Positions 1-64,000 of a stretch of DNA of 64,000 nucleotides are shown here, piece after piece (position 1 is the first letter of the stretch; the number at the start of each line of letters is the position of its first letter). Under the pieces are notes generated by a model. That model did not search any database. It had not been told where the DNA came from and worked only from the letters and a program-made list of their open reading frames with translations. The stretch comes from an uncultured Alphaproteobacteria bacterium. Lineage in GTDB: Bacteria; Pseudomonadota; Alphaproteobacteria; CAAHEQ01; UBA3637. A program made the translations under genes and the position numbers. The stretch is taken from NCBI GenBank assembly GCA_944393195.1, contig CALXZG010000006.1, positions 1,226-65,225 of the forward strand, read 5' to 3'.

Positions 1-1467
<1,467 letters not shown>

Positions 1468-2637
1468 TTATGCTGCTTTTTGTAAACTGATTTCCGATTC
1501 CCGAATGTCAAAAAATGACGCCCGTCCCTCTAAATGACCAAAGGTTTCTGTATCCGTGCCGGTCATCCATACCTGCGTCGGCCGATCACATAAAATATCA
1601 AATAACGTATTCCGCCGCCGACTGTCCAAATGTGCCGCAACCTCATCCAACAACAACAAAGGACACATCCCTTGTTCCTGTAATTGCGCCCGCATTTCCG
1701 CTAAAATAATGGAGAGCAATAACGCCTTTTGTTCCCCCGTTGAACAAAGCGAGGCATCCCGATTTTTTTGTTTGTGAATCACTTTAAAGTCCGCCGTGTG
1801 CGGGCCCGCCAAAGATCCACCCTCCGCATAAACTTTCCGGCTACGCCGTAAGCGGTCGAAAAATTGATCTTCAACATCAACGGCAGCCTGTGTCAGCAAA
1901 GCCTGTTCAACCACGCCCGTTAAGCAAATTTCCGCCGTCGGAAACAACGGATCTTCCGATACCGATAAATACCGCGATACCCGTGATACCACGTCCAATC
2001 GCGACGCCGCCACCGCGACACCCGTTTCAACCATTTGCTGTTCTAATCCCGACAACCACGCCGTATCAAAACGCCCTTCACGCAATAAACAACTCCATTG
2101 TTTGAAAGCCGCGTTATAATCACTGAGCCGATTGGCGTGTTGTCCGTCAAAAGCCTGAACCAATCGATCCAAAAAACGGCGCCGCGCCACCGGATCCCCG
2201 CAAAACAATCTGTCTTGCGCCGGGGTCAGCCATAAACACCGCAACACCTGTCCTAAATCACTTTGCTTGGCCGCCGGTTTACCGTCAATGCGAACCTGTC
2301 GCCGTTCGGAACCGTCCACGGTTCCCGTTCCGACCTGCACAACACCGCACGGTGTTTGTACCGTTGCCGAAACACTCCAACGCGCCGGTAAAACATCAAC
2401 CCCGTCCGGAACAATGTCTTCCGCCCGTCGTGCCACATCCGCCAAGCGTGCCGACCGCAGGCCGCGCCCCGGTGTTAAAAATGAAACCGCTTCTAAAATA
2501 TTCGTCTTGCCCGCACCGTTATGCCCCGTCAGGATAACCGGCTCAAAAGACGGGTTGAGTCGCAACGTCGCACTTTCGTACGATCGAAATTGCGTCAACC
2601 GCAATTGGCAAATTCCCGTCTTTTGAATACCGTCCAT
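1468..2637 (-). CDS. recF: DNA replication and repair protein RecF
   Basis: 389 aa ORF. It has an N-terminal Walker A (GHNGAGKTNILEA), the SMC-like signature LSTGEQKALLLSIILA and Walker B LLLLDEV. It sits between dnaN and gyrB. Confidence 0.92.
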   Translation of the reverse strand: MDGIQKTGICQLRLTQFRSYESATLRLNPSFEPVILTGHNGAGKTNILEAVSFLTPGRGLRSARLADVARRAEDIVPDGVDVLPARWSVSATVQTPCGVVQVGTGTVDGSERRQVRIDGKPAAKQSDLGQVLRCLWLTPAQDRLFCGDPVARRRFLDRLVQAFDGQHANRLSDYNAAFKQWSCLLREGRFDTAWLSGLEQQMVETGVAVAASRLDVVSRVSRYLSVSEDPLFPTAEICLTGVVEQALLTQAAVDVEDQFFDRLRRSRKVYAEGGSLAGPHTADFKVIHKQKNRDASLCSTGEQKALLLSIILAEMRAQLQEQGMCPLLLLDEVAAHLDSRRRNTLFDILCDRPTQVWMTGTDTETFGHLEGRASFFDIRESEISLQKAA

Positions 2638-2638
2638 C

Positions 2639-3754
2639 CTAAACCCGCATCGGCATTAACACATATAACGCGCCGTCATCCGCCGCATCACGCAACACAA
2701 CCGGCGATACATTGTCGTTCAGGCTCATCCGAACAGAGCCGCCTTTGATTTGCCCCAAAATATCCAGCAGATAGCGATAGTTGAATCCGATTTCCAAATC
2801 ATCCCCCGTATAAACGGCATCCATTTCGTCTTCCGCCGATCCTTCATCCGCCGAAGCCGCCGTCACACGCAATAAGTTCGTTGTCAAACTTAACTTAATC
2901 CCGCGCGATTTTTCGGATACCACCGATACCCGTTCAATCACACCCGACAAAACACCGGCATCCGCTTCGGCAACCTTTTCATTTGCCGCCGGAATGACTT
3001 TTTCATACTCCGGATACGTTCCGTCAATTAAACGCGATGCCAAAACCACGTCTCCTAACGAAAAACGGATTTGATTCGCCGACAAAGAAACAGCCACATC
3101 GCCTTCAATTTCCGAAGCCAGCTTGGCAATTTCCCCGATTGTCTTACGCGGAATAATCACGCCCGGCATACCTTCTGCCCCGGCAGGTAACGCAATCTTA
3201 GCACACGCCAACCGATGTCCGTCCGTTGCCACGGCCGTCAAAGCCGCCGCTTCCCCCTGTTTTTCGTGCAGGTAAATACCGTTCAGGTTATAGCGCGTTT
3301 CTTCCATCGACACGGCAAATCCCGTTTTATTAATCAATCCCAATAAATCCGTTGATGTCATACCGAAAGAAAACGGCATATTTTCCTGTACCATTGTCGG
3401 GAAACCGTCCGCCGGCAAGACAGACAGGGAAAACTTTGCCCGACCCGACGTTAACGATAAAACGCCCGTTTCATCCGATACCTGCATCGCTACCTGAGCG
3501 CCGTCCGGCAACCGTTTCACGATGTCATACAGTTTGTGTGCCGGCACCGTCACGGATCCGGCCGTTCCAACCACCGCCGGTACGGTTTCTTGAATTTCAA
3601 TCTCATTATCCGTGGCTTTGATTAAAATCCGTCCGTCGCCCGCTTCAATCAGAACGTTCGACAAAATAGGGATTGTCTGTCGCCGTTCAACCACGCTTTG
3701 CGTATGAGCCAAAGACTTTAACAGTTGTGCTTTTTCAATCGTAATCTGCATCAT
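2639..3754 (-). CDS. dnaN: DNA polymerase III beta sliding clamp
   Basis: 371 aa with N-terminus MQITIEKAQLLKSLAHTQSVVERRQTIPILSNVLIEA and C-terminus YVLMPMRV, both typical of DnaN. The dnaN-recF-gyrB order supports the call. Confidence 0.93.
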   Translation of the reverse strand: MMQITIEKAQLLKSLAHTQSVVERRQTIPILSNVLIEAGDGRILIKATDNEIEIQETVPAVVGTAGSVTVPAHKLYDIVKRLPDGAQVAMQVSDETGVLSLTSGRAKFSLSVLPADGFPTMVQENMPFSFGMTSTDLLGLINKTGFAVSMEETRYNLNGIYLHEKQGEAAALTAVATDGHRLACAKIALPAGAEGMPGVIIPRKTIGEIAKLASEIEGDVAVSLSANQIRFSLGDVVLASRLIDGTYPEYEKVIPAANEKVAEADAGVLSGVIERVSVVSEKSRGIKLSLTTNLLRVTAASADEGSAEDEMDAVYTGDDLEIGFNYRYLLDILGQIKGGSVRMSLNDNVSPVVLRDAADDGALYVLMPMRV

Positions 3755-3930
3755 TTTCCATTATTCCTTTTTCGGTGTTTTAAATTCAAGTGAAGTATAC
3801 CCGAAAACCGCCGCCAAGGAAAGCAAAAAAAGCATAAAAAAACACTTTTTTTGATATTTTTTACTAACCCCCTTTTTTTTTGAAATAAAAATAGGTATAA
3901 GAGAAGAATATCTCAGAAAAGGAAGGCACG

Positions 3931-6333
3931 ATGACATCAAAAAAACACCCGTTGGAATTAACCGTCGACCAAGTTTACACGCCCTGTCAATTAACCGAAC
4001 AGGATTTAACCGCTTTGTCGGAAAATCATTTGATTATCGGTCAAGAACGGGCGATGGAGGCTCTTTCGTTCGGGATTCAAATGGATGCCAACGGTTATAA
4101 CATTTTTTGTACGGGGCCCAAAGGTGTCGGGCGGACAAGTCTTTCCCTTGAAGTCATTCGCCAATACGCCGCGACACAAAAAACGCCCGATGATTGGTGC
4201 TTTGTCCATAACTTTGAAATACCGCATCAACCGGTCGCCCTTAATTTCCCCGCCGGTAAAGGTCGTACTTTCGAACGCGAGATTAAAAAGCTTGCTCAAA
4301 CCCTGAAAACGCAAGTGGCCAATACTTTTTCCGACGAAAATTACCAAATTAAAATCGCCCGTATCGAACAAAAGTATCGTGCGGATAAAGATGCTTTCTT
4401 TACCATGCTACAACAATTGGTCGAAAGCAAAAATGTTACGTTGACCAAAACAGAAACGGGTGTTGTTGTCGGACCCGTCAAAAACGGAAAGTTGCTCACC
4501 CCCGAGGTCTTTAACAAGTTACCGAAAGCCGAGCGCAAATCCATTTTGGAACAAATGCAGGCGGCGCAGAAAAAATTAGAAAAAGCAATCAAAGATACGC
4601 CTTCTTGGGAATCCGATCAACAAGAGGAAATCAACAAATTGAACACCGACCTGATGACCAAAATAGCGGATACGGCCCTTAAAAATCTGCGTAAAACATA
4701 TGCCAAACATGCCGGTGTCATTACGTTTTTTAACGGCATTCGCCAAAGCCTGATTGACGCGTTGGGGATTTTATTGCCCTCCGACAGTTTGCCGGACGAT
4801 TCCGTCGGGGAACAGGCCGCCGCCCTCTGGTCACGGTACTCTGCCAATTTGATTGTCAGTCATAAACCCAACGAAGGCGCGCCGGTCGTCCATGTCAACC
4901 ACCCGACGTTGTCCAACCTGTTGGGTAAAATTGAACGCGTGCAGTTGCAAGGTACCTTGACCACCGACTTTTCGTTAATTCGTCCCGGCGCTCTACATCT
5001 GGCAAACGGCGGGTATTTGGTTATCGAAGCCCGTGATTTGCTTGAAAACGCACCGACTTGGAACGCTTTAAAACGGTGTCTTTTTTCCAAAAAAATTAAA
5101 ATGGAATCCGGGATTGACGACAATTCCATTTTCGGTGTGATTTCCCAAGATCCGATGTCCATTCCCTTGAACGTCAAAGTGGTCTTAATCGGCGAACCGG
5201 CCCTGTACTATACGTTGGCGGAACAAGATGACGAATTCAGCGAATTGTTTAAAATCCAATCCCGATTCGCGGAGAAAATGGATCGTACCCGTGATACCGA
5301 ACAAAAATATGCCCAGTTGCTTGCCAACTTTATCCGATCCGAACACCTTAAACCGTTTTCGGCGGGTGCTATTTTCCGGATGATAGAGCAAGCCTCCCGT
5401 TGGTCCAATGATCAACAAAAGTTGAGTACATACCTTGTCCATGCGAACGACCTGATGCGCGAATCCAACTTTATCGCCACCCGCGAAAAAGCAAAATTCG
5501 TCGATATTGTGCATGTTGAAAAAGCCTTGGCCGCCCGACGGAAGCGATTCGGTGCCGCCGAAAGCGACCTGATGGAAGCCATTCAACGCGGTTTGATTGC
5601 CATTACGACAACCGGTCGACAAGTCGGTCAGATCAATGCGTTGGTCGTTCACGATTTCGGTTTTTATTCATTCGGTCGTCCCAATCGGGTTACGTGCCAA
5701 ATTCGCCTTGGCCACGGTGATTTCGTGGATATAGAACGGGAAGTCGAACTTGGCGGACCGATTCATTCCAAAGGTGTTTTGATTCTTTCTTCTTTCCTGG
5801 CGTCGCGCTTTGCCAAGACGACACCGTTGTCTTTGGATGCCAGCCTTGTTTTCGAACAATCCTATAACGAAGTTGACGGCGATTCCGCGTCCTCGGCTGA
5901 ATTGTACTGCCTGTTATCCACGATTGCCGATATTCCGTTGAAGCAATCTTTGGCGGTCACCGGATCCGTGAATCAGTTGGGTGAAATCCAAGCCGTCGGT
6001 GCCGTGAACGAAAAAATCGAAGGCTTCTTTAATGTCTGTCAGGCGCAAGGTTTGACCGGAGATCAAGGCGTTATCATTCCCGCGACAATTCAACAAAATT
6101 TGATGTTGAAACCGGAAGTGACGGAAGCCATCCGTGCCGGTCGTTTCCACATCTATGCCGTCCGAACGGTTGATGAAGGGATGGAGATCCTGACCGGTCT
6201 TAAAGCCGGCAAGCCGACGAAAAACGGAACGTATCCGCCGAACACGGTGAACGGTCGCGTTGCCGCTCGCCTGCGCGATTACTTTAAATTATCCCAAAAG
6301 GCCGGTACCGCCGCATCCCGTAAAAAAGCGTGA
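3931..6333 (+). CDS. Lon-like protease (LonC/YcbZ-type: AAA-like module with a long helical insertion plus an S16 Ser-Lys protease domain)
   Basis: 800 aa. The Walker-A-like motif GPKGVGRTS has Arg in place of the canonical Lys. A coiled-coil insertion spans about residues 120-260. The C-terminal S16 motifs are DGDSASSAE (catalytic Ser) and VNEKIEGFF (Lys). Confidence 0.75.
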   Translation: MTSKKHPLELTVDQVYTPCQLTEQDLTALSENHLIIGQERAMEALSFGIQMDANGYNIFCTGPKGVGRTSLSLEVIRQYAATQKTPDDWCFVHNFEIPHQPVALNFPAGKGRTFEREIKKLAQTLKTQVANTFSDENYQIKIARIEQKYRADKDAFFTMLQQLVESKNVTLTKTETGVVVGPVKNGKLLTPEVFNKLPKAERKSILEQMQAAQKKLEKAIKDTPSWESDQQEEINKLNTDLMTKIADTALKNLRKTYAKHAGVITFFNGIRQSLIDALGILLPSDSLPDDSVGEQAAALWSRYSANLIVSHKPNEGAPVVHVNHPTLSNLLGKIERVQLQGTLTTDFSLIRPGALHLANGGYLVIEARDLLENAPTWNALKRCLFSKKIKMESGIDDNSIFGVISQDPMSIPLNVKVVLIGEPALYYTLAEQDDEFSELFKIQSRFAEKMDRTRDTEQKYAQLLANFIRSEHLKPFSAGAIFRMIEQASRWSNDQQKLSTYLVHANDLMRESNFIATREKAKFVDIVHVEKALAARRKRFGAAESDLMEAIQRGLIAITTTGRQVGQINALVVHDFGFYSFGRPNRVTCQIRLGHGDFVDIEREVELGGPIHSKGVLILSSFLASRFAKTTPLSLDASLVFEQSYNEVDGDSASSAELYCLLSTIADIPLKQSLAVTGSVNQLGEIQAVGAVNEKIEGFFNVCQAQGLTGDQGVIIPATIQQNLMLKPEVTEAIRAGRFHIYAVRTVDEGMEILTGLKAGKPTKNGTYPPNTVNGRVAARLRDYFKLSQKAGTAASRKKA

Positions 6334-6379
6334 TTTTTTCGATTTAGTCCCTTTTATTTTCCATTTCAGAAGGTTAAAA

Positions 6380-6409
6380 AGCCCCCCGATTAAGTCGGGG
6401 GTGACGGGG
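6380..6409. repeat. REP-like palindromic element, type A (AGACCCCCGAT-N-GTCGGGGGTGACGG family)
   Basis: The sequence aagccccccgattaagtcgggggtgacgggg has a CCCCCGA/TCGGGGG stem. Near-identical copies lie at 46589-46617 and 48227-48256. Confidence 0.7.
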
Positions 6410-6420
6410 TATTTATTCAA

Positions 6421-6447
6421 AGATTCCCGCCCGTGCGGAAGCGATGG
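6421..6447. repeat. REP-like palindromic element, type B, degenerate (AAAGATCCYCG-N-CGRGGATGACGG family)
   Basis: The sequence agattcccgcccgtgcggaagcgatgg resembles 48324-48352 (aaagatccccgcctgcgcggggaggacgg), but its stem is imperfect. Confidence 0.4.
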
Positions 6448-6649
6448 AAAGTATCAAAAGGATGGTGAAAAGGGAAGGATGGCAGGGGAATAAATAAACA
6501 CGAAAATGATAGGAAGCGATTAGTGGCGTGCGGGTAGAAATGAAAATAACCCTTTACAGTATCGATATTTTCCTTGATTCATCTTTCTTTTTATGATAAA
6601 CGAATGCTATCATCATATCAGGATTTTTTTGTAATCAGAGGAGTGTTAA

Positions 6650-7806
6650 GTGTTGGGTATGCATCAAGAAACCGGTCGGAGTATGGTTGAAACGCTGGGC
6701 GTGTTGGCGGTTATGGGGTTATTGTCCATCGTTGGTGTTATGGCCTATCGATATGCGATTGACAGAATGAATGCAAGCGGGATTATTGATGAAGTGCGGA
6801 AACGGGCTGTGGTCGCCAGTCAGCAGCGGATTTTAGGTCAGTCAATTGATCTGTCGGAATATGGGGATAACGCAATACAGGGGCATCCGGTGACACCGGC
6901 GGATAATTATGAAGGGGATTCTTCTTTCTTTACATTAACGATATCGGGGGTCCCAAACGGGTGTGTGATCATGTCATTCGCGAAAAGATGCCTTTTGCCG
7001 TTGCGGAAAAAGTCGGCGGTGTACAGGTTGTGGATGGCATGACCTGCATCGACGGGGAAAACACGATTATTTTTGCCTTTGCGAATACATTGGACAGTAA
7101 CGCGGTACCGGCGGTGTTGGATCCGGCGTGTTGGGGTGTGACGTGTCCGGCTGGAAGCAATTGTTCGAACGGGTTTTGCCTGTGTTCATCGGGGCAGGAA
7201 GTTTGCGGAGAAATATGTTGTCCGGACGGACAGATGTGTTCAAGTCGCTTTGCCGGTTGTGTGGAGGCAACGGGGTGTTTAAGCAATGCGGATTGCAATG
7301 AGGGTGAGTATTGTTTGATCAGTGCGACCAAAGATATGTCAGAAACAACTTGCTATAAGGATTACAATGGCGTTTGCATGACTTTGACGGATGGAACGGA
7401 AACCGAAATCGAAGGTGTGGGAACGGTGTTCAGGAGCAATGTTGAAGTCGGTAGTTGGTGGGCAGCTAAAAATTGGTGCCAGGCGCATGGAAAACGTCTG
7501 ATGAGGATTAGCAATAACCGCTTGGGGTGTTATCGGGAAAGTGACGGAACGACACCTTTCGGTGAAACGACGACCGGTTATTGTTGTGCCGAAAACCAAG
7601 CCGGTTGTAGTGATGACAAAACGAAACAAAGTATTCTGATGCAAGAATTAAGGAATAAATTGAGTGACGGAACCGTTTGGTTGGAAACGGATTTCAGTTC
7701 TTGTGTTGCGTCCTATATGTTGTTATCCATTGGTGGGATCGGTAATTCATCCCGTGGCTATAACGATTATGCTCTGTGTGAGGAGACGACCGCTTCCGGT
7801 TTGTGA
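6650..7806 (+). pseudogene. Modular pilin-like / Cys-rich / lectin-like family member P1, split into two frames (6650-7042 and 6958-7806); either a pseudogene or a -1 frameshift gene
   Basis: Frame 1 encodes the leader plus GRSMVETLGVLAVMGLLSIVG and the pilin-head N-half. Frame 2 continues (R)VCDHVIREK...IIFAFANTLD, then the Cys-rich region and the WWAAKNWCQAHGKRL...YALCEE tip. The two parts are colinear with the intact paralog at 29792-31063. Relative to that paralog, one nucleotide is missing at 6952-6958 (gtcccaaacggg versus gtcccgcaacggg). Confidence 0.8.
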
Positions 7807-7973
7807 ACCGATTGATAATCCATATAAATCAAACAGATCGTTAAAAAATATTGAAAAAGGAGGGATTGTTCACTGCGTTCATCCCTCACGTTGTTCGGGA
7901 CCGCCTGATGGCGTCCGCTTCGCTATTGCTTCGCGAGCGAACCCTCTGCTCGGGTTCTTCATCCCTCCCTATT

Positions 7974-7995
7974 AAAAAAGCACCCGGGTGGGTGC
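7974..7995 (-). terminator. Intrinsic terminator downstream of tRNA-Ser
   Basis: On the minus strand a GCACCC-ACCC-GGGTGC hairpin is followed by TTTTTT. Confidence 0.6.
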
Positions 7996-7999
7996 TATA

Positions 8000-8090
8000 T
8001 GGCGGAAAGGGAGGGATTCGAACCCTCGGTACAAACAAGTTGTACAACAGATTTCGAGTCTGCCGCATTCGACCACTCTGCCACCTTTCC
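8000..8090 (-). tRNA. tRNA-Ser (anticodon CGA), class II with long variable arm, encoded CCA
   Basis: The reverse complement folds by hand: GGAAAGG-TG-...-GCAGA CTCGAAA TCTGT-long variable arm-GAGGG TTCGAAT CCCTC-CCTTTCC-G-CCA. Confidence 0.9.
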
Positions 8091-8409
8091 ATCGTGTGTG
8101 GGGTTGTGTCCGATCCGACAGACTCTCAATCTGTTGTCCGTTTGCGTTCCGCAAACACAGATTAGTCCTTCGGGCTTACGCCCTTCGTTCATCTCCGCCA
8201 AGGCGTCGATAACGAGTCTGCCGCTTATCATTCACTCTGCCACCTTTCCATCGTGTGTGGGGTTGTGTCCGATCCGACAGACTCTCAATCTGTTGTTCGT
8301 TTGCGTGCCGCAAACACAGATTAGTCCTTCGGGCTTACGCCCTTCGTTCATCTCCGCCAAGGCGTCGATAACAAGTCTGCCGCTTATCATTCACTCTGCC
8401 ACATTTTCC
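8055..8409. repeat. Tandem direct repeat, period ~159 bp, ~2.2 copies; each copy carries a degenerate 5' half of tRNA-Ser
   Basis: Unit starts fall at 8055, 8213 and 8372. The copies are near-identical. Copies 2 and 3 contain GGAAAGGTGGCAGAGTGAATGATAAGCGGCAGACTCG, compared with the tRNA 5' half GGAAAGGTGGCAGAGTGGTCGAATGCGGCAGACTCG. Confidence 0.9.
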
Positions 8410-8545
8410 GGTTGTCCGGAAAGCATCGGTCTGATTGCGATAGAGGATGTATAGCCGATTTTTTAAAAAAATGCAAGGGAAAAGCATTTTTTTGTGTCTT
8501 TTTTATTTTGTTTGGGGTATCTTTAAACTTGCGAGGAGGAAGCCG

Positions 8546-10624
8546 ATGCGTTTATTCAACTTGTTTTATTGGATACGGTATTACAAAAATTGGATTATAT
8601 CCATTTTTATTTTTACGATTTTATTTTTTATTTCGGTTTTTTTAAGCTATGAATGGAGCTTGCGTTTCGCCGGATTGAATACGCCTTTGGTGGCTTTTGT
8701 GTATGAATCGTTATCGCATACGATGTTTTTGTATGGAACGGTTGTTTTGATCGGACTTATTTTGGTTGCTGCTGTGCGACTAATCGGTTTTTTTCAGGCC
8801 AAGGATGTTGAAATTCTGTTACAGGCGACGACGCGTGAATTGCGGCGTCAGAATAAAAAGCAAGGCGATGAAATTCGACAGTTATTTTCCGTATTAATGC
8901 GTGAAAATATCGGTATTTTGGTGACAAAAGGGGGAAAGGTCGTTTGGGGAAATCAGGCGATGGACATCTTTTTAAAGGGGCGTCCGAACGATTGGCGTGG
9001 TCATGTGGCGGCGGATTTGTTTGCCGAACCGAATGAGATTGCCAAAATTATCGGCAAGGGGCGGCGGTTTGCTTTTAAGAGTAAGACGTGGACGATGCAG
9101 AGTTTGTTGACGAATCGGATGGGGCGGCGGATTTTATATCAGGTTTTTTCATTCGCGTTGAAAGAGGGAAATCCGCGTCAGGGAATGGTGTGGTTGTTTC
9201 AGGATTTTTCGGCCGAAGCACGGAATATTGAGTTGGAAAAATATTATCAGACGGTATTTCGTGTCTTATCGATTTTGCATCACTTTAACGATAATGATAA
9301 CGAGTATGATTTATTGCGTCATATGTTGAATGAAGTGATCGGTATTTACGGATTAAAAACGGCCTTCTTTTTGGGGTATCGGGATAAAAAATTGCATGTC
9401 GATTTTGTTGTCGGGGACGATCATGCTTTCCCGCACGTAATGAAGGATATTGATTTGGAAGATCCGGCGTTGCAGGGTGTGGCCGTGGTTAAGGCTTTTA
9501 TGACGCTCAGGGCGGTCGGATACAGTGATATTCGCAATATTCCGTATTATCAGGAATCTTTTGCGCGAAAGAACAGAAAGCCGGTGTTATCAACGTATGC
9601 TTTTCCGATTGTGATTGAAGGAAAGATTGAAGGCGTTGTCAGTTTGTATGGGCATGCGGTCGGATTTTTCTCGGACAGTTTAATTTTCCGCTTGCAACAA
9701 TTATTATCGGAAATTTGTGAGAATATTGCGGCTATTCGACTACGGCGGCGGACTCAGGTTGCGATTCATCAATATGAAGAACGGTTGCGTTTACAGATTC
9801 ATGAGTTGGAAAGCAACAAAGAAATCATGCAGAAGCAGACGGATGAATTAAACTTAATTATTCATGATTTGGTTGAAGCGCGGGATGCAGCCGAATCGGC
9901 AAATACGGCTAAATCCGAATTTTTGGCGCACATGAGTCATGAACTGCGGACACCGTTGAATGCTATTTTGGGATTTTCGGAAGTTATGCAGAATGGTGTT
10001 TTCGGGCCGGTTCCGGACAAGTATCAGGAATATGTCCGGTATATTTATACAAGTGGGCAATATTTATTGTCTTTGATCAATGATATTTTAGATTTATCGA
10101 GTGTTGAGGGCGGACATCAAAAATTAGTCGATACACAGGTTTTGGTTGAATCTGTTTTACAGGATGCGATTGGAATTATTCGTCGATATCCGGGGGGAAG
10201 TACGCGTGAAATCACTTGGCATTCCGCAACGATGCATCCGACATTATATTTGGATGAACGGTCATTAAAGCAGATATTTTTAAATATTTTATCGAATGCC
10301 GTGAAGTTTACAACGGATGAAGGCGGTAAGATTCATATTGAAATCGGTTTGACGAAAAAGAAAGAAATGCGCATTGTGATATCGGATAACGGTATCGGTA
10401 TTCCGAAAGACAAAGCACAGCAGTTGTTTCAGCCTTTCAGTCAGGTTGAAAATGTGTTGACGCGACGGCACAAGGGAACCGGGCTTGGGTTGGTATTGAT
10501 TAAGCGTTTAATGGAATTACAGCAAGGTAAGGTTACGTTGGACAGTGAGGTTGGAAAAGGGACATCGTTGATTTTAACCTTTCCGAGAGAACGGGTTATT
10601 TTAGCAAAGAGAAGGAAAAAATAG
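8546..10624 (+). CDS. Membrane sensor histidine kinase (TM, PAS/GAF-like sensory region, HisKA, HATPase_c)
   Basis: H-box SEFLAHMSHELRTPLNAILGF, N-box LNILSNAVKFT and G-boxes DNGIGI and GTGLGL are present. I place the start at ATG 8546, preceded by a GAGGAGGA RBS. The track ORF begins at 8447. Confidence 0.85.
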   Translation: MRLFNLFYWIRYYKNWIISIFIFTILFFISVFLSYEWSLRFAGLNTPLVAFVYESLSHTMFLYGTVVLIGLILVAAVRLIGFFQAKDVEILLQATTRELRRQNKKQGDEIRQLFSVLMRENIGILVTKGGKVVWGNQAMDIFLKGRPNDWRGHVAADLFAEPNEIAKIIGKGRRFAFKSKTWTMQSLLTNRMGRRILYQVFSFALKEGNPRQGMVWLFQDFSAEARNIELEKYYQTVFRVLSILHHFNDNDNEYDLLRHMLNEVIGIYGLKTAFFLGYRDKKLHVDFVVGDDHAFPHVMKDIDLEDPALQGVAVVKAFMTLRAVGYSDIRNIPYYQESFARKNRKPVLSTYAFPIVIEGKIEGVVSLYGHAVGFFSDSLIFRLQQLLSEICENIAAIRLRRRTQVAIHQYEERLRLQIHELESNKEIMQKQTDELNLIIHDLVEARDAAESANTAKSEFLAHMSHELRTPLNAILGFSEVMQNGVFGPVPDKYQEYVRYIYTSGQYLLSLINDILDLSSVEGGHQKLVDTQVLVESVLQDAIGIIRRYPGGSTREITWHSATMHPTLYLDERSLKQIFLNILSNAVKFTTDEGGKIHIEIGLTKKKEMRIVISDNGIGIPKDKAQQLFQPFSQVENVLTRRHKGTGLGLVLIKRLMELQQGKVTLDSEVGKGTSLILTFPRERVILAKRRKK

Positions 10625-10625
10625 C

Positions 10626-11693
10626 ATGCGTATATGGATGGCGGCTGTATTGATTTGGGGATGTTTAAGTCTGGTCGGACAAGGGGTGGCTCAAAGTGTT
10701 TCGTATGTGGGGGCCAATACTCAGAACAAGGAACAAACGCAAAAGCAAAAGAAGACGGACCTGTCAAAGATTGAATGCGGGACACCGGCTTTTCCGATGC
10801 GTGTTGCGACCGTTCCGACGAATCCGCCGTTCGGGTGGGTGGATATTTTACAAGCGGACAAGTATCAACGGGCTGTCAATGTCGGGCAGGGGTTTAGTAT
10901 TGAGCTCATTAAAAAAGTTTGTGATGATTTGGGAATTTATATGTTGCCGGTCGGGTTTGAAACGTATCAGGAGACTTTGCGCGCGTTGAACCAAGGAACA
11001 ATTGATTTGTTTGTCGGTGCCTATTATGACACGCGCTTTATTCGGACGGGAAATATTTTTGTGACTCCGGGATTTTTTAAAAACATTGTTTTGGTTATTT
11101 TTCCCAAAGGAAAAGAAAAAAAAGTTGACGGCTTTGATGATTTAATCGGTTTAAAAGGTGTTGTACGGAAGGATGAGGAATTTTATTCGTTAATCTATCG
11201 CGGATTACCGGAGGGATTGGATATTCGGCAAGTCGATTCGGCACAGGAGGCTTTTACGTTATTGATGACGGGAGAAGTTGATTATTTATTGGGAAGCCCG
11301 TATGCGGCGGAGGCGGAAGCGCGTCGATTGAAAATTGAAAATGACATTGTGTACAGTGAAAAATCATTAGCCGAGTTGGAAATGTTTTTGGTGTTTTCAC
11401 CCAATACCAAATGTTTACCGTTACGGCAGAAAATCGTGGAGCAGTTGCGCCTTGAAACGCAGGATTCAGCGGCTATTCGAAATCGCTTAATCGATCAGAT
11501 TAATGCGTGGGGGCAGCGTTTTGCCAAAGAAAAAGGGTTGTTGGAAGAAGACGATGTTTCGGAACAAGCGATACCGGTCGGCGGAGTCGCAGAGGCTTTA
11601 TCCGAGAATGAGAAAACGGATATCAATTCGGTTCCGACGGGTGGGGAGCGTGCGACCGAAAACGGTACGGTTGAGCGTGAGGCCACACGATGA
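10626..11693 (+). CDS. Periplasmic solute-binding protein (SBP family 3-like) with acidic C-terminal tail
   Basis: 355 aa with a signal peptide (MRIWMAAVLIWGCLSLVGQGVA). The SBP_bac_3-like core reads VATVPTNPPFGW...IDLFVGAYYD. It abuts the kinase stop codon. Confidence 0.6.
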   Translation: MRIWMAAVLIWGCLSLVGQGVAQSVSYVGANTQNKEQTQKQKKTDLSKIECGTPAFPMRVATVPTNPPFGWVDILQADKYQRAVNVGQGFSIELIKKVCDDLGIYMLPVGFETYQETLRALNQGTIDLFVGAYYDTRFIRTGNIFVTPGFFKNIVLVIFPKGKEKKVDGFDDLIGLKGVVRKDEEFYSLIYRGLPEGLDIRQVDSAQEAFTLLMTGEVDYLLGSPYAAEAEARRLKIENDIVYSEKSLAELEMFLVFSPNTKCLPLRQKIVEQLRLETQDSAAIRNRLIDQINAWGQRFAKEKGLLEEDDVSEQAIPVGGVAEALSENEKTDINSVPTGGERATENGTVEREATR

Positions 11694-12730
11694 AGACAGC
11701 CGTTTTTCAATTTGATTTACCGGAAGAGTTAATTGCGCATGAGCCGGTTGAACCGCGAGATCAGGCGCGCCTGCTTCATATTTTATCGGACGGTCGATGT
11801 GAGGATGCGACGGTTGCGGATTTGGATCGATTATTACGACCGGATGATTTATTGATTTTTAATGATACCAAGGTTATTCCGGCGCGTTTATACGGGATGC
11901 GCGGTGCGGCTAAAATAGAAATGACTTTATTCAAGCAGGAAAACCTGAGCGATTGGGTGACTTTGGTGAAAAATGCGCGGCGGCTTAAAATCGGGGATAC
12001 GGTTGTTTTTACGCCCGATTTTTCGGCCGTTGTCCTGCATAAAACGGAAAGCGGTGCCGTTGTGGTTCGTTTTAATAAAGCCGGTGCCGATTTAATGGAG
12101 GCTTTACATACGGTCGGGACAATGCCTTTGCCGCCGTATATTAAACGGTTGCGTGGCGGGCGGGAATCGGATAAAGCCGATTATCAGACAATTTATGCGC
12201 GACATGAGGGGGCTGTGGCGGCGCCGACGGCGGGGCTTCATTTTACGCCGGAGTTGTTTCAGCGGTTAGACGCCAAAGGGATTGAGCGGGTATTCGTGAC
12301 TCTACATGTCGGTGGGGGGACCTTTTTACCGGTTAAGGTGGATGATACGGATCAACATCGCATGCATGCCGAATTTGGTGTTTTATCGCCGGAGGTTGCC
12401 GATAAAATTAATACGGCGCGTCGGCAGAGGCGGCGAATCGTAACGGTGGGAACGACATCGTTGCGTTTATTGGAATCGGCCGCCGATGAAAACGGGGTGG
12501 TTCGTCCTTTTGCCGGAGAAACCAGTATTTTCATTACGCCGGGCTATCGGTTTAAAGCGGTTGACGTGATGTTTACCAACTTTCATTTATCGGGGTCGAC
12601 ATTGTTTATGTTGGTGTGTGCTTTCGCGGGAATTGATGTGATGAAGGCCGCCTATCAATACGCCATTGCGAATCGGTATCGTTTCTTTTCTTATGGGGAT
12701 GCTTGTTTAATTGAACCGCCGGCCAAGTAA
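11690..12730 (+). CDS. queA: S-adenosylmethionine:tRNA ribosyltransferase-isomerase
   Basis: 346 aa with FDLPEELIAHEPVEPRDQARLL at the N-terminus and PLPPYI, AAPTAGLHFT and GTTSLR motifs. Confidence 0.9.
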   Translation: MKTAVFQFDLPEELIAHEPVEPRDQARLLHILSDGRCEDATVADLDRLLRPDDLLIFNDTKVIPARLYGMRGAAKIEMTLFKQENLSDWVTLVKNARRLKIGDTVVFTPDFSAVVLHKTESGAVVVRFNKAGADLMEALHTVGTMPLPPYIKRLRGGRESDKADYQTIYARHEGAVAAPTAGLHFTPELFQRLDAKGIERVFVTLHVGGGTFLPVKVDDTDQHRMHAEFGVLSPEVADKINTARRQRRRIVTVGTTSLRLLESAADENGVVRPFAGETSIFITPGYRFKAVDVMFTNFHLSGSTLFMLVCAFAGIDVMKAAYQYAIANRYRFFSYGDACLIEPPAK

Positions 12731-12741
12731 CGGAATGGGCA

Positions 12742-13431
12742 TCAGAGTGTATACAAAATACCGACGGTTGCGATAATACCGGCCATCAGAATCATCATTA
12801 AAACGGAGAAGCCGTAACCGGCGAAGAGCAGACCTGTATTCAGGAGGATGACGGCTGTCCAGCCGACGCATGCGGCACGGGATATTTTATTGCGGGCGGT
12901 GTGTCGGCGTAGTACCCAAAGCAGTAATCGTGTCAGAAGAATGGTTAAGGCCATGCCCAACCAGAGAATAGCAAAAATAATAGCGGCCGATAAAACGGTG
13001 GCGGAAACCAATGTTTCTTGGAATGTATCGAGTAGTTTTTGGTGGGTCAGGACAGTTGTTCCATCGGGCCATGGCAATGTTTGTATTGAGCCGTTGGCTT
13101 TGAATAAAACATGGTTTGTCAATAAATAAATTCCGTCGGCGCGGTCGGCATCGGCCGGTTGATGGGAACGGGTATCAATGGTAAATACCAGGTTATCGGG
13201 GTTGACCGGGCTTGTCCATACGGTATCGGTCGGTGCCGTAATTTGACCGTTTTGGATTGTGACGGGCGGAAAGGTGTTAAGGAAAGTTTGGACTTGTTCC
13301 TGATGTGGCAGTTGACGGAGTGAGGCGTAGAAAAAGCCACCGATTAAGAGTGTCAGTATGGCGGAAAACCAAAAAAAACAACGAAAGCCACTTCCGTTAC
13401 CCGAATCGATATATGCCGATAATCTGTCCAT
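12742..13431 (-). CDS. Hypothetical polytopic membrane protein
   Basis: The ORF has several hydrophobic segments. I chose the ATG (MDRLSAY) preceded by AAGGAG rather than the upstream TTG at 13479. I recognised no family. Confidence 0.5.
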   Translation of the reverse strand: MDRLSAYIDSGNGSGFRCFFWFSAILTLLIGGFFYASLRQLPHQEQVQTFLNTFPPVTIQNGQITAPTDTVWTSPVNPDNLVFTIDTRSHQPADADRADGIYLLTNHVLFKANGSIQTLPWPDGTTVLTHQKLLDTFQETLVSATVLSAAIIFAILWLGMALTILLTRLLLWVLRRHTARNKISRAACVGWTAVILLNTGLLFAGYGFSVLMMILMAGIIATVGILYTL

Positions 13432-13493
13432 GTTTGCTCCTTTTTTTTCAAAGATAAGCCGGGATATTCTTTCTGTCAAGCAAAAAGGGCATG

Positions 13494-13518
13494 AAAAAAG
13501 GGCGGATAATTCCGCCCC
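13494..13518 (-). terminator. Intrinsic terminator after the DUF2934 gene
   Basis: On the minus strand a GGGCGGA-ATTA-TCCGCCC hairpin is followed by TTTTTT. Confidence 0.6.
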
Positions 13519-13536
13519 TTATTATCAATTATCCGC

Positions 13537-13875
13537 TTATTTCCGAATACCGTAGAACGGTTCGGCGGAGGCAACCGGTTTTACCGACTTTTTAGCCGGC
13601 GCTTTTTTAGCGGCCGGTTTTGCCATCGATTTAACAACCGAAGAGGCGCTGCTTTTTAAAGAAGAATTGCTCTTTAAAGAAGAAGCAGATGCCTTCACCG
13701 TTTTAACGGATGTTTTTTTAGCCGTCGTTTTTTTGGCGGATTTTGTGTCTGTTGAAAACAATTGTTCGCATGCTTTCATCCAGCATTCTTGTTCGGCACC
13801 TTGCGGACAACCGGCGTTTTGCCAAATGAAGTATGCCGCGACGCGGATGTTTTCTTCGTTGATTTGTTTTGTCAT
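13537..13875 (-). CDS. DUF2934-like small protein with Lys/Ala/Ser-rich basic tail
   Basis: The N-terminal segment IRVAAYFIWQNAGCPQGAEQECWMKACEQL matches my recollection of the DUF2934 signature (R-x-x-AY-x-x-W-x-x-x-G-x-P-x-G-x-x-x-x-x-W). The tail is KKTTAKKTSVK...AAKKAPAKK. Confidence 0.55.
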   Translation of the reverse strand: MTKQINEENIRVAAYFIWQNAGCPQGAEQECWMKACEQLFSTDTKSAKKTTAKKTSVKTVKASASSLKSNSSLKSSASSVVKSMAKPAAKKAPAKKSVKPVASAEPFYGIRK

Positions 13876-13961
13876 GGTAATACTCCTTTTTGTAAAGACA
13901 AAGTCAATATAATATTCTTTTATTTTTTTTGCAATACTTTTTTTTGTTTTTTTTCAAAAAG

Positions 13962-15272
13962 TTACATAGAACCTTTCGGAGGCCTGCTTCGAATGACGGA
14001 AAGTGGCGGTAAACCTTGCATTTCCGCGGGTTTGACGGGTATTTCAATTGTTTGTCCGGGGCGACCGCAGGAGACCGTTTCCAATAAATCACCGGTTTTG
14101 CCGTCATAAAAATCGGCGACGGAAAGGGGTATGGGATCCCATGTCAGCGGAGATACACCTTCCAATATCATCCCGCGGGTTATTTTATGTTTGACTTCGA
14201 CGATTAAGCGGTCGTGGTGATGTGCCCGAACGATACCGGTAAAGCGCCAATCACCGTTGCTGGCCGATACATCATAATTTTGGGCTTCGGGACCGGCGTT
14301 ACCGTCCAAAAAGCCGACGGTATAGCCGCGGGATTGTAAGGTCATGATTTCGGCCATATATTTTTCCGGAGACCAATGCGTCGGATCGGCAAACCAATCA
14401 TCGATGGCGTGCCGGTAGGCGCGGGCGGTAATGGCTACGTAATATTCGGATTTGTTGCGACCTTCGATTTTAAACGAATCGATACCGACCGGCAAAATAT
14501 CGTTTAAGCGCGGAAGCCAGCACAAATCGCGTGAGTTCATGATATAGGTGCCGTGTTCATCTTCGGTAATCGGCATCAGAGCACCGGGACGGTTTTCTTC
14601 TTCCAGATAAAAATCGGATTGCGAATCGGGATGTACAGGTGTATTTTTGTAAACTTGGTAACGCCAGCGGCAGGCGTGGGCGCAATTACCTTTATTCGCA
14701 CTGCGACCGGTCATAAAATTAGACAGGAGGCAACGGCCGGAATAGCTGACACACAGGGCACCGTGGACAAATGTTTCCAAGCGGATGTCGGGGCAATCAC
14801 AGCGAATTTCCGCTATTTCGGTTAAGGGTGTTTCGCGTCCCAAAACGCAGAGGGAAGCCCCCATGTCTCGCCAGAATTTGACAGTCAGAGAAGAGCAGAT
14901 ATTAGCCTGTGTCGAGATATGAATCGGTAAATCCGGCAGTTGTTGTCTGACGGCGGCAAAGACACCCGGATCGGCAACGATAACGCCGTCGGGTTTGAAA
15001 TCGGATAGCTTATCAATAAAGTTTTGCAGAGCGGGGATATCGCGATTGTGGGTAAATAAGTTTAACGTCAGGTAGACTTTTTTACCCAATGAATGGGCGT
15101 ACTCGATACCGGCTTTCATCTCCTCGGGCGTAAAGGATGTTTTGTTGCGGAGGGAAACAGCCGGCATACCGGCATACACGGCGTCGGCACCATACAGAAA
15201 AGCCGTTTTTAACCGGTCCAGAGAACCGGCCGGCAACAATAGTTCCGGTTTAGCGGGGTAATGGGTGGGCAT
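13962..15272 (-). CDS. Peptidase U32 family protein (YegQ/TrhP-like)
   Basis: 436 aa with PELLLPAGSL...GADAVYAG and the signature E-TFVHGALCVSYSGRCLLS...RSANKGNCAHACRW. Confidence 0.8.
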   Translation of the reverse strand: MPTHYPAKPELLLPAGSLDRLKTAFLYGADAVYAGMPAVSLRNKTSFTPEEMKAGIEYAHSLGKKVYLTLNLFTHNRDIPALQNFIDKLSDFKPDGVIVADPGVFAAVRQQLPDLPIHISTQANICSSLTVKFWRDMGASLCVLGRETPLTEIAEIRCDCPDIRLETFVHGALCVSYSGRCLLSNFMTGRSANKGNCAHACRWRYQVYKNTPVHPDSQSDFYLEEENRPGALMPITEDEHGTYIMNSRDLCWLPRLNDILPVGIDSFKIEGRNKSEYYVAITARAYRHAIDDWFADPTHWSPEKYMAEIMTLQSRGYTVGFLDGNAGPEAQNYDVSASNGDWRFTGIVRAHHHDRLIVEVKHKITRGMILEGVSPLTWDPIPLSVADFYDGKTGDLLETVSCGRPGQTIEIPVKPAEMQGLPPLSVIRSRPPKGSM

Positions 15273-15284
15273 GGAAACGGTTCC

Positions 15285-16112
15285 TTATTGATTTTGTTGT
15301 TTTTCCTGATGTGTTCGCAGGAAGGGAATGAGCATGGTCAACGGCAGCGGACGAGAAAACCAGAAGCCTTGACCGACATCGCATTCATTTTCACGCAGCC
15401 ATTTTTCCTGTTCGGATGTTTCGATGCCTTCCGCCAGAACAATTAATCCCAAGGAATGACCGAGGCCGATAATCGTCCGCATAATTGTTTCGTTGGCCGG
15501 TTTATCGAACAGGCTTTGGATAAAATCACGGTCGATTTTAAGTTTGTGGGCATCTAAATCTTTCAGATAATTAAAAGAGGCATGTCCCGATCCGAAGTCG
15601 TCAATGGACAGGCGGATACCCATGTCGCGCATCTGATGCAGGTTTTGGTGTTCAATCGCCGCCCGATCCATGTGTTTTGTTTCCGTCACTTCGCATTCCA
15701 GTTTTTCCGGTAAAATGGCATACTTGTCCAAACTTTGACGAATGGTATCCAGCAGGCTTGGGTCTTTCAATTGAATAATGGAAAGGTTAACGGACATAAA
15801 CAAATTATCAAAACCGGCCTGGTATAATTCGCGCAGATCTTTCAGTGTTTGATTGAATAAAAACGGGGTGAATTCGTTAATCAGGCCTGTTTTTTCCAAC
15901 ATAGGGATAAATTCCATGGGCGGGATAATGCCGTTCGGGCTTTCCCAACGAATCAGGGCTTCAACCCCCATCACGCGACCGGTTTTTAAATCCCATTCGG
16001 GCTGATAATAAAAAACGAATTCGTTGTTATTGAGTGCCCGGCGAAAATCGGTGGCACCGAGAATTCTTTTTTTATCGGCAAACAGGTGTTGAATCGATGA
16101 TAAAAAACCCAT
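15285..16112 (-). CDS. EAL-domain protein (putative c-di-GMP phosphodiesterase), stand-alone
   Basis: 275 aa with YYQPEWDL, EALIRW, EVTE, DDFGSG and EGIET motifs. Confidence 0.85.
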   Translation of the reverse strand: MGFLSSIQHLFADKKRILGATDFRRALNNNEFVFYYQPEWDLKTGRVMGVEALIRWESPNGIIPPMEFIPMLEKTGLINEFTPFLFNQTLKDLRELYQAGFDNLFMSVNLSIIQLKDPSLLDTIRQSLDKYAILPEKLECEVTETKHMDRAAIEHQNLHQMRDMGIRLSIDDFGSGHASFNYLKDLDAHKLKIDRDFIQSLFDKPANETIMRTIIGLGHSLGLIVLAEGIETSEQEKWLRENECDVGQGFWFSRPLPLTMLIPFLRTHQEKQQNQ

Positions 16113-16272
16113 GATGAACTCCTTGATCGTAATGAAATGATAAAATCATTTTCCTCTTATACACGGTTTTTATCAAAAAAGCACGTCTTTTTTTGAAAAG
16201 AGTGTATACTTTTTCCGTTTTTTCTTTTATAATGCCGCCAGACTCACACAAAAAAGTAAAGAGGAATGAAAA

Positions 16273-17808
16273 ATGACCAGACCTAAACCAGTAGTGTTAT
16301 GCGTCCTTGACGGTTGGGGATACCGCGCCGAAAAGGACAACAATGCCATTGAAATGGCGAATACGCCCGTGTGGCATACGTTAATTCAAAAATATCCGAC
16401 GGCGATGATACAGACATCCGGGCTTGATGTCGGATTGCCGGCGGGGCAGATGGGTAATTCGGAAGTCGGGCATACCAACTTGGGTGCCGGACGGATTGTG
16501 ATGCAGGATTTGCCGCGGATTGATGCCGCGATTGCCGATAAAACGTTGGATGTGAATCCCGTCTTGACACATTTGATTGATGCCGTTCGGACAACCGGCG
16601 GTGTGTGTCATGTGATGGGACTTTTGGGGCCGGGCGGTGTGCATGCCATGCAGACGCATATTGTGGCGTTGGCTCGAATTTTAGATCAGGCCGGCATATC
16701 GGTTGTGATTCACGGATTTTTGGATGGCCGGGATACACCGCCCGATTCGGCGCGCGGATTTGTGGCCGATTTAGAAAAGGAAATCGCCGGTATGGCGCAT
16801 GTATCCATCGGGACTTTGTCCGGCCGCTATTATGCCATGGATCGGGACAACCGGTGGGAACGGGTAGATAAAGCCTATCGGGCTTTGGTTAACGCCGAAG
16901 CGCCGCGGTTTGCGACAGCGGATGAGGCTATTGCCGCATCTTATCAGGCCGGTGTTTTTGATGAATTTATGGAACCGTGTGTGATTGGGGATTATCACGG
17001 CATGTCGGACGGCGACGGTGTGATCATGGCGAACTATCGGTCGGATCGGGCGCGGGAAATCACACGGATGTTGTTACAGCCGGACTTTGCGGCGGCCGAA
17101 CGGGTACGGGTTGTGCGATTCGCGGATGCGGTTGCGATGACGGAATATTCCGTTGATCACAATGCGTGGATGCATGTTTTATTCCCGCCGGAAGATTTAA
17201 AAAATATTTTTGGTGAGGTGGTGTCGGCGGCCGGTTTGACGCAATTGCGGATTGCGGAAACGGAAAAGTATGCGCACGTCACTTTCTTTTTTAACGGCGG
17301 TAAAGAGACGTTGTTCCCGGGGGAAGAACGGATTTTGGTTCCCAGTCCGAAGGTGGCGACCTATGATTTAAAGCCGGAAATGTCGGCGTATGAAGTGACC
17401 GATAAATTGGTTGCGGCGATTAACAGTGACGCATTTGACGTGATTGTGGTTAATTATGCCAACGGGGATATGGTCGGGCATACCGGCGTGTTATCGGCGG
17501 CGATTCAGGCGGCCGAGGCGGTGGATGCCTGTGTCGGTCGTGTTGTGGAAGCCGTGAAAGCCAAAGGCGGAGTGATGTTTATCACGGCCGATCACGGAAA
17601 TGCCGAGCAGATGAAAGATCCGGTCAGCGGTGGTCCGTACACGGCGCACACGGCGACACCGGTTCAGGCGGTATTGGTCAATGCGCCGGCCGATGTGACG
17701 GGCTTATCCGACGGGCGGTTATGTGATGTTGCGCCGACGTTGTTGGCATTGTTGCAATTATCACAGCCGGCGGAAATGACGGGGCATTCATTGCTTCGGA
17801 AAGGATAG
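16273..17808 (+). CDS. gpmI: 2,3-bisphosphoglycerate-independent phosphoglycerate mutase
   Basis: 511 aa with VLCVLDGWG, GNSEVGHTNLGAGR and ITADHGNAE motifs. Confidence 0.93.
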   Translation: MTRPKPVVLCVLDGWGYRAEKDNNAIEMANTPVWHTLIQKYPTAMIQTSGLDVGLPAGQMGNSEVGHTNLGAGRIVMQDLPRIDAAIADKTLDVNPVLTHLIDAVRTTGGVCHVMGLLGPGGVHAMQTHIVALARILDQAGISVVIHGFLDGRDTPPDSARGFVADLEKEIAGMAHVSIGTLSGRYYAMDRDNRWERVDKAYRALVNAEAPRFATADEAIAASYQAGVFDEFMEPCVIGDYHGMSDGDGVIMANYRSDRAREITRMLLQPDFAAAERVRVVRFADAVAMTEYSVDHNAWMHVLFPPEDLKNIFGEVVSAAGLTQLRIAETEKYAHVTFFFNGGKETLFPGEERILVPSPKVATYDLKPEMSAYEVTDKLVAAINSDAFDVIVVNYANGDMVGHTGVLSAAIQAAEAVDACVGRVVEAVKAKGGVMFITADHGNAEQMKDPVSGGPYTAHTATPVQAVLVNAPADVTGLSDGRLCDVAPTLLALLQLSQPAEMTGHSLLRKG

Positions 17809-17811
17809 TTC

Positions 17812-19017
17812 GTGCGCGGGTGGAGTTTATTCGTTTTGGCTTTGTGTTGGGCGGGTGCCGTGGCGGCCGCGCCCACACAGGCGGATTTGCGGCGGATTGA
17901 GCAACAAATTCAGGCAGAACGGGCTTCACAAAAAGAAAATCAGCGAAAAGCAGTTGAATTATCCGGTGAAGTACGGACGGTTCAAAATCAAATGGTTAAA
18001 TTGGCGCGCAGCATTCAGGAAAAAGAAGAAACTTTGTCGGCTTTGGAAAAAAAGCAGGAGCAGAGCCAGGCGCGACAGGCCGAATTGGAAAAACGCTTGG
18101 CTATGAGTGATCAACAGTTGGTGCGTGTGGTAACGGGGATGCAGACGTTGGCTTTGCGTCCGCCCGAATTATTATTGTTTCAAGCCTCGGCACCGTTGAA
18201 CATGTTGCGCAGTCGCATGATGATGCAATACAGTTTACCGGTTATCGGCGGGGTCAATCGGCAAACACGGTCGGACTTGGCGGAATTGAGTCAGTTGCGT
18301 TCTTCTTTACAACAGCAGATTGTTCAAATTAAGGCAGCGACGACGCAATTGAGCGAGCGGTCGGCTCAGATGGATAAATTGTATCAGCAGAAATCGTTAT
18401 TGCAGGCGCAATACAAAGCGTCGCAGGATCAGGCTTCCAAACGAGTACAGGCTTTGGCGGCACAGGCCAGCGACTTAAAAGATTTATTGGCTAAGTTGGC
18501 GGCCGAGAAAAAACGGCAGGAAGAGCAAATGCGGGCGACGCAGTCGGCGGTACAATATATCGGACAGTCTCGGCCGAGTTTTCGTATGCCGGCGACGGGA
18601 ACGGCTTTGATATCCCAATCAAAACCGGGCAGTTTCGCCAAGGTATACGGGCAGTTGTTATATCCCATTCGGGGAAATATCGTGCAATCTTTCGGGGATA
18701 CAACGATTGCCGGTGCGCATACGCGCGGGATGACGTTGCGGGGGCGGGCGCGGGCTCAGGTGGTGGCTCCGTCGGACGGGACGGTTTTGTTTGCGGGACC
18801 GTTTAAAAATTACGGGCAGTTGCTTATTTTGGACAATGGGGACAATTATTTAACTTTATTGGCCGGCATGGCGCGTATTGACACGAATGTCGGACAGACG
18901 GTTTTAGCCGGGGAGCCGATCGGTCAGATGAAAGACGGTAATCCGGATTTATACATTGAAATCAGAAAAGACGGACAGCCGGTTGATCCGGCGCCGTGGT
19001 TTGTATCGCGCGGATAG
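17812..19017 (+). CDS. Murein hydrolase activator EnvC-like (coiled coil plus M23/LytM domain)
   Basis: 401 aa with a GTG start and a signal peptide. A long Q/E/K coiled coil is followed by a C-terminal M23-like block (G-x-LLILDNGDNYLTLLAG...GEPIG). Confidence 0.8.
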   Translation: MRGWSLFVLALCWAGAVAAAPTQADLRRIEQQIQAERASQKENQRKAVELSGEVRTVQNQMVKLARSIQEKEETLSALEKKQEQSQARQAELEKRLAMSDQQLVRVVTGMQTLALRPPELLLFQASAPLNMLRSRMMMQYSLPVIGGVNRQTRSDLAELSQLRSSLQQQIVQIKAATTQLSERSAQMDKLYQQKSLLQAQYKASQDQASKRVQALAAQASDLKDLLAKLAAEKKRQEEQMRATQSAVQYIGQSRPSFRMPATGTALISQSKPGSFAKVYGQLLYPIRGNIVQSFGDTTIAGAHTRGMTLRGRARAQVVAPSDGTVLFAGPFKNYGQLLILDNGDNYLTLLAGMARIDTNVGQTVLAGEPIGQMKDGNPDLYIEIRKDGQPVDPAPWFVSRG

Positions 19018-19028
19018 GAGGACAGAAA

Positions 19029-20360
19029 ATGGCGGGAAAGAATGTCATAGTGACAGCGGCAGTTTTATGTTTGGTATCAACGATGGTGATGGGCGCTACC
19101 AAAAAAGAGGCAGAACCGATTGAGCCGAATGACCCGTATATGTTGATGGAGTTGTTCGGGGCGGCTTTCAGTACGATTAAGGAAGATTATGTTGAAGAAG
19201 CGGATGATAAAAAGCTTGTCGAAGCGGCGATTGACGGAATGTTGACGTCGTTGGATCCGCACTCCGGATTTATGGATGCCGAATCGTATGAAGAAATGGA
19301 AACACAGACGAAGGGGGAATTCGGCGGCTTGGGAATGGAAGTCAGCCTGGACAACGGCTTTGTTCGGATTATGTCACCGATTGATGATACACCGGCTTTT
19401 AAGGCTAAATTACAAACCGGCGATTATATTACGCATATTGACGGGGTATCGGTTGTTGGGTTGAGTTTAAACGAAGCGGTCAAAAAGATGCGGGGAAAGC
19501 CCAAGACAAAGGTAACGTTGACGATTTCCCGAAAGGATCAGGATCCGTTTGATGTGACCTTGGTACGGGATATTATTCAGGTGAAGCCGGTCAAATATGA
19601 GGCCAAAGGGGATATCGGTTACATTCGGATTATTACGTTTAGTGAAACGACGACGGATATGGTCAAAAAGGCCGTTACAGATTTAAAAAAGAAAATCGGT
19701 CCCAAAAACATCAAAGGATTTGTGGTGGATGTTCGTAACAATCCGGGCGGATTGTTGGATCAGGCCGTCGGTGTGTGTGATTTGTTTTTGAACGAAGGGG
19801 AGATTGTTTCCACCCGATCCCGTAAGCCGGAGGATACGATGCGTTTTTCCGCAACGGAGGGAGATGTCACGGATGGTTTACCGATGGTTGTTTTAATCAA
19901 TGAAGGATCGGCGTCGGCATCAGAAATTGTATCCGGGGCTTTGCAGGATCATCGGCGGGCCGTTATTGTCGGGTTGCAATCTTTCGGAAAAGGATCGGTT
20001 CAGACGATACGGGCTATTCCGGGATTTGGCGGTATTCGGATTACGACGGCGCGGTATTACACGCCTTCCGGTAAGTCGATTCAGGCCAAAGGGATTGAGC
20101 CGGATATTGTGATTCCGCGGGCTAAAATTGAAGAATTACCGGTTATCACAGGATTTGGCGAGGGGAACCTGCCGCAGGCTTTGTCGGCCGAGGAAGGCAA
20201 AAAGGCCAGTGAAACGGATAAGCCTAAGGCGGTTAAAGTATCGACCGGCAAGTCACCGGCCAAAACGGATGAGGCGGACAAAGCAGCCGACACCGATTAT
20301 CAATTGGACAGAGCATTGGATATTTTGCATGCAATCGCTTTGTCCCGACAACAGAAATAA
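19029..20360 (+). CDS. ctpA: Carboxy-terminal processing protease (S41) with PDZ domain
   Basis: Motifs GFGGLGMEV, the PDZ segment GDYITHIDG, and VVLINEGSASASEIVSGALQD with FGKGSVQT. The start was chosen at the ATG after a GGAGGA RBS; the track ORF begins at 18996. Confidence 0.9.
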   Translation: MAGKNVIVTAAVLCLVSTMVMGATKKEAEPIEPNDPYMLMELFGAAFSTIKEDYVEEADDKKLVEAAIDGMLTSLDPHSGFMDAESYEEMETQTKGEFGGLGMEVSLDNGFVRIMSPIDDTPAFKAKLQTGDYITHIDGVSVVGLSLNEAVKKMRGKPKTKVTLTISRKDQDPFDVTLVRDIIQVKPVKYEAKGDIGYIRIITFSETTTDMVKKAVTDLKKKIGPKNIKGFVVDVRNNPGGLLDQAVGVCDLFLNEGEIVSTRSRKPEDTMRFSATEGDVTDGLPMVVLINEGSASASEIVSGALQDHRRAVIVGLQSFGKGSVQTIRAIPGFGGIRITTARYYTPSGKSIQAKGIEPDIVIPRAKIEELPVITGFGEGNLPQALSAEEGKKASETDKPKAVKVSTGKSPAKTDEADKAADTDYQLDRALDILHAIALSRQQK

Positions 20361-20369
20361 GGAGGCTTC

Positions 20370-20855
20370 GTGGCGCGCGGGTATCGGCCGAATGTCGGAA
20401 TGATGATTATCAATCGGGAAGGGCGAGTTTGGATGGGACTTCGCGCCCGATCAGAGGGAATGGCCTATCGGATGCAAATGCCGCAGGGTGGTATCGACAA
20501 AGGGGAAACGCCGATAACGGCCGTTTATCGCGAAATGCGTGAAGAAACGGGACTGCATCCGAAAGATGTACGGTTGTTGACTGTCGCCAAGAAGTGGTAC
20601 AAATATGATTTACCGCCGACGGTACGGCGTCGGCGATCCATTCGCGGGCAGCGACAAAAGTGGTTTTTGTTTTTGTTGACGGCGGGGGAAGAGGCTTTTA
20701 ATTTATCATCCGATGTGTATCAAGAATTTATTGATTACCAATGGATGGCGTTGGAAGATATTGCCGATGCCGTTATTCCGTTTAAGCAGGCTGTTTACCG
20801 GCATGTCATTGATGATTTCCGCCCGTATGTGGAGCGAGTGCGGCAAGGCGGCTGA
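20370..20855 (+). CDS. rppH: RNA pyrophosphohydrolase (Nudix)
   Basis: 161 aa with a GTG start after AGGAGG. YRPNVG opens the protein and the Nudix box reads GGIDKGETPITAVYREMREETG. Confidence 0.88.
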   Translation: MARGYRPNVGMMIINREGRVWMGLRARSEGMAYRMQMPQGGIDKGETPITAVYREMREETGLHPKDVRLLTVAKKWYKYDLPPTVRRRRSIRGQRQKWFLFLLTAGEEAFNLSSDVYQEFIDYQWMALEDIADAVIPFKQAVYRHVIDDFRPYVERVRQGG

Positions 20856-20858
20856 TTT

Positions 20859-21524
20859 TTATCGGCTATATGAATAATTGGTACGTCTGATTCGGATTTC
20901 GGCCATTTGTCGTTGGTTGGATTTTTCCGATTTACGACCTTCCAGATTTTTATCTCGACCATCGACATCTTTAATTTGTTCATAGGAGGTCATCGGGGTT
21001 GAGGCACGTTTCAGCGTTTCGCTTAATACCGATCGAAAATCTTTATCGGATGTGTATTGTTTTAAATCACCGGCGGCACGCGTGAATTGTTCGGCCGCAC
21101 GGGTGTGTTTGGATCCAAAAGCACCATAACGTGCCATATTGGCCATTCCTTTCAGGCCGTTTTTGACACGACCGCGCATCAGATTGGTCATATTATCTTT
21201 TGTCCGTTCGGCACTTTGCGGTTGGTTGGCCAACGTTTTGATGGCTTTTTGTAATTGTTTGCGAGCCTCTGTCATTTTTTGCAGTCGGATTTGTTCCTTT
21301 TGCGTTTGTTGTGACAAGTTGCGTTGTTTGGCTTTTTCCAATAATTTTTTTAACCGATCGGCATTTTTTTCTTTTGCAATTAAATTCAACAAAGCGCGAT
21401 CGGTTATGCTGAGAGAGGTCTTTTCAAACCGCTCGCGTTGAGCACGACTGAGCGGTCGGGTACGTTCCAAGCGCCGGTGAATATATTTAGGACGAAAGCG
21501 GTCTGTTCGGTTATTCATGGGCAT
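20859..21524 (-). CDS. Hypothetical basic, low-complexity/coiled protein
   Basis: 221 aa ORF, rich in R/K/Q, with no recognisable motif. Confidence 0.4.
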   Translation of the reverse strand: MPMNNRTDRFRPKYIHRRLERTRPLSRAQRERFEKTSLSITDRALLNLIAKEKNADRLKKLLEKAKQRNLSQQTQKEQIRLQKMTEARKQLQKAIKTLANQPQSAERTKDNMTNLMRGRVKNGLKGMANMARYGAFGSKHTRAAEQFTRAAGDLKQYTSDKDFRSVLSETLKRASTPMTSYEQIKDVDGRDKNLEGRKSEKSNQRQMAEIRIRRTNYSYSR

Positions 21525-21667
21525 GGTAGTGTCCTCCTCTTCTTTTATTATACCACAAAAACGATATCCGGCAAATTTTTGTGGTGAAAGCGGGTGGAAA
21601 ACGATTGCAATTTGTTTTTAAAAAATATATATTAAATCAGATTAAATAACGAAAAAGGGTCTATGGT

Positions 21668-22630
21668 ATGAGTGCTGTTAAAGAAGAATTTTTACGTTTA
21701 CAAGAATATATGAACTCTCGCATTATCGGACAGGCGGGATTGGTTCAAAAATTGTTGGTTGCTTTGTTGAGTGACGGGCATTTATTGGTGGAAGGATTGC
21801 CGGGGCTGGCCAAAACAAAGGCGGTTAAAATTTTAGCCGAAACAATTGATGCGGAAGCGCAACGGATTCAATTTACGCCGGATTTATTGCCGTCGGATAT
21901 TACGGGCAGTGATGTGTACCGGCCGGAAACAAATAGCTTTTTCTTTCAAAAAGGGCCTATTTTTAACAATTTGATTTTAGCGGATGAAATTAATCGGGCT
22001 CCGGCAAAAGTACAGTCGGCTTTGTTAGAGGCTATGGGTGAGCGGCAGGCGACAATCGGAAACGAAACATATCAATTGCCGGACTTGTTTATGGTAATGG
22101 CGACACAGAATCCGATTGAACAGGAGGGAACGTATCGGTTGCCGGAAGCGCAGTTGGATCGGTTCTTAATGTATGTTAAAATTGATTACCCCGATATTGC
22201 ATCGGAACGGCAGATTTTAAAGCTTGTCCAAGGGGAAGAAAAGAAAATGCCGCCGCCGCGGTTTCCCAAGTTGCGGCAAGAGAAGATTTTTGTGGCACGT
22301 CGGGAAGTGTTGGATACCTATATGTCACCGGAATTGGAAGAATATATCGTGCAGTTTATTATGGCGACGCGGCAACCCGAAGCGTATGGAGAGGATGTTG
22401 CCAAGTTATTGAGTTACGGAGCCAGTCCGCGCGGGACAATCGCTTTGGATGTGACGGCACGGGCGGCGGCGTGGTTGGCCGGACGTGATTTTGTGACGCC
22501 GAAGGATATTCAGGATTTAATTCCGGCCGTTTTGCGGCATCGTATCATTCCGTCGTTTGAAGCCAAATCCATGCAGATGTCGACGGATGATATATTGGCT
22601 TTGTTATTAGAACGGGTGCCGTTGCCATAG
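21668..22630 (+). CDS. MoxR-family AAA+ ATPase
   Basis: 320 aa with Walker A GLPGLAKT, Walker B ILADEINRA and ATQNP. The motifs and size are typical of MoxR. Confidence 0.9.
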   Translation: MSAVKEEFLRLQEYMNSRIIGQAGLVQKLLVALLSDGHLLVEGLPGLAKTKAVKILAETIDAEAQRIQFTPDLLPSDITGSDVYRPETNSFFFQKGPIFNNLILADEINRAPAKVQSALLEAMGERQATIGNETYQLPDLFMVMATQNPIEQEGTYRLPEAQLDRFLMYVKIDYPDIASERQILKLVQGEEKKMPPPRFPKLRQEKIFVARREVLDTYMSPELEEYIVQFIMATRQPEAYGEDVAKLLSYGASPRGTIALDVTARAAAWLAGRDFVTPKDIQDLIPAVLRHRIIPSFEAKSMQMSTDDILALLLERVPLP

Positions 22631-22639
22631 GGAGGAAAA

Positions 22640-23560
22640 ATGCCTTTTGACGTGCCGCATAATCCGGTGACGGTTTCGCAAGATGATTTGGTGGCTTTAA
22701 AAGCTTTGGCGCGTCATGCAAAAGCCCCTGAAACACGGCAGGCGGTTATGAACGGCGTTGGGGATACGCGTTCCCCTTTTCGGACACGCGGGCTTGATTT
22801 TCAGGAAATGCGGGCGTATCAGCCGGGAGATGACATTCGGCAGATTAATTGGCGAATGACGGCTAAATATGGTAAGCCTTTTACAAAGTTATACACGGAA
22901 GAAAAAGAACGTCCGGTTTATTTGGTGTGTGATATGCGCAGTCGGATGAAATTCGCCAGTCGCGGTGATTTTAAATCGGTTGTGGCGGCACGATTGACGA
23001 TGTTTTTGGGGTGGTTGGCAGAGCGTAAAAGGGATAGAATCCGGACATTGTTAATTTTACCGGACTTAATTAAGACACGTCGGTTGGACAGTGGGGAGGA
23101 CGGGCTTTTGCATTTTATTCCCGATGTGACGGCTGCGGCGGTTCCGACGCAGACAGGGGCGGATGAAACTTCTTTGACACAGGCGGTCACCGAAATCGGT
23201 CGCATGGCGGAAAGCGGGGCGTTGATCTTTGTGTGTAGCGATTGCCGCGACATGACGACGGCGACGGTTAAGGAATTAGCCCGAATCGGTCGCAAAAGTG
23301 AGATAGCATTGATTCAGATTTATGATGAGATGGAAGCCCGTTTGCCGACCGGTGTTTTTCCGATGACAAACGGTCGGGAACGAATCGTCGTCAATACGGC
23401 GGAAAAGGGATTGCAGGATACTTTTGCGCGCAGTTTTCGGCAGCAGACAGCATTTATTCGTGAGAACGCGACACGATACGGGTGGGGATATGTACCGGTG
23501 CGGACAACGGATGAATATTTGGCTTTGGTGGCGGCTTTTTGTTTAAGGGGGCAGGGATGA
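22640..23560 (+). CDS. DUF58 domain protein (MoxR partner)
   Basis: 306 aa containing RAYQPGDDIRQINWRMTAK, the hallmark DUF58 motif. It lies immediately downstream of moxR. Confidence 0.85.
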   Translation: MPFDVPHNPVTVSQDDLVALKALARHAKAPETRQAVMNGVGDTRSPFRTRGLDFQEMRAYQPGDDIRQINWRMTAKYGKPFTKLYTEEKERPVYLVCDMRSRMKFASRGDFKSVVAARLTMFLGWLAERKRDRIRTLLILPDLIKTRRLDSGEDGLLHFIPDVTAAAVPTQTGADETSLTQAVTEIGRMAESGALIFVCSDCRDMTTATVKELARIGRKSEIALIQIYDEMEARLPTGVFPMTNGRERIVVNTAEKGLQDTFARSFRQQTAFIRENATRYGWGYVPVRTTDEYLALVAAFCLRGQG

Positions 23561-24027
23561 CGATTGATTTATCGGGGTTGCGGGATATTCAGGCGGCCGT
23601 TGCGCCGGAATGGTGGCCCCCGGCGGTCGGTTGGTGGGTGCTTGCCGGCGGGATATGTGTGGTTATCGGTATCGGTGTGTTGTCTTTTGTCTGGTGGTAT
23701 CGACAACCGAAGCAATTTGCTTTACGGGAATTAAAACAATTATATCGAACGTATGAACATCCGGTTGTTTTGGCGCGTCAGATGTCGGCTTTGTTTAAAC
23801 GGGTTGCGTTGGTTTTATATCCGCGGGAACGGACGGCGAAGTTGGCAGCCGAAGATTGGCAGGCTTTTTTGGGGCAGAAAACAAATGGCGCGTTAACACA
23901 GGAGCAAACAAAACTGCTTGCTTTTTCCACATATTTGCCGGATAATACGTTAACACCGGATTCGCGGGAGGCTTTGTATGAAGCCGGACGGCGGGGAATA
24001 ATAGAGATGTTTCGAAAAAAGAGGTAA
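23557..24027 (+). CDS. DUF4381-like single-pass membrane protein
   Basis: WWPPAVGWWVLAGG is followed by a TM segment and then ALRELKQL. This position in MoxR/DUF58 (Bat-like) operons is typical. The start overlaps the DUF58 stop (GGGATGA). Confidence 0.6.
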   Translation: MTIDLSGLRDIQAAVAPEWWPPAVGWWVLAGGICVVIGIGVLSFVWWYRQPKQFALRELKQLYRTYEHPVVLARQMSALFKRVALVLYPRERTAKLAAEDWQAFLGQKTNGALTQEQTKLLAFSTYLPDNTLTPDSREALYEAGRRGIIEMFRKKR

Positions 24028-24030
24028 CAG

Positions 24031-24840
24031 ATGGAAATTAAGTCATCGGATTTACGGGAAGTTGTTCAATTATTATCGGAAGGGCGCGGGAGTGTGTCGC
24101 CGGCTGTTGCCACGGTACCGCCACCGCCCGAAATCGGACAGACTTTGTCGCAGGCGGGGGAGGCGGCCGCGGGGGTGTCTTTATTGGTGACGATGTCGTA
24201 TCGGTCGATATCGGGTAATGAAAAAAACAGGGATATTTTGATCCGGCGGATTATTCATGCCAAAGGTGATTTATATATTGACGGGGTTGCGATGGATATT
24301 CGCGCGCCGCGGTTGATTAAGCTTGGGAACGTGACGGAAATTCGGGATATCGGATCGGGTCGGGTTTATACCAATCCGTATGAATTTGTTCAAAATCGAT
24401 TAGGGATTGATGTTAAGGGGCGAGTATCGGCGGTTGCTGCCGATGTGATTCCGGCGCCTGTGAATGATTTTGCCAAGGTGATTGACCGGTTGGGACATGA
24501 AATAACGGTTTTGATGTATTTATCGTCAATTGACGGGGTGCGGCGAAAAGAAGAACGGCAAAAAGTGATTGATTATGTGAAGGCTCGGACGACCGATTTG
24601 CGGTATGATGAGCAGGAATTGAACGACTATTTAATTTCCATTGCGCCGGATGAAGAAAGTTTTACGTTGGCTTTGGGACGGGCTGTCAATAAGGGAAAAG
24701 AGACCGTTCAAGGATTGATGGAAACGATGGTTAAGATCATTATGGCAGACAGTCAGGTGGATTCACGGGAACGGCAATTCCTGATTCGCATGATGGATTT
24801 ATTGGAATCCGAAGGGTATGAATTTAACTTGCCCGTTTAA
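24031..24840 (+). CDS. Hypothetical protein: N-terminal beta-rich (WYL-like?) region plus C-terminal TerB-like helical domain
   Basis: The C-terminal half contains two copies of a TerB-like pattern (YLSSIDGVRRKEERQKVIDY and IIMADSQVDSRERQFLIRMM). The N-terminal assignment is weak. Confidence 0.45.
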   Translation: MEIKSSDLREVVQLLSEGRGSVSPAVATVPPPPEIGQTLSQAGEAAAGVSLLVTMSYRSISGNEKNRDILIRRIIHAKGDLYIDGVAMDIRAPRLIKLGNVTEIRDIGSGRVYTNPYEFVQNRLGIDVKGRVSAVAADVIPAPVNDFAKVIDRLGHEITVLMYLSSIDGVRRKEERQKVIDYVKARTTDLRYDEQELNDYLISIAPDEESFTLALGRAVNKGKETVQGLMETMVKIIMADSQVDSRERQFLIRMMDLLESEGYEFNLPV

Positions 24841-24855
24841 TGACGCTTTTTTTGC

Positions 24856-24884
24856 TTGACTTTTTATAAAATGATTTGTATACT
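24856..24884 (+). promoter_or_regulatory. Sigma70-type promoter for rpmG
   Basis: TTGACT, 17 nt, TATACT, located 38 nt upstream of the rpmG ATG. Confidence 0.6.
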
Positions 24885-24921
24885 GATGAAACTTGTTTAA
24901 CAAAGGTAGAGGAAGAAGACT

Positions 24922-25089
24922 ATGGCAAAGCCGACAACGATTGAAATTAAATTGGAAAGCAGTGCGGGAACGGGTACTTTTTATGTGACCAAGAAAAACC
25001 CGCGGAAAAAGACGGAAAAAATGAAAATCCGCAAGTATGACAAAAAAGCGCGCAAACACGTTGAATTTGTCGAAAAGAAGATTAAATAA
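24922..25089 (+). CDS. rpmG: 50S ribosomal protein L33
   Basis: Below the ORF-track size cutoff, so I translated it myself: [55 protein letters not shown] (55 aa). A GGTAGAGGAAG RBS lies upstream. Confidence 0.9.
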
Positions 25090-25119
25090 ACGTCTTTGGC
25101 TATCATGATAATGTGAAAA

Positions 25120-25147
25120 AACCTTTCGATTATGAAAGGTTTTTTTG
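25120..25147 (+). terminator. Intrinsic terminator after rpmG
   Basis: An ACCTTTC-gattat-GAAAGGT hairpin is followed by TTTTTTT. Confidence 0.75.
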
Positions 25148-25175
25148 TGGGAAAAAGAGGTGTTGTAGAAATAAG

Positions 25176-25204
25176 TTGACAAAAATATAAGTATGTGATA
25201 TTCT
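25176..25204 (+). promoter_or_regulatory. Sigma70-type promoter for the helical-repeat protein gene
   Basis: TTGACA, 17 nt, TATTCT, located 55 nt upstream of ATG 25259. Confidence 0.5.
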
Positions 25205-25258
25205 GATAAAAAGAAAACGGCAGAGAAGCGGGATAAAAATTGTAACGGGGCGAACAAA

Positions 25259-26782
25259 ATGGTTGATAAAATAACGGAAGAAGATATTTGGACACGTTTG
25301 GCCGGTGTGAAGCGCGGGCAAGATGCGATTTATCGTTCGGTTCGTTTTTTATGGGATGCGATGAGATTCTTTCATTTGTCGGATGAATGTTGTGCCGAGG
25401 TTTTAAAAAGTGATTTGCGTATGGGGTTTCTGGTGGCACGCATTGCCCAACACGATTTACGGTTTTCACCGGAATTGGTACGGGATTGGCAGGAAGCCTT
25501 TGACATAACACGGGAAGATGTCCGGCACATCTTTGTTAAAAATGTGCATGGATTGGCTTTGCCGGTATCGATGGTCGCGGATCGTGTTCAAACCGTTTCG
25601 GATTATTTTCAGGCGTGCGGGTATGGGCGTTCTGCTTTTATCAAAGCTTTTCTGGCGTATCCGACGTTATTCGGGCAGCCGGCCGAAACGATTATCGGGC
25701 ATATAGAGTCCGTATCACGGCATTTTGCGCCGGACGGATTGACGCAAAAGATGTATGTCGGCATGGCGTTGAATAACCCGTCATTATTTTTTCTGGACGG
25801 ACAAAGAACGATTGATCGGGTGGAAGCGATTTTATCTTGGTTTCATAAAGGCGGGATCAAACGTTCGGTCGGTATGCAGCGAATCATGCATAACCCATCT
25901 TTATTTTATGTGAAAACAGAAACGGTTATCGGGCATGTGGAACAAGCGACATCTGTGTTGCAGGCGTATGGTGTGTCGTCAGAAGTGTATCGGAAGGCTG
26001 TCGGGAATCAGCCGGCTTTATTCTTTACCGATGCGGAAATGATGCGGAAACGGATTGAAACGGTTGTAAATCATTTTCGGGAAGAGGGTTTGACGGAAAA
26101 GGGCTATGCGGCGATTGCGGTTGCTTTACCCCGGCTATTGTTGGGAGATCCGAATCGGATGATTCATCATATTGAATCGGTACAGCGTCATTTTGCGCAG
26201 GACGGGATGACTATGCGTGATTATGTGCGGGCGGCGATCAAGCAAAAGACGTTATTCAGTCAGAATCCGCAAACAATTATTCGGCATATTGAAACGGTTT
26301 TATCCGTTGTTCAAGCGGCCGGAGGGAGTCGGCAGGATTATGTTGCGGCCGCCTTAAAACAACCGACTTTATTCAGTTTGGATACGGAAACGGTTTTGCG
26401 GCATGCGCGTTTCGTGATTCAAACAGGATTGCGGCTTGGTATTTGGAATGAAGAAAAGGCCACATGGGCATGGTTGTGTCGACGGCCGGTTGTGTTGTGT
26501 TTATCGGATGAGAATTTGCGACGACGGGAGCTATTGGGCAAAATGCAAAAAAACGCCGGACAGGCTGTTTTTAAGAATATTTTCAGTATTAGTCGTTTCG
26601 ATGTGTTACAACAGATGTGTTTGTTAAACGGTATTGTGTTGGGGGAATTATATGCGGATATTGATGCCCGGCAATTAAAACGGGCTGCGGCTTCCAAAGT
26701 GATTCGTCATCAACGGGATGAGGTTGCTTTCCGATATGTGCGGCGGCAGTATACCGCGAATCAGAAAGATCCGCGGGTATGA
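25259..26782 (+). CDS. Tandem 39-aa helical-repeat protein (mTERF-like consensus)
   Basis: 507 aa. At least six or seven consecutive units share the pattern P-x-L-F-x(5-6)-T-(I/V)-I-x-H-(I/V)-E-x-V-x(3)-F-x(3)-G-(L/M)-(T/S)-x(3)-Y. The PTLF, PSLF, PSLF, PALF, PRLL, KTLF and PTLF anchors are spaced 39 aa apart. Confidence 0.7.
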   Translation: MVDKITEEDIWTRLAGVKRGQDAIYRSVRFLWDAMRFFHLSDECCAEVLKSDLRMGFLVARIAQHDLRFSPELVRDWQEAFDITREDVRHIFVKNVHGLALPVSMVADRVQTVSDYFQACGYGRSAFIKAFLAYPTLFGQPAETIIGHIESVSRHFAPDGLTQKMYVGMALNNPSLFFLDGQRTIDRVEAILSWFHKGGIKRSVGMQRIMHNPSLFYVKTETVIGHVEQATSVLQAYGVSSEVYRKAVGNQPALFFTDAEMMRKRIETVVNHFREEGLTEKGYAAIAVALPRLLLGDPNRMIHHIESVQRHFAQDGMTMRDYVRAAIKQKTLFSQNPQTIIRHIETVLSVVQAAGGSRQDYVAAALKQPTLFSLDTETVLRHARFVIQTGLRLGIWNEEKATWAWLCRRPVVLCLSDENLRRRELLGKMQKNAGQAVFKNIFSISRFDVLQQMCLLNGIVLGELYADIDARQLKRAAASKVIRHQRDEVAFRYVRRQYTANQKDPRV

Positions 26783-26783
26783 T

Positions 26784-26807
26784 AAAACCGGCCGTGAAGC
26801 CGGTTTT
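26784..26807. terminator. Bidirectional intrinsic terminator between convergent genes
   Basis: AAAACCGGC-cgtgaa-GCCGGTTTT, with A/T runs on both sides. Confidence 0.75.
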
Positions 26808-26832
26808 ATCGGGTTTAATGAACCCCTTTATT

Positions 26833-27036
26833 TTATTTCAGCGTCAAATTTGTGGCGCATGTTTTACCATTTTCTTCCTTTAAATCATAGGCGATCGGTT
26901 GATTTTCATCTAACCCGCGCAATTTGGCATCATGAACGGCCGTAATGTGAACAAAGACATCTTTATCCCCTTCGTCCGGCGTAATAAAGCCATATCCTTT
27001 TTTATAGTTGAACCACTTTACTTTACCTGTCAACAT
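26833..27036 (-). CDS. cspA: Cold-shock protein (CSD)
   Basis: 67 aa: MLTGKVKWFNYKKGYGFITPDEGDKDVFVHITAV, with RNP1/RNP2 motifs. A ~200 nt untranslated leader region lies upstream. Confidence 0.92.
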   Translation of the reverse strand: MLTGKVKWFNYKKGYGFITPDEGDKDVFVHITAVHDAKLRGLDENQPIAYDLKEENGKTCATNLTLK

Positions 27037-27237
27037 ACCTAATAACTCCTAATTAAAAAGCCTTATCATCGGCGAAAATTCGATAGACATTGATCGCCTG
27101 AGGAAAGGGAAAAGGGGTGAGATCTATAACCCCGTCTTTCAACCACATCCCCCCCCGATATACAATGAATCGAAGACAAGAATAAGTATAGTCTTCTTTT
27201 GATACAAACGCAAGGAATTTCGGTAATTTGGTGATGT

Positions 27238-27462
27238 TTAATGAATGGCGTGCGGGGTCATGTCATGCTGACGCATGATAATTAAAGCCGTTTGTCTTGT
27301 TGTGGCATGGCCTATCAGCTCACCGCATCCGTTATAGACGGCCCATACCGGTTTATGATTCAACAGTTCTTTTTTCGCGTAAGCCAATCCCGAATCCCGA
27401 TCGTCGAAGTCCCAATCCGGGATATTATCAAAGTCAAAAAAATCTAGCTCTTTCGATGACAT
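27238..27462 (-). CDS. DUF1150-like small protein
   Basis: 74 aa immediately downstream of, and overlapping, hsp20. From memory this pairing is typical of alphaproteobacteria. Confidence 0.55.
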   Translation of the reverse strand: MSSKELDFFDFDNIPDWDFDDRDSGLAYAKKELLNHKPVWAVYNGCGELIGHATTRQTALIIMRQHDMTPHAIH

Positions 27463-27893
27463 GTTTTCCTCGGCGTTTGTAATAAAACGGGTTGCGATTC
27501 GGTTTGAATGGTAATTTTTTCGATTCGGGTTTTCTTTTCGGGACGTTGCAGGTCAATATGCAACAATCCGTTTTCCAACCGGGCGGACAGGATTTTCATC
27601 CCGTCGGCTAACACAAATGATTTTAAAAATGTTCGTGCCGCAATACCGCGATGTAAGTAACGGCGAGTTGCATCATTTTCCTGATGACCGCGAATGACAA
27701 GTTGGTTATCCTCTAATGTAATATCCAAATTATTTTCCAGATAACCGGCAACAGCCAATGTAATGCGTAAGTCGGTATCGTCTAATTGTTCAATATTATA
27801 TGGCGGAAAACCTTCGGCACTTTTGTTCATGCGGCCGAGCATTTCTTCCAGCTCATCAAAACCAAGCATAAACGGTGTGTTGAATGCCGTCAC
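27444..27893 (-). CDS. Small heat-shock protein (Hsp20/IbpA family)
   Basis: 149 aa with PPYNIEQLDDTDLRITLAVAG...LHRGIAARTF...A-x-LENGLLHIDL, an alpha-crystallin domain. Confidence 0.9.
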   Translation of the reverse strand: MTAFNTPFMLGFDELEEMLGRMNKSAEGFPPYNIEQLDDTDLRITLAVAGYLENNLDITLEDNQLVIRGHQENDATRRYLHRGIAARTFLKSFVLADGMKILSARLENGLLHIDLQRPEKKTRIEKITIQTESQPVLLQTPRKTCHRKS

Positions 27894-27897
27894 CGAG

Positions 27898-29283
27898 TTA
27901 TCCTTCTTTCAACCGACGGGTCAAAATCGCGGCGTCGGCAGCCAATTGCGCATCACGCGGCAGGAGTCCTTCGATTGTCTTAACAGCGTGCATGATTGTT
28001 GTGTGATCCCGATCGAATTGAGCCCCGATATCCGGCAATGAATAGGGTGTCAGTGTTTTGGCCAAATACATAGCCAATTGACGCGGGCGTGCGATTCGGC
28101 GTTCCCGACGTGTTGATTTCAGGTCGAGCAGTGTCAAATCGTAATGTGCGCAGACGGCTTGTTGAATATCGGTAATATGAACGGCCTTTTCACGGATATT
28201 TAAAATGTCCTTTAAGACAGAACGTGTCGTTTCCAAGTTGATTGGACTTCCCATCAATTCGGCGTGCGCCACGATTCGGTTTAAAGCCCCTTCCAGTTCC
28301 CGAACATTGGATGTAATGTTACAGGCCAAGAAATCCAAAACATTGGACGGAATGCTCATGGAAAGGGAAGCCGCTTTTTCCGTTAAAATACCCAAGCGCA
28401 GTTCATAAGAAGCCGGATGAATATCGACAATTAAGCCTTGGGCAATACGGGTTTTGAGGCGATCTTCGATTCCTTGTAAATCCTGAGGCAGCGAATCGGC
28501 GGACAAAACAATTTTTTTACCGCAGGCAATCAATGTATTGAATGTGTGAAAAAACTCTTCCTGAGTCGCTTTTTTGCCGCAGATGAATTGAATATCGTCA
28601 ATCATCAAAACGTCAACGGAACGGAACAAATCCCGGAAGTTGGCCGTGCTTTCAAAGCGATTCGTTTTATCGGGGCGCATTGCACGGATAAATTGGTGAA
28701 AAAATTGTTCGGAGGATAGATACAGAACGCTTTTATCCGGAAATAATTCTTTCATGCGCCAGGCAATGGCATGCATTAAGTGCGTTTTACCCAAGCCGAC
28801 ACCGCCGTGAATGTACAACGGGTTAAAGGTAATCGAATCGTCTTCGGCTATTTTACGGGCGGCGGCACACGCAAATTGGTTGGACGGACCGACAACAAAT
28901 GTATCGAATGTATGCGCCGGATCCAATAAAGACGGAATGGCTTTATTTTCTTCGGGTTCAACGGCCAGAGTGACCGTCGGCATTGTTTTTTGTGTTCTGA
29001 CCGGATGAGCCGTCGGTCGCGGTGTCACGGCCAATTGTAAATCCAATCCGCCGATTTCGGCGTTTTGTTCCTGCCACAAAGACAAGATTTGATCGGCATA
29101 GTTTTGCTTTACCAATTCATGGATGCAAGGGGACGGAACCAATAAATTAACGCGGTTATTTTCAATTTTATCCGGAACGATTTTCGACAGCCATCGGACC
29201 GCGAACCGGTCGTGTTGTTCTTCCTGAATGCGGGCGCAGATAGCTGCCCATTGGCCCAGAATGGTATCCTGTGAACAATCCAT
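27898..29283 (-). CDS. dnaA: Chromosomal replication initiator DnaA
   Basis: 461 aa with Walker A GGVGLGKTHLMHAI, Walker B LMIDDIQF, sensor motifs and the C-terminal DNA-binding segment HTTIMHA. Confidence 0.93.
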   Translation of the reverse strand: MDCSQDTILGQWAAICARIQEEQHDRFAVRWLSKIVPDKIENNRVNLLVPSPCIHELVKQNYADQILSLWQEQNAEIGGLDLQLAVTPRPTAHPVRTQKTMPTVTLAVEPEENKAIPSLLDPAHTFDTFVVGPSNQFACAAARKIAEDDSITFNPLYIHGGVGLGKTHLMHAIAWRMKELFPDKSVLYLSSEQFFHQFIRAMRPDKTNRFESTANFRDLFRSVDVLMIDDIQFICGKKATQEEFFHTFNTLIACGKKIVLSADSLPQDLQGIEDRLKTRIAQGLIVDIHPASYELRLGILTEKAASLSMSIPSNVLDFLACNITSNVRELEGALNRIVAHAELMGSPINLETTRSVLKDILNIREKAVHITDIQQAVCAHYDLTLLDLKSTRRERRIARPRQLAMYLAKTLTPYSLPDIGAQFDRDHTTIMHAVKTIEGLLPRDAQLAADAAILTRRLKEG

Positions 29284-29623
29284 GATGTCTTCCTTATTCC
29301 GAAATTAAACCGATGTCATCAGTAAAACAGGTTTTGCCGGGAAAAGCAACCGTTAAATCCGAAAAAAATAAAAATAAAAAACTTGACCCAATATCTTGTG
29401 GTTTTGATACTAAATATAGTGCATACTCTTTTACGCGTTTTAAGAAATGCTATAATAAACAAAAGGTTATCATTTTATGCCGACGAATGGGTGACGACGG
29501 CTTTTTAAAAAAACGGTTAAAACGATTTTTCGGGGGTGTGTAAAAGAGATAAAAATTTCAATCGGTTTTTACTTTTTTCCGATTCGGAAAGAGCCCTTTG
29601 TTGTGATGAAAAAGAATTCGAAG

Positions 29624-29655
29624 TGTAACAATTTAATGTACATTAAATTGTTACA
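29624..29655. promoter_or_regulatory. Perfect 32-bp palindrome upstream of paralog P2 (putative operator)
   Basis: TGTAACAATTTAATGT|ACATTAAATTGTTACA is exactly self-complementary. A homologous degenerate copy lies at 46318-46349 upstream of P3. Confidence 0.6.
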
Positions 29656-29741
29656 GTTTTTATAACATAATCGGGTGGGTGACGCAAGTCCTTTTTTATT
29701 AAGAATTAATCGGTTATCGATTTGTCATTTTTTGTCCAAAG

Positions 29742-29773
29742 TGTAACACGAAAGGGTACATTTTTGTGTTACA
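29742..29773. promoter_or_regulatory. Inverted repeat just 5' of the P2 RBS (operator or 5'-UTR hairpin)
   Basis: TGTAACACGAAA-gggtaca-TTTTGTGTTACA has 12-nt arms with one mismatch. It ends 7 nt before the AAGGAG RBS. The positional homolog lies at 46461-46492. Confidence 0.55.
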
Positions 29774-29791
29774 GTTCGAAAGGAGTAATAA

Positions 29792-31063
29792 ATGACTGAA
29801 ATCAAAATGGAAAATGGTCGGAGTATGGTTGAAATGTTGGGCGTTCTGGCCGTGATGGGCGTGTTATCGATTGGCGGTGTGGCCGGGTATCGGTATGCGA
29901 TTGATAAAATGAATGCGAATGACATTATCAACGAAGTGCGGAAACGGGCCGTGACGGCAAGTCAACAACGCATCTTGGGTCATGATATTAATTTATCGGA
30001 ATATGGGGACAACGGGCGGATAAAGGGAATTCACGCCGTTACAGCGACAAACGATTATGCGGGGGATAAAGGGTTCTTTGCGTTGACGGTATCGGCAGTC
30101 CCGCAACGGGTGTGTGATGACATCCTGAAACAGGATTGGGCGATGCCGGTGGAAACGGCCGTCGGAGGTGTTGTGGTTGATGATGATGATACAACATGCG
30201 CCGAGGGGGAGAATGAAATGTTGTTCGCATTTGCGAATACATTGGATAATTCGTTGGTCCCTGGGGAAGGGAATGGAGAAGAGAACGGGGATGATGAAGT
30301 AGACGACGGAGATGATCCGTGGGCGCAGGAGTGTGGTACGAATGAGTATCATGACTTTAATACTGGGGAATGTGTGGTGGATAAAGATTGTGATGAGGGA
30401 GAGTTTTTATATGGAAGTCAATGTTTAACGTGTCCGGATGCGGATAATCCGGTTGCCGGATATGGTGACCGATGGAGTGGCACATGTACCAAATGTCCGG
30501 GTGCGAAAGAGGGGAGTGCCTCCCGCGGATACTATTGTGTTTATTGCCCGAACGGAGAAGCGTGCGCCGATCAATGTTGTGGCGAGGGAGAGTGGTGTCA
30601 ATATAATACATCAACGTACAGTTATGAATGTACCTCAACCAAAACGGATGGTGAATGTATGACGAATGACGATTGTGGGGATAATCAATATTGTCAATCG
30701 TATACTGGTTGCCAGATGGTGAATGGAACGTGCAAAACAATTAGTAGCACGACGGTGACGATTAACGAGAAAACATACACGGCATCGACAGATCGTATGT
30801 CGTATCATGCGGCAGAGAACTTCTGCGATGCGCTTGGGAAGCGTTTAGCACCGGTGACAGACGGGTGTACGGCGGAAGAATTGGCAGCGGTTAAAGCAAA
30901 CAGTTATTCTGGCAGTTGTTCGGGATGGGTACATACGATAGGTAAATATTATTGGACACGCACAAAATTAAGCGGGTGTGGCTCGTATTATGTAGAGAGT
31001 AGCCGTTCAGGCAAGGTCGGGTCTAACCCTTGGATCAACGTCAACGACGCCCTTTGTCGCTAA
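29792..31063 (+). CDS. Modular pilin-like protein P2: prepilin-type leader and pilin head, acidic linker, Cys-rich stalk, C-type-lectin/DUF1566-like tip
   Basis: 423 aa. MTEIKMENG|RSMVEMLGVLAVMGVLSIGG carries Gly-1 and Glu+5. RVC...TTC are 30 aa apart. About 20 Cys fall in residues 180-310. The C-terminus reads MSYHAAENFCDALGKRLAPV...YYWTRT...ALCR*. Confidence 0.8.
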   Translation: MTEIKMENGRSMVEMLGVLAVMGVLSIGGVAGYRYAIDKMNANDIINEVRKRAVTASQQRILGHDINLSEYGDNGRIKGIHAVTATNDYAGDKGFFALTVSAVPQRVCDDILKQDWAMPVETAVGGVVVDDDDTTCAEGENEMLFAFANTLDNSLVPGEGNGEENGDDEVDDGDDPWAQECGTNEYHDFNTGECVVDKDCDEGEFLYGSQCLTCPDADNPVAGYGDRWSGTCTKCPGAKEGSASRGYYCVYCPNGEACADQCCGEGEWCQYNTSTYSYECTSTKTDGECMTNDDCGDNQYCQSYTGCQMVNGTCKTISSTTVTINEKTYTASTDRMSYHAAENFCDALGKRLAPVTDGCTAEELAAVKANSYSGSCSGWVHTIGKYYWTRTKLSGCGSYYVESSRSGKVGSNPWINVNDALCR

Positions 31064-31197
31064 GGTTCCCCCTTTTGTTCCATGGAATGTCTCCCTTTAT
31101 TCCGTGGAACAACGTTAGTATATACACCAATATGGTGTATTGTCAATATCAAAACAATTTTGTTTTTCGTTTTTTGAGGGAATATGTAAAACCGTTG

Positions 31198-31226
31198 AAA
31201 GATCCTCGCTTTCGCAAGGATGACAG
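31198..31226. repeat. REP-like palindromic element, type B
   Basis: aaagatcctcgctttcgcaaggatgacag has a stem TCCTCGC/GCAAGGA with one mismatch. It belongs to the same family as 46642-46670. Confidence 0.6.
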
Positions 31227-31262
31227 AAAAAAAACAAAGGAATGCGGCGGGGAAATAAGAAA

Positions 31263-31291
31263 AATCCCCGCGGTAAAGCGGGGATTTCTTT
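31263..31291. terminator. Bidirectional intrinsic terminator (tuf on the minus strand, P2 on the plus strand)
   Basis: AATCCCCGC-ggtaaa-GCGGGGATT, flanked by a T-run on the minus-strand reading (TTTTTCTT) and by TCTTT on the plus strand. Confidence 0.75.
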
Positions 31292-31312
31292 GACCTTTGT
31301 TGTCAATCAAAA

Positions 31313-32503
31313 TTATTCAATAATTTTCGAAACAACACCCGCACCAACTGTGTGGCCACCTTCACGAATAGCGAAACGCAAACCTTCGCTCATGGCAACC
31401 GGAACAATCAATGTGACCGTCAATTTGACGTTGTCGCCCGGCATAACCATTTCAACGCCGGCCGGCAATTCGATCGTACCCGTCACGTCCGTTGTGCGGA
31501 AATAGAACTGCGGACGATAGTTCGCAAAGAACGGCGTATGACGTCCACCTTCATCCTTGCTCAACACATAAACTTCGGATTCGAACTTCGTGTGCGGTGT
31601 AATGGTGCCCGGAGCAGCCAAAACCTGACCACGTTCAACTTCTTCACGCTTTGTTCCGCGGAGCAAGACACCGATGTTGTCGCCGGCTTCACCTTGATCC
31701 AACAACTTGCGGAACATTTCAATGCCCGTGCAGGTTGTTTTCTGTGTCGGACGCAAACCAACGATTTCGATTTCATCACCGACTTTTAACACACCGCGTT
31801 CTACACGCCCTGTCACAACTGTTCCACGGCCGGAAATAGAGAACACGTCTTCAATCGGCATCAAGAACGGTTGATCCTTGGGACGATCCGGTTGCGGAAT
31901 ATAATTATCAACCGCATCCATCAAAGCCAAGATAGCTTCTTTACCCATCTTCGGATCACCGCCATCCAAAGCAACTTTGGCAGAACCTTTGATAACGGGG
32001 ATTTCGTCGCCCGGGAATTGATAAGAGGACAACAAGTCGCGGATTTCCATTTCGACCAATTCCAACAATTCCGGATCGTCCACCATATCCATTTTGTTCA
32101 TGAAAACAACGATCGCCGGAACACCTACCTGACGAGCCAACAAAATGTGTTCGCGTGTCTGCGGCATCGGACCGTCAGCGGCGGAAACAACCAGGATAGC
32201 ACCATCCATCTGGGCGGCACCCGTAATCATGTTCTTAACATAGTCGGCGTGACCCGGACAGTCAACGTGCGCATAGTGGCGCTTGGCTGTTTCATATTCT
32301 ACGTGAGACGTTGAAATCGTAATACCGCGGGCGCGTTCTTCCGGAGCCTTATCGATGTTGGCGTAATCAACGAAAGCAGCACCGCCCTGTTCGGCCAAAA
32401 CTTTTGTGATAGCCGCTGTCAATGTCGTTTTACCGTGGTCAACGTGGCCAATGGTACCGATATTGCAGTGAGGCTTTGTTCTTTCAAATTTTTCTTTACT
32501 CAT
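31313..32503 (-). CDS. tuf: Elongation factor Tu
   Basis: 396 aa: [33 protein letters not shown]..., with unmistakable G-domain motifs. Confidence 0.97.
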
Positions 32504-32616
32504 TTTTCTTTCCTTAACTGATCAGTGTTAAAAATGAAATCCTTGCGGATTTCGTTGTTGATTTTCGGTTCAAAAACCTCTTTAAACCGAACATCCCCGA
32601 CCTGCCGGCCGGAATT

Positions 32617-32690
<74 letters not shown>

Positions 32691-32802
32691 ACACATCCTT
32701 TCTTTCGCCTTCCGCAAGGCTTCCGGCGTCAAAAAGATAATTTATCATACACGACGTTTTTTCCCTTGTCAAGCCCTTTTTTAAAATAACCGACGAACGC
32801 CT

Positions 32803-33633
32803 TTATTCCCGCTCACGTCCCGAACAATGCCGCCAACGGCCATAGTTCAAAATTGATTTAAAACAAGGAAAATGGTGCCCATGAAACAAAGGGCGTCCCA
32901 AACAATCCTCCGGAATACTGAACGGGTCTTTCTTGTAAAACTGGGTCGTGTCCGCCTCCGGATGATAAAAGGTCACATGTCCGCCCCCTATGCATTGCTC
33001 CGGATCCGGCCGCGTGTAAAGGGCGCGATCTATTTTCCGCTCGGAAACAACTTTGTCGTGATATTTCGCTGTTTGTATAAACATCTGCCGAATATGCCGA
33101 GGATAACAATTATTCAAAAAACTCCCAAATGCTTCAGCTATCGGTCCGTTTAGTGGCATCGATCCACACATCGGTTCCGGATATCTTATGTCGTATTCAT
33201 ACCTATATCGAATGATGGAAATATTCTCTTTGATTCCCCAATCAACATTCTCGCTCCACTTGGATAAAATCGTTCCGTCTAAATCAATGGGACAAAACAC
33301 CATCCGATATCGCCAATCCCCCAAATGTGTAATAACCGGTGGCGTTTTAAGAGATTGATAGGGCTTGTATACCACATTGCAAATCCGTCCGATGACCGAC
33401 CAATATGTCATTCCGTTCGCATACGTAACGGATTGCAACGTCGGTTCGTACTGCATATAACCCCCCGCAAATCCCAAAGAGTCCTCGGCCCCGATGGATG
33501 GATAGTCCAAAATGATTTTTTCATGCCATTTCGGTAATTGACTTTTTCGAAGTGGTTTTATCTCAACCACCTCGGACGGTTCCCGCATTTTCTCGGCCAA
33601 GGCAGTCCAATCTTCTTCTTGAGTCATCTTCAT
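32803..33633 (-). CDS. Hypothetical protein, no family recognised, located between tRNA-Tyr and tRNA-Gly
   Basis: A 276 aa uninterrupted ORF with no signal peptide or TM segment. I could identify no motifs. Confidence 0.5.
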   Translation of the reverse strand: MKMTQEEDWTALAEKMREPSEVVEIKPLRKSQLPKWHEKIILDYPSIGAEDSLGFAGGYMQYEPTLQSVTYANGMTYWSVIGRICNVVYKPYQSLKTPPVITHLGDWRYRMVFCPIDLDGTILSKWSENVDWGIKENISIIRYRYEYDIRYPEPMCGSMPLNGPIAEAFGSFLNNCYPRHIRQMFIQTAKYHDKVVSERKIDRALYTRPDPEQCIGGGHVTFYHPEADTTQFYKKDPFSIPEDCLGRPLFHGHHFPCFKSILNYGRWRHCSGRERE

Positions 33634-33743
33634 TTCTATCCTCCTGAATAATAGCTTTTCAATGTTATTAAAATAGCATAAAAAAAAGAACTTGTCAAAA
33701 AAAAGCCTAAGAAAAAAACCGCAAAAAACTGCGGTTTAAAACA

Positions 33744-33829
33744 TGGTGGAAGGGGAAAGATTCGAACTTTCGTAGACATAAGTCGGCAGATTTACAGTCT
33801 GCTGCCATTAACCACTCGGCCACCCTTCC
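33744..33829 (-). tRNA. tRNA-Tyr (anticodon GUA), long variable arm
   Basis: The reverse complement is GGAAGGG-TG-GCCGAGTGGTTAATGGC-A-GCAGA CTGTAAA TCTGC-variable arm-GAAAG TTCGAAT CTTTC-CCCTTCC-A-CCA. Confidence 0.9.
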
Positions 33830-33980
33830 ATATCGAAAGTGGGTATAATATGCCTTTTTTAAAACGAAATGTCAAGAACTTTTTTTTATTTATGTGAATT
33901 TTTGTCGGTGGCCCTTGACGGCTATCGAAAAGCCGCATATTCTGAGGTATCTCGAACGATGGATGTGAAAGGGGTTTCAA

Positions 33981-34637
33981 ATGCGCTTTATTGTTTTTAT
34001 GGTGGGAATGTTGTTATCTTGGTCAGTCGGGGCGGCAACCGGCGATTTTAAATTGATGGTTTATGGTGACAGTTTGGCGGCCGGACATCGGTTGCCGGCG
34101 GCGGATGCTTTTTATACGCAATTGGAAAAGGCTTTGGTTGACAAAGGATATCGCGTATCGGTCATCAATGCGAGTCGGAGTGGTGAAACGACGGCGGGCG
34201 GTATCGGGAGGCAGGCCGCTGCGATAGCGCAAAATCCGGATGCGGTGTTATTGGAGTTGGGGGTTAATGATGCTATTCGAAATGTATCGATCGCGGACAC
34301 ACGTCAGAATTTGGCAACATTAATTGAAACGTTTCAAAAAAACCGGATTCCCGTCCTGTTAATCGGGATGCAGGCGACACCGAATCGGCCGGCGGCTTAT
34401 CGGCAACAATTTAGCGCAATGTATCGGGAGTTGGCGGATCAGTATGGTTTAATTTTGTATCCGTTTTTTATGGATGGGATTTTTACGGTTGTTCCGGGGA
34501 TGCCTTTCCCCGTGTCGGACAAGGTGTTGGCGGATAATGTGCATCCGAATGCGGCCGGTGTTCGGGTGATGGTAGACGGAATTTTGCCGTCGGTGGAACG
34601 TTTTTTAGAGATGTTGGGTATTCGGGCGGGTCGATAA
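33981..34637 (+). CDS. SGNH/GDSL hydrolase (TesA/arylesterase-like), secreted
   Basis: 218 aa with a signal peptide. Block I is VYGDSLAAG, block III GVNDA and block V DNVHPN. Confidence 0.85.
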   Translation: MRFIVFMVGMLLSWSVGAATGDFKLMVYGDSLAAGHRLPAADAFYTQLEKALVDKGYRVSVINASRSGETTAGGIGRQAAAIAQNPDAVLLELGVNDAIRNVSIADTRQNLATLIETFQKNRIPVLLIGMQATPNRPAAYRQQFSAMYRELADQYGLILYPFFMDGIFTVVPGMPFPVSDKVLADNVHPNAAGVRVMVDGILPSVERFLEMLGIRAGR

Positions 34638-34755
34638 AGGCGGTATTATCCGCAAGTAATGATCACAAAAACAGTTTTGTTGATAATAAATCCTTGCACT
34701 ATGGGTTGAATTTTGCTATTATTCCCCTAAAATCAGGATGAAAGGATTGCAGGGA

Positions 34756-36450
34756 ATGAAAAAACAGTTAATTACAAGTGCTTTGCCGTATGTGAACGGA
34801 TTACCGCATTTAGGGCATTTGGTCGGGTGTTTGTTACCGGCGGACGTATATGCGCGGTATCAACGGCAGCGCGGTGCAGAGGTGTTATTTGTTTGCGGGA
34901 CGGATGAACACGGGACACCGTCGGAAGTCGGTGCGGCCAAAGAAGGAATGGATGTTGAGGCGTACTGTAAGAAATATCATGACTTACATGTCGCGATGTA
35001 TGCCGGGTTTAATTTATCTTTTGATTATTTTGGGCGCACCAGTTCGGATCAGAATAAAGAAATAACGTACCGGATTTTTCATGGATTGGAAGCGAACGGT
35101 TTGATTGAAGAAAAGGTAACGCAACAGGTTTATTCGCCGGATGACAATCGGTATTTGCCGGACAGTTATGTGATGGGAACGTGTCCGCATTGCGGGTATG
35201 ACAAGGCAAAGGGGGATCAGTGCGAAAATTGTACGAAGGTTTTAGATCCGACGGATTTAATTAATCCGCGGAGTGTGTTGTCCGGGAGTTCGAATATTGA
35301 AATTCGGGAGACAAAGCATTTATTTTTAAATTTGCCCAAGTTGGAAAAGGAATTGGAGCAATGGATCGAAACAAAGAAAGGTGTTTGGCCGGATATTGCG
35401 TATTCTATTGCCAAAAAGTGGTTAAAGGAAGGGTTGCGCGAACGGGGGATTACGCGTGATTTAAAATGGGGATTTGCGGTGCCGCGTGCCGGTTTTGAAA
35501 ACAAGGTGTTCTATGTTTGGTTTGATGCGCCGATCGGGTACATCGGAATTACCAAGCAATGGGCGGACGAACGGCCGGATGAACGGCGATGGGAAGATTG
35601 GTGGATGAATGCCGATGCGGTGCGTCATACCGAATTTATGGGAAAGGACAATATTCCCTATCATACGATTACGTTTCCGGCGACGTTGCGCGGGACTCGG
35701 GAAGGGTGGACCGAGGTCAGCTTTTTAAAGGGAATGAACTATTTGAACTTTGCGGGCGGTAAGTTTTCCAAGTCGGCGCATCGCGGTATCTTTTTGGATG
35801 ACGCTTTGGCGGAATTTCCGGCCGATTATTGGCGGTATTGGTTGATGGCAAACGCGCCGGAATCCAATGATACGAACTTTACGTTTGATAGCTTTGCAAT
35901 GATTGTTAATAAAGATTTAAACGATGTATTGGGCAACTTTATCAATCGCGTTATTAAGATGACTGTGGCTAATTTCGGGGCCGAAGTGCCGCCGACCGGG
36001 CCAATGACCGACGCAGAACGGGAGTTGTATCAATCGTTGGATACGTTAATTGCGGATTACACCAAATATATGGACGGGCTTGAATTCCGAAAAGCGATGA
36101 GTGTTTTGCGCGAAATTTGGGTCAGCGGCAACAATTATATTGCCCGGATGGAACCGTGGAAAGTTGTTAAGACGGATCGGGCGTATGCGGGAACGATTTT
36201 ACGGACGGCTTTGAATTTAATTCGGTTGTTTGCCCAATTGAGTGCGCCGGTCATGCCGGAAACGGCGGCGCGGATGTTGGCGATTATCGGAGAGCCGGCG
36301 ACATTTGTTTGGCCGACCGAAAAAGCGGCTGTGTATTTGGATGGGGTGCCGGCGGGACGATCCTTTACGGCGGCGGAGCCTTTGTTCCAAAAAATACCGG
36401 CCGAACGGATTGAGGCATTAAAGGTTCAATATAAAGAAACGGAGGCCTAA
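34756..36450 (+). CDS. metG: Methionine--tRNA ligase
   Basis: ITSALPYVNGLPHLGHL (HIGH-type motif), a Zn knuckle CPHCG...CENC, and KFSKS (KMSKS motif). The track ORF begins at 34738; which of the two starts is used is uncertain. Confidence 0.93.
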   Translation: MKKQLITSALPYVNGLPHLGHLVGCLLPADVYARYQRQRGAEVLFVCGTDEHGTPSEVGAAKEGMDVEAYCKKYHDLHVAMYAGFNLSFDYFGRTSSDQNKEITYRIFHGLEANGLIEEKVTQQVYSPDDNRYLPDSYVMGTCPHCGYDKAKGDQCENCTKVLDPTDLINPRSVLSGSSNIEIRETKHLFLNLPKLEKELEQWIETKKGVWPDIAYSIAKKWLKEGLRERGITRDLKWGFAVPRAGFENKVFYVWFDAPIGYIGITKQWADERPDERRWEDWWMNADAVRHTEFMGKDNIPYHTITFPATLRGTREGWTEVSFLKGMNYLNFAGGKFSKSAHRGIFLDDALAEFPADYWRYWLMANAPESNDTNFTFDSFAMIVNKDLNDVLGNFINRVIKMTVANFGAEVPPTGPMTDAERELYQSLDTLIADYTKYMDGLEFRKAMSVLREIWVSGNNYIARMEPWKVVKTDRAYAGTILRTALNLIRLFAQLSAPVMPETAARMLAIIGEPATFVWPTEKAAVYLDGVPAGRSFTAAEPLFQKIPAERIEALKVQYKETEA

Positions 36451-36452
36451 GA

Positions 36453-37568
36453 ATGGCAAAACGGGCGCATCGGCTTGGCCTGAATAATTTATTGTTTTCC
36501 GTGTTTTGGTGGATGTTACAAAAAATCAGCCCCAAACAGGGTAAAACATTGTTATATTGGGGGTTGCAATCGGGGGCTTTCCCGAACAGGGCTGTTTTCG
36601 ATCCGGTCTTAATGTCAAGCTTTTTTCAACATACGTTGCACACGCCGATCGGTATCGGTGCCGGTTTTGACAACAAAGCCAATGTGATAGACGATTTAAT
36701 TTTTATGGGAGCGGGATTCGGTGAATTGGGACCGTATACGCTTGAACCCGAAAATCCGACGGTGGAGGAATTTTATTTAAAAAAAGATAAAGCCGTTGTT
36801 ACGCAGAGTTTGGGCGTTCAAAATCCCGGTGTTTCGAGGATGATTCCGATTTTAACCAACCGGCGGTATTTACCGAACATTATCGGGGTTAACATTACCA
36901 GTACGAGTTATTCCGAGGAAGAAAACATCAAGATGGGGCGTCATATGACGTATGAGGAAGAGTTTGATATGATGGCGCGGAAGGTGGCTCCTTTTTGCGA
37001 TTATATCACGCTTGATTTTTCAACGGCAGGAACGGCGTTGAGCGCTATTCCGACGGATGCTTCGGCTTTTGTTCCGATGATTAAAGGGATTAAAAAAGCG
37101 GTATCGGAGGCGGCTCCGATTCAAACACCGCTTGTTTTTGTCAAGCTGCCGTTGAGTATGACGCCGTTGGAAATGCCGTTGGTGTGTCAGAACGTGGTGG
37201 CGGCCGAGGTGGATGCCGTTATCGTCGGGGCGCCGGCATCTTTGTTCCATATGCCGATACGATTAAGCAAGCCGATGACCGCCGGGATGTTATCGGGGCG
37301 GCCGCTTAAAACATACATGATTGAAATGATCAGTCGTGTACGGCAATTTACGCAGGCGCAGGTGCCGATTATGGCTTGCGACGGGGTTTTTACCGGGCGG
37401 GATGCCTATGAGATGATCGCGGCCGGGGCTTCGTGGGTGCAGGTTGGCACGGTTTTACAGTATGAAGGGCCGGCGGCAATTACGAAAATCAATCGGGAGT
37501 TAGCTCAGATCTTAAAAGAAAAGGGATTTTCTTCCGTCAAAGATGCCGTCGGGGCCGATTATCGGTAA
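36453..37568 (+). CDS. Dihydroorotate dehydrogenase (class 2)-like protein with non-canonical active-site motifs
   Basis: 371 aa, colinear with PyrD (PIGIGAGFDNKANVID..., GRPLK, AAGASWVQVGT). The segments that in E. coli PyrD read SSPNT, ATNTT and GVGGI read here FSTAGT, VGAPAS and ACDGV. Confidence 0.6.
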   Translation: MAKRAHRLGLNNLLFSVFWWMLQKISPKQGKTLLYWGLQSGAFPNRAVFDPVLMSSFFQHTLHTPIGIGAGFDNKANVIDDLIFMGAGFGELGPYTLEPENPTVEEFYLKKDKAVVTQSLGVQNPGVSRMIPILTNRRYLPNIIGVNITSTSYSEEENIKMGRHMTYEEEFDMMARKVAPFCDYITLDFSTAGTALSAIPTDASAFVPMIKGIKKAVSEAAPIQTPLVFVKLPLSMTPLEMPLVCQNVVAAEVDAVIVGAPASLFHMPIRLSKPMTAGMLSGRPLKTYMIEMISRVRQFTQAQVPIMACDGVFTGRDAYEMIAAGASWVQVGTVLQYEGPAAITKINRELAQILKEKGFSSVKDAVGADYR

Positions 37569-37598
37569 TTTTATTTGGGTGATACGGTTGTTTTTAGG

Positions 37599-37622
37599 GC
37601 GTCGGCTTCGGCCGGCGTTTTT
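37599..37622 (+). terminator. Intrinsic terminator after the pyrD-like gene
   Basis: A GCGTCGGC-TTCG-GCCGGCGT stem (two G:U pairs) is followed by TTTTT. Confidence 0.6.
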
Positions 37623-37740
37623 AATCGGACGGGCAATGTATCGGAAGCGGGGCAAGGTTAAAATAAATCGGTTGCCTTTTTCCAAAAAATCGGATAAAAC
37701 AATAGACAGTTAAGCAAGACAGATAACAAGGAGCAGAGAT

Positions 37741-38466
37741 ATGAAATATGAAGATCCCAAAATGGTAGCCGATGCGGATGCGCAGGCTGTTTCCGATTTG
37801 GTGTTAAAAACGAAAAAGCGTCAAATACGGCCCCGGACAGCGACGCAGGGGGCTTTTATTGAAGCGATGAATCGGCACGAGATGGTGTTCGGGTTGGGGC
37901 CCGCAGGGACGGGAAAGACTTTTTTGGCGGTTGCCAAAGCGGTATCCGAAATGTTGGAAGGGCGTGTGGATCGCATTATTTTAACGCGTCCGGCGGTGGA
38001 AGCCGGTGAAAATCTGGGCTTTTTGCCGGGGGATTTAAAAGACAAAATTGATCCGTATCTGCGCCCTTTATATGATGCGTTGTACGATATGTTACCGGCC
38101 GATATGGTGGATAAAAAATTAGAAACGGGTGAAATTGAAATTGCGCCGTTGGCTTATATGCGTGGGCGGACGTTATCGCATGCCGTTGTGATTTTGGATG
38201 AAGCGCAGAATACAACCGGAATGCAGATGAAAATGTTTTTGACGCGGCTTGGTGAAGGTTCACGAATGATTATCAATGGGGATTTGACGCAGACAGATTT
38301 ACCGCGCGGCGTGGTGTCGGGGTTAATTGAAGCAACGCGTATTTTAAAGAATGTACCGGAAATCGGTTTTGTGACATTTACGGAAAAAGACGTTGTACGG
38401 CACGGATTGGTTTCTAAAATCGTGAAGGCCTATGAAGCGGCCAATGCGGGAAAAGCCGATGCCTGA
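37741..38466 (+). CDS. phoH: PhoH-like ATPase (YbeZ)
   Basis: 241 aa with Walker [13 protein letters not shown] and ILDEAQN. The phoH-ybeY-corC synteny supports the call. Confidence 0.9.
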
Positions 38467-38926
38467 GATTGACATACAGGTTCGGGAAAAGCGGTTCTAC
38501 CTACGGCGACCGGATATTAAACGGTTTTGTCGGCGGGCGATTGAGGCGGCTTGGCAAGGGTATGAGCCGGCAGAGGTATCCGTTGTTTTGGCCGATGATG
38601 ATTTTGTGCATATTTTAAATCGGGATTATCGGGGAAAAGATTGTCCGACAAATGTATTGTCTTTTGAAAATGCGGAAAAGCCTCCCAAAGGGCAACCGTG
38701 GATGGCGGGTGATATCATTGTTGCTTATCAGACGGTTGTGCGGGAAGCAAAAGCGCAGGGGAAGTCTTTTTCGGCGCATTTGGCGCATTTGGTGATTCAC
38801 GGGGCTTTACATTTACAAGGGTATGATCATTTAACGGCGCGGCAAGCGAAGTCGATGGAGCGATTAGAGCGGCAATTGGTTTGCGGGTTAGGATATGCCG
38901 ATCCGTATGAAGGTGGGGATGTATGA
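38459..38926 (+). CDS. ybeY: rRNA maturation endoribonuclease YbeY
   Basis: The metal-site motif [15 protein letters not shown] is present. The start ATG overlaps the phoH stop (ATGCCTGA). The track ORF begins at 38432. Confidence 0.9.
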
Positions 38927-39816
38927 ATATTGTTCAAAAAGTAAAGGATATGTTTACGAAGCATCCGGAAGAAGAGCAGGTATTGGAAACCATTGAAGAA
39001 ATCATGGATGAGCGGGAAGAGCGCGGTGATGATGTTTTGGTGGATCCGGATGAGTTATTGTTATTAAAGAATTTGTTTCGGTTAAAAGATATTCGGGCGA
39101 ATCAGGTTATGATTCCGCGAATTGACATTGTGGGCATATCGGCGACGGCGCAACTATCGGAAGTCAAGGATGTGATTATTCGGGACAAGTTTACGCGATT
39201 ACCGGTATACGATAAAACTTTGGATAATATTGTCGGTGTCGTCCACGTCAAAGATTTGTTGTGCAAGTTGTTTGAAGTCGGTGGGCCGGTGACGGTTCAG
39301 GATGTCATGACACACAATGTGTTATTTGTTCCGCCGTCCATTCGGGTTTTGGATTTATTGCGTGACATGCAGGCCAAGCGGACGCAGATGGCTGTTGTGG
39401 TGGATGAATACGGCGGAACGGCCGGATTGGTGACGTTAGAGGATTTATTGGAAGAAATTGTCGGTGAAATTGAAGATGAGCATGATGCTTTGGATGCGCC
39501 GCCGGTTTTAAATCGGGTTAAGGATCATGTAATTGATGCCGATGCTCGGGTCTTGTTAAAAGACTTGGAAGACATTGCGGGGCCTTTTGTAACGGAAGAA
39601 GACCATGCGGCCGGTATTGATACGGTTGGGGGGCTTGTATTTCATTTGGCGGGACGGTTGCCGCATAAAGGGGAAGTTATCCGGCATGGCAGCGGGTTGA
39701 CTTTTCGGATTACGGATGCGGATTTGCGGTGTATTAAGTGTGTGAGAATTACGTTGCCGAAAGCAAAGCCCGAAAAAGCGGCAAAGGGTTCGGCCGGTCG
39801 GCGGGGACGGAAATAA
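38923..39816 (+). CDS. corC: CBS-pair plus CorC/HlyC transporter-associated domain protein (CorC/TlyC-like)
   Basis: 297 aa with tandem CBS motifs followed by the CorC_HlyC C-terminal domain. It occupies the conserved position after ybeY. Confidence 0.8.
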   Translation: MNIVQKVKDMFTKHPEEEQVLETIEEIMDEREERGDDVLVDPDELLLLKNLFRLKDIRANQVMIPRIDIVGISATAQLSEVKDVIIRDKFTRLPVYDKTLDNIVGVVHVKDLLCKLFEVGGPVTVQDVMTHNVLFVPPSIRVLDLLRDMQAKRTQMAVVVDEYGGTAGLVTLEDLLEEIVGEIEDEHDALDAPPVLNRVKDHVIDADARVLLKDLEDIAGPFVTEEDHAAGIDTVGGLVFHLAGRLPHKGEVIRHGSGLTFRITDADLRCIKCVRITLPKAKPEKAAKGSAGRRGRK

Positions 39817-41012
39817 TGCGTGTTATCACGTTCGGATGTCGTTTAAATACCTATGAAACAGCCGTCATGAAGCAATTGGCGGGGGATGATTTAGATGATG
39901 TCATTGTGATTCACACGTGTGCGGTGACGGGGGAGGCCGAGCGGCAATGTCGGCAGGCGGTGCGTCAGGCAGCGCGTGAAAATCCGGATAAAAAAATCGT
40001 GGTGACGGGATGTGCGGCGCAGCTTCATCCGGAAGTATTTGCGGCAATGCCGGAAGTCGATCGGGTTTTAGGCAATCATGAAAAGTTAAGTCGTGAGATG
40101 TTGATGGGGGATGAACGGATCGCGGTCGGTGATTTATCGGATCCGGTGGTGTCTTTACCGATAGTGTCGGATTTTGAGGGGCGGAGTAAGGCTTTTTTGC
40201 AAATTCAGCAGGGATGTGATCATGCGTGTACGTTTTGTATCGTGCGGTTGGCTCGGGGAAAAAATATCGGGTTGCCGCCGGACAAGGTGATTGAGCAGGC
40301 ACGGACTTTTGTGGCAAACGGATTTTCGGAAATTGTATTGACGGGGGTTGATGTGGCCTCTTATCCGCATGGGTTATGGACTTTGACCAAGCGGTTGTTG
40401 ACGGAAGTGGATGGGTTAAAGCGGTTGCGTTTCGGATCATTGGATCCGGCCGGTGTCGGGGATGCGCTATTGGATTTAATGGCGGCTTATCCGGCTTTGA
40501 TGCCGGCGGTTCATTTATCGGTTCAGGCGGGAGACAACTTAATTTTAAAGCGGATGGGGCGGCGGCATACGTTTGCGGATGTGGTATCGTTTGCGCGTCG
40601 GTTGCGGCAGGTTCGACCCGATGCGACGTTGGGGGCGGATTTAATTGCCGGCTTTCCGACAGAGACGGAGGAACAGTTTCAACGGACGTTGGATTTAATA
40701 CGGGAGGCCGAAATCACGCATGCGCATGTTTTTCCGTATTCGGTGCGTCCCGGCACGCCGGCGGCCAAAATGCCGATGGTACCGAAAGCCGAACGGGTAG
40801 CGCGGGCGCAACGGGCGCGGGACGTCGGAAAAGAAATCTTTCATGCATGGTTGGATAAAACAATCGGGCAATCGGTGTCTGTTTTAGTTGAGCAGGATGG
40901 AATGGGATATACCGATACCTATCTGCCGGTTCGAACGGGGCGGACGGATTGTGTCGGGCAGATGATAACGGTTGTAATTACGGGGAGGGACGGCGATGTC
41001 TTGGTTGGATAA
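39816..41012 (+). CDS. mtaB: tRNA methylthiotransferase, MiaB-like (MtaB)
   Basis: MRVITFGCRLNTYE, HTCAVT and the radical-SAM motif CDHACTFC, with a TRAM-like C-terminus. The ATG overlaps the corC stop by 1 nt. Confidence 0.85.
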   Translation: MRVITFGCRLNTYETAVMKQLAGDDLDDVIVIHTCAVTGEAERQCRQAVRQAARENPDKKIVVTGCAAQLHPEVFAAMPEVDRVLGNHEKLSREMLMGDERIAVGDLSDPVVSLPIVSDFEGRSKAFLQIQQGCDHACTFCIVRLARGKNIGLPPDKVIEQARTFVANGFSEIVLTGVDVASYPHGLWTLTKRLLTEVDGLKRLRFGSLDPAGVGDALLDLMAAYPALMPAVHLSVQAGDNLILKRMGRRHTFADVVSFARRLRQVRPDATLGADLIAGFPTETEEQFQRTLDLIREAEITHAHVFPYSVRPGTPAAKMPMVPKAERVARAQRARDVGKEIFHAWLDKTIGQSVSVLVEQDGMGYTDTYLPVRTGRTDCVGQMITVVITGRDGDVLVG

Positions 41013-41886
41013 ATTAAAGCGCGGGTTGTCTAAAACAGCGGCTTTATTTTCTTTTACGGCGGCGGATGAAACGGCTTTGGAAACGTTGGAAGAGGCTTTA
41101 TTGCGTTCCGATATGGGGTATAATACCGTGGCCGATGTTATGGCCGAGGTGCGGCGGCAAAAACCGGCGGATGGGGCGGCTTTACGGTCTGCCGTCAAGG
41201 CGGTATTAACGGCCAAAGTCAAACCGGTAGCCGTTCCGTTGGTTATTGATGATACGCATCGGCCGTTTGTGGTGTTAATGATTGGTGTTAACGGGGCGGG
41301 AAAAACGACGACTATCGGTAAGTTGGGACAATACTATCGGGAACAGGGAAAACAGGTTTCTTTTGTGGCGGCGGATACGTTTCGGGCGGGTGCAGTGGAG
41401 CAATTGTGTCGGTGGGGAGAGCGAACCGGATGTCAGGTCTATACGGCCGGAACAGGTGCCGATGCGGCGGGATTGGTTTTTGATGCTTTGGAAAAAAGTC
41501 GGGCCGTGGGGGATGATATTATCTTTATTGACACGGCCGGTCGGTTGCAAAATCGGACGGATTTAATGGATGAGCTGCACAAAATCACGCGCGTTATTCG
41601 CAAGCAGGATGCAACGGCACCGCATGCCGTTTTGTTGGTGTTGGACGCGACGGTTGGGCAAAACGCTTTATCCCAAGTGCAGGCTTTTCGGGAAACGGCG
41701 GGTGTCACGGGTATGATTATGACGAAGTTGGACGGAACGGCAAAGGGCGGTATTTTAGTCGCTTTGGCCGATCGGTTCGGGTTACCCGTTCATGCAATCG
41801 GCGTAGGGGAACAGGCCGATGATTTGCGGGCTTTTACGGCCGAATCTTATGTTGATTCGGTGATGGGAGGTGACGATGCGGGCTAA
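40996..41886 (+). CDS. ftsY: Signal recognition particle receptor FtsY
   Basis: 296 aa with GVNGAGKTTTIGKL, DTAGR and TKLDGTAKGG motifs. Confidence 0.93.
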   Translation: MSWLDKLKRGLSKTAALFSFTAADETALETLEEALLRSDMGYNTVADVMAEVRRQKPADGAALRSAVKAVLTAKVKPVAVPLVIDDTHRPFVVLMIGVNGAGKTTTIGKLGQYYREQGKQVSFVAADTFRAGAVEQLCRWGERTGCQVYTAGTGADAAGLVFDALEKSRAVGDDIIFIDTAGRLQNRTDLMDELHKITRVIRKQDATAPHAVLLVLDATVGQNALSQVQAFRETAGVTGMIMTKLDGTAKGGILVALADRFGLPVHAIGVGEQADDLRAFTAESYVDSVMGGDDAG

Positions 41887-44659
41887 AATCCGACAATTGA
41901 TGGTTAAGGCGGAGCGGTTACCCGGATTGTGGTGGCGGATTTTATCGCTGTTGATTTTGGGGGTAATGTGCAAGTCGATGGCTTTGGCCTTTTGGGACAT
42001 CGGTGCGGCGGCCGAGTTGATAACGACAAATCGTTTTTTTCATATCGGGATTGATTTTTTAGGGGCTGCCCTGTCATTGGCTTTGGTCGGCGGGTGGATT
42101 TGGCGATGGGAACGGCAAAAAGGATATCATGCCGTTGCCGTTACGGCCGGATGTGTGTGTATGGCGGCTTTGTTATTGGTAGGGGCGGACACCGGCTTGC
42201 TACCGATTGCGACGGATTTATTGTTTATTGCCAAGTATGTGTTTTGGGGAATTTTAACGGCTTTATTTTGGGCGGTTGCCGGCCGTTTTTTGGCGTTGCG
42301 GTTTGATTCGTTAAAGTTCGCGGCGGTTTTTTATGCCGAGTTAATCGGTTTTGCGGCGGCCGGGGGTATCACGCTAATGGCCGGATTGTCACCGAAGGGG
42401 GCTTTAATCGCGGCGTTATTTTGTTTAATGGGGTTATTGGTTGTTTTTAAAGGGCTGATGATGAGTGTGCCGATGCCGAAAGAAACGTTTGTCAAAAAAA
42501 CGGATGGCATGCGGGATGTGTTTGAACGGCCGTTGGTCATGGGAATTTTAACGTTGTCGTTTTGTGTGGCGGCAGCGCGAGCCGTGGGAGACGCCGTTTT
42601 ATATGGAGCCTTGGCCAATCAGGTTGATACGGTATCCCCGACGGTTATTTTAAGTTTGATATGGCTTTTGTTCGGGGGTATGGGGTTGGTCATGGTGACG
42701 GCGTTGTATCACACGCGGTATATTTATACAACGTTGGTCGGAATGTTGGTGTTGAGTGCTTCGGTTATCTTAATCGGTATCGCGGGATGGATGAATCGCG
42801 TTGCTTTCGTAGCCACGGCCTATTTCATTTTTATATTGAGTTCGTATTTTTACCTGAGCGGTTATTTGCAGGTTTTGCCGCGACCGTTATCGGCGGGGAT
42901 AGGACCTCGGTTGAAAAAAATGCGATATATGGCGGCCGAACCGCTGGGGTTTGTTTTGGCGGGTATTATTTTGTTGAATTGTGAAGCGGCACGGGGGCCG
43001 GCTGTATTTTTGGCCGGCTGGGGTGTTATGTTGGCCGGTTTGATTGTTTGGTCGGCGCATTTATATTCCGGAATTTTGTTTCGGTTATTTAAAATGCGGT
43101 TGTGGCACGGAGGGCCGTTGTTGTTGGCTTTTCCCCGATTGACGCGTTATTTGCATCAGATGATGAAAGCCACCGATCCGAATGATGTTATTTATGCTTT
43201 GAAAACATTGGAAACAGCCAATCATCCCAGTTATGAAAAAGCGTTACTGAAAAGCTTGCGACATCCGGCACCGGAAATACGGGTTTTTGCGTTACAAAAA
43301 ATGCGGCGGTTATATCGGTTCGGTTCTTTTGAACGAATGTTTCAATCGTTATTTCGGCGGGATCGGGCGTTGAGTGTTCGAAATCAGGCGTTGACGAATT
43401 TGATTTTATTGGCGGCCGAACAACGATCCGGTCAATTGGATGGCTATCTGACATATTTGGATAATCGATCATTGCGGTATGGGGCGATCGTCGGCTTTTT
43501 AAAAGTTGGCGGTGACGGGGCTTTGGCGGCCATGGATGTGTTGCAGCGGTTAGCCCGATCACGACAGAAAAAAGATAATCTGGCGGCTTTGCGGTTAATG
43601 GCCGAAGCGCCGAGTCCGGCTTTTGTTCGGTTAGTCAGCTCACTATTAAAAAGTCCGTCGACAGCGGTTGTGCGACAAGCTTTGTTGACGGCGGGGGCTA
43701 TGCGCAATCCGCAATTGTTAACGGCGGTGTTTAAGGCGTTGGATGATCCGTCGATTCAGGAAGCGGCTTTGACGGCATTACATATGTATGGTAAGGCGGC
43801 TTTCCCCCCGCTTGAAAAAATGTTGACAAGTGCGCAAACACCCGTTTTGCGGCGCAAGGTTTTAATTTTATTTTTAGGAGCTTTGCCGAGCGGTGAGGGC
43901 AAACAGATTTTAATGCGCGCCCTGACGATTGAAAATCAAAAGCTTAAAAAAACGATTGTTCAGAATATATTGGATTCCGGTATTGTTTGGATTCATCGGG
44001 ATGAAAAGGATTTCCTGCGCAGATGTGTTAAGCGGGACATCGAACGGGTGGGATGGTTGATGCATTTAAAGGAAGCCTATATGGAAGCGCCGACGCATGA
44101 AACGGAGGAAGCTTTCGGATTTTTACGGCGGGCGGTTCAGGAAGAAATTGATGATACGCGCGAACTTATTTTGTATCAATTATTATTATTGGAAAACGAT
44201 CCGATGTTTGTTCGGGCGGTTCGGATTTTATTGGGAACGGCGTATGATTTGTATTTGCCGGCCATGGGGATGATTCAAGATATGTTGCCCGGTCGGTTGT
44301 ATCAAAAAATAAAGCCGGTTTTGGTGTTGCCGTTGGCGCGGGAGAAGGAAAAGAATCTGGCCGTTTTATCGGCAGAACAGGCGGCCGTCGGTTTGTCGGG
44401 TATTATTTTAAATCCGCCGTTTACGGTTAATCATTGGATACGGGCGACGGCTTTGTATGCTTTGCGGCGATTGGGGGCGGTTGACGGATTAGCGGCGGCG
44501 GAAGCGGCTTTACAGGATACGCATCCTGTTGTGTTGGAGGCGGCAGTCTGGGCTTTGGTTCGCCTGCAATCAGATAAAGAGGCGTTGCATCGGGCATTAT
44601 TAGCGGTTCCGACCAGTCGTTTGGCGCGGATATCGTTGGATGAAATTTTGGAAAGTTAG
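41876..44659 (+). CDS. Polytopic (about 11-12 TM) MFS/TLC-like transporter domain fused to a C-terminal HEAT/armadillo-like repeat domain
   Basis: The first ~430 residues are almost entirely hydrophobic helices. Residues ~450-925 are alpha-helical repeats with recurring motifs (ALKTLE..., VRQALLTAGAMRNP, HPVVLEAAVWALVRL). The start was chosen at the ATG after GGGAGG; the track start is GTG 41870. Confidence 0.6.
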   Translation: MRAKIRQLMVKAERLPGLWWRILSLLILGVMCKSMALAFWDIGAAAELITTNRFFHIGIDFLGAALSLALVGGWIWRWERQKGYHAVAVTAGCVCMAALLLVGADTGLLPIATDLLFIAKYVFWGILTALFWAVAGRFLALRFDSLKFAAVFYAELIGFAAAGGITLMAGLSPKGALIAALFCLMGLLVVFKGLMMSVPMPKETFVKKTDGMRDVFERPLVMGILTLSFCVAAARAVGDAVLYGALANQVDTVSPTVILSLIWLLFGGMGLVMVTALYHTRYIYTTLVGMLVLSASVILIGIAGWMNRVAFVATAYFIFILSSYFYLSGYLQVLPRPLSAGIGPRLKKMRYMAAEPLGFVLAGIILLNCEAARGPAVFLAGWGVMLAGLIVWSAHLYSGILFRLFKMRLWHGGPLLLAFPRLTRYLHQMMKATDPNDVIYALKTLETANHPSYEKALLKSLRHPAPEIRVFALQKMRRLYRFGSFERMFQSLFRRDRALSVRNQALTNLILLAAEQRSGQLDGYLTYLDNRSLRYGAIVGFLKVGGDGALAAMDVLQRLARSRQKKDNLAALRLMAEAPSPAFVRLVSSLLKSPSTAVVRQALLTAGAMRNPQLLTAVFKALDDPSIQEAALTALHMYGKAAFPPLEKMLTSAQTPVLRRKVLILFLGALPSGEGKQILMRALTIENQKLKKTIVQNILDSGIVWIHRDEKDFLRRCVKRDIERVGWLMHLKEAYMEAPTHETEEAFGFLRRAVQEEIDDTRELILYQLLLLENDPMFVRAVRILLGTAYDLYLPAMGMIQDMLPGRLYQKIKPVLVLPLAREKEKNLAVLSAEQAAVGLSGIILNPPFTVNHWIRATALYALRRLGAVDGLAAAEAALQDTHPVVLEAAVWALVRLQSDKEALHRALLAVPTSRLARISLDEILES

Positions 44660-44665
44660 GAGGGT

Positions 44666-45091
44666 ATGATGGCAATCACGTTTGAAAAGGTGTTGGTTTT
44701 AAAAAATATTCCTTTTTTTGCGGAAGCGTCCGAGTTGGCTTTGTCGGATTTAATCGCCGTGTGTGAAGAGCATACGGTCAAAGCGGGGGAAACAATTATC
44801 GCACCGGGGGAGGAAAATCGATTTTTATTTATGATTTTGTCGGGACAGGTTCACATGTCGGACGGGGATGATTTAGTCGCCGAATTGGGCGCGCGGCAGG
44901 TGTTTGGTGAAACGACGGTGATGAGTCCGGCGATTATTCCGTATCGGGTGTCGGCTCAGACGCAAACGACTTTTTTGCGGGTGTCGGGGGATCAATTGTA
45001 TCGTATGATGGCGTTACATCCGACGTTGGCGAAGGGATTTATCGGGGAGTTGTCCCAACGGTTGCGGCGGGAGCAGGCTAAAAATAATTAA
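44666..45091 (+). CDS. Stand-alone cyclic-nucleotide-binding domain protein
   Basis: 141 aa with LKNIPFF...L at the N-terminus and FGE-x(n)-R-x-A-like phosphate-binding-cassette remnants (QVFGETTV...YRVSAQT). It lies 7 nt after the transporter-HEAT gene. Confidence 0.65.
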   Translation: MMAITFEKVLVLKNIPFFAEASELALSDLIAVCEEHTVKAGETIIAPGEENRFLFMILSGQVHMSDGDDLVAELGARQVFGETTVMSPAIIPYRVSAQTQTTFLRVSGDQLYRMMALHPTLAKGFIGELSQRLRREQAKNN

Positions 45092-45159
45092 AAAAGGTTT
45101 GCTTTTCGAATGAAATGTCTTTATAGTAAGAACAGGTTTGTATAAGAGAGGAGAAAAAA

Positions 45160-46164
45160 ATGGTTCAAAAAACACAAAAGAAAAAAACGGTTAAGGCAAA
45201 AAAAGCTTCCGTAATTGAAAAGTCCAAAGCGTTGGAAGTGGCGGCGCCGAAAGTAGTGCCGGCTGTTATTCCGACGGCCGATAAACCGGCGCAACAATCG
45301 CGCGGCAGAAAAATATTGACGGGTATTTTATTTGTTGTGACATTGGTTGTGTGGTTCCTTGTCGGGCAAAATGCGTTCTATTTAGTGACGGAAAATTTGT
45401 GGTTAGCGCATCGTGGCGGACGTTCTTTGCCGGCCAATAATGAGGTCGTAGCCACAATTGGCGGTGAGCCTATTTTAATGAAGGATGTTCGTTCTTTTGC
45501 GGCCGGTATTCCGCAATTGGCCGAGGTACCGTTTGAGGTTATTTATCCGCAATTATTGGAACGGATGATTAATTCCCGGGTGTTATTAAAGGCTGCCGAT
45601 CAAGCCGGGGCCGAAGGGTGGCCGGATGTTCAAAAAGCCTTAAAATTATCACGGGATCAGATTGTGTCACAGGCTTATTTGATGAAGCAATTGGAAAAAT
45701 CGGTAACGCCGGAACAAATGCAGGCTTTGTATGATCAGGAAGCTCAAAACTTTAAGCCGGTTGATGAAGTGCATGCCAGCCATATTTTAGTCAAGACCGA
45801 AGAAGAGGCCAAAGATATTTTGGTTCAATTACGGGCCGGTGCGGATTTTGGGGCCTTGGCGGATACCAAGTCTTTGGATCGAAACAATGTCGGCGGTGAT
45901 TTGGGATATTTCACCGAAGATATGGTGGTTCCCGAATTTGGCAAGGCTGCGTTTTCTTTGAAAAAAGGACAGCTTTCCGAACCGGTTAAGACCGATTTCG
46001 GATGGCATGTGATTTTGTTACAGGATCGGCGGCCGATTACGTTGCCGGCGTTTGATGAGGTCAAAGATCAAATCAAGCAGATTTTAATGGAACAAAACAC
46101 CCGTCGGGTTATGGCCGAAGAGTGGAAAAAGATGGATGTTCAAATTAAGAAAAAAAGAAAATAA
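45160..46164 (+). CDS. Peptidyl-prolyl cis-trans isomerase, parvulin type, membrane-anchored (PpiD/SurA-like)
   Basis: 334 aa with an N-terminal TM anchor and the parvulin domain HASHILV...GGDLGYF...FGWHVILLQDRR. Confidence 0.85.
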   Translation: MVQKTQKKKTVKAKKASVIEKSKALEVAAPKVVPAVIPTADKPAQQSRGRKILTGILFVVTLVVWFLVGQNAFYLVTENLWLAHRGGRSLPANNEVVATIGGEPILMKDVRSFAAGIPQLAEVPFEVIYPQLLERMINSRVLLKAADQAGAEGWPDVQKALKLSRDQIVSQAYLMKQLEKSVTPEQMQALYDQEAQNFKPVDEVHASHILVKTEEEAKDILVQLRAGADFGALADTKSLDRNNVGGDLGYFTEDMVVPEFGKAAFSLKKGQLSEPVKTDFGWHVILLQDRRPITLPAFDEVKDQIKQILMEQNTRRVMAEEWKKMDVQIKKKRK

Positions 46165-46183
46165 TGAACATTAAAAAACAAAA

Positions 46184-46209
46184 AGCCCTTGGTAAACAAG
46201 GGCTTTTTT
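46184..46209 (+). terminator. Intrinsic terminator after the parvulin gene
   Basis: An AGCCCTT-ggtaaac-AAGGGCT hairpin is followed by TTTTTT. Confidence 0.8.
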
Positions 46210-46251
46210 GTTATCCCGACGGGTTGAAATGCATTGTAAAACATATATATG

Positions 46252-46273
46252 TGTTACATATTAAAATGTAACA
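46252..46273. promoter_or_regulatory. TGTTACA-N8-TGTAACA inverted repeat upstream of P3
   Basis: tgttacatattaaaatgtaaca uses the same heptamer half-sites as the P2 upstream palindromes. Confidence 0.45.
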
Positions 46274-46317
46274 GTCGTTTTAGGAAGTGATTATTTTTCA
46301 ATTGGTTATTTGACGAG

Positions 46318-46349
46318 TGTAACAATTTAATGTTCATTAAAATGTTATA
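46318..46349. promoter_or_regulatory. Degenerate homolog of the 32-bp palindrome (putative operator) upstream of P3
   Basis: tgtaacaatttaatgttcattaaaatgttata aligns with 29624-29655. Both are followed by the identical 13-mer ttttataacataa. Confidence 0.55.
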
Positions 46350-46460
46350 GATTTTTATAACATAAAACTATAATCGAATACAAGCTCTTTTTTTAATATT
46401 TTGCATTTTTTTGAAATGGTTATGTAAGGCCGTCGAAAGAGGGAATTTGGGTATAAAAAG

Positions 46461-46492
46461 TATAACAAAAAAAGGAACATTTTTTTGTTATA
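46461..46492. promoter_or_regulatory. Inverted repeat just 5' of the P3 RBS
   Basis: TATAACAAAAAAA-ggaaca-TTTTTTTGTTATA has perfect 13-nt arms. It ends 7 nt before AAGGAG and is the positional homolog of 29742-29773. Confidence 0.55.
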
Positions 46493-46510
46493 GTTGAAAA
46501 GGAGCGATAA

Positions 46511-47956
46511 ATGACTGAAACAAAAAATAAAAACGGAAAAAGTGGTGTGTATCAAAATAGTGATTTAGGGGCATCGGGTGTGTGTCATAAGACCCCCGAT
46601 CAGGTCGGGGATGACGGTTTAACAGTAGGGAGTGCGTGTTCAAAGATCCCCGCTTTCGCAGGGATGACGGAAAGTAGCCGCAACGAACGGGGTCGGAGTA
46701 TGGTTGAGATGTTGGGCGTTCTGGCGGTCATGGGCGTATTATCGATTGGCGGTGTGGCCGGGTATCGGTATGCGATCGATAAAATGAATGCGAATGACAT
46801 TATCAACGAAGTGCGGAAACGGGCCGTGACGGCGAGCCAACAACGTATCTTGGGACAAAATATCAGCTTGACAGAATACGGGGATAATGGGCGGATTAAA
46901 GGAATTCATGCCGTCACAGCGACGAACAATTATGCGGGGGATAAAGGATTTTTTGCATTGACGGTGTCAAACGTGCCGCAACGGGTGTGCGATGAGATTT
47001 TGAAACAGGATTGGGCAATGCCGGTTGAAATGGCGATCGGTGGTGTTGTGGTCGATGATGATACAGCCTGCGCCGCCGGAAATAATGAAATGTTGTTTGC
47101 ATTTGCAAATACGTTGGATAACTCGTTGGTCCCAGGGGCAGGGAATGGGGATGATAACGAACCCGAACTTGAACCGTGCGCCGAGGGCGAATATCGGTTA
47201 TCGACAGGGGAGTGTGTGATGGATTCTCATCCGGAGTGTGCAGATGGGGAATTTTATAATGGATACACGAGTTCCTGTACGGTTTGTCCAACGGAGGGAA
47301 GTCCTGTTGAAAATAGTTCAGTTATAGAGGATACGTGTGAAAAATGTACGGGGGCGCAAATTGGTGGGCATAATCCGAATTATTGTGTCTATTGCCCATC
47401 CGGGATTGTGTGTGGTGACCAATGTTGTGGGGAAGGACAAATGTGTCAACGTAGTAGTTCTTATCCATATACATATACCTGTGTCTCTGCATTAGGGACA
47501 AATGAATGTTTGACGAATGATGATTGTGGGGATAATCAATATTGTAAAAATGATTATGGTTGTGAAGTAACGATTGGGACATGTACAGATATTAGTAGCA
47601 CGACGGTGACAATTAACGAAAAAACATACACAGCTTCGACGGAGGGTATATCGTATCATGCGGCGGAGAACTTCTGTGACGCGCTAGGGAAGACATTAGC
47701 ACCGGTAACGGACGGGTGTACGGCCGAAGAATTGGCAGCGGTTAAAGCAAACAGTTATTGGGGCAATTGTTCGGGATGGGCGCACACGACGGATAATGGG
47801 TATTGGACAGCAACAAAGATAAGTGGATGTGCTTCATATGAGATAAGCAGTAGCAGTTCAGGCTGGGTCGGGGCTAACTATTGGATCTACGACTACAACC
47901 TCCTCGCCCTTTGTCGCTCAGGTTCCCGCTTTTTACTATCTCCTTTAGCCATTTAA
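46511..47956 (+). CDS. Modular pilin-like protein P3 (same architecture as P2) with a 52-aa repeat-derived insertion in the leader and a 12-codon C-terminal extension
   Basis: 481 aa. The RBS and ATGACTGAAA start context are conserved with P2, as are RSMVEMLGVLAVMGVLSIGG and the head, stalk and tip. At the position of the P2 stop codon TAA, P3 reads TCA. An alternative in-frame start lies at 46664 (MTESSRNERG|RSMVE). Confidence 0.8.
   Translation: MTETKNKNGKSGVYQNSDLGASGVCHKTPDQVGDDGLTVGSACSKIPAFAGMTESSRNERGRSMVEMLGVLAVMGVLSIGGVAGYRYAIDKMNANDIINEVRKRAVTASQQRILGQNISLTEYGDNGRIKGIHAVTATNNYAGDKGFFALTVSNVPQRVCDEILKQDWAMPVEMAIGGVVVDDDTACAAGNNEMLFAFANTLDNSLVPGAGNGDDNEPELEPCAEGEYRLSTGECVMDSHPECADGEFYNGYTSSCTVCPTEGSPVENSSVIEDTCEKCTGAQIGGHNPNYCVYCPSGIVCGDQCCGEGQMCQRSSSYPYTYTCVSALGTNECLTNDDCGDNQYCKNDYGCEVTIGTCTDISSTTVTINEKTYTASTEGISYHAAENFCDALGKTLAPVTDGCTAEELAAVKANSYWGNCSGWAHTTDNGYWTATKISGCASYEISSSSSGWVGANYWIYDYNLLALCRSGSRFLLSPLAI
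46589..46617. repeat. REP-like element type A inside the P3 5' coding region
   Basis: aagacccccgatcaggtcggggatgacgg is translated in frame as KTPDQVGDDG. Confidence 0.7.
46642..46670. repeat. REP-like element type B inside the P3 5' coding region
   Basis: aaagatccccgctttcgcagggatgacgg is translated in frame as KIPAFAGMT. Confidence 0.7.
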
Positions 47957-47961
47957 TTATT

Positions 47962-47990
47962 GTGTCGGGGCATTTAAGAGCCCCGACACG
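47962..47990. repeat. Hairpin/palindromic element immediately 3' of P3
   Basis: GTGTCGGGGC-atttaaga-GCCCCGACAC has a perfect 10-bp stem. Confidence 0.6.
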
Positions 47991-48011
47991 GGCAAAGAGG
48001 TCATTATGGTC

Positions 48012-48038
48012 GCCCCCGCTTTCCCCGCGGGGGTGGCC
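48012..48038. repeat. GC-rich palindromic element
   Basis: gCCCCCGCtttccccGCGGGGGtggcc. Confidence 0.5.
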
Positions 48039-48070
48039 GTGCGCGGAAATTGGGGTGGAGCGGGGTAGTT

Positions 48071-48102
48071 GAAAGATCCTCGGGTCAAGCCCAAGGATAC
48101 TG
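48071..48102. repeat. REP-like element type B variant
   Basis: gaaagatcctcgggtcaagcccaaggatactg is preceded by gagcggggtagtt, as is the copy at 48324. Confidence 0.55.
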
Positions 48103-48226
48103 CGTAAATCAAAAGTTGCCGGTGGCAAGTTTTGATGCGCAAAGCAATGAAACACCGCGCGCCAAGGCAGCGGAAGTCGCCGCCGGCAAGCGGATGTTGG
48201 AATTGAAAAGGGGGTAAGATGGTCAT

Positions 48227-48256
48227 GAGACCCCCGATCAGGTCGGGGGTGACGGG
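48227..48256. repeat. REP-like element type A
   Basis: gagacccccgatcaggtcgggggtgacggg is near-identical to 46589-46617. Confidence 0.7.
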
Positions 48257-48323
48257 ATTATAATGGAGCGGGAATGACAGAAAATAATAAGGGATGACGT
48301 AGGAGAGGCAGAGCGGGGTGCTT

Positions 48324-48352
48324 AAAGATCCCCGCCTGCGCGGGGAGGACGG
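48324..48352. repeat. REP-like element type B
   Basis: aaagatccccgcctgcgcggggaggacgg is preceded by gagcggggtgctt. Confidence 0.65.
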
Positions 48353-48410
48353 AAAAAAGCAAGGATGACGTAGAATTATAATCGATGACGTATTTTTAGG
48401 CAGAGAAGTG

Positions 48411-49154
48411 TCAGTATGTGACGCCGACAAAGTACAGGCCTTCGGCGGGGGCGGTTTCGCCACCTTGTTTCCTATCGCAGGCATCAAACGCCCGTTTAAA
48501 ATCAGCAACCGTCCATTTACCGCATCCGACGTAGACAAGGCTTCCGGTTATGTTGCGCACTTGGTGATACAAAAAAGAGCGGGCGCTCATTCGAATTTCT
48601 ACCCGATCGTTATGGCGCGTGATGTTAATGGCATCCATTGTTTTCAGGGGGGATTTCGCCTGACATTGGGCGGCGCGAAAGGTGGAAAAGTCGTGCTTGC
48701 CAATCAGGAGGTTGGCGGCTTCCTGCATTTTATCCGTATCCAGCGGGCGCGGAAACCACCAAACACGGTTTCTATCCAATGCGGGCGGAAAGCGTGTGTT
48801 TTGAATCAGGTAAAGGTAGGTGCGTTGGCGCGCACTGAAACGCGCATGAAAATCGTCGGATGTCGGGGTAATGTCGCGCACCGTGACGGGATGCGGGCGC
48901 ACCAATGCGTTGAGGGATTCGCGCAGGCGACCGCAGGCCAATTCCGACAGTGTTTCCGTCGTATCGAAGTGGGCAACCTGACCCCAAGCGTGGACACCGG
49001 CATCGGTTCGGCCGCTCCCCCAGACTTCCGTCGGTTGGCGCAGAGCGGTTGTTAAAGCTTGTTCCAAAACCTCTTGAACCGTGATTTTGTCCCGTTGTTT
49101 TTGCCAGCCGGCAAATGCCGATCCGTCATATTCGATTGTCATTCTATACCGCAA
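48411..49154 (-). CDS. truA: tRNA pseudouridine(38-40) synthase
   Basis: 247 aa: MRYRMTIEYDGSAFAGWQKQ...GSGRTDAGVHA (catalytic Asp)...FLYHQVRNI. Confidence 0.93.
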   Translation of the reverse strand: MRYRMTIEYDGSAFAGWQKQRDKITVQEVLEQALTTALRQPTEVWGSGRTDAGVHAWGQVAHFDTTETLSELACGRLRESLNALVRPHPVTVRDITPTSDDFHARFSARQRTYLYLIQNTRFPPALDRNRVWWFPRPLDTDKMQEAANLLIGKHDFSTFRAAQCQAKSPLKTMDAINITRHNDRVEIRMSARSFLYHQVRNITGSLVYVGCGKWTVADFKRAFDACDRKQGGETAPAEGLYFVGVTY

Positions 49155-50052
49155 GGTTGGTTCCTTTCGGCAATGTCCAACCTTTCAGAATTTCATCGGC
49201 GGGCAACGGTTTTTTGCCCGGACGTTGTAAGTGGGTCAGGCGCAGGCTTGTCCCATGACCGCAGGCAATGCGCAGTGTATCGTCGAGAACGGTGCCGGCC
49301 GGCGCCGTTGTCGGTTCGGCCAGTTCGGCAGCAAAGACTTTTATCCGTTCCGCACCGTTCATCAAATAAGCGGTCGGGACGGGGTTAAAGGCGCGAATGG
49401 TGCGTTCGATTTGTTCGGCCGGTTGGGCCCAATCAATCAAGGCTTCCGTTTTTTGCAATTTGGCGGCGTAGGTTGCGCCCTCGGCCGGTTGCGGAATCGG
49501 TTGCGGCAGGTGGTTGAGAGCTTGTGTAATCAAGCGGCAACCGATTGTCATCAGGCGGTCGTGCAATTCGGCCGCGGTGGTTGTGGCGGTAATCGGGGTG
49601 GATTCGCTCAGCAACATGGGACCGGTATCCAATCCGGCATCCATTTGCATGATGGTAATGCCTGTTTCGGTATCACCGGCCTGAATCGCCCGTTGAATCG
49701 GTGCCGCCCCGCGCCACCGCGGCAGGAGGGAGGCGTGGATGTTGAGGCATCCTTTGGCCGGCGCATCCAAAATCGCCTGAGGTAAAATCAGGCCATAGGC
49801 GCAAACAACGCCGATGTCGGCTTGGAGAGCGGCAAAGTTGGCTTGTGCTTCGGGCGTGCGGAGAGTTGTCGGGCAACGGACGGGAATACCGAGTTCTTCG
49901 GCCGTTACTTGCACCGGAGAGGGGGTTAATTTGTATCCTTTGCCGGCCGGGCGCGGCGGTTGGGTATAGACGCAGACGACTTCGTGTTCGGCGGCAACGG
50001 CGCGTAAAGCTTCGGCGGCAAACACGGGTGTTCCCATAAAGACAACTTTCAT
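49144..50052 (-). CDS. fmt: Methionyl-tRNA formyltransferase
   Basis: 302 aa with MKVVFMGTP and NIHASLLPRWRGAAPI motifs. It sits in the def-fmt-truA cluster. Confidence 0.93.
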   Translation of the reverse strand: MKVVFMGTPVFAAEALRAVAAEHEVVCVYTQPPRPAGKGYKLTPSPVQVTAEELGIPVRCPTTLRTPEAQANFAALQADIGVVCAYGLILPQAILDAPAKGCLNIHASLLPRWRGAAPIQRAIQAGDTETGITIMQMDAGLDTGPMLLSESTPITATTTAAELHDRLMTIGCRLITQALNHLPQPIPQPAEGATYAAKLQKTEALIDWAQPAEQIERTIRAFNPVPTAYLMNGAERIKVFAAELAEPTTAPAGTVLDDTLRIACGHGTSLRLTHLQRPGKKPLPADEILKGWTLPKGTNLAV

Positions 50053-50585
50053 TCGGCAGACTCCGCTTCCTGAGCCAAACGGGCGGCTTTTTTACGCCGT
50101 TTTTCCAAATGTTTCAGCAACAGTTTTCGTTTCAAAGGGGACAGGTAGTCGATAAAGAGTTTTCCGTCAAGGTGATCGATTTCGTGTTGCATGGCAATGG
50201 CAAGAAGGCCTTCCGCAGTGCGGGTTTGTTCCCTTCCGTTTTCATCGGTATAGCGAACGGTAACGGATTCCCAACGTTCAACGTCCGCGTATTCGCGGGG
50301 AACGGAGAGGCATCCTTCGTTATGGCAGACACGCGTTTCGGAGCGGGCAATAATTTCGGGATTGACCATTTTAATCGGTTCGGGCTTATCGGCGCCGCAA
50401 TCGATAACGACAAGGCGTTGCAACAGGCCGACCTGATTACCGGCCAGACCGACACCGTTCGTGGCGTACATGGTTTCGAGCATATCGGACAAAATTTGTT
50501 GAATCTCCGGCGTGACGGTTTCAACGGGTTGTGCCGTTTCCCTTAAAACAGGGTGAGGGACTTCCAAAACTGTTAATCGTGACAT
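50049..50585 (-). CDS. def: Peptide deformylase
   Basis: GVGLAGNQVG, EGCLS and QHEIDHL motifs. The start was chosen at MSRLTVLEVPHPVLRE. The 36-codon upstream extension in the track ORF runs through AT-rich promoter sequence. Confidence 0.92.
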   Translation of the reverse strand: MSRLTVLEVPHPVLRETAQPVETVTPEIQQILSDMLETMYATNGVGLAGNQVGLLQRLVVIDCGADKPEPIKMVNPEIIARSETRVCHNEGCLSVPREYADVERWESVTVRYTDENGREQTRTAEGLLAIAMQHEIDHLDGKLFIDYLSPLKRKLLLKHLEKRRKKAARLAQEAESAE

Positions 50586-50649
50586 TTTTACTTTCCTTTT
50601 GTTGGGCTTTATTATATAATAAAAAAAGCAATTTGAAAAGGAGATTTTT

Positions 50650-51201
50650 ATGATACGTTTGTTTGTGGGGTTGGGGTTGCCGGAAAACATCAAAGTTCAG
50701 TTGGCGGAATTACAGAAAAATTTGCCGGGGGCTTTGTGGCGGCCGATGGAGAAAATGCATTTAACGTTGCGTTTTGTCGGCAATGTGACGGAACCGGTGG
50801 CAGAAGAGGTTTTAAAAGAGTTACGCTATGTTCGGTTCCCGGCTTTTCATTATTCGTTAAAGGAAGTCGGATATTTTGCGCGCGGGGATATACCGCATCA
50901 TGTGTGGGCGGGGGTAGATGAAGACAAGGCCATTCAGGAATTACAGGAAAAAATTGATCATGCGGTTAAAAAGGCCGGTGCCGGTCAGGCGGATCGCTTT
51001 AAATTTGTGCCGCATGTGACGCTTGGCAAGTTAATCGGAACGGATATGGGGGATGTCTTTCAATTCATTACGCGGAACAATTTGTTTCATTCGGATATGT
51101 TTCAGGCAACTTCTTTTATCCTGTATCAAAGCATTGCGCGTGAAAACGGGGAAGGCAAGTATTACAAAGAAGTGGCCGAGTATCCGTTGGATTTGGTTTA
51201 A
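50650..51201 (+). CDS. thpR: RNA 2',3'-cyclic phosphodiesterase (2H phosphoesterase, LigT/ThpR)
   Basis: 183 aa: MIRLFVGLGLP, with two H-x-T-x motifs (HLTLRF and HVTLGK). Confidence 0.85.
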   Translation: MIRLFVGLGLPENIKVQLAELQKNLPGALWRPMEKMHLTLRFVGNVTEPVAEEVLKELRYVRFPAFHYSLKEVGYFARGDIPHHVWAGVDEDKAIQELQEKIDHAVKKAGAGQADRFKFVPHVTLGKLIGTDMGDVFQFITRNNLFHSDMFQATSFILYQSIARENGEGKYYKEVAEYPLDLV

Positions 51202-51282
51202 GCGGAAAAACAGGTGGTGACGCGTCTTGGCTTGATTTTTGGCCGGGAGTAGGGTATAATGCCGCCAACAAAAGGAAGAAGT

Positions 51283-53085
51283 ATGGCAAATTTACATCAC
51301 ATTCGTAATTTTTCTATTGTCGCGCATATTGATCACGGCAAATCGACGTTGGCGGATCGCTTGATTCAAAAATGCGGTGCGGTGTCCGATCGTGAAATGA
51401 AGGCGCAATTGTTGGATACGATGGATATTGAACGGGAACGCGGCATCACGATTAAGGCGCAAACGGTTCGGCTCAGTTATCGGGCGAAAAACGGTGTGGA
51501 TTATATTTTAAACTTAATTGACACGCCGGGGCATGTGGATTTCGGTTATGAAGTCAGTCGGTCTTTGGCCGCGTGTGAAGGGTCGTTGCTTGTCGTTGAT
51601 GCATCGCAGGGGGTTGAGGCGCAAACGTTGGCGAATGTGTATAAGGCTTTGGATGCCAATCATGAAATTGTGCCGGTGATTAACAAGATTGATTTGCCGG
51701 CGGCGGATCCGGATCGGGTGAAAGAACAGATTGAGGATGTGATCGGGATTGATGCGTCGGAGGCTCCTTTGATTTCCGCAAAGACGGGGATTGGCATTGC
51801 GGAAGTTTTGGAAACGATTGTGAATCGGTTGCCACCACCGACGGGGTATGAAGAGGCTCCGTTAAAAGCGATGTTGGTTGATTCGTGGTATGATCCGTAT
51901 TTGGGAATTGTGGTTTTGGCGCGGGTTGTCGACGGTGTATTAAAACGGGGCATGTCGATTCAGATGATGGCAACCAAAGCCGTGTATAAGGTGGATCGGT
52001 GCGGTTATTTTACGCCGAAAATGTCGGATACGAATGAGATTAAGACCGGGGAACTCGGGTTTATTATTTGCGGTATTAAATCGATCGGGGAAACACGGGT
52101 CGGGGATACGATTACGGACGAAAAAAATCCGACGGCGCGGCCCTTGCCGGGCTTTAAGCCGAGTTTGTCGGTGGTGTTTTGTTCTTTGTTCCCCGTGGAT
52201 ATGAGTGATTATGAGGCCTTAAAAGAATCGTTGGCCAAGTTGCAATTAAACGATGCGAGTTTCCAATTCACACCGGATAAATCGATGGCTTTGGGGCAAG
52301 GGTTCCGGTGCGGGTTCCTGGGGTTGTTGCACATGGAAATCATTCAGGAGCGGTTAAGTCGGGAGTTTAATTTGGACTTAATCACAACGGCGCCGTCGGT
52401 GGCGTATCATGTCTACCTGACAAACGGGGAAAAAATGGTTATGCACAATCCGGCCGATATGCCCGATTTATCGCGGGTGTCGCGGATTGAGGAGCCTTGG
52501 GTGCGGGCGACAATTATGACGCCGGACGAATATCTGGGCGGGATTTTGCAACTGTGTTCCGAACGGCGCGGGGTTCAGAAAGATTTAACGTATGTCGGCG
52601 ATCGGGCAATGGCGGTGTATGAATTGCCGTTGAATGAAATCGTGTTTGATTTTTATGATCGGTTAAAATCGATATCGCGCGGGTATGCCAGTTTTGATTA
52701 TGAATTGGGCGGTTATGCCGAAAGTGATTTGGTGCGTGTCAATATCATGGTACATGGTGAACAGGTGGATGCGTTGGCCTTTTTGGCACACCGGTCGCAG
52801 GCGGAGCGGCGGGGGCGTCAGATTTGCGAACGGTTAAAGGACTTAATTCCGCGGCATCAATTTAAAATTCCGATTCAGGCGAGTATCGGCGGGAAGATTA
52901 TCGCGCGGGAGGATATTGCCGCTTTCCGGAAAGATGTGACGGCCAAATGTTATGGCGGGGATATTACGCGTAAGCGCAAGCTGCTTGAAAAACAAAAAGA
53001 GGGAAAGAAGCGGATGCGGCAGTTCGGGGAAGTTGAAATTCCGCAAAACGCGTTTATTCAGGCGTTAAAAATCGGGGATGAATAG
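51283..53085 (+). CDS. lepA: Elongation factor 4 (LepA)
   Basis: [28 protein letters not shown] and NKIDL motifs with the LepA-specific C-terminal domain. The ATG follows an AGGAAG RBS. The track ORF begins at 51259. Confidence 0.95.
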
Positions 53086-53234
53086 CCGAAAAAATCTTTT
53101 TCGGGGTGTATCTTTAATTATGGCTTGACATTATTGTTTTTTTGGGTGTTAAATACCAATAGGTATTTGTATTCAAAAAAACAGAGAATGCCATACAACA
53201 GGATTTTTTAAAAGAATTAGAAAATTTAACGATT

Positions 53235-53486
53235 ATGAAAAAGGCCGGCCTTTTGTCGGAGGCGGCATTTGCGGCGCATAAGCAACAATTAATGAAACGG
53301 ATGGAAACCGGTTATTCGCCGGCGCGACCGGCACCCATCGACGAAGAGTATGACGAATTGAAGGGACCGTGGTTATCGTTCGGAAAAGCTCTTTCTTTTG
53401 GATTTTCTATTCACAATTTCGTAGTAACATTCGGATTGTGTCTGTTGTTTGTTGTTTTTTCGTTTATTATTGCTTCTTTGAAATAG
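53235..53486 (+). CDS. Small membrane protein with SHOCT-like N-terminal motif
   Basis: 83 aa with KKAGLLSEAAFAAHKQQLM and a C-terminal TM segment. The in-frame upstream sequence (ELENLTI) would complete a SHOCT-like motif but lacks a canonical start codon. Confidence 0.4.
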   Translation: MKKAGLLSEAAFAAHKQQLMKRMETGYSPARPAPIDEEYDELKGPWLSFGKALSFGFSIHNFVVTFGLCLLFVVFSFIIASLK

Positions 53487-53498
53487 CGGGGTGAATAT

Positions 53499-54332
53499 AT
53501 GGGTTCGGGTATGGGTACGGCTTGGATGTATCTCTTAATTTCAGGGATTGTATTCCTGATTAGTAGTGGGATTTTTGCTTATTTTATGATTGTCGCCCGA
53601 CAGAAAGTTTTTCGGGATGATGTTGTTTATTCCAAGGGTATTTTTTGGATCAAAATGGCACAAATTGTTTTGATCTTGTTCCTTTTTACGGTGACGGCCG
53701 GTTGGGGGATGATGCATTTACCTATTTCCCCGCATACAAGCAGGGGGTTGTTTTGGATTCTGTCCATCATTGCATTTTATGTTTTAAGCGTGTTGTTGGT
53801 GGCCTATTCCGTTCGGTTCAATTTTCGATCGTTGGGGACCTCTATCGGGCGTGTTGTGAAAAAACCGTTGGTTATTCTTAACATATTATTGTATGTTGCC
53901 GCATATAGTTTGGGAATGACTATCATCGGATATATTGTTGCGTCTATCTTAAAATGGTTTTTAAAGGAAATGTTAATGGCGTTTCACACGATGGGGATGG
54001 CAGCCTTGGTAAATGCTTTTGCATTTGCCAATATATGGTATCTATTAATTATTGCTTTCTTTGGTATTCTCATTTATTTCGTGTATAAATCATTATCAAG
54101 AAAGGGCAAATTTTTCTTTTGGATCTATTCCGGTTGTGTCGCTTTGTTCATATTATTGCTTCATGCTTTGACACTAGGACGCTTGGGAGTTTCATTCTTT
54201 CCGGTTTTAATAGGGGGGTATATTACGTATACTTTGTTCTATTTAGCCATGGTTGTCAATATGAGCTTTTGGCCTTTCTTGGCGCATTTATATGTTCAGG
54301 CGGCGCGTTTCATTTCGGATCGGGAGAATTAG
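53499..54332 (+). CDS. Hypothetical polytopic membrane protein (about 7-8 TM)
   Basis: 277 aa, almost entirely hydrophobic helices. I recognised no family. Confidence 0.5.
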   Translation: MGSGMGTAWMYLLISGIVFLISSGIFAYFMIVARQKVFRDDVVYSKGIFWIKMAQIVLILFLFTVTAGWGMMHLPISPHTSRGLFWILSIIAFYVLSVLLVAYSVRFNFRSLGTSIGRVVKKPLVILNILLYVAAYSLGMTIIGYIVASILKWFLKEMLMAFHTMGMAALVNAFAFANIWYLLIIAFFGILIYFVYKSLSRKGKFFFWIYSGCVALFILLLHALTLGRLGVSFFPVLIGGYITYTLFYLAMVVNMSFWPFLAHLYVQAARFISDREN

Positions 54333-54384
54333 TGCCGGGATTTGGGGCGATAATCGTGTCAATCCGAACATGGATCGGGCGCAA

Positions 54385-54412
54385 AAGCGGGGTGTTCCCG
54401 CTTTTGTTTTTT
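54385..54412 (+). terminator. Intrinsic terminator
   Basis: An AAGCGGG-gtgtt-CCCGCTT hairpin is followed by TTGTTTTTT. Confidence 0.65.
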
Positions 54413-54515
54413 GGTATTCGAATATTTTCCGAAACGATATTGTTATGTGTTGACGTTTTTCTTTTTTATGTGTAAACTAACGGCAGTTTATGACTGTTAA
54501 TCAAAGGAGTGTATC

Positions 54516-55088
54516 ATGACAGAGTTAGATGATTTAGCAAAATTAAACACATTGCGTGAAAAGGGCATTATAAATGAAGCCGAATTTGAAGCGCAAAAGA
54601 AAGCAATTTTGGCCAAAGGAATTGCGGCAGACAAGCCGATGAAGGCCAAAAACTTTTCGTTGACGGAAGCGTATGTTTCCTATTGGAAAAAGAGTTTTGT
54701 TTGGCGCGGTCGGGCAACGCGGGCCGAATATTGGTGGCCGGTTTTGGTTAATGCCCTGATTACATTTTTAATGGGGATGGGAACATCCGCCGCGGCGGCA
54801 TCTTCGATTGTTTTATACATGGCGTTTTCCATTGCCTCTTTTTTCCCGAGTTTGGCCGTTTTGGTTCGTCGGATGCATGATGTGAACAAAAGTGCGTGGT
54901 TCCCGTTTGTGCCGGTTTTAGGGGCTATCTTATTAGGTTTTATTGCCGGTGTTACCGGGGGAGTTAACGGCGTTATCCTTATCGGCGGAATTTTGATTCT
55001 GATCGGGTGGTCTGTTGCCGTTTTCATTTACACGTTAATCCCCGGCACGGAAGGGGCCAATCGCTACGGCGAACCGAATCAGGGATAA
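54516..55088 (+). CDS. DUF805-family inner-membrane protein with N-terminal SHOCT-like motif
   Basis: 190 aa with LAKLNTLREKGIINEAEFEAQKKAIL, followed by GRATRAEYWW and VRRMHD. From memory these match DUF805/YhaH-like signatures. Confidence 0.65.
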   Translation: MTELDDLAKLNTLREKGIINEAEFEAQKKAILAKGIAADKPMKAKNFSLTEAYVSYWKKSFVWRGRATRAEYWWPVLVNALITFLMGMGTSAAAASSIVLYMAFSIASFFPSLAVLVRRMHDVNKSAWFPFVPVLGAILLGFIAGVTGGVNGVILIGGILILIGWSVAVFIYTLIPGTEGANRYGEPNQG

Positions 55089-55105
55089 TAAATACAAAAG
55101 AGGTA

Positions 55106-55134
55106 TTGACTTTTGGGTGGGCGCATACTATGTG
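55106..55134 (+). promoter_or_regulatory. groESL promoter (TTGACT-N17-TATGTG; also resembles the alphaproteobacterial RpoH CTTG-N17-CYTATNT pattern)
   Basis: attgacttttgggtgggcgcatactatgtg lies 45 nt upstream of groES. No CIRCE inverted repeat is present. Confidence 0.45.
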
Positions 55135-55179
55135 ATACCCAACAGAAAGGTTTAACACACAGGTAGGAAGGAGAAAAAA

Positions 55180-55467
55180 ATGAAATTTAAGCCTTTATTG
55201 GATCGTGTTGCCATTCGGCGCGTGGAAGAAGAAAAACGGACGGCGGGCGGGTTAATTATTCCCGATACAGCCAAAGAAAAACCGTCACAGGGAATTGTGG
55301 TGGCGGTTGGCCCCGGCGGTCGGGATGAAGACGGCAAAGTTGTCGCGATGACCTTAAAAGAAGGGGATCATGTTTTATTCGGCAAGTGGTCCGGCACGGA
55401 GATCAAGATTGACGGGCAAGATTTGTTGATTATGAAAGAAAGTGAAATTTTAGGTATTTTGGAATAA
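55180..55467 (+). CDS. groES: Co-chaperonin GroES
   Basis: 95 aa: [35 protein letters not shown]. Confidence 0.96.
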
Positions 55468-57135
<1,668 letters not shown>

Positions 57136-57158
57136 GCAAACCGTTTATAACGTAAAAA

Positions 57159-57183
57159 GGAGTCCGAAAGGGCTCCTTTTTTT
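57159..57183 (+). terminator. Intrinsic terminator after groEL
   Basis: A GGAGTCC-gaaa-GGGCTCC hairpin (one G:U pair) is followed by TTTTTTT. Confidence 0.8.
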
Positions 57184-57204
57184 GATGGAAAAATGGCGTG
57201 TATT

Positions 57205-58326
57205 TTAAGGGGTGGTTATCAATTGATAATAGGGTTTATCCGGTTGTTTTCGGAAGCTTTCAATGCCATAGTCATCCCATTTCAGGGTAATGGTATCCGG
57301 TGTTTGGCGGAGGATGGTTGCCATATCATTATTCCGGCGGCGATGTGCCCGGGTTTTGGAATCCAGAATGATCAAATCACTCCAACCGGGATGTTTACAG
57401 CGAATAGCATTCGGCGGAAAACATTCTTTGGTCAAGTAATCCCGTAAAACTTCGGGGCGAATGAGGTCGTCCGTTGTTTTGTTGTGGGCAATTTTGAGCC
57501 AGCATTCACATTCATCGTCGCATGTTTGTCCCGGTTTTAGGTACATATTAAAGGTGTCCTGTCGATATCGGTCGACGGATTGTTTTTGAATGGCGCGATA
57601 GTTTTCTTTTTTAAAAGCTGTTCGTCCTTTTTTCAACAGGATATCGGGCAGGTTGGCAATCCGTCCCCGATATTTCAGGGTAACATCGCGCCAGAAAGGC
57701 ATATCTTCGGCATGCAGATAAGTATCGATATAACGGATATGGTGTTGTTCCACAAAATCCCGGCGAATCATGGCGCAGGGATGAGGGACGGGTACATGGG
57801 TAAAGGTTAAGATGCGCGCCTCTTCCGGATCTTCGGGAAATGAGTTGGCGGCAAAAGAGCAGCCGGTGGCCGTGATATCCGGATGTGTATCAAGGAATGC
57901 AACCTGTTTAGCGAAACGGGTCGGATCGGAAATATCGTCATCATCCATTCGGGCGATATATTTGCCGCGTGCGGCATCAAGACCTTTGTTCAGGCTGGCA
58001 ATCAGGCCGATATTGGTGTCGTTGGTAATAATTCGGATACGGGGATCCTTATCTTGGTATTGTTGTAAAACGGTGGCGGTTTGATCGGGAGAGCCGTCGT
58101 TGATAATAATGAATTCAAAATCACGGTATGTTTGGTTCAGAATGGAATCAATGGCCTTGGGGAGTTCCGTATCGGCCCGGTGATAGGTAGACATAATAAC
58201 CGAAATGGTTGGTCGATGGGGTGGAACCAGTTGACAAGCACTCAGCAAAAAGACCATCAGAAAGACACCGACCGAACGTACCTTTCGGTCGTGGATGCAA
58301 TGGAATGATCTTTGGCGTAGAAACAT
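57205..58326 (-). CDS. Family 2 glycosyltransferase with an extra C-terminal domain
   Basis: 373 aa. The GT-A core reads SVIMSTYHRADTELPKAIDSILNQTYRDFEFIIINDGSPD...ARMDDDD. It has a hydrophobic N-terminus and ~120 unassigned C-terminal residues. Confidence 0.8.
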   Translation of the reverse strand: MFLRQRSFHCIHDRKVRSVGVFLMVFLLSACQLVPPHRPTISVIMSTYHRADTELPKAIDSILNQTYRDFEFIIINDGSPDQTATVLQQYQDKDPRIRIITNDTNIGLIASLNKGLDAARGKYIARMDDDDISDPTRFAKQVAFLDTHPDITATGCSFAANSFPEDPEEARILTFTHVPVPHPCAMIRRDFVEQHHIRYIDTYLHAEDMPFWRDVTLKYRGRIANLPDILLKKGRTAFKKENYRAIQKQSVDRYRQDTFNMYLKPGQTCDDECECWLKIAHNKTTDDLIRPEVLRDYLTKECFPPNAIRCKHPGWSDLIILDSKTRAHRRRNNDMATILRQTPDTITLKWDDYGIESFRKQPDKPYYQLITTP

Positions 58327-58330
58327 GATT

Positions 58331-60532
58331 TTATTTCCTTTTACCTTTTTTGCGACGGCCAGTATGGCGACGGGGTTTACGATCGGGCGGTTGTTGAAAG
58401 GAGCCGCCTGTGATGAGGGAAAAAGTCAGGCTGCCCGTTATGGGGATGCACTCTTTTAAAACGGCGCGGACGATATCGCCGGCGGTATAGGTCTTACCGG
58501 TGGAACGGCCGACAACACGTTGTGCCGGTTCGTCGTAATCGTAAAAGTCGCCGCTCAGGGCGTGCATCGGGACAAAACCGTCGGCACCGTAGGGTTCAAC
58601 GTACAAAAAGAGGCCGAACGGTGTCACAGAGGAAATACGGGCGTCAAAAGCTTGACCGACTTTATCCGCCATCCATGCGGTAATGTAACGATCAACGGCA
58701 CTTTGTTCGGCGGATGCGGCCTGACGTTCCGTGTATGAAATATGGCGGGCGGTATCGGCGAACGTAGCGGTTTCTTCGTCGGTTAAAGCACCTTCCCCGA
58801 GTTTCAGGACTTTAATCAAGGCACGATGCACCATGATATCGGCGTAACGACGGATCGGTGATGTAAAGTGGGCGTAGCGATCCAAGGCTAAACCGAAATG
58901 GCCGATGTTATCGGGAGAATAGACGGCCTGTGCCTGAGCACGCAGAACCAGTTCGTTGACGGCTTGGTCACGGGCCGTTCCTTTGGCGTGTGCCAGAATA
59001 ACATTAAAATCAGCCGGTGTCGGATTTTCCTTTAATTCCGCCGCTTGACCGATGGATTGCAAGAAAGCCCCCAAGGTTTCGATTTTTTGCGCGCTCGGTT
59101 TATCATGAACGCGGTACATGGTCGGTGCGGCTTTATCCTCTAATGTTTCGGCAGCGGCAACGTTGGCAAGAATCATCATTTCTTCAATCAACTGCATACT
59201 CGGTAATTGGTGCCGCAATTTTACGTCGATGATCTGACCACGGTTGTTTAAGACGACTTGCCGTTCCGGGACATCTATGGCCAGCACACCGCGGCGGTCG
59301 CGTCGTTTTTTGAGGGCGGTATAAGCGCCGACAAGGTGGCGTATTTCAGATTCCAGTCCTTGAATCGGTGTATGATCATCCATTGCGGATTGGACTTCGT
59401 CGTAGGTCAGGCGGCGGGCGGATTGAATCAGGGCGCGGCGGAAGGTATGTTTTTTCTTGCGACCGTTGGCGTCAATCCAAACTTCGCAGACCATGGCCGC
59501 ACGCGGTTCGTTGGGATTCAAAGAGCAAACGCCGTTGGACAAGGCTTCGGGAAGCATGGGAATAACGCGGTCGGGAAAATAGACCGAATTGCCGCGTAAG
59601 CGGGCATCCATATCAAGGGCCGTACCGGGGCGAACGTACCAAGCGACATCGGCGATACCGATCATCAGGTGCCATCCGCCGGGGTTGTCCGGTGCCGTAT
59701 CCGGTTCGGCCCAAACGGCGTCGTCAAAATCACGGGCATCGGCACCGTCAATTGTCACAAACGGAATGGTGCGTAAGTCTTCACGATGTTTCCCCAGGGG
59801 CGGAACGGTTGCTTTGTTTGCTTGCTTTTCGGCAGCTTCGGTAAAAGCAACGGGCAGGTTATGCATATAGATTGCAATCAAGGTGGCGGCAAAAGGTGCG
59901 TCGGCAGAACCTATTTTCCGAACAAAGGTTGCCCGGGGATCGCGTTCGCGAACCAAGGGAATATCGACAATGACGATATCTTTGTTTTGCAGTGTTTCCC
60001 CGCGCGGCAGACCGGTAAGGGAGAAGGCTTGTTTCAAGCGACGATCAACCGAATAGACAAAACCGTTTTCATACACACCGACCATATGGTTTTCACCGGC
60101 CGTCATGCGGCGGAGCGCTTCCCCGTGATACATTTTGTTGCCGATGGGTTTGACTTTGACCTGAACAATATCGCCGACACCGGCGGGCGGGGAAAGACGG
60201 TCTTTGGTAATAATAATTTGCGGAGCGGGGGAGGTAGCCGTCCATTCCAGGGGGCGAGCCATCAAATCGCCGAGGGAATCCATGCCGGTAATTTCCACGA
60301 CAACCCGTTCCGGTAAAGCGTCCGTTATACCGATCCGACGGCCGCCGCGCTCTGTTTGAATGAGGCCTTGGGCGCGCAAGTCTTTAATCACACCTTTTAA
60401 TGCAACGCGGGTATCGCCTTTGGCACCGAAAGCGCGGGCCAGATCCTTTTTAGACACAGGACCGGATTGCGTGTTCAGATAAGCCATGACATCGTCCATG
60501 GTGATGGGGGATTGTTGTTTTTTATGCGCCAT
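58331..60532 (-). CDS. rnr: Ribonuclease R
   Basis: RNB domain motifs (TIDGADARDFDDAV, HFGL, YAHFTSPIRRYAD), an S1 domain and a basic C-terminal tail. The start was chosen at MAHKKQQ; the track ORF extends 42 codons upstream. Confidence 0.92.
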   Translation of the reverse strand: MAHKKQQSPITMDDVMAYLNTQSGPVSKKDLARAFGAKGDTRVALKGVIKDLRAQGLIQTERGGRRIGITDALPERVVVEITGMDSLGDLMARPLEWTATSPAPQIIITKDRLSPPAGVGDIVQVKVKPIGNKMYHGEALRRMTAGENHMVGVYENGFVYSVDRRLKQAFSLTGLPRGETLQNKDIVIVDIPLVRERDPRATFVRKIGSADAPFAATLIAIYMHNLPVAFTEAAEKQANKATVPPLGKHREDLRTIPFVTIDGADARDFDDAVWAEPDTAPDNPGGWHLMIGIADVAWYVRPGTALDMDARLRGNSVYFPDRVIPMLPEALSNGVCSLNPNEPRAAMVCEVWIDANGRKKKHTFRRALIQSARRLTYDEVQSAMDDHTPIQGLESEIRHLVGAYTALKKRRDRRGVLAIDVPERQVVLNNRGQIIDVKLRHQLPSMQLIEEMMILANVAAAETLEDKAAPTMYRVHDKPSAQKIETLGAFLQSIGQAAELKENPTPADFNVILAHAKGTARDQAVNELVLRAQAQAVYSPDNIGHFGLALDRYAHFTSPIRRYADIMVHRALIKVLKLGEGALTDEETATFADTARHISYTERQAASAEQSAVDRYITAWMADKVGQAFDARISSVTPFGLFLYVEPYGADGFVPMHALSGDFYDYDEPAQRVVGRSTGKTYTAGDIVRAVLKECIPITGSLTFSLITGGSFQQPPDRKPRRHTGRRKKGKRK

Positions 60533-60761
60533 TGTTTTCTCCTTTGGATGTACTATGGCATATTTATTGATAAAAGAAAAGTGTTTATTCGATGAAAAAG
60601 GCAGAGAGAGTGTGTGGAATGTCAAACGCGTTGGCGGAAAGAATTGCGGAAAATACACGAAAAATGTCTTTGTATTTTAGAGATGGTATGATATTGTGGT
60701 TAAAAAGAGAGAGCAATATGACAAAAATCCGCTCAAATTATTGCCGAAAGAGGAAGGTTAA

Positions 60762-61313
60762 ATGATCAGATTAATTAAACCGCATCCCGATTATTTAGAA
60801 AGTGTTTTAAAGGGAATAGAGGAATATGAATCCGATACAACGGCGTTTCACATGATACGTCCCGTTCACGATATGATAGAGGCCAAGCACAATCATTTTA
60901 AAGATTATTTTAACCGGTTGAATAATGAAGAAAATGGTATCAATTTGCAACCCAATCATGTCAAACAAACGACTTTTTGGTTGTTGGATGATGATCAATA
61001 TGTCGGTACGATTGCTTTACGCCACCATTTAACACCGATGTTACGCCAGAGCGGTGGCCATATTGCTTATCAAGTTATTCCTTCAAAACGCCGTAAAGGG
61101 TATATGACAATCGGCCTGAAATTATGCCTTGATGAGGCAGCAAAACTGGGGTTAGATACCGTTTTGGTGACATGTCAGGAAGGAAATATCGCCTCTTATA
61201 AAACAATGCATCGTGTCATGGTTCAAATGGGAGGCTATGAGGATACCCCCTCTGATTTTGACGGGCATCAGGTCAGGCGTGTGTGGATATCATGCCCAAA
61301 GGGTGATAATTAA
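60762..61313 (+). CDS. GNAT-family acetyltransferase
   Basis: 183 aa. An acetyl-CoA-binding-like segment (IPSKRRKGYMTIGLKLCLDEA) sits within a GNAT-sized fold. Confidence 0.65.
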   Translation: MIRLIKPHPDYLESVLKGIEEYESDTTAFHMIRPVHDMIEAKHNHFKDYFNRLNNEENGINLQPNHVKQTTFWLLDDDQYVGTIALRHHLTPMLRQSGGHIAYQVIPSKRRKGYMTIGLKLCLDEAAKLGLDTVLVTCQEGNIASYKTMHRVMVQMGGYEDTPSDFDGHQVRRVWISCPKGDN

Positions 61314-61560
61314 ATTGATGTTGGAATTGGAAAGTCCGGACGGGCGGGTATATAAAAACCCCGCACTGACGGGGTGTATGGTGGGCCCGGTAGAGCAAGC
61401 GTAAATCAAAACAACCGTTGAATCGGTTGTTTTGTCGTGTAGCCAATGAAACACAATGAGCCGAACGGGAGTGAGGACGAATTGATGTTGGAATTGTGAA
61501 GTCCGGACGGGCTGGTATGTAAAAACCCCGCACTGACGGGGTGTATGGTGGGCCCGGTAG
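61313..61560. repeat. Direct duplication: two 81-bp copies (61313-61393 and 61480-61560) 167 bp apart, containing the last 15 nt of tRNA-Met plus its terminator
   Basis: The copies differ at ~4 positions. Both contain the CCCCG-cactga-CGGGG hairpin and tggtgggcccggtag. Only the second copy continues into a full tRNA. Confidence 0.9.
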
Positions 61561-61622
61561 GACTTGAACCCACGACCTATCCGTTATGAGCGGACAGCTC
61601 TAACCAACTGAGCTACAGGCCC
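61546..61622 (-). tRNA. tRNA with CAU anticodon (elongator Met or lysidine-modified Ile2; not an initiator)
   Basis: The reverse complement is GGGCCTG-TA-GCTC-AGTTGGTTA-GAGC-T-GTCCG-CTCATAA-CGGAT-AGGTC-GTGGG-TTCAAGT-CCTAC-CGGGCCC-A-CCA. Position 1:72 is paired and the anticodon stem lacks the GGG/CCC pattern, so it is not fMet. Confidence 0.88.
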
Positions 61623-61816
61623 GAACCAAGTAGATAGTATACAAAAAATACGGGCAAAAATCAAGCCTTTTTTTGCTTTTCGTCTAAAAAATATAACTCA
61701 TTCAAAAAAATACAAAAAAAGATGAAAAAATAACGGAAAAAAGTCGGGTTTCCACTTTTAAAAAACAAAAAAATGTGCTATACTCCATGTCGACTTAACA
61801 AGTAAGGAGGACATGA

Positions 61817-62338
61817 ATGTCTAAAGACTACACATTTAATCCTGGTGATTTTGTCGTTTATCCGGCGCATGGTGTGGGACAAGTGACCGAAATCCAACAA
61901 ACGGCGGTGGCTGGACAAAATTTAGAGTTGATTGCTATTAACTTTACAAAAGACAAAATGATGTTGCGTATTCCGTTGGCGAGCGCTCAAAAAAGCGGCT
62001 TGCGACAGGTGGCAACGCCGGCGGTGATGGATACGGCTATTCATACGTTAAAAGGAAAAGCCAAGATTAAACGGGCGCAATGGAGCAAGCGGTCGCAAGA
62101 GTATGCGACAAAGATTAATTCGGGGGATCCGATTGCGGTGGCCGAGGTGTTGCGGGATTTGTATAAAAATCCGGCGATTGCCGAACAAACGTACAGTGAG
62201 CGTCAGATTTACGAACAGGCAATGGGGCGATTCGTGTCCGAATATGCGATTGTGAATAAGATGGATGAATCCGAGGCTGCGGTGCAGTTGGAATCCATTT
62301 TACAGAATAAAGCAACATCGATGAAAACGGAAGCTTAG
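61817..62338 (+). CDS. carD: CarD/CdnL-family RNA-polymerase-binding transcription factor
   Basis: 173 aa with FNPGDFVVYPAHGVGQV...EL (Tudor-like RNAP-interacting domain) and a helical C-terminal domain. Confidence 0.85.
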   Translation: MSKDYTFNPGDFVVYPAHGVGQVTEIQQTAVAGQNLELIAINFTKDKMMLRIPLASAQKSGLRQVATPAVMDTAIHTLKGKAKIKRAQWSKRSQEYATKINSGDPIAVAEVLRDLYKNPAIAEQTYSERQIYEQAMGRFVSEYAIVNKMDESEAAVQLESILQNKATSMKTEA

Positions 62339-62476
62339 GCTTTCGTTTTTATCTTTTGGTGGGGGAAATAGCGGACGAATCCGGATGACATGATGCGCGA
62401 TTGCCGAACGGGGTGATGGTGTCGGGTGTTTTTTCGGCATAATGCATGATTCGTCTGAATAAAGGAAGGCAGGCAA

Positions 62477-62767
62477 ATGAAGCGGGTATGGCATGTGGCT
62501 TTGATATGCGGATGTTTAGTCGGATGTGCGGAAACGGCGCCTTTTATTGATACGCGGCGGGAAGCGGGGCAGGTTGAGCCGGTTGGGCAATCGCGGCCGG
62601 AGCGGATTGCGGTTTGTCATCACATGTGGTGGCATGATGAACAAGCGGTGGCGGCTTTGGCGGAAGAGGCATGTGTTCAGCAGGGAAAGCATGCCGTGTA
62701 TGACGGAACGACGTATTTTAATTGTCGATTCATGACACCGACAACTTCTTTTTACCGGTGTGAATAA
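62477..62767 (+). CDS. Small putative lipoprotein
   Basis: 96 aa with the signal and lipobox MKRVWHVALICGCLVG|C. I recognised no family. Confidence 0.5.
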   Translation: MKRVWHVALICGCLVGCAETAPFIDTRREAGQVEPVGQSRPERIAVCHHMWWHDEQAVAALAEEACVQQGKHAVYDGTTYFNCRFMTPTTSFYRCE

Positions 62768-62809
62768 GTGTTCATCAACGGATGCAAAGCGTACCGATTG
62801 TCGGGTCCG

Positions 62810-63781
62810 TTATTTTTGATAGAAGCGGTCGTCCGGCAGGCGAAGCCAATTAAAGGCATTTTCCTGTTTAAAAGAGGCTTCAACATCGAAGGGGGCAATC
62901 GGTTTCATCGCTTTACCGTTTTCCGTCCGATTGGGGACGTAGTAAATCAGTCGGGCAAAATCTTTGGCATAGAAATCGACTTTTTCGGGTTGTACGACGT
63001 TGCAGGCGGCCGTTGAAAAGAACGTGGCAACTTTGTCCAATTGCGGAACCAAAAGTGTCAGTAATTCGGCCGGAACAATTTTCGGAATAACCGGAATATC
63101 GGGGAAAACGGAAGCCCAGTTTGTCATTTCGCGCGGGTGCGGCTTAATAACGACATCCTTGGGATTATATTGGCCGATAATGGACCGATAAATATCGATT
63201 TTATCCTGTTCGGATGTGATGCGATCCTCCGACAACGGTTGCGTGACAAGTAAAACTTTACGGTTTTCAAGGGTGCGTACCGTCGGTTTGTCGACATGGA
63301 AATAGGCCGCAAACTCTTCTTTTTCCGATTGCGTTTTAGCGTTCCAGAGAGCTTTGATATCCAAGTATTCCAAGCGTTCATGGGGTTTATCCAATCCGCC
63401 GGGATACGGAACGGTGTAACACATTTTAAAGCGGGGATCTTTGAGGTATTCGGGGAATTTTTGAATATCCCAGAGGCCGTCGGAAATGGGGTAAAATGGA
63501 AAATTTTTGACGAAGAAATGGGAGAAGATGGTTTCAACGTTTCCGTAGCACGGGACACGCCGACCGTCAAGCATCAAATATGTTTGTTGTTGTAAGAACG
63601 TGCGCATTAACGGCAGTTGTTCCGGCTTTTGGGGGCCGAACATCGGCAGGCGATTGGGAACGCGAACCGGGACGGCCGAGGGACCGAGTAAAAACAAGGT
63701 ATCGTTAATTTTATCCGAAAAGCGAAGCATGTATAAAAACAGCGCGTAAACGGAATTGGCAATAAAAATTTGTGTTAGCAT
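62810..63781 (-). CDS. Glycosyltransferase family 52-like (Lst/LsgB-type, sialyltransferase-like)
   Basis: 323 aa. VLLVTQPLSED, IKPHPRE and FFSTAACN are spaced as in my recollection of H. influenzae LsgB (VLLGQPVFAED...LPHPRE...YFSSAIIN). Confidence 0.55.
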   Translation of the reverse strand: MLTQIFIANSVYALFLYMLRFSDKINDTLFLLGPSAVPVRVPNRLPMFGPQKPEQLPLMRTFLQQQTYLMLDGRRVPCYGNVETIFSHFFVKNFPFYPISDGLWDIQKFPEYLKDPRFKMCYTVPYPGGLDKPHERLEYLDIKALWNAKTQSEKEEFAAYFHVDKPTVRTLENRKVLLVTQPLSEDRITSEQDKIDIYRSIIGQYNPKDVVIKPHPREMTNWASVFPDIPVIPKIVPAELLTLLVPQLDKVATFFSTAACNVVQPEKVDFYAKDFARLIYYVPNRTENGKAMKPIAPFDVEASFKQENAFNWLRLPDDRFYQK

Positions 63782-63878
63782 TGTAAAGCTCCCGGTTAAT
63801 TCAATGGTCGTATCATAGCATGAAAGCTATGGTGTTGCAAGGTTGTTTTTGTGGGGAAATTTTATAACATAAAGATTG

Positions 63879-63910
63879 AAAAAGCGGGGTGAAGAATCAT
63901 CTTCACCCCG
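63879..63910 (-). terminator. Intrinsic terminator / hairpin 3' of paralog P4
   Basis: On the minus strand CGGGGTGAAGA-tgat-TCTTCACCCCG (11-bp stem) is followed by CTTTTT. It lies 33 nt after the P4 stop. Confidence 0.75.
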
Positions 63911-63943
63911 TTTCGCTTGTCCTATCACACAAAAACCGAAACC

Positions 63944-64000
63944 TTAGCGACAAAGGGCGAGGCTGCCGTTGCCGTGGGTCCAAAAGTCAGACCCGACCGC
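63944..64000 (-). CDS. C-terminal 18 codons plus stop of a fourth modular pilin-like/lectin-like paralog (P4); the rest lies outside the window
   Basis: The reverse complement reads GCG GTC GGG TCT GAC TTT TGG ACC CAC GGC AAC GGC AGC CTC GCC CTT TGT CGC TAA, giving AVGSDFWTHGNGSLALCR*. It is colinear with the P2 and P3 ends, and the last 15 nt plus the following GGTT are identical to P2. Confidence 0.75.
   Translation of the reverse strand, partial: AVGSDFWTHGNGSLALCR

Follow-up and report, generated by a model that had tools for sequence, protein, structure and literature searches.

What is encoded by a gene whose product begins like a type IV pilin and then continues for some 250 residues into segments foreign to an ordinary pilin is the question raised by the open reading frame at 29792..31063 (+). 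This gene is one of several. In the window, which is the whole 64,000-nt stretch of DNA that was analyzed, ORF calls identified three readable paralogs and a fourth of which only the 3' end is present, and a motif scan found three N-termini of the family and no others. The four-copy family of the original prediction is thereby recovered in full, as the ORFs at 29792-31063 and 46511-47956, the two-frame ORF at 6650-7806 and the minus-strand remnant at 63944-64000 are all present as described. The copies share one layout, in which a leader-G/RSMVEMLG start (the slash marks the putative cleavage site) is followed by the pilin head, an acidic linker, a stalk rich in Cys and, at the C-terminus, an alpha/beta domain. 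Copy 1 is intact, encodes 423 aa and is preceded by an AAGGAG ribosome-binding site 7 nt upstream. Copy 2 (46511..47956, +), 481 aa as called, has a ATGACTGAA start and a ribosome-binding site as in copy 1; its long N-terminus results from an in-frame insertion of ~170 nt (~46520-46690) in the leader-coding part, which consists in part of short repeat modules also present at other places in the window. If translation instead began at 46664, the N-terminus would read MTESSRNERG/RSMVE, and at the other end the reading frame runs 12 codons beyond ALCR. Copy 3 (6650..7806, +) is split over two frames (6650-7042 and 6961-7806) because of a 1-nt deletion in a G-run adjoining (GT)3 at ~6957-6962; its stalk is shorter and its tip variant longer. 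The fourth copy contributes only its last 18 codons and stop (63944..64000, -) before the gene runs off the window; its tail, ...AVGSDFWTHGNGSLALCR followed by the stop codon, recurs unchanged at the C-terminus of a full-length homolog, and by blastn the remnant matches copies 1 and 2 at their 3' ends. Identity to copy 1 is 72% for copy 2 and, for the two halves of copy 3, 56% and 36%. Resolved by module, the identity between copies 1 and 2 is 90% in the leader and alpha1N, 90% in the pilin head, 54% in the linker, 50% in the stalk and 77% in the tip. A genome has several of these paralogs, dispersed among housekeeping genes such as dnaA and tuf.

The N-terminus provides the first part of an answer. 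The leader peptide MTEIKMENG (29792..29818, +) ends in Gly(-1), has Glu at -3 and conforms to a family signature, E-x-G/R-S-M-V-E, from which we infer that the leader would be cleaved after Gly. The pattern G-x4-E-x2-G-x-L occurs in 235 of 269 family proteins, with Arg at +1 in 232 and Glu at -3 in 217 of the 235. Gly(-1) and Glu(+5), which correspond to G2 and E7 of alignment A4, do not vary in any of 19 diverse sequences and are followed by ~20 hydrophobic residues, which bears out the class III signal proposed earlier; a Glu five residues into the membrane helix, together with a preceding invariant Gly, is a hallmark of pilins. The residue at +1 had been called atypical. It does differ from the Phe or Met usual in pilins, and we know of no characterized pilin with Arg at this position, but it characterizes the family as a whole and is no peculiarity of this locus. 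The suggested check against the Pfam N_methyl model (PF07963 / IPR012902) went the other way, with no window protein above the gathering score; copy 2 alone gave a match (E = 0.13; 12.4 bits, the cut-off being 21.2), and the short relatives at L093 (17.6-17.7 bits) also fell under the cut-off. Arg at +1 appears to defeat the N_methyl model, so that pilin censuses based on this signature would miss whole lineages. A literature search for the motif GRSMVE found no papers.

The segment behind the leader, residues 10-156 (29819..30259, +), had been guessed to be a complete pilin head, and both predicted structure and profile comparison agree. The AlphaFold2 (AF2) model of copy 1 has an overall pLDDT of 83.6, exceeding 90 over residues 40 to 150, and places in the head a 50-residue alpha1 (helix 12-61) bearing Glu(+5), a four-stranded sheet (strands 81-86, 95-104, 121-124 and 140-148) and a pair of cysteines, C108 and C136. 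In Foldseek searches of the PDB, CofA and TcpA, both type IVb pilins, took the top seven places (probability 0.99-1.0), the best being CofA (9iuf) and TcpA (8uhf) at probability 1.0. Foldseek matches of the window protein have modest E-values (4e-3 to 1e-2) and target TM-scores of ~0.45-0.5. A pilin fold is thus predicted within residues 1-160, where the original prediction had asked for one. C108, C136, F145, F147, N149 and L151 are each conserved in at least 90% of 121 sequences. At the sequence level, single-protein searches are silent. Searches of all window copies against Pfam and NCBIfam returned nothing above threshold, no window protein matched PilS (PF08805) or Bundlin (PF05307) at E <= 1, and phmmer against the PDB gave only Meckelin (E = 3.1). 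A profile search of the PDB had TcpA as its best match at E = 0.13, which alone is not significant. Neither phmmer nor the profile search against the PDB detected sequence similarity to CofB or TcpB. Profile-profile comparison by hhalign, in contrast to the single models, aligned the N-module of the window family (A4) with a set of nine related pilins (A6, six operon-encoded PilS/Bundlin pilins and three short L093 pilins) over 123 columns at a probability of 99.6% (E = 1.3e-23), and the alignment extends beyond the hydrophobic alpha1N to take in the head motif FF.L.V...P..VC...L..DW. Judged by this alignment, the pilin head is homologous to type IVb pilins of the PilS/Bundlin type.

Beyond the head, the acidic/Gly linker (residues 157-178; 30260..30325, +) is predicted to be disordered at residues 157-173, where the AF2 pLDDT is below 50. 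The stalk that follows (residues 179-316; 30326..30739, +) was modeled, in an AF2 run of the C-terminal part (pLDDT 89), as stacked beta-hairpins. It was expected to carry ~20 Cys and to be the segment most divergent between copies; 19 were counted, against 2 in the head and 5 in the tip of copy 1, and its identity between copies 1 and 2 is the lowest of all modules. Paralogs match EGF_TEN, EGF_Teneurin and EGF_2. The last module (residues 317-423 and the stop; 30740..31063, +) is compact. Foldseek searches of PDB and BFVD, for which the full-length model and that of the C-terminal part were both used, related it to Bd2740 (8oks, the top match), PLA2R CTLD7, CLEC9A, MBP-C, LOX-1, the C-terminal domain of Lcl (8q4e) and viral C-type lectins (BFVD). 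Matches to C-type-lectin-like domains (CTLDs) number in the dozens, with probabilities of 0.9-0.99, target TM-scores of 0.45-0.53 and modest E-values of 0.01-0.1. The PDB entries named here have probabilities of 0.93-0.99 and target TM-scores of about 0.5, with Bd2740 and Lcl at ~0.42-0.53; Lcl 8q4e ranks 24th (probability 0.93, target TM 0.42). At the level of the predicted fold, the tip is therefore a C-type-lectin-like domain, and that part of the earlier claim, the likeness to the C-terminal domain of Legionella Lcl included, holds at the level of fold but not of sequence profiles, as Lectin_C and DUF1566 matched no window protein at E <= 1. The Ca2+/sugar motifs EPN, QPD and WND are absent from the translation of residues 317-423. 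Between paralogs, the stretch of ~25 residues that precedes ALCR is strongly divergent.

Whether such a protein could reach a filament depends on machinery encoded elsewhere. The window has no pilus, T2SS or Tad gene, as had been stated before, and neither pilus machinery nor a peptidase was found in it or in ~340 kb of sequence surrounding another 20 members of the family; the modular paralogs at L001-L022 and L115-L118 likewise have no machinery beside them. The proposed display on a type IV filament gains support from related Alphaproteobacteria MAGs, in which the same N-terminus, G/RSMVEMLGVLAIIGVLS, is common to the window family and to PilS/Bundlin-type pilins tied to complete type IVb machinery. 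A complete operon, in the order TcpQ, secretin, PilO, T2SSE ATPase, T2SSF, PilS/Bundlin pilins and PilT-like ATPase, is present on metagenome contigs L052, L097 and L099 and on MAG contigs L101-L114. The PilT-like protein is a second T2SSE ATPase, of 320 aa, and PAP_PilO and the PilS-family pilins are parts of R64 type. Each operon encodes one or two PilS/Bundlin-type pilins of 190-210 aa, which look like the major subunit; those from L052, L097 and L101 begin ...G/RSMVEMLGVLAIIGVLSVGGIAGY. Six operon pilins match PilS or Bundlin, their best E-values lying between 9.1e-5 and 3.9e-17. The three short L093 pilins match neither model and adjoin a fragment of a Peptidase_A24 gene (Pfam, E = 1.3e-16). 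Close modular paralogs were found in Alphaproteobacteria MAGs, and, of the close homologs of the operon ATPase, the single one whose source gives a class is from an 'Alphaproteobacteria bacterium' MAG, a second being named only 'Pseudomonadota bacterium'. A search for the operon and close modular paralogs in one MAG did not find the two together, the ATPase and paralog look-ups matching different assemblies.

Taken as a whole, these data make it fairly probable that the window genes encode modular minor pilins for the tip of a type IVb pilus, comparable to CofB, TcpB and R64 PilV. A model can be constructed accordingly from homology and predicted structure, on which its every step rests. The hydrophobic alpha1N would insert the protein into the inner membrane, where a prepilin (A24) peptidase would remove the short E-x-G leader to leave Arg at +1 and Glu at +5. 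The pilin module could then dock in a filament of PilS/bundlin-like major pilins, whose alpha1N (RSMVEMLGVLAIIGVLSVGGIAGY) is nearly identical. The pilus tip is the most likely place for it, as for CofB/TcpB, because of the bulk of the C-terminus, with its flexible acidic linker, disulfide-rich stalk and compact lectin-like domain. There, the lectin-like domain may bind a ligand, for example a glycan or a surface protein of a host or microbe. Dispersed paralogs with a pilin module ~90% identical, a stalk ~50% identical and a varied tip would provide exchangeable tips for one machinery. They may also supply the assembly-initiating tip pilin, since no large minor pilin gene is present in the related operons.

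Several known systems offer precedents for this model. In R64/ColIb-P9, PilV is a large type IVb (PilS-family) minor pilin with a constant N-terminal pilin part and a varied C-terminal part, and its C-terminal variation, generated by site-specific DNA inversion (the shufflon) at a single locus, changes binding specificity. The window family shares the constant pilin part and variable C-terminus, and PAP_PilO and PilS-family pilins occur in its related operons; however, its variation resides in separate paralogous genes rather than in inversion at one locus, and these genes, unlike pilV, lie outside a pilus operon. The large minor pilins CofB (ETEC CFA/III) and TcpB (V. cholerae TCP), the latter 423 aa long as is copy 1, likewise combine a type IVb pilin module containing Glu5 with a flexible linker and, at the C-terminus, further domains rich in beta-structure, and CofA and TcpA, the type IVb major pilins, are the best fold match of the window pilin module. 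However, CofB and TcpB are single-copy and lie inside the pilus operon, whereas the window paralogs are scattered. TcpB is a CofB homolog (PMC5207764), CofB has been given as an example of a minor pilin of type IVb that is both large and modular (PMC8179133), and for both a location at the pilus tip, assembly initiation and binding have been proposed (PMC5207764; PMC8179133). Their distal modules, a beta-repeat and a beta-sandwich domain (PMC8179133), differ from the disulfide-rich stalk and C-type-lectin-like domain found here. In Streptococcus sanguinis, PilB (vWA) and PilC (ConA-like lectin) also graft an adhesive module onto a small pilin module by a short linker (PMC8179133), although that pilus is of a monoderm, the window lineage is type IVb, and the grafted modules differ. 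The order of pilin module, flexible linker and further C-terminal domains that marks tip minor pilins of the CofB/TcpB type is what AF2 predicts for the window protein. The view that such proteins are rare and described mainly in Gram-positives is outdated, as more than 1,200 modular pilins in 264 architectures are known from monoderms and diderms (PMC8179133). Modular pilins as a kind are thus already known and widespread, and what is new is a very large family of them. Those in InterPro were found via IPR012902/N_methyl, a signature that the window family misses, and the family would thus be absent from the modular-pilin census. For the tip, the closest likeness, at fold level only, is to Bd2740 and the C-terminal domain (DUF1566) of Lcl, compact bacterial C-type-lectin folds that form adhesive fiber ends; Lcl is a collagen-like protein. 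Bd2740 is the adhesin domain at the tip of a Bdellovibrio bacteriovorus MAT fiber, is without a Ca2+ site, as the window tip is without EPN, QPD or WND, and has itself been compared with Mtd (PMC10769870). However, its carrier is a trimeric coiled fiber, whereas the window tip is carried by a pilin.

An alternative scenario would make the paralogs filament-body subunits that either polymerize along the shaft or are interspersed in it, with the stalk and lectin domain projecting as side arms and providing antigenic or adhesive variation of the whole fiber. Glu(+5) is invariant, and TcpB requires its Glu5 to be incorporated below the tip but not to initiate at the tip (PMC5207764). The pilin module is, in addition, a complete head conserved at 90% between copies, and the linker is long and predicted to be disordered, a flexible linker being the circumstance in which Raynaud et al. 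did not exclude a filament-body position (PMC8179133). However, a secretin could accommodate a 250-residue appendage on each subunit only with difficulty, the operons already have their own pilins resembling a major subunit, and the large type IVb pilins of known systems occur about once per pilus (PMC5207764). We therefore regard placement along the shaft as unlikely.

The proteins may instead form no filament, being either uncleaved signal-anchor proteins of the inner membrane with a Cys-rich, lectin-like ectodomain facing the periplasm or periplasm-confined pseudopilins of a T2SS-like exporter. Consistent with this are the lack of machinery adjoining the modular paralogs examined, the N_methyl scores under threshold, the atypical Arg(+1) and a JGI record that labels one homolog 'T2SS pseudopilin PulG'. 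Against it, Glu(+5) and the invariant Gly are strictly conserved across the 19 diverse sequences, the head is homologous to pilins of operons that encode a secretin, a TcpQ-like protein and the 320-aa PilT-like ATPase, and a lectin-tipped stalk bound to the periplasm would make little sense. This scenario is very unlikely. Targets of diversity-generating retroelements (DGRs) typically have a CTLD-type fold and vary at their extreme C-terminus. That the tip is the variable protein of a DGR, as its Mtd-like CTLD fold and the divergent residues before ALCR might suggest, is largely refuted for this window and rejected as extremely improbable, since there is neither a template repeat matching the 3' end of any gene (blastn of three 3' ends matched only other paralogs) nor a reverse-transcriptase YxDD ORF, and the differences between paralogs include insertions and deletions, which to our knowledge DGRs do not make.

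With modular tip pilins as the preferred reading, a very large family, whose window members have no significant Pfam or NCBIfam match, gains a structure and a likely role. Its N-module forms 5,871 clusters at 50% identity in metagenomes, copy 1 has 413 homologs, and the source is uncultured gut and rumen-type Alphaproteobacteria, source names being available for few relatives only. A plasmid origin of R64 type was considered and rejected, as tblastn of the N-module against 72,556 PLSDB plasmids found no match. Work on type IVb pili has so far centered on enteric pathogens and conjugative plasmids, and the family suggests that these pili may also be an adhesion device of commensal gut bacteria. 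A wider proposal, which we offer tentatively and consider doubtful as a whole, is that the entire pilin set of a gut-alphaproteobacterial type IVb pilus uses the unannotated, non-canonical signature E-x-G/R-S-M-V-E, which would leave Arg as the mature N-terminus, with its tips drawn not from one operon gene but from a genome-wide library of many modular pilins, each under its own palindrome-flanked promoter and subject to switching. If true, the tip library would be a paralog-based equivalent of the R64 shufflon, possibly for recognition of hosts or partners in the gut. The tip domains, being small, disulfide-stabilized and confidently predicted, are suited to glycan-array or binding screens.

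As a separate observation on the upstream region of copy 1 (29624..29773, +), two palindromes of the form TGTAACA-N18-TGTTACA are present at 29624-29655 and 29742-29773 (0 expected by chance). An operator common to the whole family was rejected, as the exact TGTAACA-N-TGTTACA palindrome is absent from 114 other loci and only degenerate versions occur near orthologs, namely upstream of copy 2 and of the L017 ortholog. Judged from its sequence, the pair upstream of copy 1 is possibly a shared operator or a 5'UTR hairpin.

The family of four gene copies announced by the original prediction is borne out in the window by three readable copies, at 29792-31063 (copy 1, 423 aa) and 46511-47956 (copy 2, 481 aa) in the ORF listing and, in two reading frames, at 6650-7042 and 6961-7806 (copy 3), and by the 3' end of a fourth at 63944-64000 on the minus strand, which ends in AVGSDFWTHGNGSLALCR and a stop and is identical there to the C-terminus of one full-length homolog. 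Copy 1 shares 72% identity with copy 2, and 56% and 36% with the two halves of copy 3. Broken down by module, copy 1 and copy 2 are 90% identical in the pilin part, 54% in the linker, 50% in the stalk with its 19 Cys, and 77% in the tip, the stalk being the most divergent segment, as anticipated. The frame break in copy 3, at 6957-6962, is the loss of one G ('aacggg-tgtgtgatc') from a G-run directly before (GT)3, and could mark a pseudogene or stem from slippage (slipped-strand phase variation) or faulty assembly.

The predicted pilin head and CLec/DUF1566-like tip find support in structural models. In the AF2 model of full-length copy 1 (121 sequences, pLDDT 83.6), a helix at residues 12-61 is followed by four strands (pLDDT above 90), a disordered linker at 157-173, a beta-hairpin run and an alpha/beta domain, and in a Foldseek comparison with the PDB the top places go to CofA (9iuf) and TcpA (8uhf), both type IVb pilins, ahead of C-type-lectin-like domains (CTLDs), with moderate statistics (E 4e-3, probability 1.0, target TM about 0.45). 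A separate model of residues 172-423 (pLDDT 89, pTM 0.84) has a CTLD fold, matching the Bdellovibrio Bd2740 fibre tip, PLA2R CTLD7, CLEC9A, MBP-C, LOX-1 and the Legionella Lcl C-terminal domain (8q4e) at probability 0.93-0.99 and target TM about 0.5, with viral C-type lectins also among the matches. The Bd2740 tip forms a trimer and has a C-type lectin fold without Ca (PMC10769870). As no EPN, QPD or WND motif occurs in the tip sequence, the modelled tip is probably a compact, Ca-independent CTLD.

The profile searches proposed originally, N_methyl among them, returned little, since Pfam gave nothing significant for the window copies, its only hit being N_methyl in copy 2 (E = 0.13); NCBIfam gave nothing relevant, and phmmer of the window protein against the PDB gave no match. 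The 423-aa protein has 413 homologs, nearly all unnamed metagenome proteins, many of which share only the first ~150 residues (60-90% identity) and carry other C-termini, some EGF/teneurin-like. The modular proteins combine a constant base with variable distal modules. A profile of this shared leader and pilin part (N-module) recovers 5,871 cluster representatives (50% identity) at E <= 1e-3 and 3,914 at E <= 1e-10, with lengths from 100 to 930 aa and including pilin-only proteins of 159-200 aa. The pilin-type signal reads E-x-G|R-S-M-V-E-M-L-G-V-L-A-I-(I/M)-G-V-L-S (the bar marking the proposed cleavage point), with Arg at +1 in 232 and Glu at -3 in 217 of 235 proteins. Close modular relatives occur in four uncultured Alphaproteobacteria MAGs, the number of loci per MAG ranging from one to seven, with seven in the one that is best covered.

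The central finding is a link to pilus machinery. When the N-module profile was run against JGI/ENA metagenome contigs, 78 loci came back, and searching all loci for motifs revealed those of secretion ATPases and A24 peptidases in four of them. In three loci (L052, L097 and L099), an operon encodes a TcpQ-like protein, secretin, PAP_PilO, an unknown gene, T2SSE ATPase, T2SSF and PilS/Bundlin-type pilins (Pfam E down to 4e-17), and operon pilins in metagenome contigs begin ...SG|RSMVEMLGVLAIIGVLSVAGIAGY; those of MAG contig L101 (204 and 209 aa) begin NG|RSMVEMLGVLAIIGVLSVGGIAGYSKAM. By hhalign, the window family's N-module aligns with the operon pilins over 123 columns (probability 99.6%, E 1.3e-23), well beyond the hydrophobic helix and into the pilin head; the modular proteins are thus homologous to type IVb pilins of complete pilus operons. 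The operon ATPase has 3,392 homologs at E <= 1e-30, the sole class-level source name among close matches being 'Alphaproteobacteria bacterium', and the operon with a following 320-aa PilT-like ATPase is syntenic in MAGs GCA_051885595.1, GCA_944391485.1, GCA_045590955.1 and GCA_977050355.1. ATPase and paralog look-ups aimed at an assembly that pairs the operon with modular paralogs matched only other assemblies. In locus L093, three short G|RSMVEMLG pilins stand in tandem, with a fragment of a Peptidase_A24 gene (Pfam E 1.3e-16) nearby and, directly upstream of the pilins (1-1812), a partial 603-aa Cys-rich, multi-CTLD ORF to which Pfam assigns no family, with at least three repeats ending '...YYALC' / 'HAFC', as the window's tip does, and then a Ser/Gly-rich tail. 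A membrane-bound Sulfatase-family (PF00884) gene adjoins the pilin genes in three operon contexts (L101/L102, 15426-16856(-) in L101; L052, 10873-12708; L097, 7964-9808); because the Neisseria pilin phospho-form transferase PptA belongs to that family, the operon pilins may be post-translationally modified. Small TrbC-like (PF04956) genes immediately upstream of the operon (L101-L108, about 2000-2870(-)), conserved together with a ~900-1000-aa protein without a Pfam match in the MAGs whose flank was examined, hint, as for the R64 thin pilus, at some connection to a conjugation-type system.

Our model proposes that an A24 peptidase would cleave after the Gly, at an assumed site with an unusual Arg at +1, and that the protein would be incorporated into a type IVb filament via the shared N-terminal hydrophobic helix (alpha1N), probably at the pilus tip, as its large size and the analogy of TcpB and CofB suggest. 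TcpB occurs about once per pilus, initiates its assembly and makes use of Glu5 (PMC5207764); CofB, a pilin module with a beta-repeat and beta-sandwich, is a trimer proposed to lie at the tip (PMC8179133). The lectin-like domain would bind a ligand, the paralogs would serve as alternative tips, and scattered paralogs may fill the role of a large minor pilin, which the related type IVb operons lack. An alternate scenario would place the modular pilins in the shaft as decorated subunits, which the conserved Glu5 and flexible linker favour; it is possible but less likely, given the protein's size and the normal major pilins already present. Against an uncleaved membrane anchor or a periplasmic pseudopilin speak the G/E pair, which does not vary, and homology with the pilins of pilus operons. 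The tip was also considered as a target of a diversity-generating retroelement and rejected, as neither template repeat nor reverse transcriptase was found in the window and paralog differences include indels.

As for tip pilins, large ones are already known in type IVb pili (CofB, TcpB), and R64 PilV is a variable adhesin pilin of such a pilus. Modular pilins as such are likewise known, numbering over 1,200 proteins that span 264 architectures, and the original description of them as rare and mainly Gram-positive gives way to an established, widespread occurrence in monoderms and diderms (PMC8179133). New are the very large, unannotated sequence family, missed by the N_methyl signature, the pairing of a compact CTLD with a stalk rich in disulfides, the lineage that carries the genes (uncultured gut Alphaproteobacteria), and the several scattered paralogs instead of a single operon gene; that this paralog library is a distinct strategy has a minority chance.

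The neighbours of the window copies are housekeeping genes (recF, dnaN, dnaA, tuf, metG, ftsY, groEL, lepA, rnr), as at every other modular locus examined. Upstream of copy 1 lie two TGTAACA-N18-TGTTACA palindromes (29624-29655 and 29742-29773; 2 observed, 0 expected), the second ending 8 nt before the ribosome-binding site, and degenerate versions precede copy 2 (about 46309-46350 and 46461-46494) and the ortholog at L017 (about 9851-9883 and 9960-9985); they may be a shared operator or 5'UTR hairpin of the paralog family. Copy 2 shares its ribosome-binding site and its first residues, ATGACTGAA, with copy 1, and an in-frame ~170-nt insertion within the sequence that codes for the leader (46520-46690) gives it a 62-aa leader ('...IPAFAGMTE...'). 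Two ~35-nt stretches of this insertion recur near other copies, and such REP/MITE-like modules, e.g. CCCGCTTTCGCAGGGATGAC, are dispersed in intergenic DNA around the paralogs (48222-48255, 48318-48355, 31194-31229, 6379-6407, 32582-32604). Comparable leader insertions occur in five homologs (P0003, P0025, P0069, P0100, P0112), and the cleavable leader seems to tolerate them, in a manner similar to the in-frame insertion of Rickettsia palindromic elements. At the other end of copy 2 (47906-47956), the stop present after ...ALCR in other copies is lost, and 12 extra codons (SGSRFLLSPLAI) run into repeat-containing DNA. Just downstream of copy 3, tRNA-Ser(cga) (8000-8090, minus) overlaps a 159-bp tandem repeat (2.2 copies, 8055-8406, 95% match) that duplicates part of the tRNA region, an arrangement (8000-8406) perhaps left behind when DNA was integrated or excised here.

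Follow-up and report, generated by a model that had tools for sequence, protein, structure and literature searches.

Diversity-generating retroelements (DGRs) usually use the C-type lectin (CLec) fold as the scaffold for the variation that they create. In Mtd of the Bordetella phage and in TvpA and its paralogues of Treponema denticola the variable region (VR) forms the C-terminal end of a CLec-fold domain, the variation is limited to positions 1 and 2 of AAY-type codons, and a conserved block follows the VR; in Treponema, moreover, several paralogous DGR targets are scattered in one genome. All of these traits recur in a family of pilin-lectin genes in the stretch of DNA analysed here (64 kb, hereafter the window), which stems from an uncultured, probably gut-associated bacterium. 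Unlike in the Mtd and TvpA systems, we found no reverse transcriptase (RT), Avd or template repeat (TR) in 352 kb of sequence (overlaps counted), the tract is short (66-78 nt) and variable in length, a type IV pilin module serves as the N-terminal partner, and the lectin domain lies outside the Pfam families DUF1566 and FGE. The C-terminus of a minor pilin is also varied, and its binding specificity changed, by the PilV shufflon of the type IVb thin pili of IncI plasmids. The shufflon, however, operates by site-specific inversion of a few fixed segments, whereas the randomisation seen here is at the nucleotide level.

Among pilus-borne targets, DGRs of gut Bacteroides diversify the tip adhesins of type V pili, which carry C-terminal CLec VRs (10.1101/2024.11.15.621889). 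Our family resembles these adhesins in its association with a pilus, in the C-terminal position of the diversified CLec VR and in its gut setting (its relatives include human faecal contigs). But the Bacteroides pilus is of type V (lipoprotein, strand exchange) and its target is part of a DGR cassette, often on an ICE, whereas we find a type IVb-like prepilin and targets that lie among housekeeping genes, with no cassette nearby. A GspG-type pilin domain is listed among the rare VR-holding domains in a DGR survey (PMC11661182), and putative pilin structures have been linked to DUF1566 targets (cited in PMC6642488). In the passages concerned these are catalogue entries, which share with our family the combination of a prepilin or pseudopilin N-terminus with a DGR-type VR and come with no description of a family, an architecture or a copy number. 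The fusion of a pilin module to an adhesive module is also found in PilB of Streptococcus sanguinis (PMC8179133). The pilin-lectins would join a known class of DGR targets, the pilus context of which has rarely been noted (PMC11661182; 10.1101/2024.11.15.621889).

At least four pilin-lectin copies (P1 to P4) are present in the 64 kb, all of them among housekeeping genes (Table 1). The neighbours of the paralogues include gyrB, recF, dnaN, lon, dnaA, tuf, metG, pyrD, phoH, ybeY, ftsY, fmt, def, lepA and groEL. P4, on the minus strand, runs off the end of the window and was completed from the public scaffold L001, giving a protein of 474 aa in full. The longer leader of P3 contains in-frame REP-like palindromic elements. 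P1 is the more distant paralogue, and its tail includes a similar hypervariable-looking stretch at about 7741-7785. The 5' part of P2 (~500 nt) occurs in another paralogue as well, and the window or a public scaffold may therefore be mis-joined at this place.

Table 1. Features of the pilin-lectin copies in the window, with positions counted from its first letter.
Feature	Positions	Strand	Details
P2, modular pilin-lectin gene	29792..31063	+	423 aa
Prepilin-type signal (Gly9 / Arg-Ser-Met-Val-Glu14) and hydrophobic N-terminal helix (residues 14-61) of P2	29816..29974	+	AF2 model, Foldseek
C-type-lectin-fold module of P2, ~residues 310-423	30719..31060	+	PDB profile search, AF2, Foldseek
P2 variable region	30998..31063	+	AGT AGC CGT TCA GGC AAG GTC GGG TCT AAC CCT TGG ATC AAC GVC-type NNC codons, then GCC CTT TGT CGC TAA
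Conserved 3' block after the P2 stop	31064..31078	+	candidate end of template homology or IMH (GGTTCCCCCTTTTGT)
P2 hairpin	31075..31112	+	15-bp stem, 8-nt loop; probably a terminator; not conserved in other copies
P3 ORF	46511..47956	+	481 aa; likely true start ATG at 46664
P3 variable region	47849..47920	+	stop mutated TAA to TCA, +12 codons
Conserved 3' block of P3	47921..47936	+	GGTTCCCGCTTTTTAC
P3 GC-rich hairpin	47961..47990	+	11-bp stem, 8-nt loop; 3' flank module common to P0008 and P0001
P4 3' end	63944..64000	-	last 57 nt of its 72-nt variable region, including the stop
Conserved 3' block of P4	63928..63943	-	GGTTTCGGTTTTTGTG
P4 hairpin	63886..63909	-	10-bp stem, 4-nt loop, then CUUUUUC; intrinsic-terminator type
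P1, more distant paralogue	6650..7806	+	...YALCEE tail type; split by a 1-nt frameshift near 6960-7040

The N-terminus of P2 reads NG followed by RSMVEMLGVLAVMGVLSIGGVAGY or RSMVEMLGVLAVMGVLS, with Gly at -1 and Glu at +5, and in the family alignment A2 the residues M12, V13 and E14 are invariant and G9 is nearly so. In the AF2 model a 48-residue helix (14-61) leads to a small beta head (beta-strands 81-148), a disordered acidic linker, a Cys-rich beta region and a CTLD. The best Foldseek matches of the full-length model are the type IVb pilins TcpA, CofA and PilS (probability 1.0, E = 1.5e-3 to 1.3e-2). The Pfam N_methyl profile recognises P2 only weakly (E = 0.13), and the residue at +1 is an Arg, which is unusual; the features of a type IV pilin (Gly at -1, Glu at +5, a long hydrophobic helix and a beta head) are all present. 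For the C-terminal 140 residues a profile search against the PDB returned CTLDs only (best PLA2R, 8e-7), and the C-terminal module, modelled by AF2 with a pLDDT of 94, was matched by Foldseek to CTLDs and to the Bdellovibrio Bd2740 fibre tip/C-terminal domain (probability 0.99, TM 0.4-0.5). The lectin-like tip that had been postulated from the letters of the DNA is thus a C-type lectin fold according to all three methods, and the variable tract makes up the last two beta-strands of the lectin-domain model, at the C-terminus of the fold.

Membership of this tip in the DUF1566 or FGE type, which the same sequence-only reading names as recurrent DGR targets, has to be given up. Neither DUF1566 (Lcl_C) nor FGE-sulfatase was matched by P2, P3 or P1, and when 34 members of the family were compared with Pfam a single weak Lcl_C match (E = 0.21, below the gathering threshold) and no FGE match were obtained; for the family as a whole nothing in Pfam or NCBIfam rose above threshold. 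With a DGR confirmed, the family would represent a compact lectin scaffold that is not in Pfam and that tolerates massive variation. From the pilin matches, the N-terminal signal and the CTLD, we consider the proteins to be modular type IVb-like pilins with a lectin tip. No genes for a prepilin peptidase or for pilus assembly are found in the 64-kb window. A related human-faecal contig (L023) encodes a complete type IVb pilus operon of the PilO/PilS/TcpQ type, as in the type IVb pili of IncI plasmids. Its genes specify pilins of the bundlin/PilS type, among them one with the N-terminus of the family, together with PilO, TcpQ, a secretin, a T2SSE ATPase and a T2SSF platform protein. The pilin-lectins would be ligand-binding subunits placed within or on a type IV pilus.

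The 3' ends of P2, P3 and P4 were compared in a codon-aware alignment of the full-length genes (P4 as completed from the public scaffold), in which the tract was taken from AGT AGC (C/A)GT TCA GGC to GCC CTT TGT CGC and the last 100 alignment columns before it (96 gap-free codons) served as the upstream comparison set. Over the 21 gap-free codons of the tract 13 nucleotides vary, eight at position 1, five at position 2 and none at position 3, whereas the upstream codons are variable at 21, 21 and 48 sites at positions 1, 2 and 3, respectively. Third positions are thus frozen in the tract even though its positions 1 and 2 come close to saturation. The tract and the upstream set differ both in third-position variability (0 of 21 versus 48 of 96 codons; Fisher p = 3.8e-6) and in the split over the three positions (p = 1.5e-4). 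The three codon strings from which the sequence-only reading had started are exact on re-reading, its count of 14 variable columns is reproduced once the two indel codons are included, and both the freedom of the tract from third-position variation and the ordinary divergence just upstream of it, third positions included, hold in the full alignment. The variable tract itself stands as well, but with a different start: the homogenised block of P2 begins at 30998, 15 nt before the position given earlier. The stop codon falls inside the block and similarity goes on for ~16 nt beyond it (GGTTCCCGCTTTTT). The 5' boundary of the tract is sharp, all copies have the conserved block GCCCTTTGTCGCTAAGGTTCCCGCTTTTT at the 3' end of their VR, and the length of ~66-78 nt (the last ~22-26 codons of the lectin domain) is still short for a VR, as had been cautioned. 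The pattern GTCGGGNNTNACNNTTGGANCNAC has its sole matches in the window at the P2, P3 and P4 sites, with 0.19 expected; by this count, together with the third-position test, chance is ruled out as the source of the tract. P3 has TCA in place of the stop. The orthologue of P3 at the corresponding position of a closely related strain (P0008; shared DNA ~99% identical) retains TAA, which means that the change in the P3 stop is also located at an adenine.

Three more VRs, P0013, P0008 and P0001 from related assemblies, were added to those of P2, P3 and P4. These six DNA sequences have 26 variable columns, distributed 13/11/2 over the codon positions, and adenine is kept in 39 of the 146 cells (27%) at these columns. 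P2 and P0001, which have tracts of equal length, differ at 12 nt, all at positions 1 and 2. The three additional copies fit the pattern of the first three; third positions, whose variation at similar rates had been named beforehand as an argument against a DGR, contribute 2 of the 26 columns. A protein search retrieved 413 homologues. In 43 distinct homologue tails of the ALCR type the residues that NNY codons do not encode (K, E, Q, M and W) account for 7 of 358 residues (2%) in the variable codons versus 611 of 4300 (14%) upstream (p = 9e-15), and Tyr, Gly, Ser and Asn dominate. The codon before GTC encodes solely A, S, V, W, K, P, E, T or R in these tails, all reachable from AAG via adenine changes, and the set of residues at each codon fits adenine substitution in AAC, AAT or AAG. 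By the column distribution, the third-position comparison and the residue bias alike, the substitutions are confined to sites of the template-adenine type, as expected for a DGR target. Frozen synonymous third positions together with the near-absence of Lys, Glu, Gln and Met point to a templated process that affects adenines only, as ordinary mutation and selection would give neither.

Alleles of the related P0095 lineage, which differ almost solely in the VR, agree with this. P0145 and P0149, which end in ALCEERG, are nearly identical genes followed by 120 nt of identical 3' flank. Their differences are almost confined to the final ~55 codons and to positions 1 and 2; by position (1/2/3), the terminal 30 codons contain 7/12/1 changes and the preceding 30 contain 3/6/3. 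Among the nine members of the 90% cluster of P0145 and P0149 the variation is concentrated in ~57 C-terminal residues. This allele pattern is that of a classic DGR target and shows that the wider family behaves as one.

Adenine mutagenesis of the DGR type, acting on a CLec scaffold that is attached to a type IV pilin module, has very probably produced the tract, and we assign a probability of roughly 0.6 to the reading that a DGR acts, or recently acted, on these genes with its RT and template located elsewhere. The proposal of the sequence-only reading, a multi-target DGR substrate, has gained on the side of the VR signature (six VRs, 43 tails, the CLec fold and VR-confined alleles), but not on the side of the machinery, since RT, Avd and template are missing from the 352 kb; we infer an RT and a TR as the makers of the pattern. 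The product of each paralogue begins with a prepilin signal and the N-terminal helix and includes a small pilin head, an acidic linker and a Cys-rich spacer besides the C-terminal lectin-fold domain. The last ~22-26 codons of this domain, the stop and ~16 nt beyond form a cassette. In the proposed scheme the cassette of every paralogue would have been rewritten from a shared template rich in AAC, approximately AGT AGC AGT TCA GGC AAG GTC GGG ACT AAC AAT TGG (AAC)n CTC GCC CTT TGT CGC TAA (GGTTCCCGC), with only the template adenines being randomised, i.e. mutagenic retrohoming by a diversity-generating retroelement. The RT and the template would have to be located in another part of the genome or on a mobile element. 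Homing appears infrequent in the lineage of the window, and whole-gene allelic replacement and recombination between paralogues add a second layer of variation. With a DGR confirmed, the family would be a well-defined example of type IV pilus subunits diversified in this way, with an unusually large, dispersed and remote set of targets, and would extend the finding made for the type V pili of Bacteroides to another pilus system.

Canonical DGR homing leaves the length of the target unchanged. In the six DNA copies, by contrast, 5, 5, 6, 7, 7 and 9 codons separate the fixed TGG from GCC, and across the family 5-10, a range that one fixed template cannot yield; two missing codons had already been noted as a caveat for P2. 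A possible, if somewhat doubtful, extension of the DGR reading would accommodate this: the window's copies would belong to a chromosome-wide pilin-lectin repertoire, probably with many more members per genome, which a single remote DGR rewrites in trans while its (AAC)n template is copied at variable length. The bacterium would then possess a large set of interchangeable binding tips for its pilus, with retrohoming and recombination between paralogues combined, and the length heterogeneity, if made by a retroelement, would bear on the fidelity of DGR RTs on repetitive templates.

The searches for the machinery covered the window and the neighbourhoods of further paralogues in this and related species (352 kb in all, overlaps counted), and thereby only a small part of the genome. 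No RT-like match emerged from six-frame motif scans (YxDD, IGNxxSQ) of the window and of most fetched loci, the Pfam labels of ~150 neighbouring genes do not include RVT_1, and no Avd was found in the window or in the fetched flanks. A TR (expected form AGTAGCAGTTCAGGCAAGGTC...TGG(AAC)n...GCCCTTTGTCGCTAA) was sought with an adenine-mismatch scan using eight VRs, an AAY-run scan and IMH-pattern scans, without a match in the 352 kb; the window has neither a second copy of the tract nor an AAY-rich tract with the right flanks. The failure to find RT, Avd or template in the 64 kb, reported from the sequence alone, extends to the other fetched loci. VR/TR pattern scans of viral contigs yielded 0 matches and a lectin-domain profile found nothing there either, a pattern scan of JGI metagenome contigs led to three chance matches in an unrelated membrane protein, and exact peptide words of P2 hit one irrelevant locus in a genome collection. 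When the VR of the related lineage served as the profile in an exhaustive search, only full-length family members were retrieved, and tblastn of P2 detected nothing in plasmids and only the pilin N-terminus in phages. Queries with template-encoded ORFs resulted in three word-sharing candidates in one case, none of them scoring, and in no candidate in another, and are uninformative as negatives.

These results would also follow if the VRs were fossils, written by an ancestral DGR whose RT and template have since been lost, so that only recombination and allele replacement vary them today, a reading that we regard as unlikely but still credible. Several 90% clusters contain identical tracts although their members differ elsewhere, and the tract of P0013 is identical on three contigs; with close relatives usually having identical tracts, there is no sign of ongoing diversification in the lineage of the window, and retrohoming, if still possible, looks rare in it. 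P0008 and P0126 have part of their variable residues in common, which suggests inheritance with point changes more than a renewed randomisation. The length differences discussed above fit a fossil as well, and so do a few changes that are not of the adenine type (CTT/CTG, one NNT for NNC, GTC/ATC); two homologues have Ser or Pro instead of the fixed Trp. Two strains whose flanks of the P3 locus are 97-100% identical have only 75-85% identity over the whole gene, C-terminal blocks of ~70 aa have been swapped between the otherwise identical alleles P0054 and P0142, 3' flank modules move between alleles and paralogues, and promoter palindromes are common to paralogues. Such gene replacements and swapped blocks and modules identify recombination as a second source of variation, and together with allele replacement it is possibly the dominant one at present. 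Against a purely fossil origin, the third positions of the tract are unchanged while the adjacent codons have diverged at half of theirs, which implies that the last overwriting post-dates the divergence of the paralogues. Two further points against it are the VR-confined allelic differences in the related lineage and the small part of the genome that the searches reached.

Of the hairpins that had been reported near each copy, those downstream of P2, P3 and P4 do fold well (z = -5.2, -3.2 and -4.1). In DGRs the homing-initiation element at the 3' end of the VR often precedes a GC-rich hairpin at a fixed, short distance. Homing of the Bordetella phage BPP-1 element is enhanced by a hairpin directly 3' of its VR, and the stable hairpins found here in every copy, no more than 45 nt from the tract, led to the earlier suggestion that these elements are DGR cruciforms promoting homing. 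We find this improbable. The three hairpins have unrelated sequences, differ in stem and loop (Table 1) and in their distance from the stop-codon position (14, 43 and 37 nt for P2, P3 and P4), travel with differing 3' flank modules and, in P4, are followed by a U-run as in an intrinsic terminator. A conserved DGR element was accordingly rejected, there being no conservation of sequence or spacing among the three copies, and the hairpins look like ordinary terminators of different 3' flank modules.

Finally, it is very improbable that no retroelement was involved and that gene conversion homogenised the 3' ends while diversifying selection acted on ligand-contact residues through positions 1 and 2: the mosaic recombination (3' flank modules, swapped C-terminal blocks, promoter palindromes) and the residues common to P0008 and P0126 would suit such a process, but selection permits synonymous C-to-T changes as well as Lys, Glu, Gln and Met, which are nearly absent from the 358 residues, and it would account neither for a residue set at each codon that equals adenine substitution in AAC, AAT or AAG nor for a stop-codon change at an adenine in P3.

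The surroundings of the paralogues vary between assemblies. Contigs that include the gene preceding P3 terminate at the paralogue. The order in the window is dnaA-P2-tuf, and in two public scaffolds it is dnaA-P0028-anmK. The gene for EF-Tu, the neighbour of P2, is followed by a different gene in other strains.

Between two strains, identity is 75-85% over the whole P3 pilin-lectin gene and 97-100% in its flanks (window 46350-47930 vs public locus L016), which looks like replacement of the entire gene by another allele, beyond the tip alone. The promoters of the pilin-lectin paralogues contain two palindromic boxes of the form TGTAACA-N18-TGTTACA, one distal and the other immediately upstream of the ribosome-binding site; one regulator is likely to act on all of them. 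REP-like palindromic elements, which read ...PDQVGDD... and ...IPAFAGMT... in translation, are dispersed around the same paralogues. In P3 and P4 they form in-frame insertions between an upstream ATG and the pilin signal; the long leaders annotated for these two genes are therefore doubtful.

Features of the window and of the public loci compared with it
Feature	Position	Strand	Remarks
159-nt unit, tandem repeat	8074-8391		98% identity; adjoins 5' end of tRNA-Ser (8000-8090)
81-nt repeat	61313-61560		95% identity, copies 167 nt apart; adjoins tRNA-Met (61546-61622)
REP-like repeats	6374-6455, 31192-31234, 46584-46678, 48222-48360		
P3 leader containing REP-like elements	46511-46663		same arrangement in P4 (L001)
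5' part of P2 at the doubtful join	29792-30294	+	window vs loci L001, L003, L004, L016, L020
TGTAACA-N18-TGTTACA boxes	29622-29661, 29740-29779, 46316-46355, 46459-46498		
TGTAACA-N18-TGTTACA boxes outside window	upstream of P4, P0013, P0008		in L001, L014, L016

The two ends of the window are adjacent in ERZ28613992 scaffold_165, where direct reading of the scaffold shows position 64000 followed by 2690 bp (the remainder of P4 and the 3' part of gyrB) and then by position 1; to judge from its layout, the ends are likewise neighbours in ERZ16268270 scaffold_780. In both scaffolds dnaA has as its neighbours anmK and P0028, a 430-aa paralogue that differs from P2, and scaffold_165 starts at window position 29990, within a 5' repeat of ~500 nt common to P2 and P0028. 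Taken at face value, the window would close to a circle of 66.7 kb, which suggests that either its source or the public scaffolds were mis-joined or recombined inside this repeat.

Compared with its paralogues, P1 has a 1-nt deletion that breaks it into two ORFs (window 6950-7045; CCA AAC GGG TGT vs CCA CAA CGG GTG), and since the public scaffold carries the identical frameshifted sequence, P1 probably represents a pseudogene. N-terminal truncation is also seen in several database homologues. Another homologue, P0034 (736 aa), has a tandem pair of lectin modules. Each module has a hypervariable-looking stretch at its end, with YALCE after it, and the protein would thus possess an internal variable region besides the terminal one.

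The related strain represented by scaffold_780 carries a prophage at a distance of 4 kb upstream from the paralogue P0013; the prophage encodes T7-type capsid and scaffold proteins, a head-tail connector and an S24 repressor-like peptidase. As this prophage is known from partial sequence (L014 1-6000), a phage-borne diversity-generating retroelement is possible there. P0001, a further paralogue, is located immediately downstream of, and in the same orientation as, a type IV secretion operon with VirB8, VirB9/CagX, a 2279-aa VirB10/TrbI-like protein and VirB11 (L022 1-9790).

The repeats adjoining the tRNA-Ser and tRNA-Met genes may be remnants of integration sites. Elsewhere in the window, a gene for a 507-aa protein (25259-26782) adjoins cold-shock and HSP20 genes; precomputed matches in public scaffolds assign to this protein an mTERF domain (PF02536), which is unusual for a bacterium.
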